62,272 nt of DNA from Patescibacteria group bacterium (GCA_044376225.1 JBILLF010000006.1:1-62272), one strand, 5' to 3'. Positions 1 through 62,272 are shown, counted from the stretch's first letter. Program-made: numbers and translations. Notes: generated by a model from the sequence alone, not told the origin.

Positions 1-1360
1 TGCGACCCGTGAAGTTGCGGTTGAACGACGTGATGATCGAGTTCTTGTCGCCCTGCTGCACGTCGTGACGTTTCCACTGTCCAATGCACGGACCACAGGC
101 GTTTGCCAGCACGACGCCTCCGATAGCCTCCATCTTGTCAAGGATTCCGTCACGCTCGATGGTTGCGCGCACCTGCTCCGAACCCGGTGTGATGGTGAAC
201 TCCGACTTGGCCTTTAGGCCATGGTTTGCGGCGAACTCGGCGATGGAGGCCACGCGCGACATGTCCTCGTACGAGGAGTTGGTGCACGAGCCGATGAGGC
301 CCACACGCAGTTCTTCTGGCCAGTTGTATTCCTTAACGGCATTTACAAACTCAGAGAGTTCCATTGCACGGTCTGGAGTGAACGGACCGTTGATATGGGG
401 CTCGAGGGTATCAAGATTGATCTCGATTACTTGATCGTAGTATGCTGATGGATTCGCTGCTACTTCATCGTCGGCCCGCAGGTGCTCTGCCACGGTGTTG
501 GCCAAGTCGGCAACATCGTTGCGACCCGATGCGCGCAGGTAGCGCTCCATCGATGCGTCGTACGGGAAGATCGACGTCGTAGCGCCGATCTCAGCACCCA
601 TGTTACAGATCGTTCCCTTGCCCGTGGCCGAGAACGAAGCAACGCCATCGCCGAAGTATTCAACGATCGCGCCCGTGCCGCCCTTCACCGTCAGGATGCC
701 GGCGAGCTTCAGGATCACGTCCTTCGGGCTGGTCCAGCCGCTCATGGTACCCGTGAGCTTCACGCCGATGAGCTTTGGCATTTGCAGTTCCCACGGCATG
801 CCGGCCATCACGTCAACCGCATCAGCACCGCCCACACCGATGGCCACCATTCCCAAGCCCCCTGCATTCGGCGTGTGTGAGTCCGTGCCGATCATCATGC
901 CGCCCGGGAAGGCGTAGTTCTCGATCACCACCTGGTGAATGATGCCGGCGCCCGGCTTCCAGAAGCCAATGCCGTACTTGTTGGATACAGAGGCAAGGAA
1001 GTCGAACACTTCCTTGTTCTCTTCGAGTGACTTATCGAGGTCGGACTTCGCCCCGTGCTCGGCACGGATAAGGTGGTCGCAGTGCACGGTTGATGGGACG
1101 GCGACCTTTGGGATGCCGGCCGACATGAACTGCAGAAGGGCCATCTGAGCCGTTGCGTCCTGCATCGCTACGCGGTCGGGATGGAAGTCCACATACGCCG
1201 CACCACGCGCGTGCGGGGCCGATGGTAGCTCTGCCATGTGGGCGTAGAGCACCTTTTCGGCGAGGGTCAGGGGGCGACCCAGCAAGCCCCTTGCTGCTTC
1301 GACCTTGGTAGGAAGCGCCGCATACAGGCGCTCGATCATGGAGATGTCTTGTGTTGCCAT
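1..1360 (-). CDS. acnA: Aconitate hydratase (mitochondrial-like/Bacteroidota type), 5' part; runs off the window start
   Basis: Manual translation from ATG 1360: [81 protein letters not shown]. Confidence 0.93.
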
Positions 1361-1367
1361 GTTGATG

Positions 1368-1760
1368 TTATCTGATGTGTTTGAAGTAACGGACTGATGG
1401 AAGCTTCATGAAATCGGCATCTTGTGTGACAAGTTCCGCTTCATGTGCAAGTGCGGTAGCGTAGATGATCGCGTCGGCCGTCGAAAGACTGTGCATTCGA
1501 CTTATCGTGGCGGCCTCGCGGGCTCGTCCTGTGGAGAGAGGATCTACGCGAAACGTTTGCATGCTCATGGTCACAGCAAGTGCTTCCTTAACAGAGACAA
1601 TGCGCTCGATGGAGCGATAGACCTCAAATATGCAGACAGACGGGACGACGATGCTATCGGCGTGTGCTTTCAGAACCTTCGCATAATGCGGCGCGTTCGG
1701 ACCGTCCAGAATGTACTCGATCCACGCCGACGAGTCGAGAACCACAGGACGTGCTTTCAT
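1368..1760 (-). CDS. vapC: VapC/PIN-domain toxin
   Basis: [12 protein letters not shown] in [29 protein letters not shown] acidic residues; overlaps upstream antitoxin by 4 bp. Confidence 0.9.
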
Positions 1761-1972
1761 GGTTCAAACTTCTCCTTATCGCGAATCAGACGGATGTCGT
1801 AATCCTTCAAGTATCCGCGCAGTTCCTCAACTGAAAGAAGTGGTACGAGCACGAGCATGCCCTCGTGATTCATCCACTGCATGCGCTGCCCGGGCTTGAT
1901 ATGGAAGAAGTCCCTCAGTTCCTGCGGAATAACGATCTGGTACTTCGGAGAAACGGTGACTGTGGTGCTCAT
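1757..1972 (-). CDS. AbrB/MazE/SpoVT-family antitoxin
   Basis: VTVSPKYQIVIPQELR..IKPG swapped-hairpin motif, 71 aa, directly upstream of PIN toxin. Confidence 0.88.
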   Translation of the reverse strand: MSTTVTVSPKYQIVIPQELRDFFHIKPGQRMQWMNHEGMLVLVPLLSVEELRGYLKDYDIRLIRDKEKFEP

Positions 1973-1976
1973 AGGG

Positions 1977-2016
1977 GTATCGAACGATGTGTCGTACGAC
2001 GACGATTGATCGATAC
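1977..2016. promoter_or_regulatory. Imperfect 40-bp inverted repeat, probable TA autoregulatory operator
   Basis: GTATCGA..GTCGTACGAC..TCGATAC, 4 bp upstream of antitoxin ATG. Confidence 0.5.
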
Positions 2017-2081
2017 TAAACTCGTAAAACTCGCGGATTTTCGCAATGGGCCAGACGTATGAGCATCAATGTCCGGAGATT

Positions 2082-2459
2082 TCAAGTGCGACTTCTTCCT
2101 TTAGGGGCATTGAGGATGATCTCCGTTCGGTGTTCGATCATTCTCCGGATGAGTGCCACTGGCAGAGGACGATCGAGTGGGAATTGAACCGACCCTTTAC
2201 CCTGCTTGTATGCGGCTAGTTCATCTGCGAAGGCCTCGTGACTGTAGGGAGTGGCGTAAATGCCGATATGGCGTGCGTAGGCGGCGAAGTACATCAGGGG
2301 CTTACCGTTGAGCTTGTACGCCGGCATGCCGTAGGATATCGACTCTACGGCGTCGGGTGCCGCAGTGCGAATCATCTGACGGAGTTCGGATAGCAATAGC
2401 GCAAGTTCCGGCGACTGTTCGGTGATGTAGGCATCAACGCTTGATGGTGCAGCGCGCAT
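2082..2459 (-). CDS. DUF1801 (YdhG-like) protein
   Basis: SVDAYI..LRQMIRTAAPDAVESISYGMPAY..HIGIY..KGSVQFPLDRPLP. Confidence 0.85.
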   Translation of the reverse strand: MRAAPSSVDAYITEQSPELALLLSELRQMIRTAAPDAVESISYGMPAYKLNGKPLMYFAAYARHIGIYATPYSHEAFADELAAYKQGKGSVQFPLDRPLPVALIRRMIEHRTEIILNAPKGRSRT

Positions 2460-2471
2460 AGAGGATAGTCC

Positions 2472-4259
2472 TTACCCGGCCATCTCGCTCAGCTCGAGCC
2501 AGCGGAGGGTGAGACTGTCGAGTTCTTCTGTTAGCGCTGCATGCTCGGCGGCCCATGCGTGATGATCCGTGTAGGTTCCCTCACCGGAGGCCATGCGAGC
2601 TTCGATGGCTGAGATCTTTGCTTCTGTTTCGGGAATTGCCCGCTCCAGAGCTTGGAGTTCCTTTTGTTCCTTGAAGGTCAGTTTCTGCTTGATAGGGGGC
2701 TTGGCATCGGCCTTTGCATCGGCTGCTTTGGACTTCGACTCTCGATCGGCGGAGGCCGACTTGGCTTCGAGCTTTTCGAGGTAGGCCGAGTAGTTGCCGG
2801 GATACTCCTTGATGCGGCCGCCTTCTTCAAACGCCCAAATGGTGGTCACGGTCTTATCGAGAAAGGCACGGTCGTGCGAGACGATGATCAACACGCCCTT
2901 GAAGTAGGCAAGGTATTCCTCAAGGGCCGATAGCGTTACGAGGTCGAAGTCGTTCGTGGGCTCGTCCAGGAAGAGGACGTTGGGGTTGCGCATGAGAATG
3001 CGCAGCAGACCCAGACGCCTGCGCTCGCCCCCTGACAACGTATGCACATAGGCATGCTGCTGCTTGGGTGAAAAGCCGAAGCGGTCGCACAGCTCCTTGG
3101 CGGTGATGTATCGCTCGCGTCCAACGCCAACGTCGATGTACTCGGCAATGGCGCGCACGTTCGAGAGCACCGTCTCGTTCTCGCTGAGGTCGCGGATCTC
3201 CTGCTCGAAGAAGCCCAGGTTCACTGTGTCACCAATGGTTACGTGACCCTTTGTTGCGCTTCGACGTCCGGCCAGGACGTTTAAGAGTGTTGTCTTGCCA
3301 GCCCCATTTGGACCGATGATTCCGATCCGGTCAAGGGGCGAGGCACGATAGGTAAAGTTCGTTACGAGCGATTCGATGGAGACATCAATGGCATCGATGA
3401 TCTTTCCGCCGAGGAACTTCCCGCCGACCTCGATGTCGATGTCGCGGAACTCGGTGCTTTCAGTGCGCTGCTCCTGCTGCATCTTCTCAATCCAGTCGAT
3501 GCGGCTCTGCTGCTTTGTGCGGCGTGCCTTGGCCCCCTTCTGCAGCCACGCAAGCTCCGTGCGGAGCTTGTTGCGTTGGTGCGCGGCCGTTGCATCGGCA
3601 ACGGCGATCATGGCCTCCTTACGTTCGAGGTACTTCTCGTACGAGCCTTCGTAGGAGAAGAGCCGATGCTCATCAATCTCCACGATGCGGTTGCACACGG
3701 CGTCGAGAAAGTACCGGTCGTGCGTCACCAGCAACAGCGCGCGTGGGGAGTTCTGCAGCGTGTCCTGCAGCCACTGCACGCTTGCCGCGTCAAGGTGGTT
3801 CGTTGGCTCGTCCAGGATGAGCAGGTCCGGCTCGGCGATCAGCGCACGGGCAATAGCCACGCGCTTGCGCTGTCCGCCCGACATGGCATGAACGCTGCGA
3901 AGGGGATCATGGATGCCCAATCGTCCGAGGGTTTGCCGTGCCCGTGTTTCGAGTTCCCATTCTTCGAGATGACCATGCTGCTGGTCGTAGGCGTTCATCA
4001 CGGTGGTCAGCGCTAAGTCGTCGACCTCGAAGGTCGGCAGCTGGGCGAGATACTCGAAGCGTGCTTCGCGATTGAAGGCGATCTCTCCGGCATCCGGCTC
4101 GTCGATACCGGCGATGATGCGCAGCAGCGAGGTTTTACCAGCCCCATTGCGACCGATAATGCCAACGCGTTCTCCGGCTTGCATGCCGAAGGAGATGTTC
4201 TCGAAGAGGGTCTTTTCGAAGTACGACTTCGAAAGCTGTGAGGCCGAAAAAAGTGTCAC
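2472..4259 (-). CDS. ABC-F family ATPase (Uup-like)
   Basis: Two ABC domains (GRNGAGKT, SGGQRKR, LDEPTNHLD; GPNGAGKT, SGGERRR, LDEPTNDFD), no TM segments, C-terminal coiled coil. Confidence 0.92.
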   Translation of the reverse strand: MTLFSASQLSKSYFEKTLFENISFGMQAGERVGIIGRNGAGKTSLLRIIAGIDEPDAGEIAFNREARFEYLAQLPTFEVDDLALTTVMNAYDQQHGHLEEWELETRARQTLGRLGIHDPLRSVHAMSGGQRKRVAIARALIAEPDLLILDEPTNHLDAASVQWLQDTLQNSPRALLLVTHDRYFLDAVCNRIVEIDEHRLFSYEGSYEKYLERKEAMIAVADATAAHQRNKLRTELAWLQKGAKARRTKQQSRIDWIEKMQQEQRTESTEFRDIDIEVGGKFLGGKIIDAIDVSIESLVTNFTYRASPLDRIGIIGPNGAGKTTLLNVLAGRRSATKGHVTIGDTVNLGFFEQEIRDLSENETVLSNVRAIAEYIDVGVGRERYITAKELCDRFGFSPKQQHAYVHTLSGGERRRLGLLRILMRNPNVLFLDEPTNDFDLVTLSALEEYLAYFKGVLIIVSHDRAFLDKTVTTIWAFEEGGRIKEYPGNYSAYLEKLEAKSASADRESKSKAADAKADAKPPIKQKLTFKEQKELQALERAIPETEAKISAIEARMASGEGTYTDHHAWAAEHAALTEELDSLTLRWLELSEMAG

Positions 4260-5176
4260 GCTTCTTCGAGAACCTCTTCCTCTTCCGTCAGGGCCAGCGT
4301 CTGGACGTTCAAGGCTTGGTGTTGACTGTCGATGCGGCGCTTCTGCATGAGTGATTCCGGAATGCGGGTCACCTTGCTGACAAGGCCGATGCGTTCAAAC
4401 AGACGGATCATGAAACCCGTCGGATCGATCTGCCACCAGGCCAAACCGTGAATGGCCGACGAAGGGAAGGCGTGATGGTTGTTGTGCCAGCCTTCGCCGA
4501 GTGCCAGAAGTCCCACAATCGGGTTGTTGCGGCTATGGTCCGTGGTGGTGTAGGTGCGAGCACCAAAGAAGTGGCACACAGAATTCACGCTCCACGTAAC
4601 GTGCGAGGAGATGAAGATGCGCACCAGTCCGCCCCAAAGAAATCCCGTCCATGCACCGTGCCAGCCCCCTACCATGTATCCGAGGACTGCCGGAATGATG
4701 AGACTCAGCACTGCCCAGAACAGAAACGTCGAGGTGAACCATACCAGCATGGGGTCTTTCTTGTAGCGTGCGCCCCACTTGTTGACGACTTCATCGAGAC
4801 TGGCACTGTTCATCTCCAACAGCCACTCAAAGTGGGCGTGAATGAACCCGCCGATCGTGGGCGAATGCGGGTCGCCATCCTGATCGCTATGCGCGTGGTG
4901 CTTGGTGTGCACGCTGGCCCAATGCAGCACCGGACCCTGAAACGCCATCGATCCGAAGGCCAATGTGATGGCCTTGATCACCGGATGTGCCTCAAAGGCC
5001 TTGTGCACCACCATGCGATGGTAGGCGAATGTGATGCCGAACTCCGTCAGCACCACACCAACAAGACACATTCCAACGTTGAACATCGACACATCGCCAG
5101 TGAATGCCTGATAGCAAACAAGAATGACCGCGGCAAGGGGCAGGCCAATAAGGCCGTAGATCGGAAGAGAGGACAT
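4256..5176 (-). CDS. Delta-9-type acyl-lipid/acyl-CoA fatty acid desaturase
   Basis: His boxes HRMVVH, HTKHH, WHNNHH; start moved to ATG 5176 because the upstream extension is repeat DNA and a TAACTTTG box lies 5 nt upstream. Confidence 0.9.
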   Translation of the reverse strand: MSSLPIYGLIGLPLAAVILVCYQAFTGDVSMFNVGMCLVGVVLTEFGITFAYHRMVVHKAFEAHPVIKAITLAFGSMAFQGPVLHWASVHTKHHAHSDQDGDPHSPTIGGFIHAHFEWLLEMNSASLDEVVNKWGARYKKDPMLVWFTSTFLFWAVLSLIIPAVLGYMVGGWHGAWTGFLWGGLVRIFISSHVTWSVNSVCHFFGARTYTTTDHSRNNPIVGLLALGEGWHNNHHAFPSSAIHGLAWWQIDPTGFMIRLFERIGLVSKVTRIPESLMQKRRIDSQHQALNVQTLALTEEEEVLEEA

Positions 5177-5181
5177 GAGGG

Positions 5182-5189
5182 CAAAGTTA
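5182..5189 (-). promoter_or_regulatory. Bacteroidota -7 promoter element TAACTTTG
   Basis: Exact TAnnTTTG consensus 5 nt before desaturase ATG. Confidence 0.65.
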
Positions 5190-5191
5190 CG

Positions 5192-5325
5192 GAGGGACGA
5201 GGGACGAGGGACGAGAGACAAGCGACGTGCCATCGATATACTAGCCCCGAGCCTTGGCCCGGGGTACAAGAGACGAGCGACGTGCAATCGATTTGCTAGC
5301 CCCGAGCCTTGGCCCGGGGTACGAG
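5192..5325. repeat. GAG(G/A)GAC heptamer run plus a 55-bp tandem duplication containing the CTAGCCCCGAGCCTTGGCCCGGGG palindromic element
   Basis: Read directly; same element family at 60325-60510. Confidence 0.85.
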
Positions 5326-5345
5326 CAACGTTGTAGGGGCGACCA

Positions 5346-5372
5346 TGGACTCCCGCCTTCGCGGGAATGACG
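5346..5372 (-). repeat. REP-like element CGTCATTCCCGCGAAGGCGGGAGTCCA
   Basis: GTCAT leader plus CCCGC-GAAG-GCGGG hairpin; related copies at 50859 and 55558. Confidence 0.8.
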
Positions 5373-5375
5373 GCA

Positions 5376-5416
5376 AACAAAAAAAGCGTCGGCGCACGCA
5401 TGGTGTGCCGACGCTT
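5376..5416 (-). terminator. Intrinsic terminator of the FKBP gene pair
   Basis: AAGCGTCGGCACAC..GTGCGCCGACGC followed by TTTTTTT on the minus strand. Confidence 0.8.
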
Positions 5417-5439
5417 GAGGTGATTGCAGCTCGGTAGAG

Positions 5440-6171
5440 TTACTTGACGATCTCGATCAATTCGACGTCGAAGATCAGGGTTGCGTTTGGACCGATCTGT
5501 CCGCCGGCACCGCGTTCGCCGTAGGCGATCGATGGTGGGAGGTAGATCGTGTACTTCGAGCCGACGCTCATCAGTTGCAGAGCCTCAGTCCAGCCGGCGA
5601 TGACGCCAGAAAGAGGGAACTCCGCTGGTTCACCGCGTTCGACGGAGCTGTCGAAGACCGTTCCATCGAGGAGCTTACCGGTGTAGTGCACCTTGACGAC
5701 GTTGTCCTTGGTTGGCTTCTTGCCTGTGCCTTCGGTGTTGACCTTGTATTGCAGACCGCTTGCTGTGACCGTAATGCCTGGCTTGTTTTTGTTTTCGGCC
5801 AAGAACTTCTCTCCCTTGGCAGCGTTCTCGGTGCCTGCTACAGCCTGGCGGGCCTGCATCTTTTCCATAGCCTGCTGCTGCATTGCCATCAGGGCTACCT
5901 GCAGCTGCTCCGGCGTCAGTTTGAGCGTTCCGGCCAGAGCATCACGCATACCGGATGCCACGAGTTCGGCGTCAACGTCGAGGTCCTGGTCTTTGATGGA
6001 GCGTCCGACGGAGGCTCCGACGGCATAGCTGGCGCTGTCCTTAGCAGTCATGATCTTTTTGTCCTGGGCCGTTGCAACAGATGCGGCACTGAGCACGATC
6101 GTTGCGAAGGCGATTGTGAATGTGATGGTGGATCTCATTTTGTCGTTGGGTGAAAAGTGAGAAAATGTCAT
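5440..6171 (-). CDS. FKBP-type peptidyl-prolyl isomerase (FkpA/FklB-like, secreted)
   Basis: SYAVG N-domain, TASGLQY, VHYTGKLLDGTVFDSS, VIAGWTEAL, LIFDVELI; true start may be the downstream MRST. Confidence 0.93.
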   Translation of the reverse strand: MTFSHFSPNDKMRSTITFTIAFATIVLSAASVATAQDKKIMTAKDSASYAVGASVGRSIKDQDLDVDAELVASGMRDALAGTLKLTPEQLQVALMAMQQQAMEKMQARQAVAGTENAAKGEKFLAENKNKPGITVTASGLQYKVNTEGTGKKPTKDNVVKVHYTGKLLDGTVFDSSVERGEPAEFPLSGVIAGWTEALQLMSVGSKYTIYLPPSIAYGERGAGGQIGPNATLIFDVELIEIVK

Positions 6172-6177
6172 TGTTGA

Positions 6178-6864
6178 TTACTTGATTCCCAGAAGCTCGA
6201 TCTCGAACACCAGCACCGAACCCGGCGGGATCGGTCCGGCCTGCTGCATACCATAGGCCAGTTCACTTGGCATATACACCATGTACTTGGCACCGACGCT
6301 CATCATCGACAGGGCTTCAGCAAATCCAGGGATCACGCCGCCGAGCGGAAACTCAGCCGGCTCGCCGCGCTTAATGCTGCTGTCGAACACCGTACCATCG
6401 ATGAGTGAACCCGTGTAGTGAATCTTGACCGTTGAGGCCGACGTTGGCTTGGCTCCCGAACCGGCTGTGAGCACCTTGTACTGCAGACCGCTGGCCGTAG
6501 TGACGACACCAGGCTTGGATTTATTGGCTTCAAGGAAGTCCTTGCCGGCCTTGACGTTGCCCTTGGCCTTCGATTCGTCTTCTTTGGCCTGCTGATCGCG
6601 ACGGCTCTGCTCGAGCTTGTTCATCATAAGCGCCACGATCGAATCGGTCATCTGCGGGCTTCCTCCCATCGCATCTTTGATGGCCAGTGCCACCACTTCC
6701 GGATCAACGTCGAACTTGCTCGAAACCAAAGACTTGCCCACCTGCGTGCCGATGGCGTAGCTCGTTGAATCCTTGAACGTTGAGAGATTCTTACTCCCAC
6801 CGTCACAGCCCGAGAATATCAGACCAATGCAGAGGAAGATGGGAAGTACAGCAGCAATGCGCAT
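6178..6864 (-). CDS. FKBP-type peptidyl-prolyl isomerase, lipoprotein paralogue
   Basis: FSGC lipobox, TASGLQY, HYTGSLIDGTVFDSS, LVFEIELL. Confidence 0.92.
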   Translation of the reverse strand: MRIAAVLPIFLCIGLIFSGCDGGSKNLSTFKDSTSYAIGTQVGKSLVSSKFDVDPEVVALAIKDAMGGSPQMTDSIVALMMNKLEQSRRDQQAKEDESKAKGNVKAGKDFLEANKSKPGVVTTASGLQYKVLTAGSGAKPTSASTVKIHYTGSLIDGTVFDSSIKRGEPAEFPLGGVIPGFAEALSMMSVGAKYMVYMPSELAYGMQQAGPIPPGSVLVFEIELLGIK

Positions 6865-6895
6865 GGAGGGGGCTTTCAGATTAAATGATGGACGG

Positions 6896-6903
6896 CAAAG
6901 ATA
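6896..6903 (-). promoter_or_regulatory. -7 promoter element TATCTTTG
   Basis: Consensus match 31 nt upstream of FKBP ATG 6864. Confidence 0.6.
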
Positions 6904-6906
6904 CGG

Positions 6907-7227
6907 TCAGCCTGCAATCGGTGGAATCCAAAGATGACGCGACAGATCAACCGCTTCACCGATGAACGTCACATTTTCGGCCTCGAGACGTTCGCGCATC
7001 ACGTAGGGCGTTTCGAAGTGCATCTTTCCGGAGAGTTCGCCCAGACGGTTCACAACGCGGTGGCAGGGGATGTCGATCCGGTCCGACAACGCTACGGCGT
7101 TCAGGGCCCAACCAACGAGTCGAGCACCGCCGCGCGTGCCCACGGCCTGCGCGATCTGTCCGTACGTCGTCACCTTGCCGGGCGGAACCGAGCGCACGAT
7201 GTCGTAGATCCGTTCATAGAGGTCCAT
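6907..7227 (-). CDS. MGMT/Ogt family DNA-alkyl repair protein (short form)
   Basis: VPPGKVTTYGQIA, ARLVGWAL, IPCHRVVN; start set at ATG 7227. Confidence 0.88.
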   Translation of the reverse strand: MDLYERIYDIVRSVPPGKVTTYGQIAQAVGTRGGARLVGWALNAVALSDRIDIPCHRVVNRLGELSGKMHFETPYVMRERLEAENVTFIGEAVDLSRHLWIPPIAG

Positions 7228-7230
7228 GAC

Positions 7231-7253
7231 CCAAGTTACGACCGTAACTTTGG
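7231..7253. promoter_or_regulatory. Back-to-back divergent -7 elements forming an inverted repeat
   Basis: CCAAGTTACG-AC-CGTAACTTTGG; each box lies 3-4 nt before a start codon. Confidence 0.6.
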
Positions 7254-7256
7254 CGC

Positions 7257-8834
7257 GTGATAACGCGCATCGACATGGTGATAACTCCGGCCCAGGCCGC
7301 CGATCCGGCCGAGGTCCGGCGTTGCGCACGACGCCATGCGGGCCTTGCCGACGATGCCGAAGCCGGCGTTCGGATGGTGCGGCGCTCGATTGATGCGCGT
7401 TCGCGGTTTCCGCGCGTGCGCATTGTGGCCGACGTCTATACGGGCCACGAGCCCCCTGTCACAGAGCGCATTACTGACCTCCTACCCATGGCCGACCCAC
7501 AGCGTCGCGTGGTGATCGTTGGCGCGGGACCTGCCGGCTACTTCGCCGCCCTGGAGCTGCTTCGGCATGGCATCACACCTGTCGTACTGGACCGGGGCAA
7601 GGATGTGAGGGCTCGGCGGCGGGATCTGCGCGCCATTCAGCAAGATGGCGTCGTGGATCCGCATTCGAATTACTGCTTTGGGGAAGGGGGCGCCGGGACC
7701 TACTCCGATGGTAAGCTCTACACCCGATCGCACAAGCGCGGCAGCATCGAGACGGTTCTGCAGTTGCTGGTAGAGCACGGCGCGACGTCCGATATCCTCG
7801 TTGATGCCCACCCGCACATCGGGTCCAACAAGCTCTGGATGGTTGTGCAGAACATCCGTGAGACGATCCTGCGCCATGGCGGCCAGGTGCATTTTGGGGC
7901 ACACGTTACGGAGCTCGTGATCTCGGGCCATTCTGATGAGCGCGTGATCCGTGGTGTAGCAACCTCCGACGGACGTGAGTTCATGGGCGATGCTGTGGTG
8001 CTCGCCACCGGACACAGTGCACGCGACGTCTTCGCGTTATGCGCACGGCGCGGTGTGCAGATCGAGGCTAAGCCATTTGCCCTGGGCGTGCGTATCGAGC
8101 ATCCGCAGGCGCTGGTCGATGAGATCCGCTATCACCAGTCACCGCGCGACCCGAATCTTCCGGCATCATCGTATTCGCTGGTGTGCCAGGCCGACGGACG
8201 GGGCGTGTTTTCGTTCTGCATGTGTCCGGGTGGGCTGATCGTTCCGGCTGCCACGGCACCCGGCGAAATCGTCGTCAATGGTATGTCAATGTCACGTCGC
8301 GACTCGCCATTTGCAAACTCAGGCACGGTGGTGGCCGTTGAGCCCGAAGACTGGAAGCGCGGCGGATATGATGGTGTCTTTGGTGCATTGGAGTTCCAGG
8401 CCCACGCTGAGCAGGCCGCTTTTGCGTTCAATGGTGACGGGAGTCAACGTGCTCCGGCTCAACGTCTTATGGACTATCTCGACGGACGGATCTCACAGAC
8501 CATTCCCAAAACATCCTACATCCCCGGCCATGTCCCGGCCGATATGCGGGACATCCTGCCACCTTCCATTGACGAGCGTCTGCGATTTGGAATCCGTGAG
8601 TTTGGACGCTCGATGCATGGCTACCTGACCAACGAGGCCGTGATGGTTGGTGTTGAATCGCGTACGTCGTCACCAGTGCGCATTCCGCGCGATCGTCAGA
8701 CGTACCAGCATACGGGCGTGGCGCGCCTCTATCCCTGTGGTGAAGGAGCCGGTTATGCAGGGGGCATTGTGAGCGCTGCCCTCGACGGGCAAAATGTGGC
8801 GCGGGCGATCGCCCTTACTTTCGCAGGATCCTGA
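7257..8834 (+). CDS. NAD(P)/FAD-dependent oxidoreductase (uncharacterised family)
   Basis: VIVGAGPAG, FGEGGAGTYSDGKL, SFCMCPGG, LYPCGEGAGYAGGIVSAA. Confidence 0.88.
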   Translation: MITRIDMVITPAQAADPAEVRRCARRHAGLADDAEAGVRMVRRSIDARSRFPRVRIVADVYTGHEPPVTERITDLLPMADPQRRVVIVGAGPAGYFAALELLRHGITPVVLDRGKDVRARRRDLRAIQQDGVVDPHSNYCFGEGGAGTYSDGKLYTRSHKRGSIETVLQLLVEHGATSDILVDAHPHIGSNKLWMVVQNIRETILRHGGQVHFGAHVTELVISGHSDERVIRGVATSDGREFMGDAVVLATGHSARDVFALCARRGVQIEAKPFALGVRIEHPQALVDEIRYHQSPRDPNLPASSYSLVCQADGRGVFSFCMCPGGLIVPAATAPGEIVVNGMSMSRRDSPFANSGTVVAVEPEDWKRGGYDGVFGALEFQAHAEQAAFAFNGDGSQRAPAQRLMDYLDGRISQTIPKTSYIPGHVPADMRDILPPSIDERLRFGIREFGRSMHGYLTNEAVMVGVESRTSSPVRIPRDRQTYQHTGVARLYPCGEGAGYAGGIVSAALDGQNVARAIALTFAGS

Positions 8835-10254
8835 AGACGGTCCGCCGGTTGAGTGCCTGATTCTCAGGCGTATCATTCGGAACGATCGGCATCAGGAATC
8901 CGAAGCCGCGGGTACGAAGACGGGACTGATCAACACCACGAACAACAAGTGCCTCTTTGACGGATGCAGCACGCTCCTCTGAGAGTTTCTGGTTGTACTC
9001 TGTGCGATTGTCATCGGGTCCATTGCGCGAAGCATGACCCTGAATCTCGAGTACCACTTGATCGAAACGCTGCAGGGCATCGGCAAGCTCATCGAGAATC
9101 GGATACGATGAAGAATCGATGATGCTCTCGTCGAAGGCAAAGAGAATACGTTTGGAGAACTCCGACGAGTCGATCATTGGATTCAGCGGCGTCTTGTCAT
9201 AGACCCCTCGAGCGATCAAGGTGTCACGTCCAGGAATTTGCACCGTGAGGTCCGCTGTATGGAGGCCCTCAAAACGTGGTGGCCGGTAGGTGACGAGGTA
9301 GTAATTGCGCAGGCTGTTCCAGATATCCTGGAAGATTGCCAGCAGATCCTTCTTGGTATAGGCTCGGTAGTACTTGCCACCAGTGTAGAGCGACAGTTCC
9401 TGGAGGGGCTCGTCTCTGGCGAATCCGAAGCCCACACAGTAGATCGAGATATTGTGCTTGGTGGCAAACTCGTAGATGTCGGATGCCTTTGTTGTTGACG
9501 TGTTCTCATCACCGTCGGCAAAGACCACGCAGACCTTTGGCTGGTCAAGAGGCACGCTGTCGAGCGTCCGCAGCGACGACATGATGCCGTCATACGTTGA
9601 TGTAAAAAGTCCGATCGGACGCTTGACGTACTCGCGCAGAGCCGGAAACATCACAGTGGTATCCGCAGAGAGTGGAAACACCTCCGTGATCACTTTGTGA
9701 TAGGCCGTGAGCGAGATCTTATCGCACGGACGTTTCATTCCGATAAAGAGCCCCGTGCCAAGATCAAGTGTTGGTTTCGCCCCTTTCATCGATCCCGAGT
9801 TGTCGATAGCCAGCGCGATGTTGGCCGGAATGGAGTCTTGTTCGCCGACCTCACGCACCACGTAGTTCGTAACAACAGAGTCCTTGACGCGCCGTCGCGA
9901 TCCGAGGTGCTCGACCAGCTTCGGGAAATAGTCTGGCGCGCCGGCCTTCTTATAGGGGGCTGCCATATGCGTAACGATGTAGCCCGTGGTGTCGATCACA
10001 CGCACGAACAGTCGGATGGAGTCTGGATAGGAGTAGTGTTCGAGCTTCCAGACATCTGTCTTAACTGTCTTGACATCGCTGATGGAGTCGATGTGACGCG
10101 TGGATGTGAACCTCAGCTCCGAGGTGCGCTCACCGTCATCGCGCAGGTCGAAGTCCTGGTTGAGGTACTTGGGTCCCTTGCAGCCTGCCATCGCCACGAA
10201 GAGGGCGGTGAAGGCAAGAAGGCGCATCAGCAGCAACCGGTCATTCTTACTCAT
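8815..10254 (-). CDS. vWA + OmpA-domain lipoprotein
   Basis: MAGC lipobox, DNSGS MIDAS and ADGDEN, C-terminal YNQKLSEERA..GFG..NRR OmpA motif; start uncertain (10254 or 10227). Confidence 0.85.
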   Translation of the reverse strand: MSKNDRLLLMRLLAFTALFVAMAGCKGPKYLNQDFDLRDDGERTSELRFTSTRHIDSISDVKTVKTDVWKLEHYSYPDSIRLFVRVIDTTGYIVTHMAAPYKKAGAPDYFPKLVEHLGSRRRVKDSVVTNYVVREVGEQDSIPANIALAIDNSGSMKGAKPTLDLGTGLFIGMKRPCDKISLTAYHKVITEVFPLSADTTVMFPALREYVKRPIGLFTSTYDGIMSSLRTLDSVPLDQPKVCVVFADGDENTSTTKASDIYEFATKHNISIYCVGFGFARDEPLQELSLYTGGKYYRAYTKKDLLAIFQDIWNSLRNYYLVTYRPPRFEGLHTADLTVQIPGRDTLIARGVYDKTPLNPMIDSSEFSKRILFAFDESIIDSSSYPILDELADALQRFDQVVLEIQGHASRNGPDDNRTEYNQKLSEERAASVKEALVVRGVDQSRLRTRGFGFLMPIVPNDTPENQALNRRTVFRILRK

Positions 10255-11191
10255 GCCCAAGGCCGACGTTGACGTTCACGCCTTTATTGCGGGCATCCTG
10301 CAGAATGGCGCGGATCCAGTAGAGCGTACTGTCGAACCGGTCGGCAAACTTCTCATCATAGATCAAGGTGTTGAGAAGCCCCTTGTTGGCCTTGACCTCG
10401 ATCATCACCGAGTCAATACGACGGATAAGCGAGTCGGCATTCGTCAGGGCTTTGTCGGCACGGCCCAGCGTTCCGTCGATCGATAGTAGCGTGGCGTCCA
10501 GCCGGTCAATGAGGCGCGAAACCTTTGGCTCGTTTCGATCGATGCTGGTCCGCAGCTGTGAGGTGATCGACCGCAGGTCGCGGATCGATGCTCCGAGGGG
10601 ATCCTTGTTGGCGGCAAACCATGAACGCAGGTCTTTAACGAAGATGGCGCCTTCGGAGGAGATTGTCTTGACATCCGTGACAAACTGCCCGTCTCGCGTC
10701 AGCTCTGTCAATGTGCCAGTGAGCGAATCCAATCGCCGGACAATACTGACGGCGTTTCCGCTCACGTCACCGATCGTCGCAACAAGTCCGCCGAGATCGG
10801 CCGAGACCGTCCCAGGTATCTCCCGGCTGATATCAAAGGGCTCTGGCCCTGTTCCTGGAGTAAGTTCGATCTTCTTACCTCCGGTGATTTCCAGGATCGT
10901 CACACGGGCCGTTGCGTCGGCGTGCAGATCTGAAACGTCATCGACCTCGGCGTTGATGATGACGGTGCCGTTCTGGTTGACCACGCCTGTGACCTGGCCG
11001 CGCTTGACGCCGTTGATCACCACCGGACTGCCAGCTTCGGCACCGCCGGAGGAGGCCGAGCGGATCCTGATCTGCTTGAGACTCGGGTCCAGACTGATGC
11101 CCTTACCAAGCATGATTCCGCCGATCAGCAGTGCGATCGACAGGATGCTTACGATACCTACACGAATTTCCGTACTACGCGTTACGTCCAA
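10247..11191 (-). CDS. MlaD/MCE family protein
   Basis: EIRVG + TM helix, GSPVVINGVKRGQV MCE motif, long helical C-terminus. Confidence 0.85.
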   Translation of the reverse strand: MDVTRSTEIRVGIVSILSIALLIGGIMLGKGISLDPSLKQIRIRSASSGGAEAGSPVVINGVKRGQVTGVVNQNGTVIINAEVDDVSDLHADATARVTILEITGGKKIELTPGTGPEPFDISREIPGTVSADLGGLVATIGDVSGNAVSIVRRLDSLTGTLTELTRDGQFVTDVKTISSEGAIFVKDLRSWFAANKDPLGASIRDLRSITSQLRTSIDRNEPKVSRLIDRLDATLLSIDGTLGRADKALTNADSLIRRIDSVMIEVKANKGLLNTLIYDEKFADRFDSTLYWIRAILQDARNKGVNVNVGLGHE

Positions 11192-11211
11192 GCCAGGGTC
11201 TCCGAGGAATG

Positions 11212-11628
11212 TCAGAAGGGAATGTCGTCGGCGGCCGGCGTTGACGTACTAGCTTCCGGTTCAGTTTCCGCATGGTTGCCGCCGTTCTCAGTTTTCTTTC
11301 CGTCGAGCAGCAAGAGGTTTTCGGCAATGATCTCGGTAACGTAGCGCTTGTTGCCGTCGCGGTCATCAAACGAACGCGACTGGATCTTACCTTCGACATA
11401 GAGCCGTGAACCGCGCCGAACGAGCCGCTCGACAACGTCGGCCAGCCCCCTCCAAGCGATCACCGTATGCCAGTCGGTATGTTCCTGGACGGCTCCGTCT
11501 TTGTCCTTCCAGGTTTCAGATGTGGCCATGCGAAGCTGCGCCACCTTCACGCCGCTTGGCGTGAAATGCACGTCGGGATCCTTACCGACATTGCCGATAA
11601 GCATCACTTTGTTAAGAGTGCGAGACAT
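11212..11628 (-). CDS. ssb: Single-stranded DNA-binding protein
   Basis: LNKVMLIGNVGKDP, TDWHTV, VEGKIQSR, C-terminal DDIPF. Confidence 0.96.
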   Translation of the reverse strand: MSRTLNKVMLIGNVGKDPDVHFTPSGVKVAQLRMATSETWKDKDGAVQEHTDWHTVIAWRGLADVVERLVRRGSRLYVEGKIQSRSFDDRDGNKRYVTEIIAENLLLLDGKKTENGGNHAETEPEASTSTPAADDIPF

Positions 11629-11772
11629 AGGATTACCTCTTCCGTAAACACAGGGGTTACTGAAACGCCCCGGTGATTGTCGAAGTGGCAGAAAACTACG
11701 CAATCTCGGGGCTTTACGGTCTATGAGTCGCTGATCCAAAGAAACGTGACAAGATGCCGCGTAAATTGTTCG

Positions 11773-12528
11773 ATGATGCAGTCAGTACCAGAGCGGTGTC
11801 TCGTAATCAATGGTCAAGTTTTCGATCTCAACCATCGACATGACATTGCATTGCCAATTACTCCCGATGAGGCAACCAATGCCTTCTCACTGCCGCCGGC
11901 AACATTCGAGCCCTTTCGTATCGGGGGATTCGTGGGAAGTGTCGAAGAGGGCGGCCCTGTGCGCTGTGATGTGGTTACGCTTGCTCCGCACGGCAACGGT
12001 ACGCACACGGAATGTGTCGGACACATTGCCGGTCGAGGCTTCACGGTTGATGAGTGTATGCATGATCTGGTGGATACCGCTACTCTCGTCAGTGTGGAGC
12101 CGACAGAGTTAGGGGGCGATCTTGTCGTATCGCGCAATGCGCTGCAGGCAGCCTGGACTGAGTCCGAAACGACCACGCTGGTGCTCCGCACTTTTCCAAA
12201 CGACCCCTCAAAGCGTACACGCCGTTGGTCGTCGAACAACCCACCCTACATTCACATCGACGCTATGGACCTGATCGTCGAGCGCGGTGTGCGCCACCTG
12301 ATGGTAGATATTCCCTCGGTGGATCGTGAGGAAGATCAGGGGGCCCTTGTTGCCCACCATCGCTTCTGGCAATGGCCCGATGCCCCGCGCACTGACTGCA
12401 CCATAACAGAGTTGATATTCATTCCAAACAACGTGCCCGACGGTTTCTATGCCGTAATGTTCAACGTTGCCCCCTTCCATGGCGATGCGGCGCCGTCGAG
12501 TCCAGTGCTGTTGACGCTGCGCGTGTGA
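11773..12528 (+). CDS. Cyclase family (kynurenine formamidase-like) metal hydrolase
   Basis: PHGNGTHTEC, DIPSVDRE, HHRFW, ITELI, DAAPS motifs. Confidence 0.85.
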   Translation: MMQSVPERCLVINGQVFDLNHRHDIALPITPDEATNAFSLPPATFEPFRIGGFVGSVEEGGPVRCDVVTLAPHGNGTHTECVGHIAGRGFTVDECMHDLVDTATLVSVEPTELGGDLVVSRNALQAAWTESETTTLVLRTFPNDPSKRTRRWSSNNPPYIHIDAMDLIVERGVRHLMVDIPSVDREEDQGALVAHHRFWQWPDAPRTDCTITELIFIPNNVPDGFYAVMFNVAPFHGDAAPSSPVLLTLRV

Positions 12529-13083
12529 GACGCTGCGCGTGCGAGACGCTGCGCGTGCGAGACGGCTGCGCCGTGCGAGACGCTGCGCCGTGCGAGACGC
12601 TTCGCGTGTGAGACGGCTGCGCCGTGCGAGACGGCTGCGCCGTGCGAGACGGCTGTGCCGTGCGAGACGGCTGCGCCGTGCGAGACGCTTCGCGTGTGAG
12701 ACGGCTGCGCCGTGTTAGACGCTGCGCGTGCGAGACGGCTGCGCCGTGTGAGACGGCTGCGCGTGCTATACGGCTGCGCCGTGCGAGACGGCTGCGCCGT
12801 GTGAGACGGCTGCGCCGTGTGAGACGGCTGCGCCGTGTGAGACGGCTGCGCCGTGTGAGACGGCTTCGCCGTGTGAGCCGGCTGCGCCGTGTGAGACGGC
12901 TGCGCCGTGTGAGACGGCTGCGCGTGCTATACGGCTGCGCCGTGCTATACGGCTGCGCCGCGTGAGACGGCTGCGCCGTGTGAGACGGCTGCGCCGTGTG
13001 AGACGGCTGCGCGTGCTATACGGCTGCGCCGTGTGAGACGCTTCGCGTGCGAGACGGCTGCGCCGTGCGAGACGCTTCGCGTC
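12513..13083. repeat. Tandem array of about 33 16-18-bp hairpin units, ACG(G)C-T(G/T)C-GC(C)GT plus 5-nt linker
   Basis: Units parsed by eye; consensus GACGGCTGCGCCGTGTGA. Confidence 0.95.
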
Positions 13084-13126
13084 ATTGGTGGGAGTTGGCA
13101 TAGCAGAAGAACGTCAGCATCACCCC

Positions 13127-13167
13127 GCAACCTGCAACCTAAAACCTAAAACCTGAAACCTGAAACC

Positions 13168-13168
<1 letters not shown>
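13127..13168. repeat. Six heptamer repeats (G/A)(C/A)AACCT
   Basis: gcaacct gcaacct aaaacct aaaacct gaaacct gaaacct, overlapping the stop codon of the sigma-54 activator. Confidence 0.9.
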
Positions 13169-14382
<1,214 letters not shown>

Positions 14383-14388
14383 GAGGGG

Positions 14389-15393
14389 TTAGTGTTTTGT
14401 CTTCCACTCGGCCCAGCCGCCGGTGTAGATGAAGATGGGTCCGTAGTTGAACTGCTTAAGAACGTCCGCAACGTGATGCGAAAGCTCGCATTCGCCGCCG
14501 TCACAATAGATCAGGATCACCCGGTCGCGTGGAGTCTGCATGATGTCCGGGATGCGTGACTGAACCTCGCCGCCGAAGATGTTGGTTGCCCCGGCGATGT
14601 GACCCTCTGCATACTTTTCAGCTCCGCGAGCATCGATCAAATGATACGGTCCGGCATTGATAAACCGGACAAAAGCATCGTGTCCGATCTCTCGCACAAG
14701 GCCCGGCTCGGCTACAAAGGTGTTTGTCGGTTTCTCTGATATGGTCTGTGCGGCTGGCTTCTCTGTCGAAACTGCTTGTGCAGGAGTTGCCGAAGAAGTC
14801 TCTCCAGCTAACGCAGCAGATCGTTCGGGGGCGGCGGTGACAGGAGCCGTTTGAGCAGTTGGTGCCGGGCTCCCGAGGAATTTCTCGAGTTCTTTATTCG
14901 AGATCTGTGTGCGTTCGTACTCTTTCTTCACCCAAGGGATCTGCTTTGGATTCATGCTGTTGAATACCGCTGCAAGAGCTATTGCAGCAATGATCAGCAG
15001 CCCCCCTTCAAAGAGCATCGTTGATGTTGGCTTTGCCGGCTTGGACGGACGTGTGTTCATACGGCCAAGGGGCTCTCCAGCCAGCAAATGAAAGTGCAGA
15101 TGAAAAACTGTCTGTCCAGCATCCTCGTTGCAGTTGGTCACAACGCGGTAGCCGTTCTCGACAACACCGTGTCTGCGGGCAAGGTCGCGGGCAACCATGA
15201 AAACGTGCCCCACGAGCTCAGCATCCGAACTCTCCAATGCCTCCACGTTGCGGATCGCTCGCTTAGGGATGATCAGCAGATGTAAAGGGGCACTCGGTGC
15301 GATATCGCGAATAGCAATGACGAGATCGTCCTCGTACTCGATGGTCGATGGGATCTCGCGGGCGATGATGCGTTCGAAGATGGTAGGTTGCAT
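14389..15393 (-). CDS. HIT (Hint-like) + TM helix + rhodanese fusion
   Basis: TIFERII..QTVFHLHFHLL histidine triad; hydrophobic helix; IDARG..GHIAGA..IYCDGGEC..YTGGWAEW rhodanese. Confidence 0.8.
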   Translation of the reverse strand: MQPTIFERIIAREIPSTIEYEDDLVIAIRDIAPSAPLHLLIIPKRAIRNVEALESSDAELVGHVFMVARDLARRHGVVENGYRVVTNCNEDAGQTVFHLHFHLLAGEPLGRMNTRPSKPAKPTSTMLFEGGLLIIAAIALAAVFNSMNPKQIPWVKKEYERTQISNKELEKFLGSPAPTAQTAPVTAAPERSAALAGETSSATPAQAVSTEKPAAQTISEKPTNTFVAEPGLVREIGHDAFVRFINAGPYHLIDARGAEKYAEGHIAGATNIFGGEVQSRIPDIMQTPRDRVILIYCDGGECELSHHVADVLKQFNYGPIFIYTGGWAEWKTKH

Positions 15394-15398
15394 AGAGG

Positions 15399-15839
15399 CT
15401 ATGGTATCGAGTAGAATTTCTTCAACGTTGCATAGGCGTCGTTGATCTCACGAGCCCTGCGCTGAGCGATTGCCTGCTGCTCGGCCGGGGCGCTTACGTG
15501 TCGGTCCGGATGCCAGCGAGCGATAGCTGCCTTGTAGGCCTGCTTGATCGCAGAAGCATCGGCCGTGACGGGCACGTTCAGCGTTGTATGAGCCTTGACC
15601 ACATCGGCCGGGAGCTCTGCCGGCTGCGCACGATGGTGGTATGACGACGATCTGCCGGACCTCGTGTCGCGGGTATCGGAAGCTGATGCCCCCTCCCGGC
15701 TCAGCTCGTCAATGATCCGCCGCAGTTCGTCATCCTCGGATTCCACCATTCGGTTGGCCCATGATTGGTCGGACGCACGGGTTGCTGACGTGACGGATGA
15801 CCGGACGTAGTTGCGGAGGCGATCGAAGAGCTGACCCAT
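15399..15839 (-). CDS. Protein with C-terminal DnaJ (J) domain
   Basis: IKQAYKAAIARWHPDR..EINDAYATL. Confidence 0.85.
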   Translation of the reverse strand: MGQLFDRLRNYVRSSVTSATRASDQSWANRMVESEDDELRRIIDELSREGASASDTRDTRSGRSSSYHHRAQPAELPADVVKAHTTLNVPVTADASAIKQAYKAAIARWHPDRHVSAPAEQQAIAQRRAREINDAYATLKKFYSIP

Positions 15840-15848
15840 TTAGGCAAA

Positions 15849-18251
15849 TTACAATCGTGCGCCGAGGCTGAAGTAGAGCAGAACCGGTTCGACCACCGTT
15901 CTTGGCGTCGATGGTAACCGGTAGATGCACTGACCTACCGAGATGTTGAACGGTCCGATAGGCGAGTCGATACCCAGCGTGGCTCCGACGCCTTGGCGCA
16001 GCTGATCGATGCGGATGAATTCGGGGTTTTCCCAGACAGCGCCCACGTCATAGCGGACAGAGAGATAGGTGTCGAACAAGATTCGGACCGGGAGCTTTAC
16101 ACGCACATCGAAGTTGCCCACCACGATCTGGCGTCCGCGAATCTGGTCCTCACGCATTCCGAAGAGCATTTCCTGTCCACCCAGCGAGAATTGTTCTGTA
16201 AGGGGCAGGGTGCGGTCGGCAGCCCCGATCATGGCTGATGGGGTAAGCGTCAGCCAGCCAAGATCAAAGATCGACGAGGCAGCTGCCGAGAGCTTCGTGA
16301 ATGACACTTCGTTTGACAATCGCAAGACCGAAGTTTCGGCAAAGAGGTCGATCGTGCGGCCCCGCGTGGCATAGGCTGTGCGATTACGGTCATCCCATCG
16401 AGCTACGGCCCGGACGGTACCTATGGTCTGGAAAGCCGTACGTCCGGTAGCATTGAGATCGCGGTAGCGCAGGTTTTCATAGCGCAGTTCGGCCAGTACC
16501 ACGCCATTTCGTTCGAGCTGACGTCCAGCGCTGAGGCGAGCACCATGACGGTCTTCGGAGAATTCATCCACGCGAAGTGGAATCGGAGCGTGCGCCGGAC
16601 GGCCCTCGCGGTTGCCGTAGATCCAAACGTTGCGGAAGCTCGTATACGCCTTCAGTGTTGCTGTCCAGAGCGTACCGGCAATGCGCGGGATCTCCATACC
16701 AACGGCAAGCGAGCCGATCCGCTCGCTCAATGTGCCCCGTGCCATCAGCCGAAGTCCGGGTGTGAGAAAGCTCTCCTGCGTCAGCTGCAGCGAGCCCTGT
16801 GTGTAGCGCTCGTTATCCACCCGCAGACCCAGTCCAACGGACTGGTTACCTTTACCACGCGCCGCAATGGTAACGCGTGTGCCGCTGACTTCATGGGGCT
16901 CGGCACGCACATCAACGTCGTTCAGTAGGTCACTGGCGTTGAGGTTCTGCCACGTGCGGATCAGCGCAGGCAGTGTCAGCGTGTCTGATTCCGTGAAGAC
17001 AAGTTCGCGCTGTACTTCGCTCGCACCCACATCGGATCGCAGATCCAGATTAGTGGTCAGGCGCGTACCACGGTCAATAACGATCTCCAACACCAGATCC
17101 TTGACGGACATGGTCCGGACAAATGCATGATCGAAGCCACGTGACCGCAGACTGCGCAATACGCGTGTGCGAACCTCGCGGTTGAGGACCTCGCGGGAAG
17201 CAAAGAGACCTTCGGTTGACACATCGGATCGCAGCGCTTCGGCCAGAGCCGAGTCTCCGTCGATCGAGACAATGCGTAGTGGCGGAATCGTAATGCGGAT
17301 GTTTTGATCCTGCTGCAGCCCGGCAAGGCGCTGAAGGCTCTCATACTGCTGCTCGGCGGCCTGCGCACCGAGAGTGACAATCGAATCGACGTCACCGAAA
17401 TCGAACGTCGTGCGTCCACCCAGATCAGGCGTGATCACCAGGTCAGCCTCGGTAAGGCGCACCGAGTCGAGGAGTTTCATCGACGACATCAATGCCTGAT
17501 CGGCGATTAAAAGGGCTGTGGTCAGGGCTTCCGCCTTTTCAAGGGGGCTAACCGTATTGACGACGATGATCTTCGTTGCACCGAGCCCCCTGGCAATGTC
17601 AGTGGGGATATTTGCAACGAGTCCTCCATCGACAAGGATCGAGTCATCGCTCCAGCGCACAGGTGAATACCGCAACGGAAAGGTTGCGCTTGCACGCACG
17701 GCCAGCGCAAGGTTACCGCTGCCGAGCACGGCTGGACGTCCGTTGGCTAGATTCGTGGCCACAACGCGCAACGGAATCCGCAGATCATCGAATCGAGTGA
17801 CGTGACCGTAGGGACTCTTCCACAGAATCTGCTGCAGGAGCAATGAAAAGCGGGCGCTTCCGCCGATGGCGGTAGGGGGCTGAACAGCGAAGTTGTTGAA
17901 CCGTAGCTTGAGAAGGTTCTGGTCGCTTTCCTGCTTCTGCGAGAGGAACATGAACTCACGCTCCGAGTCCGAACGCAGAGAGATGATGTCGCCCCAGTCA
18001 ATGGTTCGCATGATGCTGTCGATCTCGTCGGCCGTGTGACCGGCGGCATAGAGAGCACCCACAACGCTTCCGAAGGAACATCCGACGATCACATCAGGTC
18101 GCACTCCCGCGCGTTCCAGCACGCGAAGGACACCGATCTGCGATAGACCACGCGCGCCCCCTCCTGTCAGAACCAGTGCAAGCCGATTCTGCTGTGACGA
18201 AGCGGTCAGCGCCGTCAGGCAAAGGAGTGCAGATATCGCAATTGCCCGCAT
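15849..18251 (-). CDS. Patatin-like phospholipase with C-terminal Omp85/BamA barrel (PlpD-like)
   Basis: Signal peptide, GGGARG, GCSFG, DGG; C-terminal FSLGG..GMRE..SPIGP..YFSLGARL. Confidence 0.85.
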   Translation of the reverse strand: MRAIAISALLCLTALTASSQQNRLALVLTGGGARGLSQIGVLRVLERAGVRPDVIVGCSFGSVVGALYAAGHTADEIDSIMRTIDWGDIISLRSDSEREFMFLSQKQESDQNLLKLRFNNFAVQPPTAIGGSARFSLLLQQILWKSPYGHVTRFDDLRIPLRVVATNLANGRPAVLGSGNLALAVRASATFPLRYSPVRWSDDSILVDGGLVANIPTDIARGLGATKIIVVNTVSPLEKAEALTTALLIADQALMSSMKLLDSVRLTEADLVITPDLGGRTTFDFGDVDSIVTLGAQAAEQQYESLQRLAGLQQDQNIRITIPPLRIVSIDGDSALAEALRSDVSTEGLFASREVLNREVRTRVLRSLRSRGFDHAFVRTMSVKDLVLEIVIDRGTRLTTNLDLRSDVGASEVQRELVFTESDTLTLPALIRTWQNLNASDLLNDVDVRAEPHEVSGTRVTIAARGKGNQSVGLGLRVDNERYTQGSLQLTQESFLTPGLRLMARGTLSERIGSLAVGMEIPRIAGTLWTATLKAYTSFRNVWIYGNREGRPAHAPIPLRVDEFSEDRHGARLSAGRQLERNGVVLAELRYENLRYRDLNATGRTAFQTIGTVRAVARWDDRNRTAYATRGRTIDLFAETSVLRLSNEVSFTKLSAAASSIFDLGWLTLTPSAMIGAADRTLPLTEQFSLGGQEMLFGMREDQIRGRQIVVGNFDVRVKLPVRILFDTYLSVRYDVGAVWENPEFIRIDQLRQGVGATLGIDSPIGPFNISVGQCIYRLPSTPRTVVEPVLLYFSLGARL

Positions 18252-18262
18252 CGACAGCCTTG

Positions 18263-19144
18263 TCAGGTGCTGCTGCGTTGTGACGCGTATGACTCAGCCA
18301 TGGCCAGCCACAGGGCTTCAAATCTGTCTTCCTGCGCACACCGGTCTTGCACCGTCTGCACGGCGATGTCTTTTGTGCTGGAGTGCGTAAACACATCGTC
18401 ACTGCGTCCGGCCAGGATGGCGTCAATGATGATCGTGGCGCATTCTTCGGCCGTCATCATACGCGAGAGCGGTGCCGGGGAAAGGCCCTGCTCGCGGGCA
18501 ATTGTTCGAGAGCGGGGTATGGCCGCACCATAAAGTGCGCCAATGGAGCCCCCTTCCGTGGCATCGGCCCACTCGGTGATGATGCCAGCTGGACACACCA
18601 CGCAGGCATTGATGTTCGTGCCAACAAGTTCCGTTCGTAGTGCGGCGATGAAGCCCACCACGGCGTGCTTGGCGGCAACGTAGGCGGCGTTAAAGGGGTG
18701 ACCATATCGTCCTGCCACGCTGGAGATGGCGACGATGCTGCCGGTGTTGGTCCGTCGCATGTGTGGCAGAGCGCGGGCTGTGAGCCAGAAGATAGAGTCA
18801 ACGTTCACCGCGAACATTGAACGCCACTGCTCGGTGGGTGTGTCTTCAACACTGTTCATGTTGCCACGCCCAGCGTTGTTGATGAGCACGTCGATGCGTC
18901 CGCAGGTAGTAACGACCTCGTTGATGACGCGCTCGCACTCGCTTTCAACCGACACATCGGCAACGATGCAAACGGCCTGGCCACCACGTTCAGTGACGGC
19001 TTCTGCCACTGACTGTAGTCGGTCCTGACGTCGAGCTACAAGCACAACACGACAACCGCGCGAGGCCGCATTCAAGGCCAGGGCTGCGCCAAGGCCCGAT
19101 GATGCACCGGTAATGACAACGACAGAGGAGGGATCAAGATTCAT
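18263..19144 (-). CDS. Short-chain dehydrogenase/reductase
   Basis: TGASSGLG, NNAG, YVAAK. Confidence 0.9.
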   Translation of the reverse strand: MNLDPSSVVVITGASSGLGAALALNAASRGCRVVLVARRQDRLQSVAEAVTERGGQAVCIVADVSVESECERVINEVVTTCGRIDVLINNAGRGNMNSVEDTPTEQWRSMFAVNVDSIFWLTARALPHMRRTNTGSIVAISSVAGRYGHPFNAAYVAAKHAVVGFIAALRTELVGTNINACVVCPAGIITEWADATEGGSIGALYGAAIPRSRTIAREQGLSPAPLSRMMTAEECATIIIDAILAGRSDDVFTHSSTKDIAVQTVQDRCAQEDRFEALWLAMAESYASQRSST

Positions 19145-19164
19145 GGTGGAGATCGTAGTAAACG

Positions 19165-19443
19165 TTACACAATGCGAAAAGTGTGAAACTCTCGGTGGTT
19201 GGGCAGTTCGTCACACGTCACAGATGTGACAGTGGCAAACTGTGGCCCTTGCCGGAGGATCATCTCAAACTCTGTCAGCGCTTCGACGGTTCCCTGGGCA
19301 ACGCATTCGACCACGCCATCTTCGAGATTGGTCACGAATCCATGGAGATAGAGTCGGTGTGCATGATGCAACGCAAAGCGCCGGTATCCGACTCCTTGTA
19401 CGTGGCCCTCGATGGTATAGCGCACGGTTTCAACATTATCCAC
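19165..19443 (-). CDS. acyP: Acylphosphatase
   Basis: GHVQGVGYR, GFVTNLEDG, GP..A.V. Confidence 0.9.
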   Translation of the reverse strand: MDNVETVRYTIEGHVQGVGYRRFALHHAHRLYLHGFVTNLEDGVVECVAQGTVEALTEFEMILRQGPQFATVTSVTCDELPNHREFHTFRIV

Positions 19444-20208
19444 TTAGAGCCTTTTATCGATCAAACCAACGTTGGCCTGAGCAGTGGGGGTGATCAGAAT
19501 GTCTTGGACGCTCACATGAGCCGGGCGTGTAGCGGCAAACACTACGCACTCTGCTATGTCGGCTCCGGTAAGGGGCTGATAGCCTTTGTACACGCCAGCA
19601 GCACGCTCGGAATCGCCATGGAAGCGGACTTCGGAGAACTCTGTTTCCACCAGACCCGGATCAATGTTGCAGATTCGCACGCCAGTGCCATTGACGTCGA
19701 TCTGCAGCGAGTCGGATATCATCTTTACGGCGGCCTTCGTAGCCCCATAAACATTGCCGCCGCGGTATGGCTGGATACCCGCGATTGAGGCGATGTTGAC
19801 GACAAGCCCTGTCGAGCGGGCGATCATGTGCGGAAGCACAGAGCGGGTAACGTAGAGAAGACCCTTGATGTTGGTGTCGATCATCTCTTCCCAGTCCTCG
19901 ACGAGTCCTTCCTGCAGCGGAAGCAGGCCGCGCGAGAGTCCGGCATTGTTCACCAGAACGTCCGGCGCGCGCAGCGGTTCTGGTAGCGACTCAACGGTTG
20001 AGCGCACAGCATCAAGGTCCCGCACATCTACGGCGGCTGTGTGCACGGAGACGCCGTACTGCTGCGTCAACGAGTCGGCGACTTCCTGCAGCCGGTCGTT
20101 GCGTCGGGCCCAAAGTGAGAGGTTCGCACCGAGGGATGCAAAGGCCTCGGCACAAGCACGGCCTATGCCCGACGAGGCACCAGTAACGATGACGTGGGTG
20201 GGTTTCAT
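19444..20208 (-). CDS. SDR oxidoreductase, YdfG/serine 3-dehydrogenase-like
   Basis: TGASSGIG, NNAGLSRG, MIDTNIKG, YGATK, ETEFSEVRF; start set at ATG 20208. Confidence 0.9.
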   Translation of the reverse strand: MKPTHVIVTGASSGIGRACAEAFASLGANLSLWARRNDRLQEVADSLTQQYGVSVHTAAVDVRDLDAVRSTVESLPEPLRAPDVLVNNAGLSRGLLPLQEGLVEDWEEMIDTNIKGLLYVTRSVLPHMIARSTGLVVNIASIAGIQPYRGGNVYGATKAAVKMISDSLQIDVNGTGVRICNIDPGLVETEFSEVRFHGDSERAAGVYKGYQPLTGADIAECVVFAATRPAHVSVQDILITPTAQANVGLIDKRL

Positions 20209-20213
20209 TGCCG

Positions 20214-20221
20214 TAAATTTA
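20214..20221. promoter_or_regulatory. Palindromic TAAATTTA, candidate shared bidirectional -7 element
   Basis: Lies in a 17-bp divergent intergenic gap, 4-5 nt from both ATGs. Confidence 0.5.
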
Positions 20222-20225
20222 TCAA

Positions 20226-21560
20226 ATGCATTCAGCCCCATCGTTATCTCGTGATCCATTGTCATTTGTCATGCCCCGGATAGACCGTGGCGAACTCTCC
20301 AACGGAACGCCGGTGTATGTCGTTCCGTCCTCAAGCAAAGACATTCTAACGATCACTCTCGCGCTCGACCACGGCTCCACGCGGGACGTCATTCAGGGCG
20401 ACACGTCGATGACCATGCAGATGCTCACGCTCGGCACCACAGGTCTGGATGCGGCTGCTTTTGCCGACGAAGTCGAGAGTCGGGGCTGCTGGCTACGAGC
20501 TTCCACTAGTCACGATAGCTCGTCATTGCAGGTAACGGGTCTGGGAGAGTGGTTTGAGGATGCTGCGCGCCTTATGGCCAGTTGTATCAGTGAACCGCGC
20601 TTTGATGCCGACGAGCTGGAGAAGTTAAAAACGCGCACGCTTGCTGATATCATGATCGACCGAAAGGACGTTGATTGGCTGGCAGCCCGTGCCGCTGGTC
20701 AGGGGGCATACGGTGACCACCCGTATGCTCGTGCCAAAGACGGCACTCCGCACTCACTGGCTGAGATCACGGTGGATCACCTTCGTAACGTGCACGCCTT
20801 GCTGCTGCGAGTGCCACGTAGGATCATCGTTGCCGGACCCATTACTATCGATCGTGCTCTACCGGTCCTGGAAAGCCTGTTCGGACCCCTTCCGTCAAGC
20901 GGTCATGCTGAAGAGCTTGCACTGCCGACGATAGGTTCGGGAATTGCTGTGATCGCCGATAACGACGAGGCCGTGCAGACGGCCTTTCGCATGATCCTTC
21001 CCTCGGTCTCGATGCATCATCCTGACTATGCTGCCGTACAGCTAATCACCACCGTGTTCGGTGGCTATTCGCTAGCGAGACTCTTTACGATCCTTCGTGA
21101 GGAGAAGGGATACACCTATGGGGCCTATGCTTCTCCGCACTCCCGTCACCTTGATTCGTCGATCATCATCAGCACCAGCGTTGGTAATGAGTTCACCGCT
21201 GACACCATGGCGACGATCGCCTCGGAGGTTGAGCGCCTTGGCTCGCAGATCATCCCTGACGAAGAACTCGAAAATGCACGGCAGTACATCTTGGGATCGT
21301 TTGCGCGCTCGTGTGAAACGCCGCAGCAGACGGCCTATCTGCTCTACACACTTCTGCAGTTCAACCTGCCATACGATCACTATGAGCAGTACATCCAAAG
21401 GGTACAGCAACTGACAGCGAGCGACCTCCTTGACGTGCAAAGACGTATCTATGACCGCAGTCGCTGGGTCGTGGGTGCTGCTGGAGTGGCATCAGAGATT
21501 GAGTCTGCCATCGCCCCCTTCACGTCAGAGGTTCGCCCGTGGAACGCACAGGGCTACTGA
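20226..21560 (+). CDS. M16 peptidase family protein, non-catalytic subunit
   Basis: LSNGTPV, YGDHPY, RLFTILREEKGYTYG; no HXXEH. Confidence 0.85.
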   Translation: MHSAPSLSRDPLSFVMPRIDRGELSNGTPVYVVPSSSKDILTITLALDHGSTRDVIQGDTSMTMQMLTLGTTGLDAAAFADEVESRGCWLRASTSHDSSSLQVTGLGEWFEDAARLMASCISEPRFDADELEKLKTRTLADIMIDRKDVDWLAARAAGQGAYGDHPYARAKDGTPHSLAEITVDHLRNVHALLLRVPRRIIVAGPITIDRALPVLESLFGPLPSSGHAEELALPTIGSGIAVIADNDEAVQTAFRMILPSVSMHHPDYAAVQLITTVFGGYSLARLFTILREEKGYTYGAYASPHSRHLDSSIIISTSVGNEFTADTMATIASEVERLGSQIIPDEELENARQYILGSFARSCETPQQTAYLLYTLLQFNLPYDHYEQYIQRVQQLTASDLLDVQRRIYDRSRWVVGAAGVASEIESAIAPFTSEVRPWNAQGY

Positions 21561-21567
21561 CCCCCTG

Positions 21568-22884
21568 ATGGTGCTCCTTGCCACTATACTTATCGTCGGC
21601 GCTGCCATAACGTTGATTGTGCGTCGCGTGGATGGGCGCCTTGTCCTGATCGTTGCCGGTGCGCTCCTTACTGCACTGATGGGCGCGCCAACGAAGATTC
21701 TCGATGCATTTCAGGGTGTGATGAGCAGAGGGGATATCATCGGACCGATCTGCACGGCCATGGGCTATGCCTTTGTGCTGCGCTTCACCGGGTGCGACAC
21801 CGAAATGGTTCGACTTCTTGTGCGTCCACTGCGACGTGTTTCATGGGCTCTGGTGCCCGGGGGGATCATGATCGGTTTCGTGACGAACATGGCCATCACC
21901 AGTCAGACGGCTGCTGCGGCCGCCGTGGGCCCCATCCTCGTTCCACTGATGGTTGCCGCAGGTTTTTCTCCGGTGGTATCCGGGGCAACCCTGCTGATCG
22001 GCTGTAGCGTTGGGGGTAATCTTTTCAATCCCGGCGAGCCCGACATTGTTGCGGTGAAGGGGGCTACCGGAGTCCCGATGGAAAGTGTCATCGACGCAGC
22101 TGTTGTTCCCACGCTCCTTGCTGCTGGTGTTGCCATCATTGCCCTGATGATTCTCGTTCATCGACGCGGATATCACACCGGCGGTGTCACTGCAGGCACT
22201 GACGAAGTTGCTGAAGGACCAGTCAGTGCTCTGCGAGCATTGCTAGCCCCTTTGCCGGTGCTCCTGCTGTTTCTTCTGCAACCGCGCTTCAACCTCATTC
22301 CGGTTGTCCAACAGATCTGGCCCAATGGAATTGCCGTCAGTGCTATCATGATCATCTGCACGGCGTTGGTCATGATCGTGACGACGTCCGATTGGCGGTC
22401 GTTCGGACGTCATTCGAGTGCCATTACGGTTGAGTTCTTCTCCGGTATGGGGTATGCGTTCACGAACGTGATCTCGGTGATCATTGCGGCAACGTGTTTT
22501 CTTGCCGGACTCGAGGCCGTTGGAGCGATTCGTCAGTTCACGGGTCTGCTTTCGGGAAGTCCAGCTCTGGCAGCTGTCTTGAGTCCGGCTCTGACCTGGA
22601 TACTTGCCGTGATCAGCGGTTCGGGGACAGCCCCAAGCGTTGCCTTCTCTCAGGCCGTTCTGCCGGCGCTATCCATTTCAGGTAGTCTCGGCCAGGCCGT
22701 CATGCTTGGAGTTATCGGTGCCATCGGGGCGAGTATCGGACGGACAATGTCGCCAGTGTCGGCTGTGATGCACTTTTCGAGTACCATCTCTGGAGCTGGT
22801 GTTACCGAACTGGTTCGTTTGGTCTGGATTCCGATGGTTGCAGCGCTGCTGTCAACCATCCTCTACGGGCTCGTATTTTCGTAG
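21568..22884 (+). CDS. dcuC: DcuC-family C4-dicarboxylate transporter
   Basis: Many TM helices; ITSQTAAAAAVGPIL, NPG, SGSG.AP, GRTMSPVSA. Confidence 0.75.
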   Translation: MVLLATILIVGAAITLIVRRVDGRLVLIVAGALLTALMGAPTKILDAFQGVMSRGDIIGPICTAMGYAFVLRFTGCDTEMVRLLVRPLRRVSWALVPGGIMIGFVTNMAITSQTAAAAAVGPILVPLMVAAGFSPVVSGATLLIGCSVGGNLFNPGEPDIVAVKGATGVPMESVIDAAVVPTLLAAGVAIIALMILVHRRGYHTGGVTAGTDEVAEGPVSALRALLAPLPVLLLFLLQPRFNLIPVVQQIWPNGIAVSAIMIICTALVMIVTTSDWRSFGRHSSAITVEFFSGMGYAFTNVISVIIAATCFLAGLEAVGAIRQFTGLLSGSPALAAVLSPALTWILAVISGSGTAPSVAFSQAVLPALSISGSLGQAVMLGVIGAIGASIGRTMSPVSAVMHFSSTISGAGVTELVRLVWIPMVAALLSTILYGLVFS

Positions 22885-22887
22885 CCC

Positions 22888-24045
22888 ATGAGTCTTCTCT
22901 ACGTCGATTATGCGGCCACGACTCCCCTTGACGAACGGGTGCTCGAGGCCATGATGCCCTATCTGACCAGTGTGTTCTACAACGCCACCAGTTCGCATGC
23001 GGGCGGTATGCAGGCGCAGGGGGCCGTTATACGGGCGCGCATGGATGTGGCGCGGCATATCGGTGCACAGTTTGATGAGATCGTTTTCACCGCTGGCGCC
23101 ACTGAGTCCGTTAACATCGCCATTCAGGGGTGTGCTGCGGGTGAGCACCGCCTGGCAGGTGCTCGCCGGACAATCGTCAGTGTACGCTCCGAGCATGTAG
23201 CGGTGCGCGATACGGTGGCCCGCTGCGCCGAGGATGGCTTTGAGATCCGCTGGCTTCCGGTCGATGCCGACGGCAGGATCATCATGGACGATGCCGAGCG
23301 TTTGATCGACGACGGCGTACTGTTCGTTTCCGTAATGCTCGTCAATAATGAGACCGGCGTGCTGCAGAATCTTCCCGCACTCTCGGCACTGGCGCACCGC
23401 CACGGGGCGCTGATGATGACCGATGCGACGCAGGCATATGGCAAGATCCCGATCAACGTCGAGTCCATGGGTATAGATCTCATGGCCTTTTCGGGACACA
23501 AGATCTATGGACCCAAAGGCGTCGGAGCACTGTATGTGCGTCGATCCGCAGTCCCGCTGGTCCGCCCCCTGATGGTCGGAGGAGGTCAGGAAGGGGGCCT
23601 GCGCAGCGGCACATCAAACGTAGCGGGCATCGTGGGACTTGCAGCCGCCGGCAACATTGCCCACGAGGCACTGGAGTCCGAAGCAGCCCGGATATGGGCT
23701 CTGCGTGACAAGTTTGAGTCGGCCATGGAGGGCCTTCCGAACGTTTCCGTCAACTGCGCCCGGGTACCTCGCGTGTCAACCATCAGCAGCGTAACCTTTG
23801 GGAACAAGCCGGCCGAGCTGTTGCTTGGTTCCATGCCAGACATAGCATGCAGTAAGGGAAGTGCATGCTCATCTTCTAAACCGATACCGTCGGCAGTGCT
23901 AACGGCTATGGGGCGAAGTTCCGAACAGGCTGAAGCAACATTGCGTTTTTCCTTTGGACGCCATACAACAGAAGCCGATATCGATCGACTTATTCACACC
24001 GTGACGTCAGCCATCGAGCAGACGTCCGTCTCTCATCAATCCTGA
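22888..24045 (+). CDS. iscS: Cysteine desulfurase (IscS/NifS class V aminotransferase)
   Basis: YVDYAATTP, NNETG, DATQ, SGHKIYGPKG, GSACSS. Confidence 0.9.
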   Translation: MSLLYVDYAATTPLDERVLEAMMPYLTSVFYNATSSHAGGMQAQGAVIRARMDVARHIGAQFDEIVFTAGATESVNIAIQGCAAGEHRLAGARRTIVSVRSEHVAVRDTVARCAEDGFEIRWLPVDADGRIIMDDAERLIDDGVLFVSVMLVNNETGVLQNLPALSALAHRHGALMMTDATQAYGKIPINVESMGIDLMAFSGHKIYGPKGVGALYVRRSAVPLVRPLMVGGGQEGGLRSGTSNVAGIVGLAAAGNIAHEALESEAARIWALRDKFESAMEGLPNVSVNCARVPRVSTISSVTFGNKPAELLLGSMPDIACSKGSACSSSKPIPSAVLTAMGRSSEQAEATLRFSFGRHTTEADIDRLIHTVTSAIEQTSVSHQS

Positions 24046-24060
24046 AAGCCCCTTACCATC

Positions 24061-25032
24061 ATGTCAGATACCGTCCTGGTTGGCAAGCTTGCCGAGAATA
24101 TCACCTCCGTCAAGAAGGAGATCTCGAAGGTCATCGTCGGACAGCACGACGTCGTGGATCAGCTTCTTGTATCGCTCTTTGCCCGCGGCCATTGTCTGCT
24201 GGTGGGCGTGCCAGGTCTTGCAAAGACGCTGCTCATTCGCACGTTGGCCGACTCACTGGATTTGACATTTTCGCGCGTGCAATTCACGCCGGACCTCATG
24301 CCGGGCGATATCACAGGTACCGAAGTGATCGAGGATAACCTCTCAACAGGGCAGAAGACCTTCCGCTTTGTTAAGGGGCCAGTGTTTGCCAACATGGTGC
24401 TGGCCGATGAGATCAACCGCACGCCGCCCAAGACGCAGGCCGCGCTGCTTGAGGCCATGCAGGAGCACAGCGTTACGGCATCTGGCACTACCTACCGTCT
24501 GGAAGAGCCATTCTTTGTTCTCGCCACGCAGAACCCAATCGAACAGGAAGGAACGTATCCACTCCCCGAAGCTCAGCTCGACCGGTTTATGTTCAACCTG
24601 CGGCTTGACTATCCTTCGTACAGCGAAGAAGTAGATGTTGTCCGCACCACGACCAGTGGCACCTCGGCAAAAGTAAACACCGTTATGGCCTCCAATGACA
24701 TCGTGACGTATCAGGACTTGGTACGCCGCGTTCCGGTTGCTGATAATGTGATAGAATACGCCGTCAAGCTTGTCCGCGCGACTCGCCCCACAGAGACCAC
24801 CGTCAAGATGGTTAAGGACTATATCAGTTACGGGGCTGGTCCACGAGCTTCACAGTACCTTGTGCTCGGCGCAAAGAGCCGCGCCGCCCTGCATGGCCGC
24901 TTCACACCCGGCATCGACGACGTTAAGGCCGTTGCTCACAGCGTACTGCGCCACCGCATCGTCACCAACTTCTCGGCCGAAGCCGAAGGTGTGACGACAG
25001 ATGGGATTGTGAGTGAATTACTGAATTACTGA
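24061..25032 (+). CDS. MoxR family AAA+ ATPase
   Basis: GVPGLAKT, RVQFTPDLMPGDI, LADEINRTPPKTQAALLEAM, ATQNPIEQEGTYPLPEAQLDRF. Confidence 0.95.
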   Translation: MSDTVLVGKLAENITSVKKEISKVIVGQHDVVDQLLVSLFARGHCLLVGVPGLAKTLLIRTLADSLDLTFSRVQFTPDLMPGDITGTEVIEDNLSTGQKTFRFVKGPVFANMVLADEINRTPPKTQAALLEAMQEHSVTASGTTYRLEEPFFVLATQNPIEQEGTYPLPEAQLDRFMFNLRLDYPSYSEEVDVVRTTTSGTSAKVNTVMASNDIVTYQDLVRRVPVADNVIEYAVKLVRATRPTETTVKMVKDYISYGAGPRASQYLVLGAKSRAALHGRFTPGIDDVKAVAHSVLRHRIVTNFSAEAEGVTTDGIVSELLNY

Positions 25033-25340
25033 GTTACTGAATTACGGAAGTACTGAATTACTGAAGTACTGAAGTACTGAATTACTGAAGTGCTGAATTA
25101 CTGAGTTACTGAATTACGTGATTCCGTAATTCCGTGATTCCGTAATTCCGTAATTCCGTAATTCCGTAATTCCGTAACTCCGTAATTCCGTGATTCCGTA
25201 ATTCCGTGATTCCGTAATTCCGTAATTCCGTGATTCCGTAATTCCGTGATTCCGTAATTCCGTGATTCCGTAATTCCGTAATTCCGTAATTCCGTAATTC
25301 CGTAATTCCGTAATTCCGCAATTCCGTAATTCCGCAATTC
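25015..25340. repeat. Bipolar 8-bp tandem array: 13 x GAATTAC(T/G), then 28 x CGTAATTC
   Basis: Counted by eye; orientation flips at GAATTACGTGATTC (about 25111-25124). Confidence 0.95.
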
Positions 25341-25363
25341 GTCTTCCGTAACTTGCGCCCCTT

Positions 25364-26668
25364 ATGGGTCTCGTAGCAATCGTCGGCCGACCAAACGTTG
25401 GCAAATCAACGCTGTTCAATCGCATCATTGAGGAGCGGCACGCCATTGTGGAAGGCGAGCCGGGGGTGACCCGTGACCGGCTGTATGCCCGGGCCGAGTG
25501 GGGAGGCAAGCACTTCGATATCGTTGACACCGGCGGAATTGTTCCGCAAAGTGACGATGTCTTCGAGAAGGCCATTCGTGAGCAGGCGATGCTGGCAATC
25601 GAAGAGGCCGATGTGATCCTGTTTGCAGTGGACGGACGCGATGGCATCACACCAGTCGACGAGACCATCGCTTCGATGCTCCGTTCGGGTAAAAAACCCG
25701 TTGTGCTGGTTGTGAACAAGTGTGATAACGCCATCTCCGACATGAACTCGGCTGAGTTCTATGCCTTGGGCTTAGGTGATCCATTCCCGATATCGGCTTT
25801 GAACGGACGCAGCACGGGCGACTTTCTTGATGCCGTCATTGAGCATCTTGATCAGGGGTCTGACCAGGAGGACACGCGTCTGAAGATCGCCATCGTCGGA
25901 CGTCCAAACGTTGGAAAGAGTTCATTGACGAACGCGTTGCTGGGCAAGGATCGCATGGTGGTAACTCCGGTTGCCGGCACCACACGCGACGCCATTGACA
26001 GCGTGTTAACGTATTACGGCGAGCAGGTTGTTCTGATCGACACGGCCGGCCTTCGCCGACGCAGCCAGATCAAGGAGAGCGTTGAGCTCTATAGCACCAT
26101 GCGCACCTCACGTGCCATCGACCGTTGTGACGTGGCCGTTGTCGTCATCGACGCTGTGCAGGGACTAGAAGCACAGGACAAGCGCATCATCAGCGAGGTG
26201 GAGCAGGCTCGTAAGGGTATCATCATCGCGCTGAACAAGTGGGATCTGATCGAAAAGGACACCAAGACCGCCGACATGTTCATGCAGAAGATCCGTGATG
26301 AGCTGCGCACTCTTGACTATGTGCCGATCATCACAATCTCGGCTGTTACAAAGCAGCGAATCACCAAGCTCGTTGAGATGGCCAAGCAGATCCAGGCGCG
26401 GCGCTGCGTGCGCATTCCAACGCACGAGTTAAACGAAGAGCTTATCGCTATGCTGGAACGCACGCCCCCTCCAAGCGTAAAAGGGCGCGACCTACGCATT
26501 AACTACGTCACACAGGTGAGTACAGAGCCGCCTCTGTTTGCCTTCTTCCTGAACTTCCCTGAGCTGTTGCCGGAAGCATATAAGCGATTCATCGAACGTC
26601 AGCTCCGCAACATCCATGACTTAGAGGGAGTACCGATCAGCTTCGTGTTTCGCAAGAAGAGCGGGTAA
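25364..26668 (+). CDS. der: Ribosome biogenesis GTPase Der (EngA)
   Basis: Two GRPNVGKS G-domains, DTGG/DTAG, NKCD/NKWD, KH-like C-terminus. Confidence 0.97.
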   Translation: MGLVAIVGRPNVGKSTLFNRIIEERHAIVEGEPGVTRDRLYARAEWGGKHFDIVDTGGIVPQSDDVFEKAIREQAMLAIEEADVILFAVDGRDGITPVDETIASMLRSGKKPVVLVVNKCDNAISDMNSAEFYALGLGDPFPISALNGRSTGDFLDAVIEHLDQGSDQEDTRLKIAIVGRPNVGKSSLTNALLGKDRMVVTPVAGTTRDAIDSVLTYYGEQVVLIDTAGLRRRSQIKESVELYSTMRTSRAIDRCDVAVVVIDAVQGLEAQDKRIISEVEQARKGIIIALNKWDLIEKDTKTADMFMQKIRDELRTLDYVPIITISAVTKQRITKLVEMAKQIQARRCVRIPTHELNEELIAMLERTPPPSVKGRDLRINYVTQVSTEPPLFAFFLNFPELLPEAYKRFIERQLRNIHDLEGVPISFVFRKKSG

Positions 26669-26674
26669 TCCCCC

Positions 26675-27418
26675 TTACAGCATCGGGAGGATTTCAAGCA
26701 TCAGCACGGCAATGCCGACGGCCAGGACGACCCAGCCAAAAGCTGTTCGAAGGGTGGCGTCCTTGACCCAACGAGATGCGATCGTTCCTGTGTATATGCC
26801 CGCGGTCATGAGCCCTGTGAATGACAAGACGAGGGGCCACTGGTAGGGGATACCGTTCCCAATATCAACGCCGACACCTACTGCGGAGTTGATAGAGATC
26901 AGTACGAGGGATGTGGCTACTGCACGCTTCATGTCGAGACCCGCAAGGAGCACAAGTGCCGGGGTGATCAAAAAGCCACCGCCAACGCCCAAGATTCCGC
27001 TTACAAAACCGACCAGCACACCGTAAACAGTCAACTTCACACGATCGGTCGAGGTCTGTGCCGGACCTTTGACTCGGAGCATACGGACGGCGACAAGTAC
27101 CAGAATGATTCCGAACCCCAGCATCTGAAAGCGATCATCCGTGTGGGGGGCGATGTAGTGTCGGACGATATACATCGAGATCACCGTTGGTATGCCAAAG
27201 TCAATCAGGGCGCGGCCATCGACGAGATGCTGACGGAGGTACTGCACGGATGCAAACGCCGAAGAGACGGCGACCATGAATAACGCATAGCCCCCTGCGA
27301 TATCCGGATCTATTTCCCCCAAATACACCATAGCCGGCACGGCAACGATAGCTCCACCAGCACCAAGCATCCCGAGAGACACTCCGATAAAAAAAGAGAT
27401 GAAGTAGAGTGCAGTCAT
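26675..27418 (-). CDS. TauE/SafE sulfite exporter family
   Basis: GMLGAGG and GILGVGGGFLITP repeats, AVATSL, multiple TM helices. Confidence 0.88.
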   Translation of the reverse strand: MTALYFISFFIGVSLGMLGAGGAIVAVPAMVYLGEIDPDIAGGYALFMVAVSSAFASVQYLRQHLVDGRALIDFGIPTVISMYIVRHYIAPHTDDRFQMLGFGIILVLVAVRMLRVKGPAQTSTDRVKLTVYGVLVGFVSGILGVGGGFLITPALVLLAGLDMKRAVATSLVLISINSAVGVGVDIGNGIPYQWPLVLSFTGLMTAGIYTGTIASRWVKDATLRTAFGWVVLAVGIAVLMLEILPML

Positions 27419-27430
27419 TGCACGATCACT

Positions 27431-27724
27431 TTACCATACAAGCATGCCGCCGCGAAGATTCACGGGTTTGGCAAAGCCCTGCATCTGCAGGAACATGCAC
27501 GCCTGACCGCTACGATTGCCCGAGCGGCAATAGACGATGATCTCCTTGTCGCGTAGCAACTCCAACTCAGAAAGTCGCATGGGCAGCTCGCCGAGTGGAA
27601 TAAGCATAGAGTTCGGAATACTCTTTTCTGCATGCTCCTCCGGCTGACGTACATCGAGAAGCACCACATTTTCGCTGGCCGCTAAGCGAGCCTTGAGATC
27701 TTCGGGAAGGATTTCGTTAATCAT
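27431..27724 (-). CDS. Single-domain rhodanese
   Basis: LLDVRQPEE, YCRSGNRS, NLRGGM. Confidence 0.9.
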   Translation of the reverse strand: MINEILPEDLKARLAASENVVLLDVRQPEEHAEKSIPNSMLIPLGELPMRLSELELLRDKEIIVYCRSGNRSGQACMFLQMQGFAKPVNLRGGMLVW

Positions 27725-29133
27725 GCGGATTCTCCTTGTTCTACAGGCGCGCCTGAGGATTTCCAACCACCAAAGCCCTGCGGAAAATTGTGGATGTTGG
27801 TAAATCCTTCGCGCATCAGATAACTAGAGGCGATGCTTGACCGGTCGCCGCCCTGACAAGCAATGACCACTGGCGTATCGCGAGGAACATCGTCCAGATG
27901 ATCGCGCAGGTACCCACCGTGAATGTTCCGTGCTCCAGGAATGTGCCCGGCAATATGCTCGGACTCTGACCGCACGTCTATCACCGTCACCGACGGATCG
28001 GTGTAAGCGTTCTGGAGTTCATCGAGGTGCATCTGGCGCAGCTCCGCCAGGTCGTGTCCAGCCTCCTGCCAGTCTGTCACATTCGGGTAGCTGCCGGCTA
28101 TGGTATCGAGACCGATGCGCATGAGCTTGCGCGCGATTTCGTCAAGCTGTTCTCCGTGGGCGATGATAATGAAAGGGGCATCATAGGGCACCATCCAGCC
28201 GGCCCAGGTCGAGAAGGACTTGTTGTTTTGGATGTTGATCGAACCGGGAAGATGTCCGCCAGCAAAGGAAACCTTTGAGCGGGCATCGACGATCATCGTG
28301 CGCTTCTCGGTGGCGGCACTGAGCTCGTCGAGCGACAATGTCCTAACCTGCGGAACCCCGGTCAGGAGGGACCGTGGTACCTTGTTGAGCTTCTTCATCA
28401 TCGCGAAATAGCGAGGAGGCTCCGGCTGACCCGACAGAAGTTCATCGACAAAAGCCTGCTCGTCGGTGTGGCGAAGGGCCCAGTTGACGAGTTTTTCATA
28501 GCCGACCGTTGAGGATGGAATGGCCCCGAGGGCCTTGCCACAGGCCGAGCCAGCGCCGTGAGCGGGGTGGACCTGAATGTGCTCCGGCAGTGCCTTGAAT
28601 CGCTTCAGCGACTGCCACATTTGACGTGCGCCATCTTCCATCGTACCGCGGTAGCCGGCAGCCTTCTCGAGCAGGTCTGGCCGTCCAACGTCGCCCACAA
28701 AGACGAAGTCGCCGGTGAAGATCATGATCGGCTGATCAGCAATGGCGGGCGTATCAGTGGCCAGAAAGCAGATGTGCTCCGGGGTATGACCCGGAGTGTA
28801 CATGACCTGGATCTTAATGTTTCCGACCATGAACACGTCACCGTCACGCACGCCATGGTGCGGGAACTCATACTGCCACTCATCGCCACCTTCATCGCTC
28901 AGAAACATCGGCGCACCCGTCATTGAAGCCAGTTCGCGCGTTCCGCTCAAAAAGTCGGCATGGATGTGGGTCTCGGCTAGATGCGTGATGCGCAGGCCCT
29001 CGCGCTTGGCGATGTCGAGGTACGTATCGACATCCCGCTTGGCATCAATCACCAGGCATTCGCCTGTCTTCTGACAGCCGACCATGTAGGATGCGTGTGC
29101 CAGGCCGGTTTCATAGATCTGCTGGAAGAACAT
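27721..29133 (-). CDS. MBL-fold persulfide dioxygenase + two rhodanese domains (CstB/Blh-like)
   Basis: ETHIHADF, TPGHTPEH, TGDFVFVGDVGRPDL, HGAGSACG, ACQGGDRS. Confidence 0.9.
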   Translation of the reverse strand: MFFQQIYETGLAHASYMVGCQKTGECLVIDAKRDVDTYLDIAKREGLRITHLAETHIHADFLSGTRELASMTGAPMFLSDEGGDEWQYEFPHHGVRDGDVFMVGNIKIQVMYTPGHTPEHICFLATDTPAIADQPIMIFTGDFVFVGDVGRPDLLEKAAGYRGTMEDGARQMWQSLKRFKALPEHIQVHPAHGAGSACGKALGAIPSSTVGYEKLVNWALRHTDEQAFVDELLSGQPEPPRYFAMMKKLNKVPRSLLTGVPQVRTLSLDELSAATEKRTMIVDARSKVSFAGGHLPGSINIQNNKSFSTWAGWMVPYDAPFIIIAHGEQLDEIARKLMRIGLDTIAGSYPNVTDWQEAGHDLAELRQMHLDELQNAYTDPSVTVIDVRSESEHIAGHIPGARNIHGGYLRDHLDDVPRDTPVVIACQGGDRSSIASSYLMREGFTNIHNFPQGFGGWKSSGAPVEQGESA

Positions 29134-29259
29134 TGTAGCTTCGGTTTAAGCTTTAAGGATAGGGGAGAGCCAAATTACCCCTTCTGGGTGGAACTTTTGG
29201 CCACGGCAATGGGTAAACCGTGTGGGTATCTTTTTTCATGTGGCAACACGTGTCCAAAG

Positions 29260-29267
29260 TACCTTTG
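29260..29267 (+). promoter_or_regulatory. -7 promoter element TACCTTTG of the sugar locus
   Basis: Consensus match 28 nt before MFS ATG. Confidence 0.6.
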
Positions 29268-29295
29268 CAAAAGCGTAACACTGGGGTAAAGCGTA

Positions 29296-30561
29296 ATGAG
29301 TGGTAACAGTTACCGTGGTCCGTTTGCGGCTATGGGAATTTTGTTTTTCATGATAGGTTTCATTACCTGTCTCAACGACATACTCGTGCCGCACATGAAA
29401 AGCATGTTCGACCTGTCGTACACGCAGGCGGCGTTTATTCAGTTTTGCTTTTTCACGGCCTACTTCGTTATTGCATTCCCGTCTTCTGGCCTGATCTCTC
29501 GCCTCGGATACCAGCGCTCAATCGTCGTTGGCCTAGGTATCTCTGCGCTCGGGGCGGCTCTGTTTTATCCGGCATCGATTCAGCAGTCCTATCCATTGTT
29601 TCTTGTCGGCCTCTTCACGCTCGCTTCCGGTTTTGCGCTTCTCCAGACGGCAATGAATCCGTATGTAGCGGTGCTGGGGCCGCCGGAAAGTAGCTCAGCA
29701 CGACTGGTATTGTCGCAGGCATTCAACTCTGTTGGCACAACCATTGCACCGCAACTCGGTGGGATCCTGATCCTTGGTGCATCAGTGTTGACAGCAGATC
29801 AAGTCGCACAGTTGACGCCTGAGGCTCTCGCTACCTATAAGTCCGGACAGTCTTCAGCAGTGCAGTTACCCTACATTGTGCTGACAGCCATGCTGGCCGT
29901 GCTTGCCGTCGTTGTGGCATTCCTTCGTCTGCCTGTCATTAGCGATGTGGAGGGTGACGAGGAGAAGGCCGTCTCACTGATGGCCCCCTTGAAGATTCCT
30001 CACCTGCGCAAGGGTGTGCTGGCAATTTTCGCCTACGTCGGAGCTGAGGTGGCCATCGGCTCGTTCATGGTCAACTACTTCATTGAGAAGGTACCGGGGA
30101 TGACCGAGCAATCGGCCACCACCTATGTGACGTATTACTGGGGCGGGGCGATGATCGGTCGGTTTGTCGGTTCGTACCTGCTTACGCTGATGCGTCCGGG
30201 CATGCTACTCGGAGTGATGGCCTGCGTGAATGTTCTGCTCACCGTGGGTACGATCGTCACTTCCGGGCCGACATCGGCCATGATCCTCGTCGGCTGTGGA
30301 CTCTTCAACAGCATCATGTTTGCTACCATTTTCACGCTAGCCATCAAGGACGTCGGGGTTATGACCAACCGCGGCTCAAGCTGGCTGATCGCTGCTATCC
30401 TGGGTGGGGCCGTGATTCCTCAAGTGCAGGGCATTATTGCCGACAGTATGGGCGGACTGACCATGTCGTACCTGATTCCGGTGGTCTGCTACATCTACAT
30501 CGCGTACTACGGGTTCTCCGGTTCAAGTGTCAACCAAACAGCACAGGGTGTGGGCCGATGA
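29296..30561 (+). CDS. Glucose/galactose MFS transporter (FucP/GluP family)
   Basis: LFFMIGFITCLNDIL, QTAMNPY, QAFNSVGT, YVGAEV, NSIMF. Confidence 0.9.
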   Translation: MSGNSYRGPFAAMGILFFMIGFITCLNDILVPHMKSMFDLSYTQAAFIQFCFFTAYFVIAFPSSGLISRLGYQRSIVVGLGISALGAALFYPASIQQSYPLFLVGLFTLASGFALLQTAMNPYVAVLGPPESSSARLVLSQAFNSVGTTIAPQLGGILILGASVLTADQVAQLTPEALATYKSGQSSAVQLPYIVLTAMLAVLAVVVAFLRLPVISDVEGDEEKAVSLMAPLKIPHLRKGVLAIFAYVGAEVAIGSFMVNYFIEKVPGMTEQSATTYVTYYWGGAMIGRFVGSYLLTLMRPGMLLGVMACVNVLLTVGTIVTSGPTSAMILVGCGLFNSIMFATIFTLAIKDVGVMTNRGSSWLIAAILGGAVIPQVQGIIADSMGGLTMSYLIPVVCYIYIAYYGFSGSSVNQTAQGVGR

Positions 30562-33500
30562 AAACACAGATACTTCTTCTTACAACCATGCTCGCCGTCG
30601 TCTGTGCCACAGCCCAGCAGGTTGTGGTGCGCGGCACGGTGACCGATGACAAGGGCTCGGCCATTGTTGGCGCATCCGTCCGGGTGGCCAATACGCGCTT
30701 TGGTGCCTACACAAAGAGCAAGGGGGCCTTCGAGGTTAAGCTGCCTTCGGCTATGGATGCGACGCTGGTCGTGAGCATGATCGGCTACAAGAGCCGAGAA
30801 GTCACGATCTCCAAGGAAAGCATGAAGGTGGCTGAGCCGGAACTTGTTCGTGTGCAGCTGCAGACCGATCACCTGAAGCTCAAGGAGGCGGTCGTTGTTG
30901 GGTATGGTACAAAGCAGCGTGTGGAGATGACCGGTTCGGTGGCGCAGATCGACTCGCGTGAGATCGCACAGAATACATTCGGAAACTTCGAGAATGCGAT
31001 CGTCGGTCGAGCCCCGGGCGTGCAGGTGATCAACTCCAATGGTATGGCCGGAAGCGCCATGACGATCCGCGTGCGTGGCGTGGGATCGCTAACGGCCTCC
31101 GGTGAGCCGCTTTATGTGATCGACGGTGTGCCGGTGACGCAGGGTGACTTTGGTGGCAAGGACCGTCTGGCCACGCAGACCAATGCGCTGGCCTCGATCA
31201 ACCCGAACGATATTGAGTCAATCGACATCCTCAAGGATGCCGATGCCGCCGCCATCTATGGATCACGGGGCTCGAACGGGGTTGTGCTGATCACGACCAA
31301 GAAAGGCGCATCCGGTACGACGCGTTTCAACGTTAGTCTTTTCCGAGGTCAGGCCACTGAGACCAACCGCGTGACCATGCTCAACGGTGACGAGTACCGC
31401 AGCATGTGGGCTGAAGCAAATCGTCAGGATTCTATCGCCCTGTCGATCTTGCGTCCGACCGCGCGCTTCACGGCAAAGCCCCTTCCCGGAAATCTCAAGC
31501 CGGACCAGTACACCAATACCGACTGGCTTGGTCTGACGATGCAGACGGGTCAGATCTCCGATGCCTCGATCACCGCCTCAGGCGGCACCAATGCGGTTAC
31601 GTTCTTTACGAGTCTTGGTTACCGCAATGAATCGTCGTTCGCCGTTGGCAACACCTTCGAGCGGATCAACGGACGCGCCAACGTAGACTTCAAGGCCACA
31701 GAGAACATTTCTATCGGACTGAGTTCCAACCTCAACTACTCGCTGAACACGCGCGTGCCTTCGGCCTGGGCCGGTGGTATTGGTGCCGCACAGAGTTCGG
31801 CCCTGCCGTACTTCCCGATCTACAACGCGGATGGCACGTATTTCGAACCACAGCGTCCTTGGTATGCGATGTACAACCCGGTGGCGCAGCTTAATGAAAA
31901 CCAGTTTCAGAATAGCGAAACGCGCCTGTTGACGAATCTGTACACACAGATCGCCCTGCCAGCTCATTTTTCGCTGCGTCTGCAAGGGGGCTTTGACCTA
32001 CTCAACTTTACTGACCGTCGCTTTACTTCTCTGGTGGTGCAGTCCGAGGCTGAAGCCGAAGCACGCAAGGTGGGTGTCAACAACATCATCCTCAACGGAA
32101 CGCTCTCCTACGACAACACCATCATGGATGGTCTGAAGCTCAGCGCCATCCTGGCCATGGAGACGCAGTCTTCTAACCAGCTTGTAACGGGCCTACGTGG
32201 ACGCAACTTCCCGAACCCAGCATTCCGCAACCCGACCTCGGCCGTTGTGCGTGAGGCGTATTCATTCGAAACGGCGTTCTCGTTCCTGTCGTACATCACG
32301 CGCTGGAACTTCAACTACAATGACAAGTACTTCGTGAGTTTGACGGGACGTATGGACGGTTCGTCGCGCTTCGGCAGCGAAAACCGCTACGGCTTTTTCC
32401 CATCGATCGGTGCCGGCTGGCTCCTCTCAAAAGAAGACTTCCTCAAGGACGTCGAGGCGATCTCTCTGCTCAAGCTGCGAGCCAGTATTGGCCTGACAGG
32501 TAATGCCGACGGGATCGATGACTATCAGTGGCAGGGTACCTACAAGGCCGGCGCTGACTATGCCGGCACGCCGGGTATCCGACCTGACCGACTGGCCAAC
32601 CCGCAGCTAGGATGGGAGCAGACGCGTCAGATCGACATTACGACGGAGGCCGGTTTCTGGAATGGACGCTTTCAGGCAACTGTCTCGTGGTATCACAAGC
32701 TGACGTCGAACGTGCTTCTCAATGTTGCCGTGCCGGCATCGACGGGATTCTCTTCAATCCTCAAGAACGTGGGATCGTTTGAGAACACTGGCCTTGAGAT
32801 CGTTCTGAGTGGCTACCCAGTCAGCTCTGGTGAGTTTACTTGGCGCACTGATCTATCCATTGCGCACAACACGAATAAAGTCCTCGATAATGCCTTCCTG
32901 CCCCCTGACGCCATCGGCGGGCCTGGAGAGACCCGCATCCTGGTCGGATATCCGGTGGGGACGTTCTTCATTAACCGATCGGCCGGCGTACAGTCCACCA
33001 CGGACTCCGTGACTGTCCAGCGCCGTCGCTCGGGCAATGCCGTCACCTTCCTGACCTCCAAGGACGATGCCCGCTGGAACCAGTTCTACGATACCACGAT
33101 CGTCGTCGTGGGCGGTTCGCAGCTGTTCTACAACGTCAACGGACGCGTCACTGATCAGTATGACCTCAATGATCGTGTTGCGCTGGGCAATCCGTATCCA
33201 ACCTGGTTCGGCTCGTTCACCAATACCATCAACTGGAAGGGTTTTGACCTGACGGCCATGATCTATTACCAGTTCGGTAATCAGATCTATGATGATGCCG
33301 CCAAGCGACAGGTTGGCAACATTGGATCGAACTTCAATCAGGTCAAGGACCAGACCGAGAAGCGCTGGCAGAAGGAAGGCGATGTGACCGATGTGCCGCG
33401 TCTGTCGCTTACCGAGAACTACGACATCAATACGGACCGCTTCATCTATGACGGTTCATTTGTCCGCCTGCGCCAACTGACACTTGGCTACACCATACCG

Positions 33501-33710
33501 GGCGACTATCTCGATATGTCGGGCTTGTCGAGTCTGCGTGTATATGTCACCGGTCAGAATCTTTTGACGTGGACAAACTACCCCGGATGGGATCCGGAGA
33601 TCATGCGTGACCAGGATGGTGCGCAGGGTCGTAATCTCGGCGCTGGCGTGACGTATCTCACGCCTCCGCAGGCACGTCAACTCGTCATCGGTATCAACGC
33701 GGGGTTCTGA
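30558..33710 (+). CDS. susC: SusC/RagA TonB-dependent transporter
   Basis: VVVGYG, PLYVIDG, INPNDIESIDILKDA.AAAIYGSRGSNGVVLITTKKG, DGSSRFG, LGWEQT, C-terminal GINAGF. Confidence 0.96.
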   Translation: MKTQILLLTTMLAVVCATAQQVVVRGTVTDDKGSAIVGASVRVANTRFGAYTKSKGAFEVKLPSAMDATLVVSMIGYKSREVTISKESMKVAEPELVRVQLQTDHLKLKEAVVVGYGTKQRVEMTGSVAQIDSREIAQNTFGNFENAIVGRAPGVQVINSNGMAGSAMTIRVRGVGSLTASGEPLYVIDGVPVTQGDFGGKDRLATQTNALASINPNDIESIDILKDADAAAIYGSRGSNGVVLITTKKGASGTTRFNVSLFRGQATETNRVTMLNGDEYRSMWAEANRQDSIALSILRPTARFTAKPLPGNLKPDQYTNTDWLGLTMQTGQISDASITASGGTNAVTFFTSLGYRNESSFAVGNTFERINGRANVDFKATENISIGLSSNLNYSLNTRVPSAWAGGIGAAQSSALPYFPIYNADGTYFEPQRPWYAMYNPVAQLNENQFQNSETRLLTNLYTQIALPAHFSLRLQGGFDLLNFTDRRFTSLVVQSEAEAEARKVGVNNIILNGTLSYDNTIMDGLKLSAILAMETQSSNQLVTGLRGRNFPNPAFRNPTSAVVREAYSFETAFSFLSYITRWNFNYNDKYFVSLTGRMDGSSRFGSENRYGFFPSIGAGWLLSKEDFLKDVEAISLLKLRASIGLTGNADGIDDYQWQGTYKAGADYAGTPGIRPDRLANPQLGWEQTRQIDITTEAGFWNGRFQATVSWYHKLTSNVLLNVAVPASTGFSSILKNVGSFENTGLEIVLSGYPVSSGEFTWRTDLSIAHNTNKVLDNAFLPPDAIGGPGETRILVGYPVGTFFINRSAGVQSTTDSVTVQRRRSGNAVTFLTSKDDARWNQFYDTTIVVVGGSQLFYNVNGRVTDQYDLNDRVALGNPYPTWFGSFTNTINWKGFDLTAMIYYQFGNQIYDDAAKRQVGNIGSNFNQVKDQTEKRWQKEGDVTDVPRLSLTENYDINTDRFIYDGSFVRLRQLTLGYTIPGDYLDMSGLSSLRVYVTGQNLLTWTNYPGWDPEIMRDQDGAQGRNLGAGVTYLTPPQARQLVIGINAGF

Positions 33711-33712
33711 TC

Positions 33713-35068
33713 ATGAAGTCATCATCAACGTCCTCGATCCGCTCAATTCTGGTCATGGGGCTTGCCGTGATCACGTTTGGCTGTGACTCGATCTTGAATC
33801 AGACGCCACCGCTTGACATCTCTAATGAGATTGCTCTTTCTACGCCGAATGGCATTGTTGCTGCCCTGACGGGTGCCGCCGACCAGTTCTCGTCCGGTGC
33901 ATTCTACGGCGGCAATACGATGTCGATCGGTGAACTCTGGTCGAACAATGTTGAGTCCAACGTTGGTGCCGACTTTGGTCGCCTGCAGATCCTGTCGTAC
34001 AACCTCAACATCTTCAATCCCGAGGGACGCTCGATGTGGGGTGACGGGTATGGCGTGATCAACCGTGCCAACAACATCATCCGTGCCGTTGACAACGTGA
34101 CCTTTGCCGATGTCCGTCAGAAGGAACTTATCCGCGGCAGGGCCCTTGCCTTGCGCGGCGCCTCACTCTGGGCACTGTGCATGTACTTTGCTCAACCATG
34201 GGGATTTACCCCGGACAATTCCCACCCCGGCGTTGTCATCCGCACCGAGCCGACACTCGGTGATCAGGGTACTGTAAAGGCTCGCGCAACGCTAAAGGAG
34301 TGCTACGACCAGATCATTGCTGATCTCACGCAGGCCGCTCAGATCCTACCGGCCAAGGACGCCCCCTTCATGGGCTCACTCGCTGCCAAGGCGATGCTCT
34401 CACGGGTTTACTTTCATATGGGCGAGTGGGCCAAGGCAGAGGCACTCTGCACGGAGCTGATCGAGAGCGCAGTGTTCAAGCTTAATCCGAGCGTGGCCGA
34501 TGTGGTGACGACAAACAGCACGCCTGAGGTGGTGTTCGAGGTCGTGAACTCTCCGGTTGATAATGCGGGCTCGATCGTCTGGGACTTCCGTCAGGCCGAC
34601 AATTCGCTGCCGCGGTTTTGGGCCGGGACGGATTTCGTGAATGCGATCTACGCTGATACAACCGACAAACGTCTTGCGCTATATACATACCGCAATAGCC
34701 GCTTGTACGTTGCCAAGTGGGACCGCATTGCAATGAATACGCCGATCATTCGGTTGGCAGAGCTTTATCTGACACGCTCCGAGTGTCGGGCGCAGCAGGG
34801 GAATGCAGCAGGGTCGGTCGCCGACGTCAATGTTGTGCGTCAGCGTGCCGGGTTGAAGGACCTAGCTGCAACTTTGACCGGCAATTCTCTGTTGAACGCC
34901 GTGCGCCGCGAACGGAATATTGAGCTTGCCTTCGAGGGTGACATTTTCCTCGAGCGTAAACGTCAGCGCCGAAATCTGAAGCAGCGTCCGTGGAATGATG
35001 CGGCGTTGATCTTCAAGATTCCGGATATCGAGATGAATGCTAACACACTCTGCATTCAGAACCCATAG
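33713..35068 (+). CDS. susD: SusD/RagB lipoprotein
   Basis: FGC lipobox, INRANNII, QIIADL, IRLAELYL, VRQRAG, ERNIELAFEG. Confidence 0.93.
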   Translation: MKSSSTSSIRSILVMGLAVITFGCDSILNQTPPLDISNEIALSTPNGIVAALTGAADQFSSGAFYGGNTMSIGELWSNNVESNVGADFGRLQILSYNLNIFNPEGRSMWGDGYGVINRANNIIRAVDNVTFADVRQKELIRGRALALRGASLWALCMYFAQPWGFTPDNSHPGVVIRTEPTLGDQGTVKARATLKECYDQIIADLTQAAQILPAKDAPFMGSLAAKAMLSRVYFHMGEWAKAEALCTELIESAVFKLNPSVADVVTTNSTPEVVFEVVNSPVDNAGSIVWDFRQADNSLPRFWAGTDFVNAIYADTTDKRLALYTYRNSRLYVAKWDRIAMNTPIIRLAELYLTRSECRAQQGNAAGSVADVNVVRQRAGLKDLAATLTGNSLLNAVRRERNIELAFEGDIFLERKRQRRNLKQRPWNDAALIFKIPDIEMNANTLCIQNP

Positions 35069-35135
35069 AATCTGTTCGTCTGTTTAACTCAAAAAGATGA
35101 TCAATCAACCAACACATTTACACCAAGGAGTCGTG

Positions 35136-37247
35136 ATGAAGAATCTTCTTCTCACCGTCGTGTCAGCATTCCTGCTGGCTACGTCGGCGTTTGCTCAAAA
35201 GGTGGTCGAAACAGATCCTGCTCGTCCGATCGAGACAGGTGGCGTGACGATCACCTACCGTCCTGCCCTCGACGAAAAAGATGGCAAGACACCAATGGTC
35301 GATGTCACTGAAGTCTGGGCCTACACGGGTTGCCGTGAAGCGCAGATCGCGCAGGATCCGAACACCAAGTACTACGAAAAGCACGGGTGGAACGATCTGA
35401 AGAACTTCCCCGAAATGAAGTTGACGAACAACGGCGACGGGACGTTCACGCTGAAGATCGATAACATCAAGGCATTCTACGGAGTGCCAGATGACAAGCC
35501 AGTTCGCGAGCTGCTGTTCGTCTTCCGCAATGTTGATGGTACAGTTCAGGGGGGTGACCGCCTGATTGCTGTAGATCCTGCAGGCGGTTCAGCCACGGCT
35601 GGCCTGCGCCTGATCAACGGCGTTAGCACGGCTGCGAAGGTCGATGTGATCGCTGCCCAGGCCGATGCGCCTCAGATCACCGAAATCGGCTTCCAGCTTG
35701 CCTCGGTATACAAGGAAGTTCCTGCCGGCGATGCGGTACAGATCAAGGCTAAGGCTTCGGGTGCTCCAGCCCCGATCTATGCCGACGTAACTGAGAAGCT
35801 CGCTAAGAATGGTAAGTACACGGTGCTCATCGGCACAAATGCTAATGATGAGTACGTCAGCAAGGTCCTTTTGGATGATCAAGAGACCAAGGCCGGTGTG
35901 ACCAAGATTCGTTTCATCCATTGGTCCCCATCGACACCAGCCGTTGATGTCCGCGCCGTTCTTCCCGGCGGTACGCTGTCAAATCCGGTGATCGCTGGAG
36001 CCAAGTATGGTGACGTAGCGAATGTTGAGGTTCCAGCCGGAACCTATAAGCTTGCTGTTACGGAAGCAGGTCAGACCACAGCCCTGATCACATTCAACCC
36101 AATTGATCTGCCGGGCGCAACGAATCTGACAGCTGTGGCATTCGGCAATGCGAACGAGCTGACGAAGCTTCGTGCGTTTATTGATAACGGCAATGGTCGT
36201 GACTTTGTCGACGTCCTGCCTCTTGGCCAGGGCTGGGTAATCAAGACAAACCCTGAAGTACCGAGCAAGAACGAAGGCGTCGAAGTGATGTACAATCCGG
36301 AGAACGACGTCAAGGACGGACAGTTCAAGATGGTTGGTGTGGATGATGCGTACGTTTACACCGGTGCTCGTGACTATGCAGGGGGCTTCTTCCAAAAGTC
36401 CGAGTGGGGCGCCGTGGGCACCACCGAGGCTCTGAAGCTCACGAAGAATGCAGATGGTACCTTCACGTGGAACATCCCAAGCCCGATCTGGTCGTTCTAC
36501 CCCGGCGTCGAAGAGACCAAGGTTCTCAAGGAGCTGCTCTTCGTGTTCCGCAATGCTGACGGCTCGAAGCAAGGCGGCGATGTATCTCTAAAGGTTGGCG
36601 ACGGTTCCGGACCAACGGTCACGACCGACCCGAAGGATGCCACGGCCAGCAAGCCCCTTGCCGTTACCTACTATCCATGGAACGATAAGAAGGACGGTTC
36701 GTTCAAGATGGTGGGTGAAGCAGTCTATGTCTACACCGGAGCGACAACGGAAGATGGTGCCTACCTTGAGAAGGCTGGCTGGGGCAATGTCGGTACGACC
36801 GACGGCCTGAAGCTTACGATGAATGCCGACGGCACAGCCACGTGGAACATTGCCGATCTGAACGCCTTCTACAATGTGCCGATGGGCAAGAAGCTGAAGG
36901 AGATCCTCTGTGTGTTCCGCAACGCCGAAGGCACACGTCAGGGTGCCGATGTGAAGATCCCGATCGACCAGCCAACCTCTGTTGAAGATGAGAAGCTGGC
37001 CGCAGCGATCAATGTGTTCCCGAACCCGACGCCGGGCATGGCACGCATCACGCTGCCATCGAGCGCACCGGTTCGCGTCAGCATCGTCAATCAGTTGGGC
37101 ACCGTGCTCTTCACGACCACAGCATCGGGTGAAATGACCTGGAACGGTCGCGATTTCTCGGGTAACGTCGTTGCTCCGGGCGCTTACATGGTGCACGTGC
37201 AGTCGGCCACGGCAACAGCCGTTGTGCCGATGACGATCGTCCGCTAA
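35136..37247 (+). CDS. Secreted non-catalytic protein: 3 x CBM98/DUF4961-like repeats, DUF4397 region, T9SS C-terminal domain
   Basis: AAGGAG RBS then MKNLL signal; three repeats with YTG..W..KLT.N.DGT..FY..ELLFVFRN.DG..QG.D; RFIHWSPSTPAVDV; VFPNP..WNGRD..G.Y.V CTD. Confidence 0.7.
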   Translation: MKNLLLTVVSAFLLATSAFAQKVVETDPARPIETGGVTITYRPALDEKDGKTPMVDVTEVWAYTGCREAQIAQDPNTKYYEKHGWNDLKNFPEMKLTNNGDGTFTLKIDNIKAFYGVPDDKPVRELLFVFRNVDGTVQGGDRLIAVDPAGGSATAGLRLINGVSTAAKVDVIAAQADAPQITEIGFQLASVYKEVPAGDAVQIKAKASGAPAPIYADVTEKLAKNGKYTVLIGTNANDEYVSKVLLDDQETKAGVTKIRFIHWSPSTPAVDVRAVLPGGTLSNPVIAGAKYGDVANVEVPAGTYKLAVTEAGQTTALITFNPIDLPGATNLTAVAFGNANELTKLRAFIDNGNGRDFVDVLPLGQGWVIKTNPEVPSKNEGVEVMYNPENDVKDGQFKMVGVDDAYVYTGARDYAGGFFQKSEWGAVGTTEALKLTKNADGTFTWNIPSPIWSFYPGVEETKVLKELLFVFRNADGSKQGGDVSLKVGDGSGPTVTTDPKDATASKPLAVTYYPWNDKKDGSFKMVGEAVYVYTGATTEDGAYLEKAGWGNVGTTDGLKLTMNADGTATWNIADLNAFYNVPMGKKLKEILCVFRNAEGTRQGADVKIPIDQPTSVEDEKLAAAINVFPNPTPGMARITLPSSAPVRVSIVNQLGTVLFTTTASGEMTWNGRDFSGNVVAPGAYMVHVQSATATAVVPMTIVR

Positions 37248-37278
37248 GGCTCGATCCCACCGAAATGTCGAATCTGCA

Positions 37279-37317
37279 GAAACCAGCCCCTTCTCTCTTG
37301 AGGGGGCTGGTTTTTCT
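37279..37317 (+). terminator. Intrinsic terminator
   Basis: AAACCAGCCCC..GGGGCTGGTTT followed by TTCT. Confidence 0.75.
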
Positions 37318-37366
37318 GCCTATCATCGAAGAATCGGACCATCCGTCACCACTCTAAGCCGCTCCT

Positions 37367-40123
37367 ATGGTTCTACGATCCATTATCTGTTTGATTCTTG
37401 CGCAGATCGTCTCAACGGCAGTGAATGCGCAGGTCATCACCACCACGCCGACCTTTCCGGCGCAGACCGATACCATCACGGTGATGTTTGACGCGTCAAA
37501 GGGCAACCGTGATCTGGCAGGGTTCACGGGAGACATCTACGCCCACACGGGAGTGATCACTTTTCTTAGCACATCGGCAACGGACTGGCGCTACGTCAAG
37601 GCATTGTGGACGGAGAATAAGCCCGAGTGCAAGCTCACCCGAATCAGTGCCAATCTCTACCGTCTGGTGATTCCCAACCCTCGCACGTTTTACGGTGTGA
37701 CGGGAACGGAGCAGATCCGTCAGCTCGCTTTCGTTTTCCGCTCGTCCGACGGCGCACGCGTCGGCCGAGCTGAGGATGGAACAGACATCTACGTCGAACT
37801 CTTTGCTCCCGGCACATACATACGCACACTTGAACCAACCCCCAGCAACCGTGTTGTTGATTCGGGACAGGTAGTCCGCATCACGGCCATTGCCTCAAAT
37901 GACGTTCCGCTAATGCAGATCGCCGCCAACGGCATTGAGATAGCCCGGGTCCAGAACGATACGATCAGCACCACGTACGTGGTCAATCGCACATCAAAGA
38001 TCGACGTGATCACATACAATGAACTCGGTGGACAGATCCGCGATACATTCACACTGCGCGTGCGACCAAAGGTGACCTTCAAGCCCCTTCCTCAGGGGGC
38101 TCGTGATGGAGCAACTGTCATCAACGATACGACGGCCGTCGTCGTGCTCTATGCTCCCGGCAAGTCTGAGATCTACGCTGTCGGCGATTTCAGCGACTGG
38201 AAGCGTGCGCCGGAGTACTTCTGCTTTCAAACTCCGGATAAGCAGCGGTGGTGGACGCAGATCCCAATCAAGCGCACGGGGCAGACGCTCTGGCAGTGGT
38301 CCTTGGATGACGACCGTCGCATCAGTGATCCGTATGCTGAACAGCTCTGCGACCCAAGCGACCGGTTTATCGAGTCGTGGCGCTTTCCTCAGCTTCCAGC
38401 CTATCCTACAGGTAAGACTTCCGGTATCATCAGTGTGATCAACACAGCCATTGATGAGTACGTTTGGAAGAACAAGACATTTGTCAAACCTGATGCACGA
38501 CGTCTGGTGGTGTACGAGCTTTTGGTGCGCGACTTTACGGACAAGAGCTCGTTTCAGGCTGTTATTGATTCACTGGACTATCTCAGAAATCTCGGCGTGA
38601 CGGCCATTGAGCTGATGCCGATCACGGAGTTTGAGAATAATGACTCGTGGGGATACAACGTCAGTCACCAGTTTGCCGTCGACAAGTACTACGGTACTGC
38701 GAATGATCTCAAGCGACTCATCGACGAGGCACATGGAAGGGGCATGGCCGTGATCCTCGATATCGTCTTGAATCATCAGTTCGGACAGTCGCCCCTTGTC
38801 AACCTCTGGGGAAGCGTGGCTGGACCAACTCCCGAGAATCCGTACTTCAACGTCACCGCCAAGCATCCGTTCAATGTCGGCTATGACATGAATCATGAGA
38901 GTGAGCCAACGAAACTCTATGTCGATCGATTCCTGAAGCATTGGATCACCGAGTTCAAGTTCGACGGTTATCGATATGACCTGTCGAAGGGTCTCACACA
39001 ATTCAACAGTGGCAGTGACGCTGGTTTGATGTCACGCTACGATGCCTCGCGCATTGCCATTCTTAAGCGCATGATGTCGGCCACTACGTCTGTTGACGCG
39101 GGCTTCTACAACATCCTGGAGCACTTTGCCGACAACGCCGAGGAAAAGGAGCTCTCCGATGCCGGTGCCATTCTTTGGGCCAATGCCAACTACGCCGGCA
39201 GTCAGGCCGTGATGGCGTTCTCAAACCAGGACATAGCCTCGGCAATGAGTGCACAGAGAAGGGGCTTTACCAAACAGGGCCTGATTGGCTACGTGGAAAG
39301 CCACGACGAAGAGCGCACGATCTACCGCTCGGTTAACCTCGGACGTGCCGATGCCGCGCATAACACGCGCGACACCACCATAGCTTTGCGCCGGCTCGAA
39401 GCTCTGATGGCCAAGATGCTCTGCATTCCCGGACCCAAGATGCTCTGGCAGTTCAACGAACTGGGCTATCCGATCTCGATCAACGAGAATGGCCGCTTGG
39501 GGCGCAAGCCGATGGGCTTTCCGTACCTGCGGGACCCGAGACGTCAGCGCGTGATGAAGGCGGTGGCTGATCTGAACGAAGCACGAAAGCGCTACGAGGT
39601 CTTTGGCCAGATGCAGTCCACAATGCTGACCGTTGATCCACTGAAGTCGATCGTCGTAAAAGACGCTTCGTGTGACCTTGTTTACATCGGCAACTTCGAT
39701 GCCGTGTCAAGAACCGCCACGATTCCGTTCACACGCAAGGGGCGTTGGTACGAATTCTCGACGTCTTCGGATGTCAATATCTATCTCGACAATAACAGCA
39801 TCACCCTACTTCCGGGTGAGTACCGTTTGTATTCGACGCAGCCCTTTAGGGGGCTTGCCACCAGTGTCGATGATGAAGCTGATGTTCAGGACCTGAGCAT
39901 CTACCCAAATCCTGCGGACGATGTCGTGGTCATCGACCTCCCTGATCGCGCCATGGAGATCATCGTTCTCGATGTGCTGGGCTCAGTCGTTCGCCGTGTT
40001 GATGCCTCCGTCGCGGGCACTTCGGTGAACATGCCTGTCAATGACTTGCCCGCCGGTTCCTACAGCATCGTTATCCGCAGCGATGCCTCAACCACAATCA
40101 AGCCACTCCTCATTCGCAGGTAA
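37367..40123 (+). CDS. GH13 alpha-amylase family enzyme with N-terminal CBM98-like and CBM48-like modules and T9SS CTD
   Basis: YELLVRDF, SWGYN, DIVLNH, GYRYDLSKG, ILEHF, SHDEER; IYPNP..LPAGSY CTD. Confidence 0.9.
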   Translation: MVLRSIICLILAQIVSTAVNAQVITTTPTFPAQTDTITVMFDASKGNRDLAGFTGDIYAHTGVITFLSTSATDWRYVKALWTENKPECKLTRISANLYRLVIPNPRTFYGVTGTEQIRQLAFVFRSSDGARVGRAEDGTDIYVELFAPGTYIRTLEPTPSNRVVDSGQVVRITAIASNDVPLMQIAANGIEIARVQNDTISTTYVVNRTSKIDVITYNELGGQIRDTFTLRVRPKVTFKPLPQGARDGATVINDTTAVVVLYAPGKSEIYAVGDFSDWKRAPEYFCFQTPDKQRWWTQIPIKRTGQTLWQWSLDDDRRISDPYAEQLCDPSDRFIESWRFPQLPAYPTGKTSGIISVINTAIDEYVWKNKTFVKPDARRLVVYELLVRDFTDKSSFQAVIDSLDYLRNLGVTAIELMPITEFENNDSWGYNVSHQFAVDKYYGTANDLKRLIDEAHGRGMAVILDIVLNHQFGQSPLVNLWGSVAGPTPENPYFNVTAKHPFNVGYDMNHESEPTKLYVDRFLKHWITEFKFDGYRYDLSKGLTQFNSGSDAGLMSRYDASRIAILKRMMSATTSVDAGFYNILEHFADNAEEKELSDAGAILWANANYAGSQAVMAFSNQDIASAMSAQRRGFTKQGLIGYVESHDEERTIYRSVNLGRADAAHNTRDTTIALRRLEALMAKMLCIPGPKMLWQFNELGYPISINENGRLGRKPMGFPYLRDPRRQRVMKAVADLNEARKRYEVFGQMQSTMLTVDPLKSIVVKDASCDLVYIGNFDAVSRTATIPFTRKGRWYEFSTSSDVNIYLDNNSITLLPGEYRLYSTQPFRGLATSVDDEADVQDLSIYPNPADDVVVIDLPDRAMEIIVLDVLGSVVRRVDASVAGTSVNMPVNDLPAGSYSIVIRSDASTTIKPLLIRR

Positions 40124-40125
40124 CC

Positions 40126-42582
40126 ATGCGCATGCTTCGTTTGCTTCTTCTTCTCGTTCTTGCCATCCCTTCCATGGCCCAACGGCTGAGCGTCGATCGT
40201 CTTGGTGATGCCACCAACGTCCGCACGCTTGACAGAGGTGTAGAGATCACCGCAACCAACGGACGGATGCTGATCGAGATCATTACGCCGGCGATCGTCA
40301 AGATCCACGTCACTCGGTCCGCATCATACGACACCCTGTCGTACGCCGTTGTTGGTCGAGCGCAGTCCATTCAGCCCGTGGTCAAAATCAATGACGATGT
40401 TATCGCCATCTCGACCGATTCGATGCAGGTGTATGTGGACCGTAAGCCCCTTACCGTGAAGGTGTTCGATCGAAGCGGGGCGATCCTGGTCGAGGACGAT
40501 CCCGGCTTTGGCGTATCGTGGGCAGGGTCGCATGTGACCAACTACAAGGTGATGCGCGATGATGAGCGCTTTATCGGATTGGGCGAGAAGACGGGTCCGC
40601 TCGACCGTCGTGGAAACGGCTACACGCATTGGAACACCGATTTCTTCGGCTATCCCTCCGGAGCTGATCCGATCTACATGTCCACGCCGTTCTATATCGG
40701 CCTGCACTCAGGTTCGACGATGTACGGTTTGTTCCTCGACAACTCGTCGCGGACGCGATTCAACTTCGGTGCGTCAAACAACAGGTTCTCCTCCTTCGGT
40801 GTCGAGGACGGGGACCTGCGCTATTACGTCATTGCCGGCTCGTCTATTCCGAGCATCATTTCGTCATACTCCTACCTGACCGGTACCACGCCACTTCCCC
40901 CGCTCTGGTCGCTTGGCTTTCAGCAGTGTCGTTACTCGTACTATCCTGATGCGCAGGTGTTGAATGTGGCACGCACCTTTCGTGAGCGTGGCATACCGGC
41001 TGACGTGATCTACCTCGATATTCACTACATGAAGGACTACAAGCTCTTCACGTGGGATTCAACACGGTTTCCCGACCCCAAGGGGCTGATCAAGAAGCTT
41101 GCTGACCTCAACTTCAAGATGACGGTCATTGTCGATCCTGGTATCAAGGTCGAAAAGGGATACCGACAGTATGACGAAGGCGTGTCGAACGACGTTTTCC
41201 TCAAGTACTCCGACGGCTCGCTCTATCAGGGTCAGGTTTGGCCCGGCTGGTGCCACTTCACCGACTTCACGCTTCCCAAGGCCCGCTCGTGGTGGGGTGA
41301 GCAGTTCAAGGGCCTGGTCACTGATGGTGTGCGCGGTTTCTGGAACGACATGAATGAGATCGCGACGTGGGGTCAGTTCATGCCCGACAACATCCTCTTT
41401 GGTTTCGAAGGAACGGGTCCGGCCTCACACCTGCTCGGCCGTAACGTCTATGGCATGCAGATGGCGCGCTCTACCTACGAGGGTACGCGGGCGCTGCTGA
41501 AGAATGAGCGACCCTTTATCCTGACGCGCTCCGGCTATAGTGGTATTCAGCGCTATAGTGCCGTCTGGACCGGCGACAATCAATCGAACGACGATCACAT
41601 GATGGCCGGTGTACGTCTGCTCAACAGCATGGGTCTGACGGGTGTGCCCTATGTGGGGATGGATGTAGGGGGCTTTACGGGCAACCCGTCGAAGGAACTG
41701 TTTGCCCGCTGGACGTCTATCAGTGCCTTCACGCCGTTCTTCCGTGCTCACGTTGCCATCGATAACAAGAGTCAGGAACCGTGGTCTTTTGGTGAACGCG
41801 TCGAGCAGATCTGCCGCAACTACATTTCCATGCGCTATCGCATTATGCCGACGATCTATTCCGCGTTCTACGAATCTTCGAAAACCGGAATGCCCGTGAT
41901 GCGCTCCATCGCTATCGAGAATCCGTTTGATAAGAATGTGTATGACTGGCAGTACCTGCATCAATTCACCCTCGGGTCGGACCTCATGATCTGTCCGACG
42001 CCGAGCTACGAGCGCTTTACGCGGGTATACTTCCCATCAGGCGGCACGTGGTACTCTGTGCATGATGATGCGCCCTATACAGGGGGCTCATCGGTCATTG
42101 TTGATTCACCGATCGAGCGTTTGCCCATGTTTGTGCGTGACGGTGGCATTGTTGTAGCGCAGTCGCTTGTGCAGTCACTCCAGGAGAAGCCAACAGACAC
42201 ATTGCTTGTGCACCTCTGGCCCGGAACGTCAACACGGCGCTTTGTCTGGTACACTGATGATGGTATGTCGCATGATCACGAGAAGGGGGCGTATCACGTC
42301 CGGACCTTCACACACGATGCTGCACGACGCACACTGACTATCGCTCGGGCTGAGGGGGCCTACAAGCCCCATTTCAAGCACGTCCGTATTCTGCTGCACG
42401 CCGCAGAGCCCGTGTCGGCAACGCTGAATGGTAAGTCTGCCCGACTAGAGCAGCAGTCCCACGCCTTCCTCGGTGGAATCCAGAAGTTCGATCCGCTCGG
42501 AGGGCCATCGGACAACACCGGTGTTTCTGTGCGGACCATCTCGGTTCCGCTTACTGATGATGTGATCACCCTAAGCTGGTAA
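40126..42582 (+). CDS. GH31 alpha-glucosidase
   Basis: GLGEK, LDIHYM, FWNDMNE nucleophile, WTGDN acid/base, signal peptide. Confidence 0.92.
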   Translation: MRMLRLLLLLVLAIPSMAQRLSVDRLGDATNVRTLDRGVEITATNGRMLIEIITPAIVKIHVTRSASYDTLSYAVVGRAQSIQPVVKINDDVIAISTDSMQVYVDRKPLTVKVFDRSGAILVEDDPGFGVSWAGSHVTNYKVMRDDERFIGLGEKTGPLDRRGNGYTHWNTDFFGYPSGADPIYMSTPFYIGLHSGSTMYGLFLDNSSRTRFNFGASNNRFSSFGVEDGDLRYYVIAGSSIPSIISSYSYLTGTTPLPPLWSLGFQQCRYSYYPDAQVLNVARTFRERGIPADVIYLDIHYMKDYKLFTWDSTRFPDPKGLIKKLADLNFKMTVIVDPGIKVEKGYRQYDEGVSNDVFLKYSDGSLYQGQVWPGWCHFTDFTLPKARSWWGEQFKGLVTDGVRGFWNDMNEIATWGQFMPDNILFGFEGTGPASHLLGRNVYGMQMARSTYEGTRALLKNERPFILTRSGYSGIQRYSAVWTGDNQSNDDHMMAGVRLLNSMGLTGVPYVGMDVGGFTGNPSKELFARWTSISAFTPFFRAHVAIDNKSQEPWSFGERVEQICRNYISMRYRIMPTIYSAFYESSKTGMPVMRSIAIENPFDKNVYDWQYLHQFTLGSDLMICPTPSYERFTRVYFPSGGTWYSVHDDAPYTGGSSVIVDSPIERLPMFVRDGGIVVAQSLVQSLQEKPTDTLLVHLWPGTSTRRFVWYTDDGMSHDHEKGAYHVRTFTHDAARRTLTIARAEGAYKPHFKHVRILLHAAEPVSATLNGKSARLEQQSHAFLGGIQKFDPLGGPSDNTGVSVRTISVPLTDDVITLSW

Positions 42583-42704
42583 GCGACTGATCTTCATCCG
42601 TAAAAACGGCCGGTTCACATACGGGTAGCCCCCTGAGGCCTACGGTCAATTGAAGCAGAGCATTGGCACCTCTACGTTGCGTGCAGCAGCAAAGAGGATG
42701 AGCC

Positions 42705-43190
42705 ATGGATATCGACCGTTCTGAATTATACCGGTACCTGACGCGGCGCTACAGCTACGTTGACGTTGAAGAGGTCCGGGATGCCGTACAATCGGCCATT
42801 GCGGCTACCTGGGAGAGGAGTGTTCTGCGAGAGCCGCCACAGAACGTCCAGGCCTATTCGACAGTTGTCGCTCAGCGTATGCTGATGCGCCAGATCGAAT
42901 ACCGCCGGCGCCATTTGAATCCAACCGGCATTTTGCAGAACGGTTGGGACGACATCGGTTACCTCGGTCACACCCCAGTCACGTCCCGCGGCGCTGAAGC
43001 CAGCGTAGACGCTCAGACGGTTCTCAAGGCGCTACCCGATCATTACGCCAGCATACTCCGTCGCCACTATCTCGACGGTCATACCCTCGAAGAGCTTGCC
43101 CACACCGAGGGCGTCACTCCGGAATGCATGCGCAAACGCCATGAACGCGCAATCAAGTATGCACGGAAGATCTTTTCAAAGGAGGAGTAG
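42705..43190 (+). CDS. ECF-type sigma-70 factor
   Basis: Region 2 EEVRDAVQ..W; region 4 LKALPDHY..YLDGHTLEELA..GVTPECMRKRHERA. Confidence 0.75.
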   Translation: MDIDRSELYRYLTRRYSYVDVEEVRDAVQSAIAATWERSVLREPPQNVQAYSTVVAQRMLMRQIEYRRRHLNPTGILQNGWDDIGYLGHTPVTSRGAEASVDAQTVLKALPDHYASILRRHYLDGHTLEELAHTEGVTPECMRKRHERAIKYARKIFSKEE

Positions 43191-43321
43191 TTGTCGGCGC
43201 AAACATCGCTGTGTTGGCCGTGCTAGCAACATTAGAAAAGAGGCTCTCGAAGAAAAGATCAAGGAAACTCGCTCATCGAAGCCGCATCAGCCACCAAGGT
43301 TATAGGTGGGTGGAATGCTGA

Positions 43322-43570
43322 GGTCGGATTTTACCATTCACTCACGTATCAGCCGAGTACTACGGACAAATGTCTGCCGATGCTCGCAGACGTGGGAGAA
43401 CACTATCCATACCAGACGCCTACATTGCGGCAATTGCTCTTGCCTCGAGTTATGCCGTCGTGACGCGAGACAGTACGCCGTTTCGAAATGCTGGAATTGT
43501 GGTGATCGATTCGATCTCCGCTGGCCTCGAAATCAACGTGCTCGTTCCACCTACCTCTGCAAATCCTTGA
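43322..43570 (+). pseudogene. C-terminal fragment of a VapC/FitB PIN toxin
   Basis: GRILPF..AEYYGQ..ARRRGR..DAYIAAIA..VVTRDSTPFRNAGIVVID, preceded by in-frame TGA (43319); no N-terminal half or antitoxin. Confidence 0.75.
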
Positions 43571-43955
43571 TCTTCGCCAGATCGTGCGAGAGATCGACGA
43601 GGTTGCGCATTACGCCTTGGGACATGCCAAAGTAGACATCGTCGAAGCGGCGGAGGGTGTCGTCACTGGCTTCGGGCATCAGCGTGGCGATGTGTTCGCG
43701 TAGGGCGTTGAGCTGACGGGCGAACTCCTCTTCGAGAAGTCGGTAGCCTTCGTCACCAGGGCGGACGCGACGCAAGGTGCCATAGACCTTCCATGCGCCG
43801 GTACCGGTAAGCGTGATGGCGTTGAACGTGTCGGAGTTGTCGGCTCGCATCGCAAGCTCAAGGATGATACCGACATCGTTGCGCTTACGCAGGCCCCCTT
43901 CCACCGACTCATTCAGGAAGTTGATGACGGATTCCGTTTCGGGGGAGAGTTCCAT
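43551..43955 (-). CDS. Hypothetical helical protein
   Basis: Co-oriented with the upstream operon, 2-bp gap, host-like codon use. Confidence 0.7.
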   Translation of the reverse strand: MELSPETESVINFLNESVEGGLRKRNDVGIILELAMRADNSDTFNAITLTGTGAWKVYGTLRRVRPGDEGYRLLEEEFARQLNALREHIATLMPEASDDTLRRFDDVYFGMSQGVMRNLVDLSHDLAKIKDLQR

Positions 43956-43957
43956 GG

Positions 43958-44569
43958 TCAGTACTGAACAGTAGCAAGTATGGAGCGAAACACGCGTTCC
44001 TGCTCAAGCGGATCGGGTACGTCCTTGCCAGTGACGGTAAGGGGCGCCAGGGCGATTTCGTAGTTGTTGCCGAGCGACGAAACGCATACGGCACAGCGTG
44101 TACGCAGACTTCCGCCGTTGGTGCTGAAGTCGAATGCGGCAAACCGGCGGGCACCAAGCTGTGCGATGCGATATGATCCGACGAGTTTAGCCTGGCCCCC
44201 GGTCTTGCGGACGTGCTTTTGAAATGTGGAACGGGCAAGACCAAGCAGGCCGTCCGATTCGATAGATTCCTTCGATGACTCCGCTCCGGGAATCGACGAC
44301 ACCACCATGGACAGCGTGTAGTCAGGATTTACAGCAACGGAGACGATCTCGGCAGATGCCTCATTCTTGGTATCGAGGAAGACCCATGACCGTGGTAGAA
44401 GAGCGATAAGATCACCAGCACGTGTGCGCACTAGGTCGTCACTCATTGGTATCTCAGGTTGCGGACTAAGGGCCACGTTCTGCACATCGAACTTCTCTTC
44501 GGGCGCCTTGACGAACAGGCATGCGGGAAGAGCCACAGCAACGAACAGAATGAGAAGAAAGACTCTCAC
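43958..44569 (-). CDS. Hypothetical lipoprotein
   Basis: Hydrophobic signal ending LPAC; 4-bp overlap with upstream gene. Confidence 0.7.
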   Translation of the reverse strand: MRVFLLILFVAVALPACLFVKAPEEKFDVQNVALSPQPEIPMSDDLVRTRAGDLIALLPRSWVFLDTKNEASAEIVSVAVNPDYTLSMVVSSIPGAESSKESIESDGLLGLARSTFQKHVRKTGGQAKLVGSYRIAQLGARRFAAFDFSTNGGSLRTRCAVCVSSLGNNYEIALAPLTVTGKDVPDPLEQERVFRSILATVQY

Positions 44570-45162
44570 TTCTTCTCTCCGGCACGGATGGCCACATCCA
44601 GGTTGTTCTCTTTCGGAACGAGCGGACAGGAGAACCGGTCGCTGTAGGCGCAGTAGGGATTGTACGCTTCGTTAAAGTCAATCACATACTCGCTACCGTC
44701 TAGCTTCGGAATGTCCAGATATCGCCCGGCAGAATAGGTCTCACGTCCGGTGGTCTTATCAGTGAACGGCACAAAGAACGACGTCCCCTCATTGCCGCCG
44801 AAGATATAGGCCGCAAGCCTGTGCGTGCCGCCCTTGAGTGTGAAGTTCAGCCATCCTGCGCGCACGGCTCTACGCAGCTCGTCTGTGGACGTCTGCATCA
44901 TGATGGTGTCGCCCGAGGTGGTCGGTGTATAGGTAGCCTCTACCACGTAGCTCTCATCAGGATCGAAGTAGCGCAGTCCGGTGAATGATGAACGCTTCTC
45001 TTCTGACAGGGGGCTTGTGGTGCTCGATCGAAACGCTTCGTCCTTGGCCTGGCGCAGCTCCAGGATCTCCTGTTCGTTGTATTCGCTCACAGAGCCTCCT
45101 TCATCCTCATCGCAGGACACGAGCGTAATAGACAGAACGGCGACGAGCAGTAGCTTCCACAT
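44566..45162 (-). CDS. DUF1684 family lipoprotein
   Basis: LVSC lipobox; GLRYF, PFTDKTTGRETYSAGRY, DFNEAYNPYCAY..CPL.P.EN. Confidence 0.88.
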   Translation of the reverse strand: MWKLLLVAVLSITLVSCDEDEGGSVSEYNEQEILELRQAKDEAFRSSTTSPLSEEKRSSFTGLRYFDPDESYVVEATYTPTTSGDTIMMQTSTDELRRAVRAGWLNFTLKGGTHRLAAYIFGGNEGTSFFVPFTDKTTGRETYSAGRYLDIPKLDGSEYVIDFNEAYNPYCAYSDRFSCPLVPKENNLDVAIRAGEKK

Positions 45163-45169
45163 ACAGAGG

Positions 45170-45724
45170 TTATCCTTTGCGTTCATCTTCGGGGAAGTTC
45201 TTCCACATCATCGATTCAACAGGAGCCTGAACCTTGGCGTTGTACTTTGCCGATGGCTTACTGTTGTATGGGTTGATGACGGTGCCCTGGACCATGAAGT
45301 AGATGAGTTGGCCGATCGGCATGCCTGCATAGACACGCACGGGCTGCTTGACGCTGATCTCCAGCGTCCAGAAGTTGCAGAAGCCGATATCGCCTTTTCC
45401 TGCCGTGGCGTGAATATCAATGCCCAGACGCCCAACGCTGGACTTACCCTCAAGGAATGGGACGTGGGCATGTGTTTCGGTGTACTCCTCGGTAACACCC
45501 AGATAGAACTTCTCCGGCACGAGCACGATGCCTTCATCCGGAATCGGGTACAGCTCGATGCGATTGTGACTCTTAGCGTCGAGTTCACGGTTGACATACT
45601 CCCCAAGCATGCGGCCCAGGTGGACGTCGTAGGAGTTAGAACCTAAACACGAGCGGTCAAATGGCTCGATCTTGATCGTTCCGGCCTCCATGCAGGCCAG
45701 GATTTCGGCGTCTGTCAGAATCAT
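45170..45724 (-). CDS. dcd: dCTP deaminase
   Basis: MILTD, NSYDVHLG, EGKSSVGRLG, HATAG.GD.GF, TLEI, IGQL. Confidence 0.93.
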   Translation of the reverse strand: MILTDAEILACMEAGTIKIEPFDRSCLGSNSYDVHLGRMLGEYVNRELDAKSHNRIELYPIPDEGIVLVPEKFYLGVTEEYTETHAHVPFLEGKSSVGRLGIDIHATAGKGDIGFCNFWTLEISVKQPVRVYAGMPIGQLIYFMVQGTVINPYNSKPSAKYNAKVQAPVESMMWKNFPEDERKG

Positions 45725-45751
45725 GCGCGGAAATTACGCACGATTCGAGAC

Positions 45752-46492
45752 TCATGAGTAGCGGGCGTTCTTCACCAGACCCCATTTGTGAAGTCGGTGC
45801 TGCATACTCGTAAACAGCACACCGAAGCCATAAATCGTGCTGCGGCGGAAGTTGATTGATGAGGCATCATCGAAGTACTTGGTCGGACATGTGACCTCTC
45901 CGATGGGGAAGTCGGCCATGATGATCTGTGACAGCATCTGGTTATCGAAGACAAAGTCGTCGCTGTTGGCTTCGAGGTCAATCTTCTCCAGCACCTGGCG
46001 CGAAAACGCGCGATATCCGGTGTGGTACTCCGACAGCTTCTGGCTCACCAGCATATTCTGGATAAACGTCAAAGCCCGATTGGCGACGTACTTGTACAGG
46101 GGCATGCCGCCCTTGCGAGCCCCGTTGCCAAGAATGCGTGATGCCAGCACAACGGGGTACACATCATTGGCGATCATCCACGCCATTACGGGGATGAGAA
46201 GGGGCGTGTACTGGTAGTCGGGATGGACCATGATCACAACATCGGCACCACAATCGAGGGCCTTGGCATAGCACGTCTTCTGATTCCCGCCGTAGCCACG
46301 GTTCACGTCGTGTCGGATCACATGGTCGATGCCCAGGTCGTGTGCCAGCTGCGTTGTGTTGTCGCGCGAGTGGTCATCCACAAGGATGACCTCATCGACG
46401 ATATCCATCGGGATTTCCCGATAGGTCATTTCTAGGGTCTTCTCGGCGTTGTAGGCCGGCATGACCACCACGATACGCTTACCGTTGATCAC
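45752..46492 (-). CDS. Glycosyltransferase family 2 (DPM1-like)
   Basis: VVMPAYNAE, LVDDHSRD, GYGGNQK, HPDYQY, EYHTGYRAF. Confidence 0.92.
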   Translation of the reverse strand: MINGKRIVVVMPAYNAEKTLEMTYREIPMDIVDEVILVDDHSRDNTTQLAHDLGIDHVIRHDVNRGYGGNQKTCYAKALDCGADVVIMVHPDYQYTPLLIPVMAWMIANDVYPVVLASRILGNGARKGGMPLYKYVANRALTFIQNMLVSQKLSEYHTGYRAFSRQVLEKIDLEANSDDFVFDNQMLSQIIMADFPIGEVTCPTKYFDDASSINFRRSTIYGFGVLFTSMQHRLHKWGLVKNARYS

Positions 46493-47202
46493 TGGAGTTC
46501 AAACACGATATTGATGGTTGATTTCAATGTGAGCTGGCCTGACTCGACCGGGGTTGTCGGTGCTGCATCCATTTGAATTGCCATAGCCCGTGTGGCATAG
46601 ACTGGTCGCGGCTCGTAGGTCTGTGATTCAGTGATCGTGATGGCATCGCCAACCTTTGCGCCAGCGGCTTCAGCCAAGGCAACAGCCTTGGCGCGAGCAT
46701 TGCGGGCTGCCTGGATCTGGAGCGAATCGTGAAGTCGGCTGGCATCCTTTGAGGAGAAGGTCACCCCCTCCAGGACATTGCTCGACTCGTTAACGCCAGC
46801 GTTGACGACGTCCTCCACCTTGGCAAGATCATTCACGGTGATGACCACGACGTTGCGCATTCTGTAGCGAATGAATTCCCGGCGGTCATCCTTCCACGAA
46901 TACTCGGGCTGGATCGAAAGGTCGCGCGTCATGATGTCTTTCGCAGGGATGCCAAGCCCCTTGACAGCGTCAAGGATAGACTTTACGCGTTTGCCGTTGT
47001 CGGTCTTGATCGAGATCATGTTCTTGCCCCATGTCTCCACGCCAATCGTCACCGTGGCACGGTCTGGACTCATCGTCATTTCAGCTTCGCCTGTGACCGT
47101 GATGGTGCGGCGCTCCGGTTGCGGTGGCGCTGGTTGCGCCAATGCTGAAAAGGGCCCTACCAGAGCGGCAATGGCCATCGCTGTCAGAATGTGCCGGGTC
47201 AT
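46489..47202 (-). CDS. SIMPL (DUF541) periplasmic protein
   Basis: Signal peptide; ITVTGEAE..PDRA, ARAKA..LAEAAG. Confidence 0.88.
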   Translation of the reverse strand: MTRHILTAMAIAALVGPFSALAQPAPPQPERRTITVTGEAEMTMSPDRATVTIGVETWGKNMISIKTDNGKRVKSILDAVKGLGIPAKDIMTRDLSIQPEYSWKDDRREFIRYRMRNVVVITVNDLAKVEDVVNAGVNESSNVLEGVTFSSKDASRLHDSLQIQAARNARAKAVALAEAAGAKVGDAITITESQTYEPRPVYATRAMAIQMDAAPTTPVESGQLTLKSTINIVFELQ

Positions 47203-47211
47203 TCAAGTATC

Positions 47212-49158
47212 CTATGATTCTGCCGAAACAACTTCCATGAGTGTGCTCCACTCGTCCATGAGTGACGCAAGAACACGCTTCGCAGTTTCATAGGTGGTGA
47301 TACTCTTGTGCTGCTTGACGGGATCCTTGTAAAGATCGGGGTCGGCAAGGGTGACCTCCAACTCTGCAATGGTTTTCTCCTGCACGCCAATCTGCTTTTC
47401 GATCTCGCTGATACGACGCTCCGCCTTGCGCTTTTCTTTCTCCAGCGCTTTCTGTTCCTCGCGGATCTGCGCGGCGGACTTGGCCGGCTGTGCGGCTGGA
47501 GCATGACCCAGAGGGATCTCGTGAGGGGGCGGAGCAGACTGGAGTCGGGGGTCGCCAAGAAGCTTGAGGTACGTGTCCACGTCGCCCTCGTATTCCTTCA
47601 GCGTACCGAGACGGAAAGCGATGATCTTCTCAGTGAGCCCATCAAGGAAGTCACGGTCGTGCGATACCACGATCATCGCGCCGTCATAGGCCATGAGAGC
47701 TTCCTTGAGCACTTCCTTTGAAAGCATGTCAAGGTGATTCGTCGGCTCGTCGAGGATGAGCAGGTTGTAGGGTTGCAGAAGCAGGCGGGCCAGGGCCAGA
47801 CGTGATTTCTCACCGCCGCTCAGAACGCTGACGCGCTTGTTGATGTCGTCCCCCTTGAACAGGAACGCTCCCAACAACGTGCGCAGGCGCGAGCGCATTT
47901 CCGGAGGAGCCCCTTGTTCCATGATCTCATAGACCGTCTGGAAGCCGTCCATGGAGTCGGCCTGATGCTGTGCATAGTACCCAACCGATGTGGCATGGCC
48001 GATCTGGACTGTGCCTGCACTTGGGGGCTCAACACCGGCGATGATCTTGGCGAGCGTGGTCTTGCCTTCGCCGTTCTTGCCAATGAAGGCGATCTTCTCG
48101 CCGCGTTCCAAGGCGAAGTCCACACCGCGTAGCACCTTCTTATCGCCGTAGCTCTTGTGGATGCCAGTGCATTCCACAATGACACGTCCGGCACGTGGAG
48201 CCGGCGGAAACGAGAAGTGGATTGAGGATGTGTCCTGATCATCCACCTCGATTACTTCCATCCGCTGAAGCGCCTTAATGCGCGACTGCGCGCGCGAGGC
48301 CAGCGATGCTTTGTACTTGAATTTATCGATCCACTTCTGCATCCGATCGCGCTCACGATTCTGGCGTGCAGCCATAGCCTTCTGCTGCTCCATACGCTCG
48401 GCACGGATCTCCTCGTAGTCCGAGTAGCTGGCGGGGATGTCGTAGACCTTGTTCTTCGTGATCTCGATCGTACGATTGGTGATGCTGTCCAGAAATGTCC
48501 GGTCGTGCGAGATCAGCACCACGGCGCCGTCGTAGTTCGACAAGAAGTCTTCCAGCCAGCGCACGGAATCGATATCGAGGTGGTTCGTCGGCTCGTCTAG
48601 CAAAAGGCAATCCGGACGTTGCAGCAGAAGGCGCCCGAGCTCGGCGCGCATCTGCCAGCCCCCTGAGAACATCGTCAGCGGATTATCGAGTTGTGCGCGT
48701 TCGAAGCCGAGTCCGGTGAGCACCTGCTCAATATCGGCCTGCATGGTCATGCCTCCGCGGCGTGCATAGAGGTCATTTGCATCGGTCAGACGCTGCACGA
48801 GCTTCATGTACTCGTCGCTCTCATAATCGGTGCGAGTCTCCAGCTGATGCTGGATCTCGTCGATCTCCGCATGCAGGGCTAGGACCTCTTCGAAGGCCTG
48901 CATGGCGGTCTCGCGGAGCGTCTTGGTGACGTCCAGCGTAAGCTCCTGCGAAAGGAAGCCCACGCGGATGCCCGTTTGACGCGACACGTCGCCCGACGTG
49001 CCTTGACGCTCTCCGGCAATGATGCTGAGCATGGTGGACTTGCCGGCCCCGTTGCGGCCCACAAGGCCGATACGGTCACCATGTCTGATGAGAAAGCTCA
49101 CGCCCTTGAACAGGACGCGTGTTCCGAAATCAACGGTAATGTTGGAAAGAGAGATCAC
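47212..49158 (-). CDS. ABC-F family ATPase (YheS-like)
   Basis: GRNGAGKS, FSGGWQMR, LDEPTNHLD twice, SGGEKSR; GTG start overlaps the coaBC stop. Confidence 0.92.
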   Translation of the reverse strand: MISLSNITVDFGTRVLFKGVSFLIRHGDRIGLVGRNGAGKSTMLSIIAGERQGTSGDVSRQTGIRVGFLSQELTLDVTKTLRETAMQAFEEVLALHAEIDEIQHQLETRTDYESDEYMKLVQRLTDANDLYARRGGMTMQADIEQVLTGLGFERAQLDNPLTMFSGGWQMRAELGRLLLQRPDCLLLDEPTNHLDIDSVRWLEDFLSNYDGAVVLISHDRTFLDSITNRTIEITKNKVYDIPASYSDYEEIRAERMEQQKAMAARQNRERDRMQKWIDKFKYKASLASRAQSRIKALQRMEVIEVDDQDTSSIHFSFPPAPRAGRVIVECTGIHKSYGDKKVLRGVDFALERGEKIAFIGKNGEGKTTLAKIIAGVEPPSAGTVQIGHATSVGYYAQHQADSMDGFQTVYEIMEQGAPPEMRSRLRTLLGAFLFKGDDINKRVSVLSGGEKSRLALARLLLQPYNLLILDEPTNHLDMLSKEVLKEALMAYDGAMIVVSHDRDFLDGLTEKIIAFRLGTLKEYEGDVDTYLKLLGDPRLQSAPPPHEIPLGHAPAAQPAKSAAQIREEQKALEKEKRKAERRISEIEKQIGVQEKTIAELEVTLADPDLYKDPVKQHKSITTYETAKRVLASLMDEWSTLMEVVSAES

Positions 49159-50381
49159 AGGCGTTCTATGGCGTCGAGGATGACCTCGGCGCATGCAGTC
49201 TTGGACATTGGTGGAAAGGGGCTGGTCGGCCCGTCATTAGTAATGATCGTTATGGTATTTCTTCCGCTTCCAAAGCCCGAATCTGGGGCGTTGGCGGCAT
49301 TCGCCACGATCATATCGGCATTCTTACGTTCAAGCTTCTCTTTGGCGTATCCGACCACATCTCCGGTCTCAAGAGCAAATCCGACAACTTTTTGGCTGTC
49401 ATTCTTGCCTGCTCCGATCTCGGCCAGAATGTCCTTGGTGCGTACAAGCTCAATCGAGGCATGTTCACCTACGACGTCCTTCTTCAGCTTCACGTCAAGG
49501 GGCGCAGCCGGCGTGTAATCGGCCACAGCCGCCGACATGATAAAGATGTCGGCCTCCTCACGGTGTCTCATGACGGCCTCGTACATCTCTGCGGCCGACG
49601 TCACATCGACGCGTTCCACACCAAACGGCGTGGGCAGACTCACCGGGCCGGTAACAAGCGTCACCAGATAACCCCGCCGTTGCGCAGCCGCAGCAAGGGC
49701 AAAGCCCATTGTTCCGGTTGAGTGGTTGACGATCGAGCGGACAGCGTCGATTCGCTCGTGTGTTGGCCCGGCCGTGATTAGAAGATGACGGGAGAGAGGA
49801 AGTACTGAATTACTGAATGACGGAATTACTGAAGTACTTCCGTCATTCCGTACTTCAGTAATTGCCTTCACAATCGTTTCGATCTCTGGCAACCGTCCAT
49901 GGCCAACGAGGCCCGAGGCGAGTTCGCCCGATTCGGGATCGACCACGGTGATGCCATCAGAGCGAAGTAGCTCAACGTTGCGCTGTGTGGCCGGCTGCAG
50001 CCACATGTCGGAGTCCATGGCCGGGAAGACGAACAGTGGGGTTTCGGCTGGACGTGAGCACACAACCGTCATCAGAGCCGTATCACACAGTCCTGTGGCA
50101 AGGCGTGCCAACGTGGTTGCCGAGCAGGGCGCGATACAGATCACATCGGCCCATCGGGCAAGGTGCACGTGCCACGAGCCCCCTTCCTGAATGGCAGGGT
50201 CGTAGGGATCGATGATCACCGGATGCGTGGTGACGGCTTCGAGGGCAAGGGGTGCCACAAACTGTCGTGCCGATGGAGTCATGACCACGCGCACGTCGTG
50301 GCCGGCCCGGCGCAGATCACGCACCAGCCACGGCGTCTTGTACGCCGAAACACTACCTGTTATGCCCAGAAGGATCTTCAT
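49155..50381 (-). CDS. coaBC: Bifunctional phosphopantothenoylcysteine decarboxylase/ligase
   Basis: [21 protein letters not shown]; ITAGPT.E.ID.VR..N.STG.MG, AAVADY, VGFALET. Confidence 0.95.
49799..49864. repeat. Bipolar 8-bp repeat inside the coaBC interdomain linker
   Basis: 5 x GAA(T/G)(T/G)AC(T/G), palindromic GAAGTACTTC, then 3 inverted units. Confidence 0.8.
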
Positions 50382-50390
50382 AAGACGAAA

Positions 50391-50420
50391 CGAGCCATCG
50401 CGGAACGACCGGATGGCTCG
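50391..50420 (-). terminator. Hairpin between rpoZ and coaBC (weak terminator or stabiliser)
   Basis: CGAGCCATC..GATGGCTCG followed by TTTCGTCTT on the minus strand. Confidence 0.5.
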
Positions 50421-50441
50421 AACAACTGCATGTCGTGGGGA

Positions 50442-50756
50442 TTACTCTTCGGTGGCCGGAGCCGGCGTCTCTGTGGAACGCGTGTGAATCTGACCATCAA
50501 CCATTTCCTTCATGGCCATGAAGGTTGGCTTTGGAAGCAGATCAAACTCCTTGCTGATCGCGATCTGGTCGGCGTTTGGTCCTTCTGACTCGTCAGCATC
50601 AGTGATCACATCGGCCATACGCTCGGTGATCTGCGTCTTGATCTGATCGTTGATCTGACGTGAGCGCAGACCCATGGCGATGATCGAGCGATAGATCGAA
50701 CCCTTGGCGGACTCGTCCATACGGACCTTGACGGGATTTACAATGTAGGTGCTCAT
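50442..50756 (-). CDS. rpoZ: RNA polymerase omega subunit (Bacteroidota type)
   Basis: GSIY..I..RSRQIN..EGPNADQIAISKEFD..PKPT..A; adjacency to coaBC. Confidence 0.8.
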   Translation of the reverse strand: MSTYIVNPVKVRMDESAKGSIYRSIIAMGLRSRQINDQIKTQITERMADVITDADESEGPNADQIAISKEFDLLPKPTFMAMKEMVDGQIHTRSTETPAPATEE

Positions 50757-50795
50757 AATTCTGCCTTCCAGGAAGTCGTTCTTTTGAGGGGACCG

Positions 50796-50803
50796 CAAAG
50801 ATA
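50796..50803 (-). promoter_or_regulatory. -7 promoter element TATCTTTG for rpoZ-coaBC
   Basis: Consensus match, directly preceded by an 8-bp repeat run. Confidence 0.6.
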
Positions 50804-50805
50804 GG

Positions 50806-50845
50806 GAATTACTGAGTTACGGAATTACGGAATTACGGAATTACG
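50806..50845. repeat. Five GAATTAC(G/T) octamers
   Basis: Same unit as 25015-25340. Confidence 0.9.
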
Positions 50846-50858
50846 GAGGGACTGTATG

Positions 50859-51060
50859 CGTCATCCCCGCGAAAGCGGGGATCCATCTTCGTCGCCCGCG
50901 AATCGACATTCCCGCGAGGTCCTTCGTCGCCTTCGGCTCTTCAGGATGACGCACCGCGCTTTGTTTTTTGGGGAAGTTGTTCAAGGCGACGTGGCGGGCG
51001 TCATCCTGAGGCCCGAAGGGCCGAAGGACCTCACCGGGATGACGGAATTCTCGCCCCTAC
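50859..51060. repeat. Cluster of REP-like elements
   Basis: CGTCATCCCCGCGAAAGCGGGGATCCA (50859-50885); inverted pair CGTCATCCTGA..CGAAGGACCTC (50916-50951 minus, 50999-51032 plus); GTAGGGGCGA remnant at 51051-51060 minus. Confidence 0.8.
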
Positions 51061-51416
51061 CTCATCCCAAACACCCGAAACCGATTTCTCGACACCCATC
51101 GGTAGGCGGCGCGGCGCAAGGGTGGGGGAATGAGGCGGATGAAAAGTGCGAACAGGTTGTGGATACCGCCGAGGCGTGCAAAGAGGTAGATGATTGCGCT
51201 GTCCTCGATGAGAAGCTCGCCGCTGTGGGTGATCACGTAGACCGTGTCGGGTGGACCCGTGATGCCATGGCGCGCAAGCAGTGCGGCACCTTCGTCTGAC
51301 TGGAAGGAGAGGTAGTGGAACTGTCGCTTGGTGTCGAAGCGATGCAGGTATCTCACAACGACATCGCAAAGGTTGCAGACGCCGTCGAAGATGACTGAGA
51401 TCGGGGTGGTGTGCAC
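51057..51416 (-). CDS. DCC1-like thiol-disulfide oxidoreductase (DUF393)
   Basis: FDGVCNLC, QSDEG, YRWVSRNRFRVFG. Confidence 0.88.
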   Translation of the reverse strand: MHTTPISVIFDGVCNLCDVVVRYLHRFDTKRQFHYLSFQSDEGAALLARHGITGPPDTVYVITHSGELLIEDSAIIYLFARLGGIHNLFALFIRLIPPPLRRAAYRWVSRNRFRVFGMR

Positions 51417-51419
51417 GGC

Positions 51420-52487
51420 CTAGGCCTGACGCGTCAGATGGGCAACGTAGAATCCATCCCCGCCATCGTCGCCGGGTAGTGTTTGCCACTGACGATCAAG
51501 TCGGAAGGGGGCTCCTGCTTCACTGGCAAGGAAGGTGGCCATTTGTTGAGCCCCTTCTTCGGGAAGAATGCTACAGACGGCGTACACCACACGTCCGCCA
51601 ACTTTGGCAACGTTAGCTGCGCGGCGCAGCAGCAGCTGCTGGATGGAGAGCAGCTCGGCAAAGCCATCTTCAGTGCGGTGGTAGAGAATGTCGGGGTTGC
51701 GGCGGACCACGCCCGTTCCTGTGCAGGGGGCATCAATGAAGACGCCATCGGACGTATCGAAAAGCCGTTTGATGATCTTGGTGGTCGTAGCTAGGCGCGC
51801 TTCGATGATGTCTGCACCGGCGCGGGTAGAGCGCTGACGCAGGGCCTGGAGCTTCGCCGCAACCACATCGACGGCGATGATACGCCCCCTGTTCATCATT
51901 GAAGCCGCAAACAGCAGAGACTTGCCGCCGGAGCCTGCACAGGCATCAACGATGCGCTCGCCGCTTGCGGCATGCATCTCGAGTCCTGCCCGCACAGACG
52001 TAACGTCCTGCTGTTCAAACCAGCCCGCCGCAAAGGCCTCCGTTGTGAAGAGACCGAAGGGACGGTCGATGCGCAGCACGAGCTCGGACACCACCTGCGG
52101 TTTGTGTTGGAGCAGGGCCGCACGGCAGGCATCGGTGGTCGTGCGCAGAGTATTAACACGCACAAAGACCGGCGCGTCGGACAGCATGCGAGCGATAACC
52201 GCTGTGCTCTGGTCGGTGTAGGCGTTGTCGATCAGTGTGCGCAGCCACTGCGGTAATGCGGCACGGGAAGGATCTATAACGCCGTCGAGCTCTCCGCCAA
52301 GGGCAGATTCGACATCGTCATAGCGGATGGCCTGGAAGATCGTTCGGCGCAGTTCAGAGGCAAGTTCCTCCGAAGGCTGCACCTCACGGAAAAGACGCTC
52401 AATGCTGGACGAGAGGTGGCGGCCCTGAGCGAGCGTGTCATAGACACAGTCGCGCACGGCACCGTGGAGTTCGGCGGGTAATGGCAT
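51420..52487 (-). CDS. RsmB/NOL1/NOP2 RNA m5C methyltransferase
   Basis: VRVNTL, FEQQD, DACAGSGGKS, DAPCTGTG..RRNPD, YAVCS, DGFY. Confidence 0.9.
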   Translation of the reverse strand: MPLPAELHGAVRDCVYDTLAQGRHLSSSIERLFREVQPSEELASELRRTIFQAIRYDDVESALGGELDGVIDPSRAALPQWLRTLIDNAYTDQSTAVIARMLSDAPVFVRVNTLRTTTDACRAALLQHKPQVVSELVLRIDRPFGLFTTEAFAAGWFEQQDVTSVRAGLEMHAASGERIVDACAGSGGKSLLFAASMMNRGRIIAVDVVAAKLQALRQRSTRAGADIIEARLATTTKIIKRLFDTSDGVFIDAPCTGTGVVRRNPDILYHRTEDGFAELLSIQQLLLRRAANVAKVGGRVVYAVCSILPEEGAQQMATFLASEAGAPFRLDRQWQTLPGDDGGDGFYVAHLTRQA

Positions 52488-52491
52488 GATG

Positions 52492-52968
52492 TCAGGTAGT
52501 GATCGTCAGGATGCCCGTCTGCGTATCGAAGGTTGCCGTGTACCGCTGAAGATTAGTTGCGCTTCCGGAAGTCGGCTGGCGCAGAACTGTTCCGTCTTTG
52601 CGGGAAAACTCTGCGCGGTGGCATGCGCATATGCAGTTCGACTGGGCATCGGCGGGAAGATCGATCGCGCATCCCTGATGTGAGCAGACCGATGTGAACA
52701 CAGCAAACGTTGCCTGGTCAATGCGCGAGATGAAGACCGGCTCATCGCCGTTCAGTCCACTGACGGCTTGCAAAGTGATACCGCCCACGGCTGAGAGATC
52801 CGGGATCTTGGTGACGTCCACGGAATAGGTCTTGCCCGGCGGAGTAGTCGGATTTGTTTCATCCTGCTCGCAGCCGCTAACGATCTGGGCAATGGCTGTG
52901 GCCGAAAGTGCCAGACCTACCGAGGCCGTGGCGCGAAAAAGGAAATCCCGACGAGATTGTGCTGACAT
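52492..52968 (-). CDS. Tat-exported Rieske [2Fe-2S] lipoprotein
   Basis: SRRDFL twin-arginine, VSGC lipobox, CSHQGC and CACH ligand boxes; start set at ATG 52968. Confidence 0.88.
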   Translation of the reverse strand: MSAQSRRDFLFRATASVGLALSATAIAQIVSGCEQDETNPTTPPGKTYSVDVTKIPDLSAVGGITLQAVSGLNGDEPVFISRIDQATFAVFTSVCSHQGCAIDLPADAQSNCICACHRAEFSRKDGTVLRQPTSGSATNLQRYTATFDTQTGILTITT

Positions 52969-52991
52969 GGCAAGGGGCTCCACAGATTGTT

Positions 52992-53288
52992 TCACGACGA
53001 CTTCCGCTGGCGAACCACACCGAAGGTGATGAGAGTTCCGCACATACCCAGCACGAAGGCATAGCATCGTGGAAGATCGCTCACGGTGGCGTTCAGCGGT
53101 AGCAATCCGAATTTGAAGGCGGGGACGAATTCCGTCGTACGTGTGACCGTGCCGAAGAGTTCATCCTTGACCTCTTTCACGACCGCCTCGCGGTCTTTCG
53201 AGAAGATCTGACGTCCGTCCTGGAGCCAAAGATAGCCCCCTGCCAGAATGCCGATGATGCCGAGGATGATCAGAAGCCGGTTTACCAT
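52992..53288 (-). CDS. Small two-TM hypothetical protein
   Basis: Hydrophobic N- and C-terminal segments; tightly packed in the operon. Confidence 0.7.
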   Translation of the reverse strand: MVNRLLIILGIIGILAGGYLWLQDGRQIFSKDREAVVKEVKDELFGTVTRTTEFVPAFKFGLLPLNATVSDLPRCYAFVLGMCGTLITFGVVRQRKSS

Positions 53289-53309
53289 GACGTGTCCGTG
53301 CAGTGGTGG

Positions 53310-54494
53310 TCAGTAGAAGATGTGCAGCTGGAAGTTCCACCGTGACGAGTATCCTTCCTTCCACGTGTCAAGAATGCGATACTCGGGCCGGAGCTCAACA
53401 TACGGCAGCAGGAATATCTGTGCACCGATGATGGCTGCGTCGGTAAGAACCGTCCCGGCGGCATTTACCTGATCCGTCCAATACCGTTCGGCACGAATGT
53501 ACGGGAAGACCCATGTGGCCGCCTGATACATCAGTTCAGCCGTCCAGTTCTCGGTCTCGATGATGTTGTTGAGCTTCATGGACGTGCGGTCCAGAAGCAG
53601 CGACAGGTGGTCGCTCAATCCCACGCCGGCAAAGGCGCTTGTGAGGGTCAATGCATTGTTGCTCAGCACCGAGCCGCCCAGCCACATGTTGAGTTTATCG
53701 TTAATGGCTCTCGGCCAGACCACGGCCCGTGCAGTAATGGTGGGCTGATTGCCGGTTATAGCTGAAACACTCTGCGTCCCGCCGTCATTGATGCGCACCT
53801 GGGAAAGACCCTCGGAGCCGAACAAACCGGTCTGTAGAGTCAGCCAGCGAAGGCCTTCGTAGGTGATCTCCGCTCCGTACTCCGACCAGTCCGGAGCCAC
53901 TAGTGTTTGACGTGAGGTAGACGTGGCATAGCCGTAGGAGCCCATGGTATGGTCGTCGTAGCGCATTCCGATGGATGGGCGAAACAGCCCCACACGAAGC
54001 ACGGGTAAACTCAGTGAGGGGGCGATGATAGCCGAAAGCGAGCCCATCCGCTGACCCGGGTACACGATGCGGGGTCCGCCGCTAGCCCCCTGCCTGAGGG
54101 CCGCAAGGTTGAACGTACCCTCCAGCGTGACGGCCTTGATCGGCGTCAGTGCGGCGTAGAGCGAGGCCTGCATCGGGAACGTTGAGCGTGTGGCCTGTGG
54201 ACTCGTGAATGAGCGCGTACTCTGCACGCGGGCGTCCATGCCCAACGTCAGCATGCCGTCAAAGAACGTGTTCTCTTTGTCGATGGCATACATCGGAGCA
54301 AGGAACGACGAATCGCGGCTGATGAGTCCGACGTCGTACCAGCTGTACCATCCCAGATCGTTGCGGACTCCACCGCCCGACGGTGCCACATGGCAGTTGG
54401 AGCAGCGGTTGCCAGAGATGGCCGAAAACTGAGGGATCGCCATGGCCGTAACCGAGGCGATCCCTGCAAGGAGTATCGTAATGAGCGCCATCAT
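53310..54494 (-). CDS. Cyc2-like monoheme cytochrome c fused to a beta-barrel porin
   Basis: Signal peptide, then AIPQFSAISGNRCSNCH; amphipathic beta-strand body; C-terminal NFQLHIFY beta-signal. Confidence 0.65.
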   Translation of the reverse strand: MMALITILLAGIASVTAMAIPQFSAISGNRCSNCHVAPSGGGVRNDLGWYSWYDVGLISRDSSFLAPMYAIDKENTFFDGMLTLGMDARVQSTRSFTSPQATRSTFPMQASLYAALTPIKAVTLEGTFNLAALRQGASGGPRIVYPGQRMGSLSAIIAPSLSLPVLRVGLFRPSIGMRYDDHTMGSYGYATSTSRQTLVAPDWSEYGAEITYEGLRWLTLQTGLFGSEGLSQVRINDGGTQSVSAITGNQPTITARAVVWPRAINDKLNMWLGGSVLSNNALTLTSAFAGVGLSDHLSLLLDRTSMKLNNIIETENWTAELMYQAATWVFPYIRAERYWTDQVNAAGTVLTDAAIIGAQIFLLPYVELRPEYRILDTWKEGYSSRWNFQLHIFY

Positions 54495-54507
54495 GCGCCA
54501 ATGAACC

Positions 54508-55524
54508 TTACTTCAGCTTAAAGGTTGCAAGACACTTTTCGAAGATCGGCAGATAGACTGCCTGTTCGGGCTTGAACCAGTTCATCGTCACGCGCACCAT
54601 ACGGTCACCCTTGACCATGAAGTACGCCCGCGACTGGATGTTGGCAGCCGGATTGTACGTGAAGTACATTGCCTTGACGCCCGAAAGTGACGTTGCCGTG
54701 GCATTTCCGCCGCCGTAACGGCTCTTATTCTGCTCAATGATCTTGTCGAGGTTCTTCTGCTCCTTGGCATCGAACACGTCGATCTGGATCGTACAGTCAA
54801 GACGCGAGCCCGCAAAGCTCATCGAGGATAGACCCGAGGATTGGCCCTTGGTGCCCTGGAAGTTTTGCGGGATTTGGATCGTGAAGTCCGGCGCATTGTA
54901 GTTGCGGAGGGTATCGGAAGGGGGCTCCGGAGCTGCCGGACCCTGCGGAGTCACTGGTGCAGCCACTGGACGCACCGGAAGCTTCACCGATGCGAGGATC
55001 TCCTGGAAATCCTTCTCGTAATCGGAGAAGGTATTGCCAAAGGCAGCAAACGTAACGATCGTTACCAGTGAGTCGTTTTCGGCAAAGTACGCCTCAGAGC
55101 GAAACTCGCCGTCTTCTTGATCGAACTTCACGCTGAGCTTTTGTCCTGGCTTGCCCCCAAGCGTTGTCTGTGTTCGCTCGTAGCGGTCGAGGTTGTCCTC
55201 GAACTCGAGCTTTGAGCGCTTGACGAGCGAGTCGATGGTAGTCGTCGAGTCCATCGGGATGACGCGCATCTCTACCTTAGCTCCGCCTTTGCCTTTGCCG
55301 AACGACAGAAAGCGCGAACTGTGGGCCTTTGTGGACACGGCAAGGATAAGGTCACCACGGCGCTGCTGGATGAACCAGTTCTTCGGGACCTTCATTTCGA
55401 ACTTGCGGGCCTCGTCCTTGCGAAGCTCAAGACCTTCCACTGGCACCGGCGTGGCTTTGCGTGAACATCCGGCAAGAGTCATGACCAAGGCCACGGTGAT
55501 TGCGAAAGTGCGAGGTGTGAACAT
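54508..55524 (-). CDS. Lipoprotein with two PsbP/Mog1-like domains
   Basis: LAGC lipobox; FEMKVPKNW / FTIQIPQNF and TLGG.P / SLSGVKA..F..IL.S/TFK duplicated pattern, Pro-rich linker. Confidence 0.6.
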   Translation of the reverse strand: MFTPRTFAITVALVMTLAGCSRKATPVPVEGLELRKDEARKFEMKVPKNWFIQQRRGDLILAVSTKAHSSRFLSFGKGKGGAKVEMRVIPMDSTTTIDSLVKRSKLEFEDNLDRYERTQTTLGGKPGQKLSVKFDQEDGEFRSEAYFAENDSLVTIVTFAAFGNTFSDYEKDFQEILASVKLPVRPVAAPVTPQGPAAPEPPSDTLRNYNAPDFTIQIPQNFQGTKGQSSGLSSMSFAGSRLDCTIQIDVFDAKEQKNLDKIIEQNKSRYGGGNATATSLSGVKAMYFTYNPAANIQSRAYFMVKGDRMVRVTMNWFKPEQAVYLPIFEKCLATFKLK

Positions 55525-55557
55525 GATACGCGTCTCCATGATTAAGAATCTTTGTGC

Positions 55558-55584
55558 TGGATCCCCGCCTTCGCGGGGATGACG
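55558..55584 (-). repeat. REP-like element CGTCATCCCCGCGAAGGCGGGGATCCA
   Basis: Near-identical to the 50859 and 5346 copies. Confidence 0.82.
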
Positions 55585-55588
55585 TTGA

Positions 55589-55993
55589 TCAGTTGTTGAG
55601 TGCCCCTTCCAGGACCCACTGTGCCATGCCACGTTTGTGGTTGGCATTGATGCGATCCTGGATCAGACCCCACGGGTGGGCGAACACGCCGTTGAGGACC
55701 TGAATCACAAGGCTTTCATCGGGCTTTCCGGGAACGATCAAGTTGGCGCGGTCAAACATCAACGTCGAATATGACGTCAGGCGGATGCGTCCGGCCGGGT
55801 TAACATCTGCATGGCAGCCACCCACGCCACAACTCACGGCTAGGAAAGGCTGGACGTGGGCACGGAAGGATACGTTCGTGTCAGGGAACACAACGTCTGC
55901 AGGCTGCGTCACCATGTTGTCTCCGCAGCCTGTTGCCATTAGTGTACAGGCCGCCGCAACTAGGGCGATCACAAGCATCGGCAGGGGGCCCAT
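55589..55993 (-). CDS. Cytochrome c-like lipoprotein (Planctomycete cytochrome C type, CX4CH)
   Basis: ATGC lipobox; SFRAHVQPFL..SCGVGGCH..G..L..Y..IVPGKPDES..WV.EGA.NN; ATG overlaps the panB stop. Confidence 0.7.
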   Translation of the reverse strand: MGPLPMLVIALVAAACTLMATGCGDNMVTQPADVVFPDTNVSFRAHVQPFLAVSCGVGGCHADVNPAGRIRLTSYSTLMFDRANLIVPGKPDESLVIQVLNGVFAHPWGLIQDRINANHKRGMAQWVLEGALNN

Positions 55994-56811
55994 CAGTAGC
56001 TCTCCTCCGAGGTTGGGAATGCTCGCCCCTTTACGTCGGTAACATATGAACGGACCGCGTCGGTGATCACCGTGTGGAGTTCGGCATAGCGGCGCACGAA
56101 GCGTGGACGGAACTCTGTGGACATTCCCACCATGTCCGTCCAGACCAGGATCTGTCCGTCGCAATCGGGGCCGGCGCCGATCCCAATCGTCGGAACATCA
56201 ACAAGTGCTGTCACTTCGGCGGCCAGCGCCGAGGGGACCTTCTCGAGTACGATGGCAAAAGCGCCCGCCTGCTGCAGCGCCACGGCATCGCGCTTGATGG
56301 CATCGGCTTCGGCCGGGTCGAGGCCTCGCTCCTTGTATGAACCGAACTGATGGATGCTCTGCGGCGTTAGGCCAAGGTGTGCCATCACGGGAATACCATT
56401 CTCCGTCATTAGGCGCACAGCATCCATGATCCGCTGGCCCCCTTCAAGTTTTACAGCTCCGCTGCCGGCTTCTTTCATCAGACGTCCGGCGTTACGGAAG
56501 GCCTCCTGCGGGGTGACCTGATACGTCATGAACGGCATGTCTGTTACCACCAGGGCATGTTCGACAGCGCGAACCACGGCCTGCGTGTGGTAGATCATGT
56601 GTTCGAGCGTCACCGGAATGGTGGTGTCGTGACCCTGCACAACGTTACCCACTGAGTCGCCAACGAGCAGTACATCCACACCGGCACCGTCAAGGATGCC
56701 GGCCGAGATCGCATCGTACGCCGTCAGGCACGCAATAGGCGTGCCGGCGGCCTTCATGTCGATCAGGCGCCGCGTGGTAACGCGTTTACGGGTGGTGGGT
56801 GTTACGGACAT
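55993..56811 (-). CDS. panB: 3-methyl-2-oxobutanoate hydroxymethyltransferase
   Basis: LTAYDA, LLVGDS, DMPF, VKLEGG, HLGLTPQ, IGIGAG..CDGQILV. Confidence 0.97.
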
Positions 56812-56834
56812 GTGAAGGGGCTTTTTCCGACTGG

Positions 56835-56842
56835 CAAAGATA
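56835..56842 (-). promoter_or_regulatory. -7 promoter element TATCTTTG for the panB operon
   Basis: Consensus match 23 nt upstream of panB ATG. Confidence 0.6.
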
Positions 56843-56877
56843 GCCGTCTTGGCCCTTCATGGCGTTATCTTATCGTC

Positions 56878-57660
56878 ATGCTTTCGCCCGTGGTTTCGCT
56901 TACGGACCTTGCTTTTGAGCTTCCTGAGGGGAAGTCGGTGACGTTTCTATCGGACGTTCACTTGGGATATGGAGACCGGGCAACCGACCGCCAGCGGGAA
57001 GATCTGCTGCTAAGAGTTCTGCGGGAGGCTGCCGACCAGTCGTCGCATTTGTTTATCGTGGGCGATCTCTTTGACTATTGGTTCGACTACCAGACCGTTG
57101 TTCCGTCGCGGTACGTACGCACCCTCGCTGCCCTGCACGATATCTTCCAATCCGGCGTCCAGATCATCTATCTCATGGGCAACCACGATTTCGGCCACTA
57201 CCGGTACTTCGAGGAAGAACTCAAGATCCCGGTGATCCTCGGTGATGTATCGGCAACCATCGGTTCAAAGCGATTCTACATAGCCCACGGCGATGGCAAG
57301 GCCCACAACGACAACGGCTACCTGGTCCTGCGCTCAGTGCTTCGAAATCGTTTTGCCCAGTGGCTCTATCGTAAGCTGCACCCCGACGTGGGAATTCGCC
57401 TTGCATCCAGCACCTCACATGGAAGCAGAGACCTCACCGGCGGACGTGACTATGGAACCCGCGATGGTCTGCGCGACTTTGCTGAAGCCCGCCTGAACGA
57501 GGGCTACGACGTCGTCATCATGGGTCACCGCCATGTTGCCGAACACACCCCGATCGGCAACGGCCTGTACGTTAACCTCGGACATTGGTTGGGTAAGGGG
57601 GCTACGTTTGGAACGTATTCCGAGCCTGGTGGCATTGTCCTGCGTAGCGTGTGTGAGTGA
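56878..57660 (+). CDS. lpxH: UDP-2,3-diacylglucosamine diphosphatase (LpxH-like metallophosphoesterase)
   Basis: SDVHLG, GDLFDYW, GNHD, HGD, GHRH, NLG.W. Confidence 0.82.
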   Translation: MLSPVVSLTDLAFELPEGKSVTFLSDVHLGYGDRATDRQREDLLLRVLREAADQSSHLFIVGDLFDYWFDYQTVVPSRYVRTLAALHDIFQSGVQIIYLMGNHDFGHYRYFEEELKIPVILGDVSATIGSKRFYIAHGDGKAHNDNGYLVLRSVLRNRFAQWLYRKLHPDVGIRLASSTSHGSRDLTGGRDYGTRDGLRDFAEARLNEGYDVVIMGHRHVAEHTPIGNGLYVNLGHWLGKGATFGTYSEPGGIVLRSVCE

Positions 57661-58674
57661 CTACTTCAACACATTGATCTCTTCTTGGAGCCTGTGAAGT
57701 CGTTCCACAATTTCCTCGAATGTTGGAGGAGTGACTGTGAACATTCCTGCATTGACCATGGCTTCATAATCTCGTGACAAGAGACTAAGAGCATTGCCTT
57801 TTGGCACGAGAACGATGTCTCCAACGACGCACGATGAATACGTAAACCCACTTTCGGGATAAAAGGCATCTTTATGTTCCGCGACTTCCCGGAAAAGTGT
57901 GAGGTCAGTTACAGACGATGCACCAAATCTCGAATCAGCAATCTGCACAAGGTCGTACCAATGGCGCGAAAGACGCTCGCGGCGTTGAAGGTTAGTTTCC
58001 CTGTGGCAGGCGGCATGAATCAATGTTGCCTTTTCCCAAAATGTACGTGCTGGTGAAAGCACATGCACATCTGCTTCGGGCAAGCTGAGACCATTCAGGC
58101 TATATGCTATGTCCGAGGTAACGCGATGGGTCTCGATCGGTTCAGCCGGGTTTCGAGAGCCTAGCTCCAATAGCACTTGATCCGGTATGTATGAGCCCTT
58201 TGCCGAAACAACACTCTCGTAGCGAAGATATACTCGATCACTTCCTGCCGCATCAATCGTGGCGGTGTGATGCGGTAGCTCGTGTTTAATCTGTTGTTGA
58301 AAAGCCGGGATAATCTGTTCTGTGACGAACGTCGAAAGATGATCACGAAGTTGTTGGTTCTGCTTAGCGATTTGGCTTCGCGATCGTGAGTGCTGAAGAT
58401 CTGCCCCGAGCACACCGAAATCCCGATAGTCGACCGTCACGTCAATATCTTCAGAGAACCGATGGATCAGGCCGTACACCTTCGACAAAGAGGTGCCGCC
58501 CTTGAATGCAAGACGATGAGAGATCGGAAGGGAAAAGAGCTTGCTTAACACCCAGCAAACCCACACATCCTTCTCAAGAACCGCGGCAGGCCGACCGAGT
58601 TCGACGGCCAGTGTCTGAAGGATATCGGCTCGCTCATCAGGATCAAGTGACAGGAAGTTTGGTTCAGGCCCCAT
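57661..58674 (-). CDS. AbiEii/AbiGii nucleotidyltransferase toxin (type IV TA)
   Basis: LEKDVWV, FKGGTSLSK, RFSEDID, RTFWEK, RHWYD. Confidence 0.92.
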   Translation of the reverse strand: MGPEPNFLSLDPDERADILQTLAVELGRPAAVLEKDVWVCWVLSKLFSLPISHRLAFKGGTSLSKVYGLIHRFSEDIDVTVDYRDFGVLGADLQHSRSRSQIAKQNQQLRDHLSTFVTEQIIPAFQQQIKHELPHHTATIDAAGSDRVYLRYESVVSAKGSYIPDQVLLELGSRNPAEPIETHRVTSDIAYSLNGLSLPEADVHVLSPARTFWEKATLIHAACHRETNLQRRERLSRHWYDLVQIADSRFGASSVTDLTLFREVAEHKDAFYPESGFTYSSCVVGDIVLVPKGNALSLLSRDYEAMVNAGMFTVTPPTFEEIVERLHRLQEEINVLK

Positions 58675-59281
58675 ACTGTTGCTCGTGTTCGATGAGGATT
58701 CTGCTCATCCACGCTGGCAACTGTCGTGATACGCTACGCAAAGCCGCGAACTCATTTGTGCCAATGCGATGCCGGAGATCTTCAACCGTTGCTGTCGATA
58801 CTTCGTTGAGCCCAAGGTACCACATAGCCGTAAGAGCCAGGCCAGCGGGTCTGTCCGCCAAAAGAAGTCTGCGCGGACTTACGTTACGAAGAATCAGCAT
58901 GGTCTTGCCCATTCGAATCTTGCGAGCTGTTCCAGTCGTGTAGTAGATGTGCTTCGTGGGAACCTGCGTCGTCAGTCCCATGCGACGAGCTGCTTCGGCC
59001 CCACTTACCTGGAATGTCATTCCAGATTCGGCAAGGATGCTTCGAACAACATCTTCAGGATTCGCGGCGACTGGACCGACGAAACGATTAGACTTTGGTT
59101 TCATGTACACTCCGCGAGAGACCCTCACGATCGTCCCATCATCAACGAAGCGCCCAAGTACCTTATCAACCGCCGCTCGAGTCCCGCAGTCGAAAAATCG
59201 AGAGCAATGCACCGGCTGACCCGGCTCGAGTTGGCCAATGCGCTCACGGATTGCCATTGTGGCATTCAACGGGGTAAGCAT
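58664..59281 (-). CDS. DUF6088 / AbiEi-type antitoxin
   Basis: AVDKVLGR..G.I.RV.RGVY wHTH, GAEAA..MGLTTQVP..Y.T.G; start 59281 or 59257. Confidence 0.85.
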   Translation of the reverse strand: MLTPLNATMAIRERIGQLEPGQPVHCSRFFDCGTRAAVDKVLGRFVDDGTIVRVSRGVYMKPKSNRFVGPVAANPEDVVRSILAESGMTFQVSGAEAARRMGLTTQVPTKHIYYTTGTARKIRMGKTMLILRNVSPRRLLLADRPAGLALTAMWYLGLNEVSTATVEDLRHRIGTNEFAALRSVSRQLPAWMSRILIEHEQQYGA

Positions 59282-59310
59282 GTCAGAAAAATACATCGTA
59301 TTTCCGACAT
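59280..59310. promoter_or_regulatory. Imperfect inverted repeat, probable AbiEi operator
   Basis: ATGTCAGAAAAATAC-ATC-GTATTTCCGACAT. Confidence 0.55.
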
Positions 59311-59393
59311 TTTCAATCATAACAACTGATTCGGCAGCCATAATCCCCGTATTTTCGTGCCACACTCTCCGCCCCGTACCAAGGACACACCCC

Positions 59394-60326
59394 ATGAACA
59401 AGATCGGACTCTTATTCGGCATGGAACAGTCGTTCCCGCCAGCGCTGGTGGAGGAGATCAATGCACGCCATGCCGGGGTGGCCGCTGAATTCGTCAAGAT
59501 TGGGGCGGTAACGTTGGAGTCGCTCTTCGAGTATGATGTGATCCTGGACCGTATCTCGCAGGACGTGCCGTATTACCGTGCCATGCTGAAGCTGGCCGCT
59601 CTTAACGGTGTCCGTGTGGTCAACAACCCGTTCTGGTGGTCAGCCGACGACAAGTTCTTCAACTACGCGCTGGCCGATAAAGTGGGCATTCCGGTGCCGC
59701 GCACGGCCTTGCTTCCGAGTAAGAACCACCCGCCGGACACCACCGCAGAGTCGTTTCGTAATCTGACCTATCCACTGAACTGGCAGGAGATCTTCGACCA
59801 CGTGGGCTTTCCGGCCTATCTCAAGCCATTCGATGGAGGGGGCTGGAAGCACGTGTATAAGGTCACTTCGATCGATGAGTTCTTTACGGCGTACTCGGAA
59901 ACGCAAGACATCGTGATGACCCTGCAGGAAGGGATCGAATTCACCGAATACTACCGCTGCTACTGCATCGGGAAGAAGCACGTGCGCATCATGCCCTATG
60001 AGCCCCGTAACCCTCATCATCTTCGCTATCAAGCCGGCTTTGCGCCAACACCGGAAATGCTTGCTCGGCTCGAAGAGTACTGCATCAAGATCTGCACGAT
60101 GCTGGGCTATGAATTCAACACCATCGAATTCGCTGTCCGCGATGGCATCCCTTACGCTATCGACTACATGAACCCTGCCCCCGATGCCGAACGCACATCG
60201 GTTCAGGAAGACAACTTCCAGTGGGTCCTCAAAACAACCGCTGACTACCTCATCGAACTTGCCCAACAAGGCCGCCGCGTTCCTACGGAATACAGTTGGA
60301 GCAAGATGATGACAGGTGATAAGTGA
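59394..60326 (+). CDS. ATP-grasp (RimK/glutathione-synthetase-like) protein
   Basis: KIGLLFGME, NNPFWWSADDKFF, PAYLKPFDGGGWK, LQEGI, IEFAVRDG..IDYMNPAPD. Confidence 0.85.
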   Translation: MNKIGLLFGMEQSFPPALVEEINARHAGVAAEFVKIGAVTLESLFEYDVILDRISQDVPYYRAMLKLAALNGVRVVNNPFWWSADDKFFNYALADKVGIPVPRTALLPSKNHPPDTTAESFRNLTYPLNWQEIFDHVGFPAYLKPFDGGGWKHVYKVTSIDEFFTAYSETQDIVMTLQEGIEFTEYYRCYCIGKKHVRIMPYEPRNPHHLRYQAGFAPTPEMLARLEEYCIKICTMLGYEFNTIEFAVRDGIPYAIDYMNPAPDAERTSVQEDNFQWVLKTTADYLIELAQQGRRVPTEYSWSKMMTGDK

Positions 60327-60510
60327 CGAGAGACGAGAGACGAGAGACGAGAGACGGGCCATTGATTTACTAGCCCCGGGCCTTGGCCCGGGGAAACGAG
60401 AAAATGAGATAGCCCCGGGCCTTGGCCCGGGGAAACGAGAAAATGAGATAGCCCCGGGCCTTGGCCCGGGGAAACGAGAAAATGGAATAGCCCCGGGCCG
60501 TAGCCCGGGG
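60325..60510. repeat. GACGAGA heptamer run plus four 39-bp tandem units with the TAGCCCCGGGCCTTGGCCCGGGG palindrome
   Basis: Read directly; related to 5192-5325. Confidence 0.92.
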
Positions 60511-60529
60511 AAAAATGAGAGCTAAAGAA

Positions 60530-62062
60530 ATGATCATCAATCTCGACGGCATATCGCTCAAGATCGAAGATCTGGAGCGGGTTGCGTTTGACATATCAAT
60601 TCGCATTGACGTTGCGCCCGAGGCACGGGAGAAGGTGCGAGCAGCTCGCGCAGCGGTTGACCGTTGGATCGATGAGGGGCGAGTGATCTACGGCATGACC
60701 ACCGGCTTTGGTGAGTTTGCCAATGTGGCTATTTCGCGCGATGACGTTGAACGGCTACAGGAGAACCTGATCATCTCGCACTCAGCGGGAACGGGTGAGC
60801 CCCTTCCCGAGGCCATCGTTCGAGCAATGATGGTTCTGCGTATCAACGCTCTCGCCAAGGGGCATTCTGGCGTACGAGAGTCGACGCTTGATGCGCTTGT
60901 TGCCATGGTGAACGCCGGCATTGTGCCCTACATTCCGAGTCAGGGCTCGGTTGGATCCAGTGGTGACCTTGCGCCCCTTTCCCATCTCGCTCTGTGTCTG
61001 ATTGGAAGGGGCGAGTGCCTTGTAGATGGAGTTCGCACGCCGAGTGCCGAAGTACTTCGCGCGCATGGCATCGAGCCGGTGCGGCTTGCCGCAAAGGAAG
61101 GCTTGGCACTGATCAACGGCACGCAGATGATGTGTGCCTACGGTGCGCTCACGGTTGCGCGCGCTCGACGCTTGGCCCGCACAGCCGACCTGGCCGGTGC
61201 GATGTCGCTGGATGCGCTTCGTGGATCGGATACAGCATTTGATGAGAGGCTCCATGCTGTGCGTCCGCATCCGGGACAGATGCGTGTGGCCGAAAATCTG
61301 CGAACGCTCGTTGTCGGCAGTCAGATCCGGGAATCCCACCGCACGGGTGACGGAAAGGTGCAGGACGCATACAGTTTGCGATGCATGCCGCAGGTGCATG
61401 GTGCCTCGCGCGATACGATCGAGTACGCTGCGGGCGTGATCGAGCGAGAGATGAACAGCGCAACAGACAACCCGCTCATCTTTGCCGATGACGACGTGCA
61501 CCTTCAAGGCGGCAACTTTCATGGACAGCCCCTTGCCCTTGTGCTGGACTTTCTTGCAATCGCCATGGCGGAGCTGGCAAGCATTTCCGAACGCCGTACC
61601 GAACGAATGGTCAACCACGCTCTTGGTGGACTGCCGCGTTTCCTTACGCGGGAAGGGGGCTTGAACTCGGGCATGATGATCGCGCAGTACACGGCTGCTG
61701 CACTGGTGAGTGAGAACAAAGTGTTGGCGCATCCGGCAAGTGTCGATAGCATTCCAACGTCGGCCAACCAGGAAGACCACAATTCGATGGGCAGTATTGC
61801 CGCACGCAAACTCTGGGATGTGATGCGTAATGTGGAAGCGGTCATTAGCATTGAGGTGTTGTGCGCAAGTCGCGGCATCGAGTTGCTACGTCCACTGCGG
61901 TCGTCAGACATCTTGGAGCGGGCGATGACGGCAGTTCGGCAGGTGGTGGCGTTCACCGAACAGGACGTGGTGCTCTACCACGACATGGAATCGGCCCGTG
62001 CCCTTGTCAGCAGTGGATCGTTGCTAATGGCCGTCGATCCCGATTCTTCGATCATCCGCTAA
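60530..62062 (+). CDS. hutH: Histidine ammonia-lyase
   Basis: YGMTTGFG, LIISH (HAL specificity), GSVGSSGDLAPL, KEGLALING, QDAYSLRC, GGNFHG, NQEDH.SM; start 60530 or 60515. Confidence 0.93.
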   Translation: MIINLDGISLKIEDLERVAFDISIRIDVAPEAREKVRAARAAVDRWIDEGRVIYGMTTGFGEFANVAISRDDVERLQENLIISHSAGTGEPLPEAIVRAMMVLRINALAKGHSGVRESTLDALVAMVNAGIVPYIPSQGSVGSSGDLAPLSHLALCLIGRGECLVDGVRTPSAEVLRAHGIEPVRLAAKEGLALINGTQMMCAYGALTVARARRLARTADLAGAMSLDALRGSDTAFDERLHAVRPHPGQMRVAENLRTLVVGSQIRESHRTGDGKVQDAYSLRCMPQVHGASRDTIEYAAGVIEREMNSATDNPLIFADDDVHLQGGNFHGQPLALVLDFLAIAMAELASISERRTERMVNHALGGLPRFLTREGGLNSGMMIAQYTAAALVSENKVLAHPASVDSIPTSANQEDHNSMGSIAARKLWDVMRNVEAVISIEVLCASRGIELLRPLRSSDILERAMTAVRQVVAFTEQDVVLYHDMESARALVSSGSLLMAVDPDSSIIR

Positions 62063-62069
62063 CAGATCC

Positions 62070-62272
62070 ATGCATATCCAGTGGCACTCTTCACCGGTTG
62101 ATGCCGTTGAGGCGGCCCTCGAAACGTCAAGGATCAACGGTCTAGACGAGACCTCGATCGCAGAGCGATTGCATCGTCATGGACGCAATGTCTTACCCAA
62201 GGGGCGAGCCGAACACCCGGTGCTTCGCTTTCTGCGGCAGTTCCATGCGCCCCTTGTCTACATTCTCATTGC
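62070..62272 (+). CDS. Cation-transporting P-type ATPase, N-terminal fragment (runs off window)
   Basis: MHIQWH..NGL..ERLHRHGRNVLP..FLRQFHAPLVYILI (Cation_ATPase_N pattern). Confidence 0.85.
   Translation, partial: MHIQWHSSPVDAVEAALETSRINGLDETSIAERLHRHGRNVLPKGRAEHPVLRFLRQFHAPLVYILI

What the first reader, a model, noticed from the sequence alone, without database searches (positions are those of the whole stretch)
52492..55993. Candidate outer-membrane electron conduit: Cyc2-like cytochrome-porin + Rieske lipoprotein + CX4CH cytochrome
Seen: five tightly packed minus-strand genes downstream of panB, namely a cytochrome c-like lipoprotein, a double PsbP-like lipoprotein, a heme-motif beta-barrel protein, a 2-TM protein and a Tat/lipoprotein Rieske protein. 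A DxxCxxC thiol-disulfide protein lies two genes further on. Known: Cyc2 cytochrome-porins of Fe(II) oxidisers pass electrons across the outer membrane to periplasmic carriers. Inference: three exported redox-cofactor proteins in one apparent operon of a starch-using Bacteroidota-like heterotroph suggest an undescribed extracellular electron-transfer or redox-sensing module, with a Rieske protein as the periplasmic partner.
Basis: partly seen in the sequence, partly recalled or inferred. Interest (0 to 1): 0.78.

Follow-up and report, generated by a model that had tools for sequence, protein, structure and literature searches.

The report
Cyc2-like haem porin with Rieske partner
A freshwater Kapabacteria-type genome carries a conserved gene set for an outer-membrane pore with a built-in haem, distantly related to the iron-oxidising protein Cyc2, next to a small Rieske iron-sulfur lipoprotein and a small cytochrome, which looks like an undescribed way of moving electrons across the cell envelope.

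Summary
The five minus-strand genes are real and lie at the stated coordinates. They are a CX4CH cytochrome c lipoprotein, a double PsbP-fold lipoprotein, a 394-aa porin with an N-terminal CXXCH, a 2-TM protein and a Tat-signal Rieske lipoprotein.

The porin matches no Pfam or NCBIfam model. A plain Cyc2 HMM does not detect it. Profile-profile comparison links it to canonical Cyc2 at 97.7% (E 2.3e-12). An Ignavibacteria-type bridge clade matches it at 100% and Cyc2 at 99.4%. It lacks the Cyc2-defining FAR[Q/K][T/Y] and PxL motifs, so it is a divergent sister clade.

In 79 species-level loci, the 2-TM gene follows the porin in 75 and the Rieske gene in 70. One family of the order lacks both the porin and this Rieske.

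The genome encodes CcmF, CcmE and a CcmC-like protein. A fold of porin plus Rieske gave only weak support. RNA-library contigs from two studies cover the porin region.

Best reading: an envelope electron-transfer module, probably taking electrons from Fe(II) or a similar small reductant. Direction and substrate are inferred, not shown.

I found no description in the papers searched. This scan has noted the same module on at least 11 other genomes.

The parts
55993..56811 (-). panB (3-methyl-2-oxobutanoate hydroxymethyltransferase). Context gene upstream; not part of the redox module.
   Evidence: Pfam Pantoate_transf E 2.9e-113 and NCBIfam panB. Its TGA stop overlaps the ATG of the next gene by one base. 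It precedes the module in 45 of 79 loci.
55589..55993 (-). cytLipo: small (134 aa) c-type cytochrome lipoprotein with a CX4CH haem motif (SCGVGGCH).
   Evidence: Pfam PSCyt1 scores 20.5 bits against a cut-off of 22 for this copy. 24 of 29 aligned family members match PSCyt1 at E<=0.01, best 9.1e-10. P49, C55, C60, H61 and W126 are invariant in A5. Among 55 orthologues the motif is CX4CH in 37, CX2CH in 17 and CX3CH in 1. It lies upstream of the barrel in 55 of 79 loci.
54508..55539 (-). PsbP2: lipoprotein made of two PsbP/Mog1p-fold domains. A family-specific accessory.
   Evidence: AF2 pLDDT 85.9, two repeated alpha/beta halves. Foldseek top hits are PsbP and CyanoP, TM to target 0.58-0.68. 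Weak Pfam DcrB hit, E 4.4e-4. Present in 45 of 79 loci, all of layout A.
53310..54494 (-). Fused monohaem cytochrome-porin of 394 aa, a divergent Cyc2-superfamily member.
   Evidence: No Pfam or NCBIfam hit. C31, C34, H35, P107, M108, Q109, D180, D181 and H182 are invariant in 19 sequences. The model is a porin barrel. hhalign to canonical Cyc2 gives 97.7%, E 2.3e-12, with reversed controls at 0.2-0.3%. A bridge clade links both. Found in 38 of 41 relatives. 896 cluster representatives at E<=1e-3.
52992..53288 (-). TM2: 98-aa protein with two transmembrane helices and a conserved ~50-residue loop. No conserved Cys or His.
   Evidence: No family hit. It directly follows the barrel in 75 of 79 loci. 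The loop consensus is W..DG..I.SKDRE.VV..V.DELFGT...GLLP.
52492..52968 (-). Tat-exported Rieske [2Fe-2S] lipoprotein of 158 aa.
   Evidence: Pfam Rieske E 1.6e-7, above cut-off. The best solved relatives are b6f Rieske proteins, E 3.7e-6. R6, R7, C33 (lipobox), C95, H97, C114 and H117 are invariant in 28 orthologues. It is downstream of the barrel in 70 of 79 loci. The module copy scores 224.9 bits against its own profile, paralogues at most 51 bits.
51420..52487 (-). RsmB/F-type rRNA methyltransferase. Context gene downstream, 4 nt after the Rieske stop.
   Evidence: Pfam Methyltr_RsmB-F E 5.4e-34. It follows the Rieske gene in 43 of 79 loci, all of layout A.
51057..51416 (-). Context only.
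   Evidence: Pfam DCC1-like E 1.7e-21. It is syntenic within the genus and is not linked to the barrel in other families.

Best explanation
This is an envelope electron-transfer module. Its outer-membrane part is a fused monohaem cytochrome-porin, a deep sister clade of the Fe(II) oxidase Cyc2.

Inferred mechanism: a small soluble reductant, most likely Fe2+, enters the pore and is oxidised at the N-terminal haem held in the barrel. The electron passes to the dedicated Rieske [2Fe-2S] lipoprotein and/or the small c-type cytochrome lipoprotein. It then reaches the aerobic chain, which here has one haem-copper oxidase and a separate Rieske/cytochrome b complex. The 2-TM protein is a cofactor-less membrane tether or assembly factor. 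The PsbP-fold lipoprotein (YceI in other families) is a swappable accessory.

Shown here: the domain architecture, the remote homology to Cyc2, conservation of the cofactor ligands, co-conservation and co-loss of the genes, and the presence of Ccm.

Inferred only: haem and cluster loading, physical contact, direction of electron flow, substrate and physiological role.
For: Architecture and homology
- The family combines a signal peptide, a single invariant CXXCH and a porin barrel.
- hhalign to 45 canonical Cyc2 sequences gives 97.7%, E 2.3e-12, over 334 columns. The barrel alone gives 92.2% and the N-terminus alone 96.0%. Reversed controls give 0.2-0.3%.
- An Ignavibacteria-type clade with ALPRFA..G..C..CH matches the Kapabacteria profile at 100% (E 1.5e-46) and Cyc2 at 99.4% (E 2e-21).
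- The AxPxF element is spaced from CXXCH as in Cyc2.

Gene linkage
- Of 79 species-level loci, TM2 follows the barrel in 75 and the Rieske gene in 70. Among the 69 loci with at least 2 kb downstream, 66 have the Rieske gene. These loci have two different flanking layouts.
- Five complete genomes of family f2 have no barrel. Their best match to the module Rieske profile is 49-54 bits, the level of a paralogue. The window's own copy scores 225 bits. All five have COX1.

Cofactors
- The Rieske ligands, twin-arginine motif and lipobox Cys are invariant in 28 of 28 aligned orthologues.
- The cytLipo C...CH is invariant, and 24 of 29 family members match PSCyt1.
- CcmF, CcmE and a CcmC-like protein are encoded on contig C30.
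- Only 6 ORFs in the genome carry two or more CXXCH motifs (maximum 5), so no Mtr-type conduit competes for this role.

Interaction and expression
- Complex prediction on barrel + Rieske, with haem and 2Fe-2S riding along, gave weak support: score 0.35 (runs 0.39, 0.35, 0.00), best of 3 controls 0.01. That mark was reached by 58 of 80 solved complexes and 2 of 110 mismatched pairs. At 0.60 or under it was reached by only 7 of those 80 and by both passing mismatches. The runs agree in at least 6% of contacts, and the partner's pLDDT is at least 79.
- RNA-library contigs at 95-99% identity, from 3 runs of 2 studies, cover the barrel, PsbP2 and cytLipo. They bridge the PsbP2/barrel and cytLipo/PsbP2 junctions.
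Against: - No biochemical datum exists for any member of this clade.
- The two motifs used to define Cyc2, FAR[Q/K][T/Y] and PxL, are absent.
- A plain Cyc2 HMM scores the clade at most 19.6 bits and does not report the window protein.
- The module is near-universal in an order of mostly heterotrophic, aerobic freshwater and groundwater MAGs. That fits a housekeeping role better than lithotrophic iron oxidation.
- The complex prediction is only weak: one of three runs scored 0.00, and no interface was given.
- RNA contigs may contain DNA and cannot show a single transcript.
- The genes sit in a tightly packed run with panB and rsmB, so co-transcription alone would not prove a shared function.
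- The LES-like acidic N-terminus of the Rieske protein leaves its compartment uncertain.
- Three loci with room downstream lack a Rieske gene: L082, L108 and L112.
Confidence: 0.5

Rival explanations
1. The parts are the same but the flow is outward. Electrons from the menaquinol pool or periplasmic carriers pass through the Rieske lipoprotein and the small cytochrome to the porin haem. They then reach an extracellular acceptor such as Fe(III) chelates, humics, or a surface haem protein of the choice-of-anchor V / T9SS type.
For: - Layout B places a YceI (polyisoprenoid/quinone-binding fold) gene between TM2 and the Rieske gene in 28 of 79 loci.
- In 13 of those 79 loci a large T9SS-sorted Ig-repeat protein with an N-terminal CXnCH follows.
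- The window's genome keeps YceI>BigIg together on contig C142.
- Rieske proteins are best known as quinol-side acceptors (established knowledge of bc1/b6f).
- An earlier scan note (e1-4559654, not tested here) describes a relative with a cytochrome b/NapC fusion and a 13-haem protein in the same operon.
Against: - No quinol-oxidising membrane subunit is encoded in this module. TM2 has no conserved His or Cys.
- The organism has an oxidase and few multihaem cytochromes.
- Characterised Cyc2 proteins take electrons inward (Keffer et al. 2021, passages read).
Confidence: 0.2
2. The module transfers electrons but does not conserve energy. It could be a housekeeping system for iron handling (oxidising incoming Fe2+ to limit Fenton chemistry, or redox-coupled iron uptake), or one that senses or poises envelope redox state.
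For: - The porin is found in 38 of 41 genomes of the order, including small 2-2.5 Mb genomes.
- It is embedded among housekeeping genes (panB, rsmB, coaBC), with translational overlap to panB.
- Keffer et al. removed Cyc2 sequences of Burkholderia, Ralstonia and Xanthomonas, which they call highly sampled genera, from their set. That these genera are not known iron oxidisers is my own recollection, not a statement of the paper. Ralstonia, Nitrospira and Marinilabilia records also turned up in my motif scan.
Against: - No regulator, transporter or TonB-dependent receptor is linked to the module in the loci examined.
- A three-cofactor chain is elaborate for detoxification.
- Family f2 lacks the module although it is aerobic.
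Confidence: 0.2
3. The genes are neighbours without a shared function. The CXXCH in the porin would then be a disulfide or metal site rather than a haem site.
For: - The genome is compact with short intergenic gaps everywhere.
- The porin's N-terminal segment (residues 14-51) is modelled at low confidence without its cofactor.
Against: - The linkage survives two different genomic contexts across families.
- The barrel and the module Rieske are both missing from family f2.
- C-x-x-C-H is invariant in 19 of 19 sequences and aligns with the Cyc2 haem site.
- Ccm genes are present.
Confidence: 0.07

Closest known systems
Cyc2 fused cytochrome-porin (Acidithiobacillus ferrooxidans Cyc2, Mariprofundus ferrooxydans Cyc2PV-1, Leptospirillum Cyt572), as defined by Keffer et al. 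2021, PMC8406198 (passages read)
   Same: - Signal peptide and a single N-terminal CXXCH fused to a porin barrel of similar size.
- Fold hits to OprP and OprO (2o4v, 4rjw), the same templates cited for Cyc2.
- AxPxF lies at the same distance from CXXCH.
- Profile-profile homology over both halves.
   Different: - It lacks the FAR[Q/K][T/Y] and PxL motifs. It has S[AL][IL][ST]GN[RK] before the haem site and GGGLRNxLGWY after it.
- A Cyc2 HMM does not detect it.
- Its conserved partners are a Tat Rieske lipoprotein and a 2-TM protein. Table 1 and the rus operon layouts in PMC10654088 (passages) list Cyc1 and rusticyanin as the Acidithiobacillus Cyc2 partners.
- Its hosts are Kapabacteria-type MAGs, not known iron oxidisers.
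Porin-cytochrome conduits MtrCAB / MtoAB / PioAB(C)
   Same: They serve the same purpose: moving electrons across the outer membrane through a beta-barrel, with dedicated periplasmic carriers. PioC is an iron-sulfur carrier, listed as a HiPIP in PMC10654088 (passages).
   Different: Those systems use a 26-strand barrel sheathing a separate decahaem protein (Keffer et al.). Here there is one haem fused to a roughly 16-18-strand porin, and the iron-sulfur partner is a Rieske [2Fe-2S] lipoprotein, not a HiPIP.
Rieske subunits of cytochrome b6f/bc1 and other Tat-exported Rieske proteins (arsenite oxidase small subunit, sulredoxin)
   Same: - Rieske fold with CxHxGC...CxCH, including the disulfide cysteines, and a twin-arginine signal.
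- The best PDB matches are b6f PetC proteins.
   Different: - It is a lipoprotein (invariant lipobox Cys) rather than being anchored by a TM helix.
- It is not next to a cytochrome b. The genome's cytochrome b sits beside another Rieske gene on contig C76.
- No molybdopterin partner is present.
- NCBIfam scores are far below every equivalog cut-off.

Membership tests
Cyc2 (criteria of Keffer et al. 2021, PMC8406198) | Signal peptide followed by a single CXXCH near the N-terminus | tested here: met
   A hydrophobic N-terminus (MMALITILLAGIASVTAMA) precedes AIPQF...C31-S-N-C34-H35. C31, C34 and H35 are invariant in 19 of 19 sequences. No SignalP run; the signal peptide is read from the sequence.
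Cyc2 (criteria of Keffer et al. 2021, PMC8406198) | AxPxFAR[Q/K][T/Y] motif just upstream of CXXCH | tested here: not met
   The window has AIPQFSAIS and the family consensus is AIPQFSLLT. Only AxPxF and its spacing (3 residues before the first Cys, as in the 79 motif-bearing ORFs listed) are kept.
Cyc2 (criteria of Keffer et al. 2021, PMC8406198) | PxL motif 4 residues downstream of CXXCH | tested here: not met
   The window has CH-VAPSGGGVRNDLGWYS and the family consensus is CHVxxxGGGLRNxLGWYS, with no conserved PxL.
Cyc2 (criteria of Keffer et al. 2021, PMC8406198) | About 16-strand porin resembling OprO/OprP; length at least 365 aa | tested here: met
   394 aa. The AF2 model has pTM 0.75 and about 16-18 strands by DSSP. 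Foldseek prob 1.00 to OmpU, OmpF, OprP 2o4v and OprO 4rjw, TM 0.5-0.66.
Cyc2 (criteria of Keffer et al. 2021, PMC8406198) | Detectable sequence homology to canonical Cyc2 | tested here: inconclusive
   Profile-profile comparison says yes: 97.7%, E 2.3e-12. Both halves pass separately, reversed controls give 0.2-0.3%, and the bridge clade gives 99.4% and 100%. HMM-to-sequence comparison says no: at most 19.6 bits, and the window protein is not reported. The FeGenie HMMs themselves were not available.
Cyc2 (criteria of Keffer et al. 2021, PMC8406198) | Fe(II)-oxidising activity and covalently bound haem | not testable with these tools
   Needs expression and biochemistry.
Rieske [2Fe-2S] proteins (PF00355) | Box I C-x-H and box II C-x-x-H cluster ligands on a Rieske fold | tested here: met
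   Pfam 31.5 bits against a cut-off of 20.3. C95, H97, C114 and H117 are invariant in 28 of 28 orthologues. The disulfide Cys (C100) is at least 90% conserved. In L035, L100, L101 and L105 both disulfide cysteines are replaced together. The sequence aligns to b6f Rieske structures.
Cytochrome bc1/b6f complex Rieske subunit | Encoded with, and acting with, a cytochrome b subunit; equivalog-level similarity | tested here: not met
   No cytochrome b lies in the locus. The only cytochrome b-like ORF is on C76, beside a different Rieske gene. NCBIfam scores of 27-31 bits are far below cut-offs of 97-275.
PSCyt1-type c-type cytochrome domain (PF07635) | Haem c attachment motif C-Xn-C-H within a PSCyt1-like domain | tested here: inconclusive
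   The window copy scores 20.5 bits, just below the cut-off of 22. 24 of 29 family members match at E<=0.01, best 9.1e-10. C...CH is invariant, with spacing of 2, 3 or 4 residues.
PsbP / Mog1p fold family | PsbP-like alpha/beta fold | tested here: met
   The model has pLDDT 85.9 and two similar halves. Foldseek prob 1.00 to PsbP 1v2b and 2vu4 and to CyanoP 2xb3, TM to target 0.58-0.68. This is fold likeness only; no Pfam PsbP hit.

The most novel reading that the evidence does not exclude
The Rieske [2Fe-2S] lipoprotein is the direct and obligate redox partner of a Cyc2-superfamily haem-porin. That would be an iron-sulfur partner not previously described for this kind of conduit. The Rieske protein may also sit on the cell surface rather than in the periplasm. 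Its mature N-terminus, C-E-x-D-E-[ST], resembles the Bacteroidota lipoprotein export signal. On that reading the porin haem would connect an extracellular Rieske centre to a periplasmic cytochrome c. An abundant, supposedly purely heterotrophic freshwater lineage would then have a cryptic ability to exchange electrons with iron or other extracellular redox species.
Probability: 0.2. Interest if true: 0.85.

Novelty: new variant of a known kind. Interest (0 to 1): 0.7.

Why it matters
Cyc2 is the main marker gene used to infer microbial Fe(II) oxidation from genomes and metagenomes. This clade is invisible to a plain Cyc2 HMM and fails the motif filter used to build the published Cyc2 set. Surveys built on those criteria would probably miss it, although the FeGenie HMMs themselves could not be run here.

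The clade is nearly universal in an order of widespread freshwater, groundwater and wastewater bacteria. If it is active, it widens both the taxonomic and the mechanistic range of outer-membrane electron transfer. It would do so with a Rieske iron-sulfur lipoprotein as partner, where known systems use a cytochrome c or a cupredoxin.

It also provides a small, testable system of one haem, one [2Fe-2S] centre and one small cytochrome. That system could be used to study how a single-haem porin hands electrons on.

Tried and rejected
- Pfam and NCBIfam gave nothing for the barrel or TM2.
- The protein Atlas returned only 'hypothetical protein' clusters, plus one cluster in which 12% of members carry Porin_O_P.
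- The listing of cluster members on 10 distant representatives gave only 'hypothetical protein' names.
- A plain HMM built from 45 canonical Cyc2 sequences did not detect the clade. The reverse search also failed (best 17.0 bits). Homology therefore rests on profile-profile comparison.
- A ResB (System II) search of the genome found nothing. This does not matter, because System I Ccm genes are present.
- The sigma-70 promoter and terminator scan was uninformative: counts were at or below the shuffle means and no minus-strand site was found. Bacteroidota promoters are not covered by that scan.
- The RNA-library contigs left the Rieske gene and most of TM2 uncovered. This says nothing about their expression.
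- The first fetch from genomes failed because I asked for regions and files together. I repeated it as two calls (8, 9).
- The 'near' look-up of earlier findings returned nothing.
- I considered the Rieske protein as a bc-complex subunit and rejected it, because no cytochrome b is adjacent and the genome has another Rieske/cytochrome b pair.
- I considered whether the module depends on aerobic respiration. Family f2 lacks the module but has COX1, so this gives no discrimination.

Full report
**Observation**

The window is contig C41 of a 2.43-Mb, 99.5%-complete genome. MAG record titles and protein names of close relatives call them Candidatus Kapabacteria / Kapaibacterium or Ignavibacteria.

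On the minus strand the genes run panB (55993-56811), cytLipo (55589-55993), PsbP2 (54508-55539), barrel (53310-54494), TM2 (52992-53288), Rieske (52492-52968), an RsmB/F-type methyltransferase (51420-52487) and a DCC1-like thiol-disulfide protein (51057-51416).

Reading the DNA shows that the panB stop and the cytLipo start overlap as TGATG. It also shows 49 nt between cytLipo and PsbP2. The other gaps are 13, 21, 23, 4 and 3 nt. No minus-strand terminator-like site was found.

**The barrel**

It matches no Pfam or NCBIfam model. Homologues are plentiful:
- 157 proteins at E<=1e-3 among the 8000 candidates scored, with every name given being 'hypothetical protein'.
- 896 50%-identity cluster representatives at E<=1e-3, 141 of them at E<=1e-30.

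In an alignment of 19 diverse members, P21, N29, C31, C34, H35, G40, R44, P107-M108-Q109 and D180-D181-H182 are invariant. The C-terminus ends in an aromatic residue (QLHxFY), as outer-membrane barrels typically do.

The AlphaFold2 model (pLDDT 73.8, pTM 0.75) is a barrel of about 16-18 strands. Residues 14-51, the haem segment, are at low confidence. Foldseek finds classical porins, including OprP 2o4v and OprO 4rjw, at probability 1.00.

**Is it Cyc2?**

Keffer et al. 2021 (PMC8406198; passages read) define Cyc2 by these features:
- a signal peptide;
- one CXXCH;
- an AxPxFAR[Q/K][T/Y] motif upstream of it;
- a PxL motif downstream of it;
- a 16-strand porin like OprO/OprP;
- a length of at least 365 aa.

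To get real Cyc2 sequences I scanned genome contigs for the back-translated motif. The records included Mariprofundus, other Zetaproteobacteria, Sideroxydans, Gallionellaceae, Acidithiobacillus and Chlorobiaceae. I extracted the ORFs and aligned 45 complete ones (A2).

Results of the comparison:
- hhalign of the Kapabacteria alignment against A2 gives 97.7% probability, E 2.3e-12, over 334 columns.
- Split alignments still match: barrel only 92.2% (E 6e-7), N-terminus only 96.0% (E 4e-9).
- Column-reversed controls give 0.2-0.3%.
- A plain HMM of A2 scores the Kapabacteria proteins at most 19.6 bits and does not report the window protein.
- Fifteen more distant homologues from other families of the same class carry ALPRFA..G..C..CH, some with FASR. 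They match the Kapabacteria profile at 100% (E 1.5e-46) and canonical Cyc2 at 99.4% (E 2e-21), with a reversed control at 0.6%.

The AxPxF element sits at the same distance from CXXCH as in Cyc2. However, FAR[Q/K][T/Y] and PxL are absent.

I therefore place the protein in the Cyc2 superfamily as a divergent sister clade. It is not a member of Cyc2 as that family is currently defined.

**Partners**

*Rieske.* The protein has a twin-arginine signal, a lipobox Cys and CSHQGC...CACH. In 28 orthologues R6, R7, C33, C95, H97, C114 and H117 are invariant. In a few orthologues both disulfide cysteines are replaced together. Its closest solved relatives are b6f Rieske proteins.

*cytLipo.* It belongs to a PSCyt1-like cytochrome c family: 24 of 29 members match at E<=0.01. 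The attachment motif is CX4CH in 37, CX2CH in 17 and CX3CH in 1 of 55 orthologues, all at one aligned site.

*PsbP2.* It folds as two PsbP/Mog1p domains.

*TM2.* It has two helices and a conserved loop, with no conserved Cys or His.

**Conservation**

The barrel occurs in 38 of 41 related genomes, and in 34 of the 36 of high quality. In a sample of 301 genomes of the phylum, 49 have a match. Of these, 48 lie in the window's class and one elsewhere.

In 79 species-level loci from genome contigs I counted same-strand neighbours within 3.5 kb by tblastn:

| Neighbour | Loci of 79 |
|---|---|
| TM2 | 75 |
| Rieske | 70 |
| cytLipo | 55 |
| PsbP2 | 45 |
| panB | 45 |
| RsmB | 43 |
| YceI | 28 |
| Large T9SS Ig-repeat protein (BigIg) | 13 |

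Nine loci lack a Rieske hit. Six of them have less than 1.7 kb of sequence downstream. Three (L082, L108, L112) have room but no Rieske gene. So 66 of the 69 loci with at least 2 kb downstream have it.

Two layouts exist:
- Layout A, in this family: panB > cytLipo > PsbP2 > barrel > TM2 > Rieske > rsmB.
- Layout B, in other families: (cytLipo) > barrel > TM2 > YceI > Rieske (> BigIg).

The window's genome keeps YceI > BigIg together on contig C142.

Five complete genomes of family f2 have no barrel. Their best match to the module Rieske profile is 49-54 bits, about the 51 bits of the window genome's paralogue on C15. The module copy itself scores 225 bits. All five have COX1. This is co-loss.

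In the 16 more distant class-level loci, the Rieske gene is adjacent in only one (L241). cytLipo-type genes are adjacent in four. The cytochrome pairing is therefore older, and the Rieske/TM2 pairing is a feature of the Kapabacteria-type order.

**Genome context**

- CcmF (with the CcmF_C domain), CcmE and a CcmC-like protein lie together on contig C30. No ResB was found.
- The genome has four Rieske-domain ORFs. One lies beside a cytochrome b-like ORF on C76. It also has one haem-copper oxidase and two YceI proteins.
- Only six ORFs of at least 80 aa carry two or more CXXCH motifs, with a maximum of five. No Mtr-like multihaem conduit is evident.

**Interaction and expression**

Complex prediction was run on barrel residues 19-394 and Rieske residues 34-158, each with its own alignment, and with haem and a 2Fe-2S cluster riding along. 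It returned weak support:
- Score 0.35 (runs 0.39, 0.35, 0.00); best of 3 controls 0.01.
- The mark was reached by 58 of 80 solved complexes and 2 of 110 mismatched pairs.
- At 0.60 or under it was reached by only 7 of those 80 and by both passing mismatches.
- The runs agree in at least 6% of contacts, and the partner's pLDDT is at least 79.
- No interface was given.

Three freshwater or metagenome RNA libraries from two studies hold short contigs at 95-99% identity. These cover parts of rsmB, the barrel, PsbP2, cytLipo and panB. One contig bridges the PsbP2/barrel junction (54319-54609) and one bridges the cytLipo/PsbP2 junction (55427-55678). Contigs cannot show a single transcript, and DNA may be present in such libraries.

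**Mechanism**

By homology with Cyc2, the most likely mechanism is as follows. A small reductant such as Fe2+ enters the pore and is oxidised at the haem. The invariant Met108 of the FPMQ motif is a candidate distal ligand; this is my inference. The electron then passes to the Rieske cluster and/or the small cytochrome, and on to the aerobic chain.

Two rivals use the same parts. One is outward flow to an extracellular acceptor, which is suggested by YceI and the surface protein in layout B. The other is a non-energetic role in iron handling or redox poising, which is suggested by near-universality in heterotroph-like genomes and by the housekeeping neighbours. Mere adjacency without a shared function is unlikely, given the two genomic contexts and the co-loss.

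**Topology caveat**

The mature Rieske N-terminus is acidic (C-E-x-D-E-[S/T]). My pattern found the Tat signal and lipobox in 57 of the 68 orthologues. Among those 57:
- 52 have E at +2;
- 48 have two or more acidic residues at +2 to +6;
- 35 have D/E at both +4 and +5.

A crude set of 58 lipoprotein candidates from the whole genome gives 18 with two or more acidic residues and 7 with D/E at +4 and +5.

This resembles the Bacteroidota lipoprotein export signal: C-X-K-(D/E)2-X, SDDDD or SDDFE (Lauber et al. 2016, PMC5080379; passages read). Whether Kapabacteria use this signal, and whether a folded Tat substrate could be exported that way, is unknown.

**Novelty**

Full-text searches gave the following:
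- Cyc2 + Kapabacteria: 2 papers, 1 listed. It treats Cyc2 only in Chlorobi.
- Cyc2 / Ignavibacteria / cytochrome-porin.
- Cyc2 + Rieske + porin + lipoprotein: 1 preprint, on Tenderiales; listing only.
- Kapabacteria + Rieske: 0 papers.
- Kapabacteria / extracellular electron transfer / iron oxidation.

None described this module. Passages of a 2026 review (PMC13741234) and of a similarity-network study (PMC10654088) mention Rieske only in bc-type complexes. A FeGenie survey reports iron-oxidation genes in Ignavibacteriales MAGs without further detail (PMC8478452; passages). Supplements were not examined, and subscription journals are not covered.

This scan's own earlier notes describe the same module on at least 11 other genomes. 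They agree with my reading, which I had reached before looking them up. They are not independent evidence.

**Verdict**

This is a new variant of a known kind: the Cyc2 superfamily with a new, conserved Rieske/2-TM partner set. Function is unproven.

Noticed in passing
own genome contig C142:67201-70569 (minus strand); also L015:8601-11102 and L023:9193-11991: A YceI gene is followed by an 815-aa surface protein. That protein has a signal peptide and an N-terminal 'choice-of-anchor V' domain (NF041895) carrying C-Xn-C-H (CGGCH here, CTCH or CGGAGCH in relatives), Ig repeats and, in relatives, a T9SS sorting domain. In 13 of 79 loci it lies directly after the module's Rieske gene. It could be a surface redox partner.
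   Followed up: partly
window 52860-52872 (mature N-terminus of the Rieske lipoprotein): The residues after the lipobox Cys read E-Q-D-E-T, with family consensus C-E-x-D-E-[S/T]. This resembles the Bacteroidota lipoprotein export signal, so the Rieske protein might be surface-exposed.
   Followed up: partly
window 55589-55993 compared with type-B orthologues in alignment A5: Layout-A cytLipo copies combine CX4CH with a conserved His (AHPWG region). Layout-B and Ignavibacteria-type copies have CX2CH and a QMP methionine at that place. This may be a switch of distal haem ligand, and so of potential.
   Followed up: no
L046:3286-3996 (same genus); also the ~770-nt gaps in L026 and L028: Some relatives in the genus carry an extra 236-aa lipoprotein gene between PsbP2 and the barrel. 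The window does not have it.
   Followed up: no
window 55991-55995: The panB stop and the cytLipo start overlap as TGATG. The first redox gene is thus translationally coupled to a pantothenate biosynthesis gene.
   Followed up: yes
own genome contig C15:32733-33197 (minus strand): A second small Rieske ORF (154 aa) with a hydrophobic N-terminus and a Cys in a lipobox-like context. It scores 51 bits against the module Rieske profile and is not next to a barrel. Its partner is unknown.
   Followed up: no
L035, L100, L101, L105 (Rieske orthologues): The two cysteines that form the Rieske disulfide are replaced together (CTHAGA...CPRH; CTHSGN...CPFH), while the four cluster ligands stay. This is the pattern expected for a genuine Rieske fold with a tuned potential.
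   Followed up: no
record titles of L048, L052, L056, L060, L063, L067: Contigs carrying this Kapabacteria-type locus are labelled Patescibacteria, Didemnitutus, Hyphomicrobiales or Chitinophaga pinensis in their public titles. These are probably mislabelled bins.
   Followed up: no
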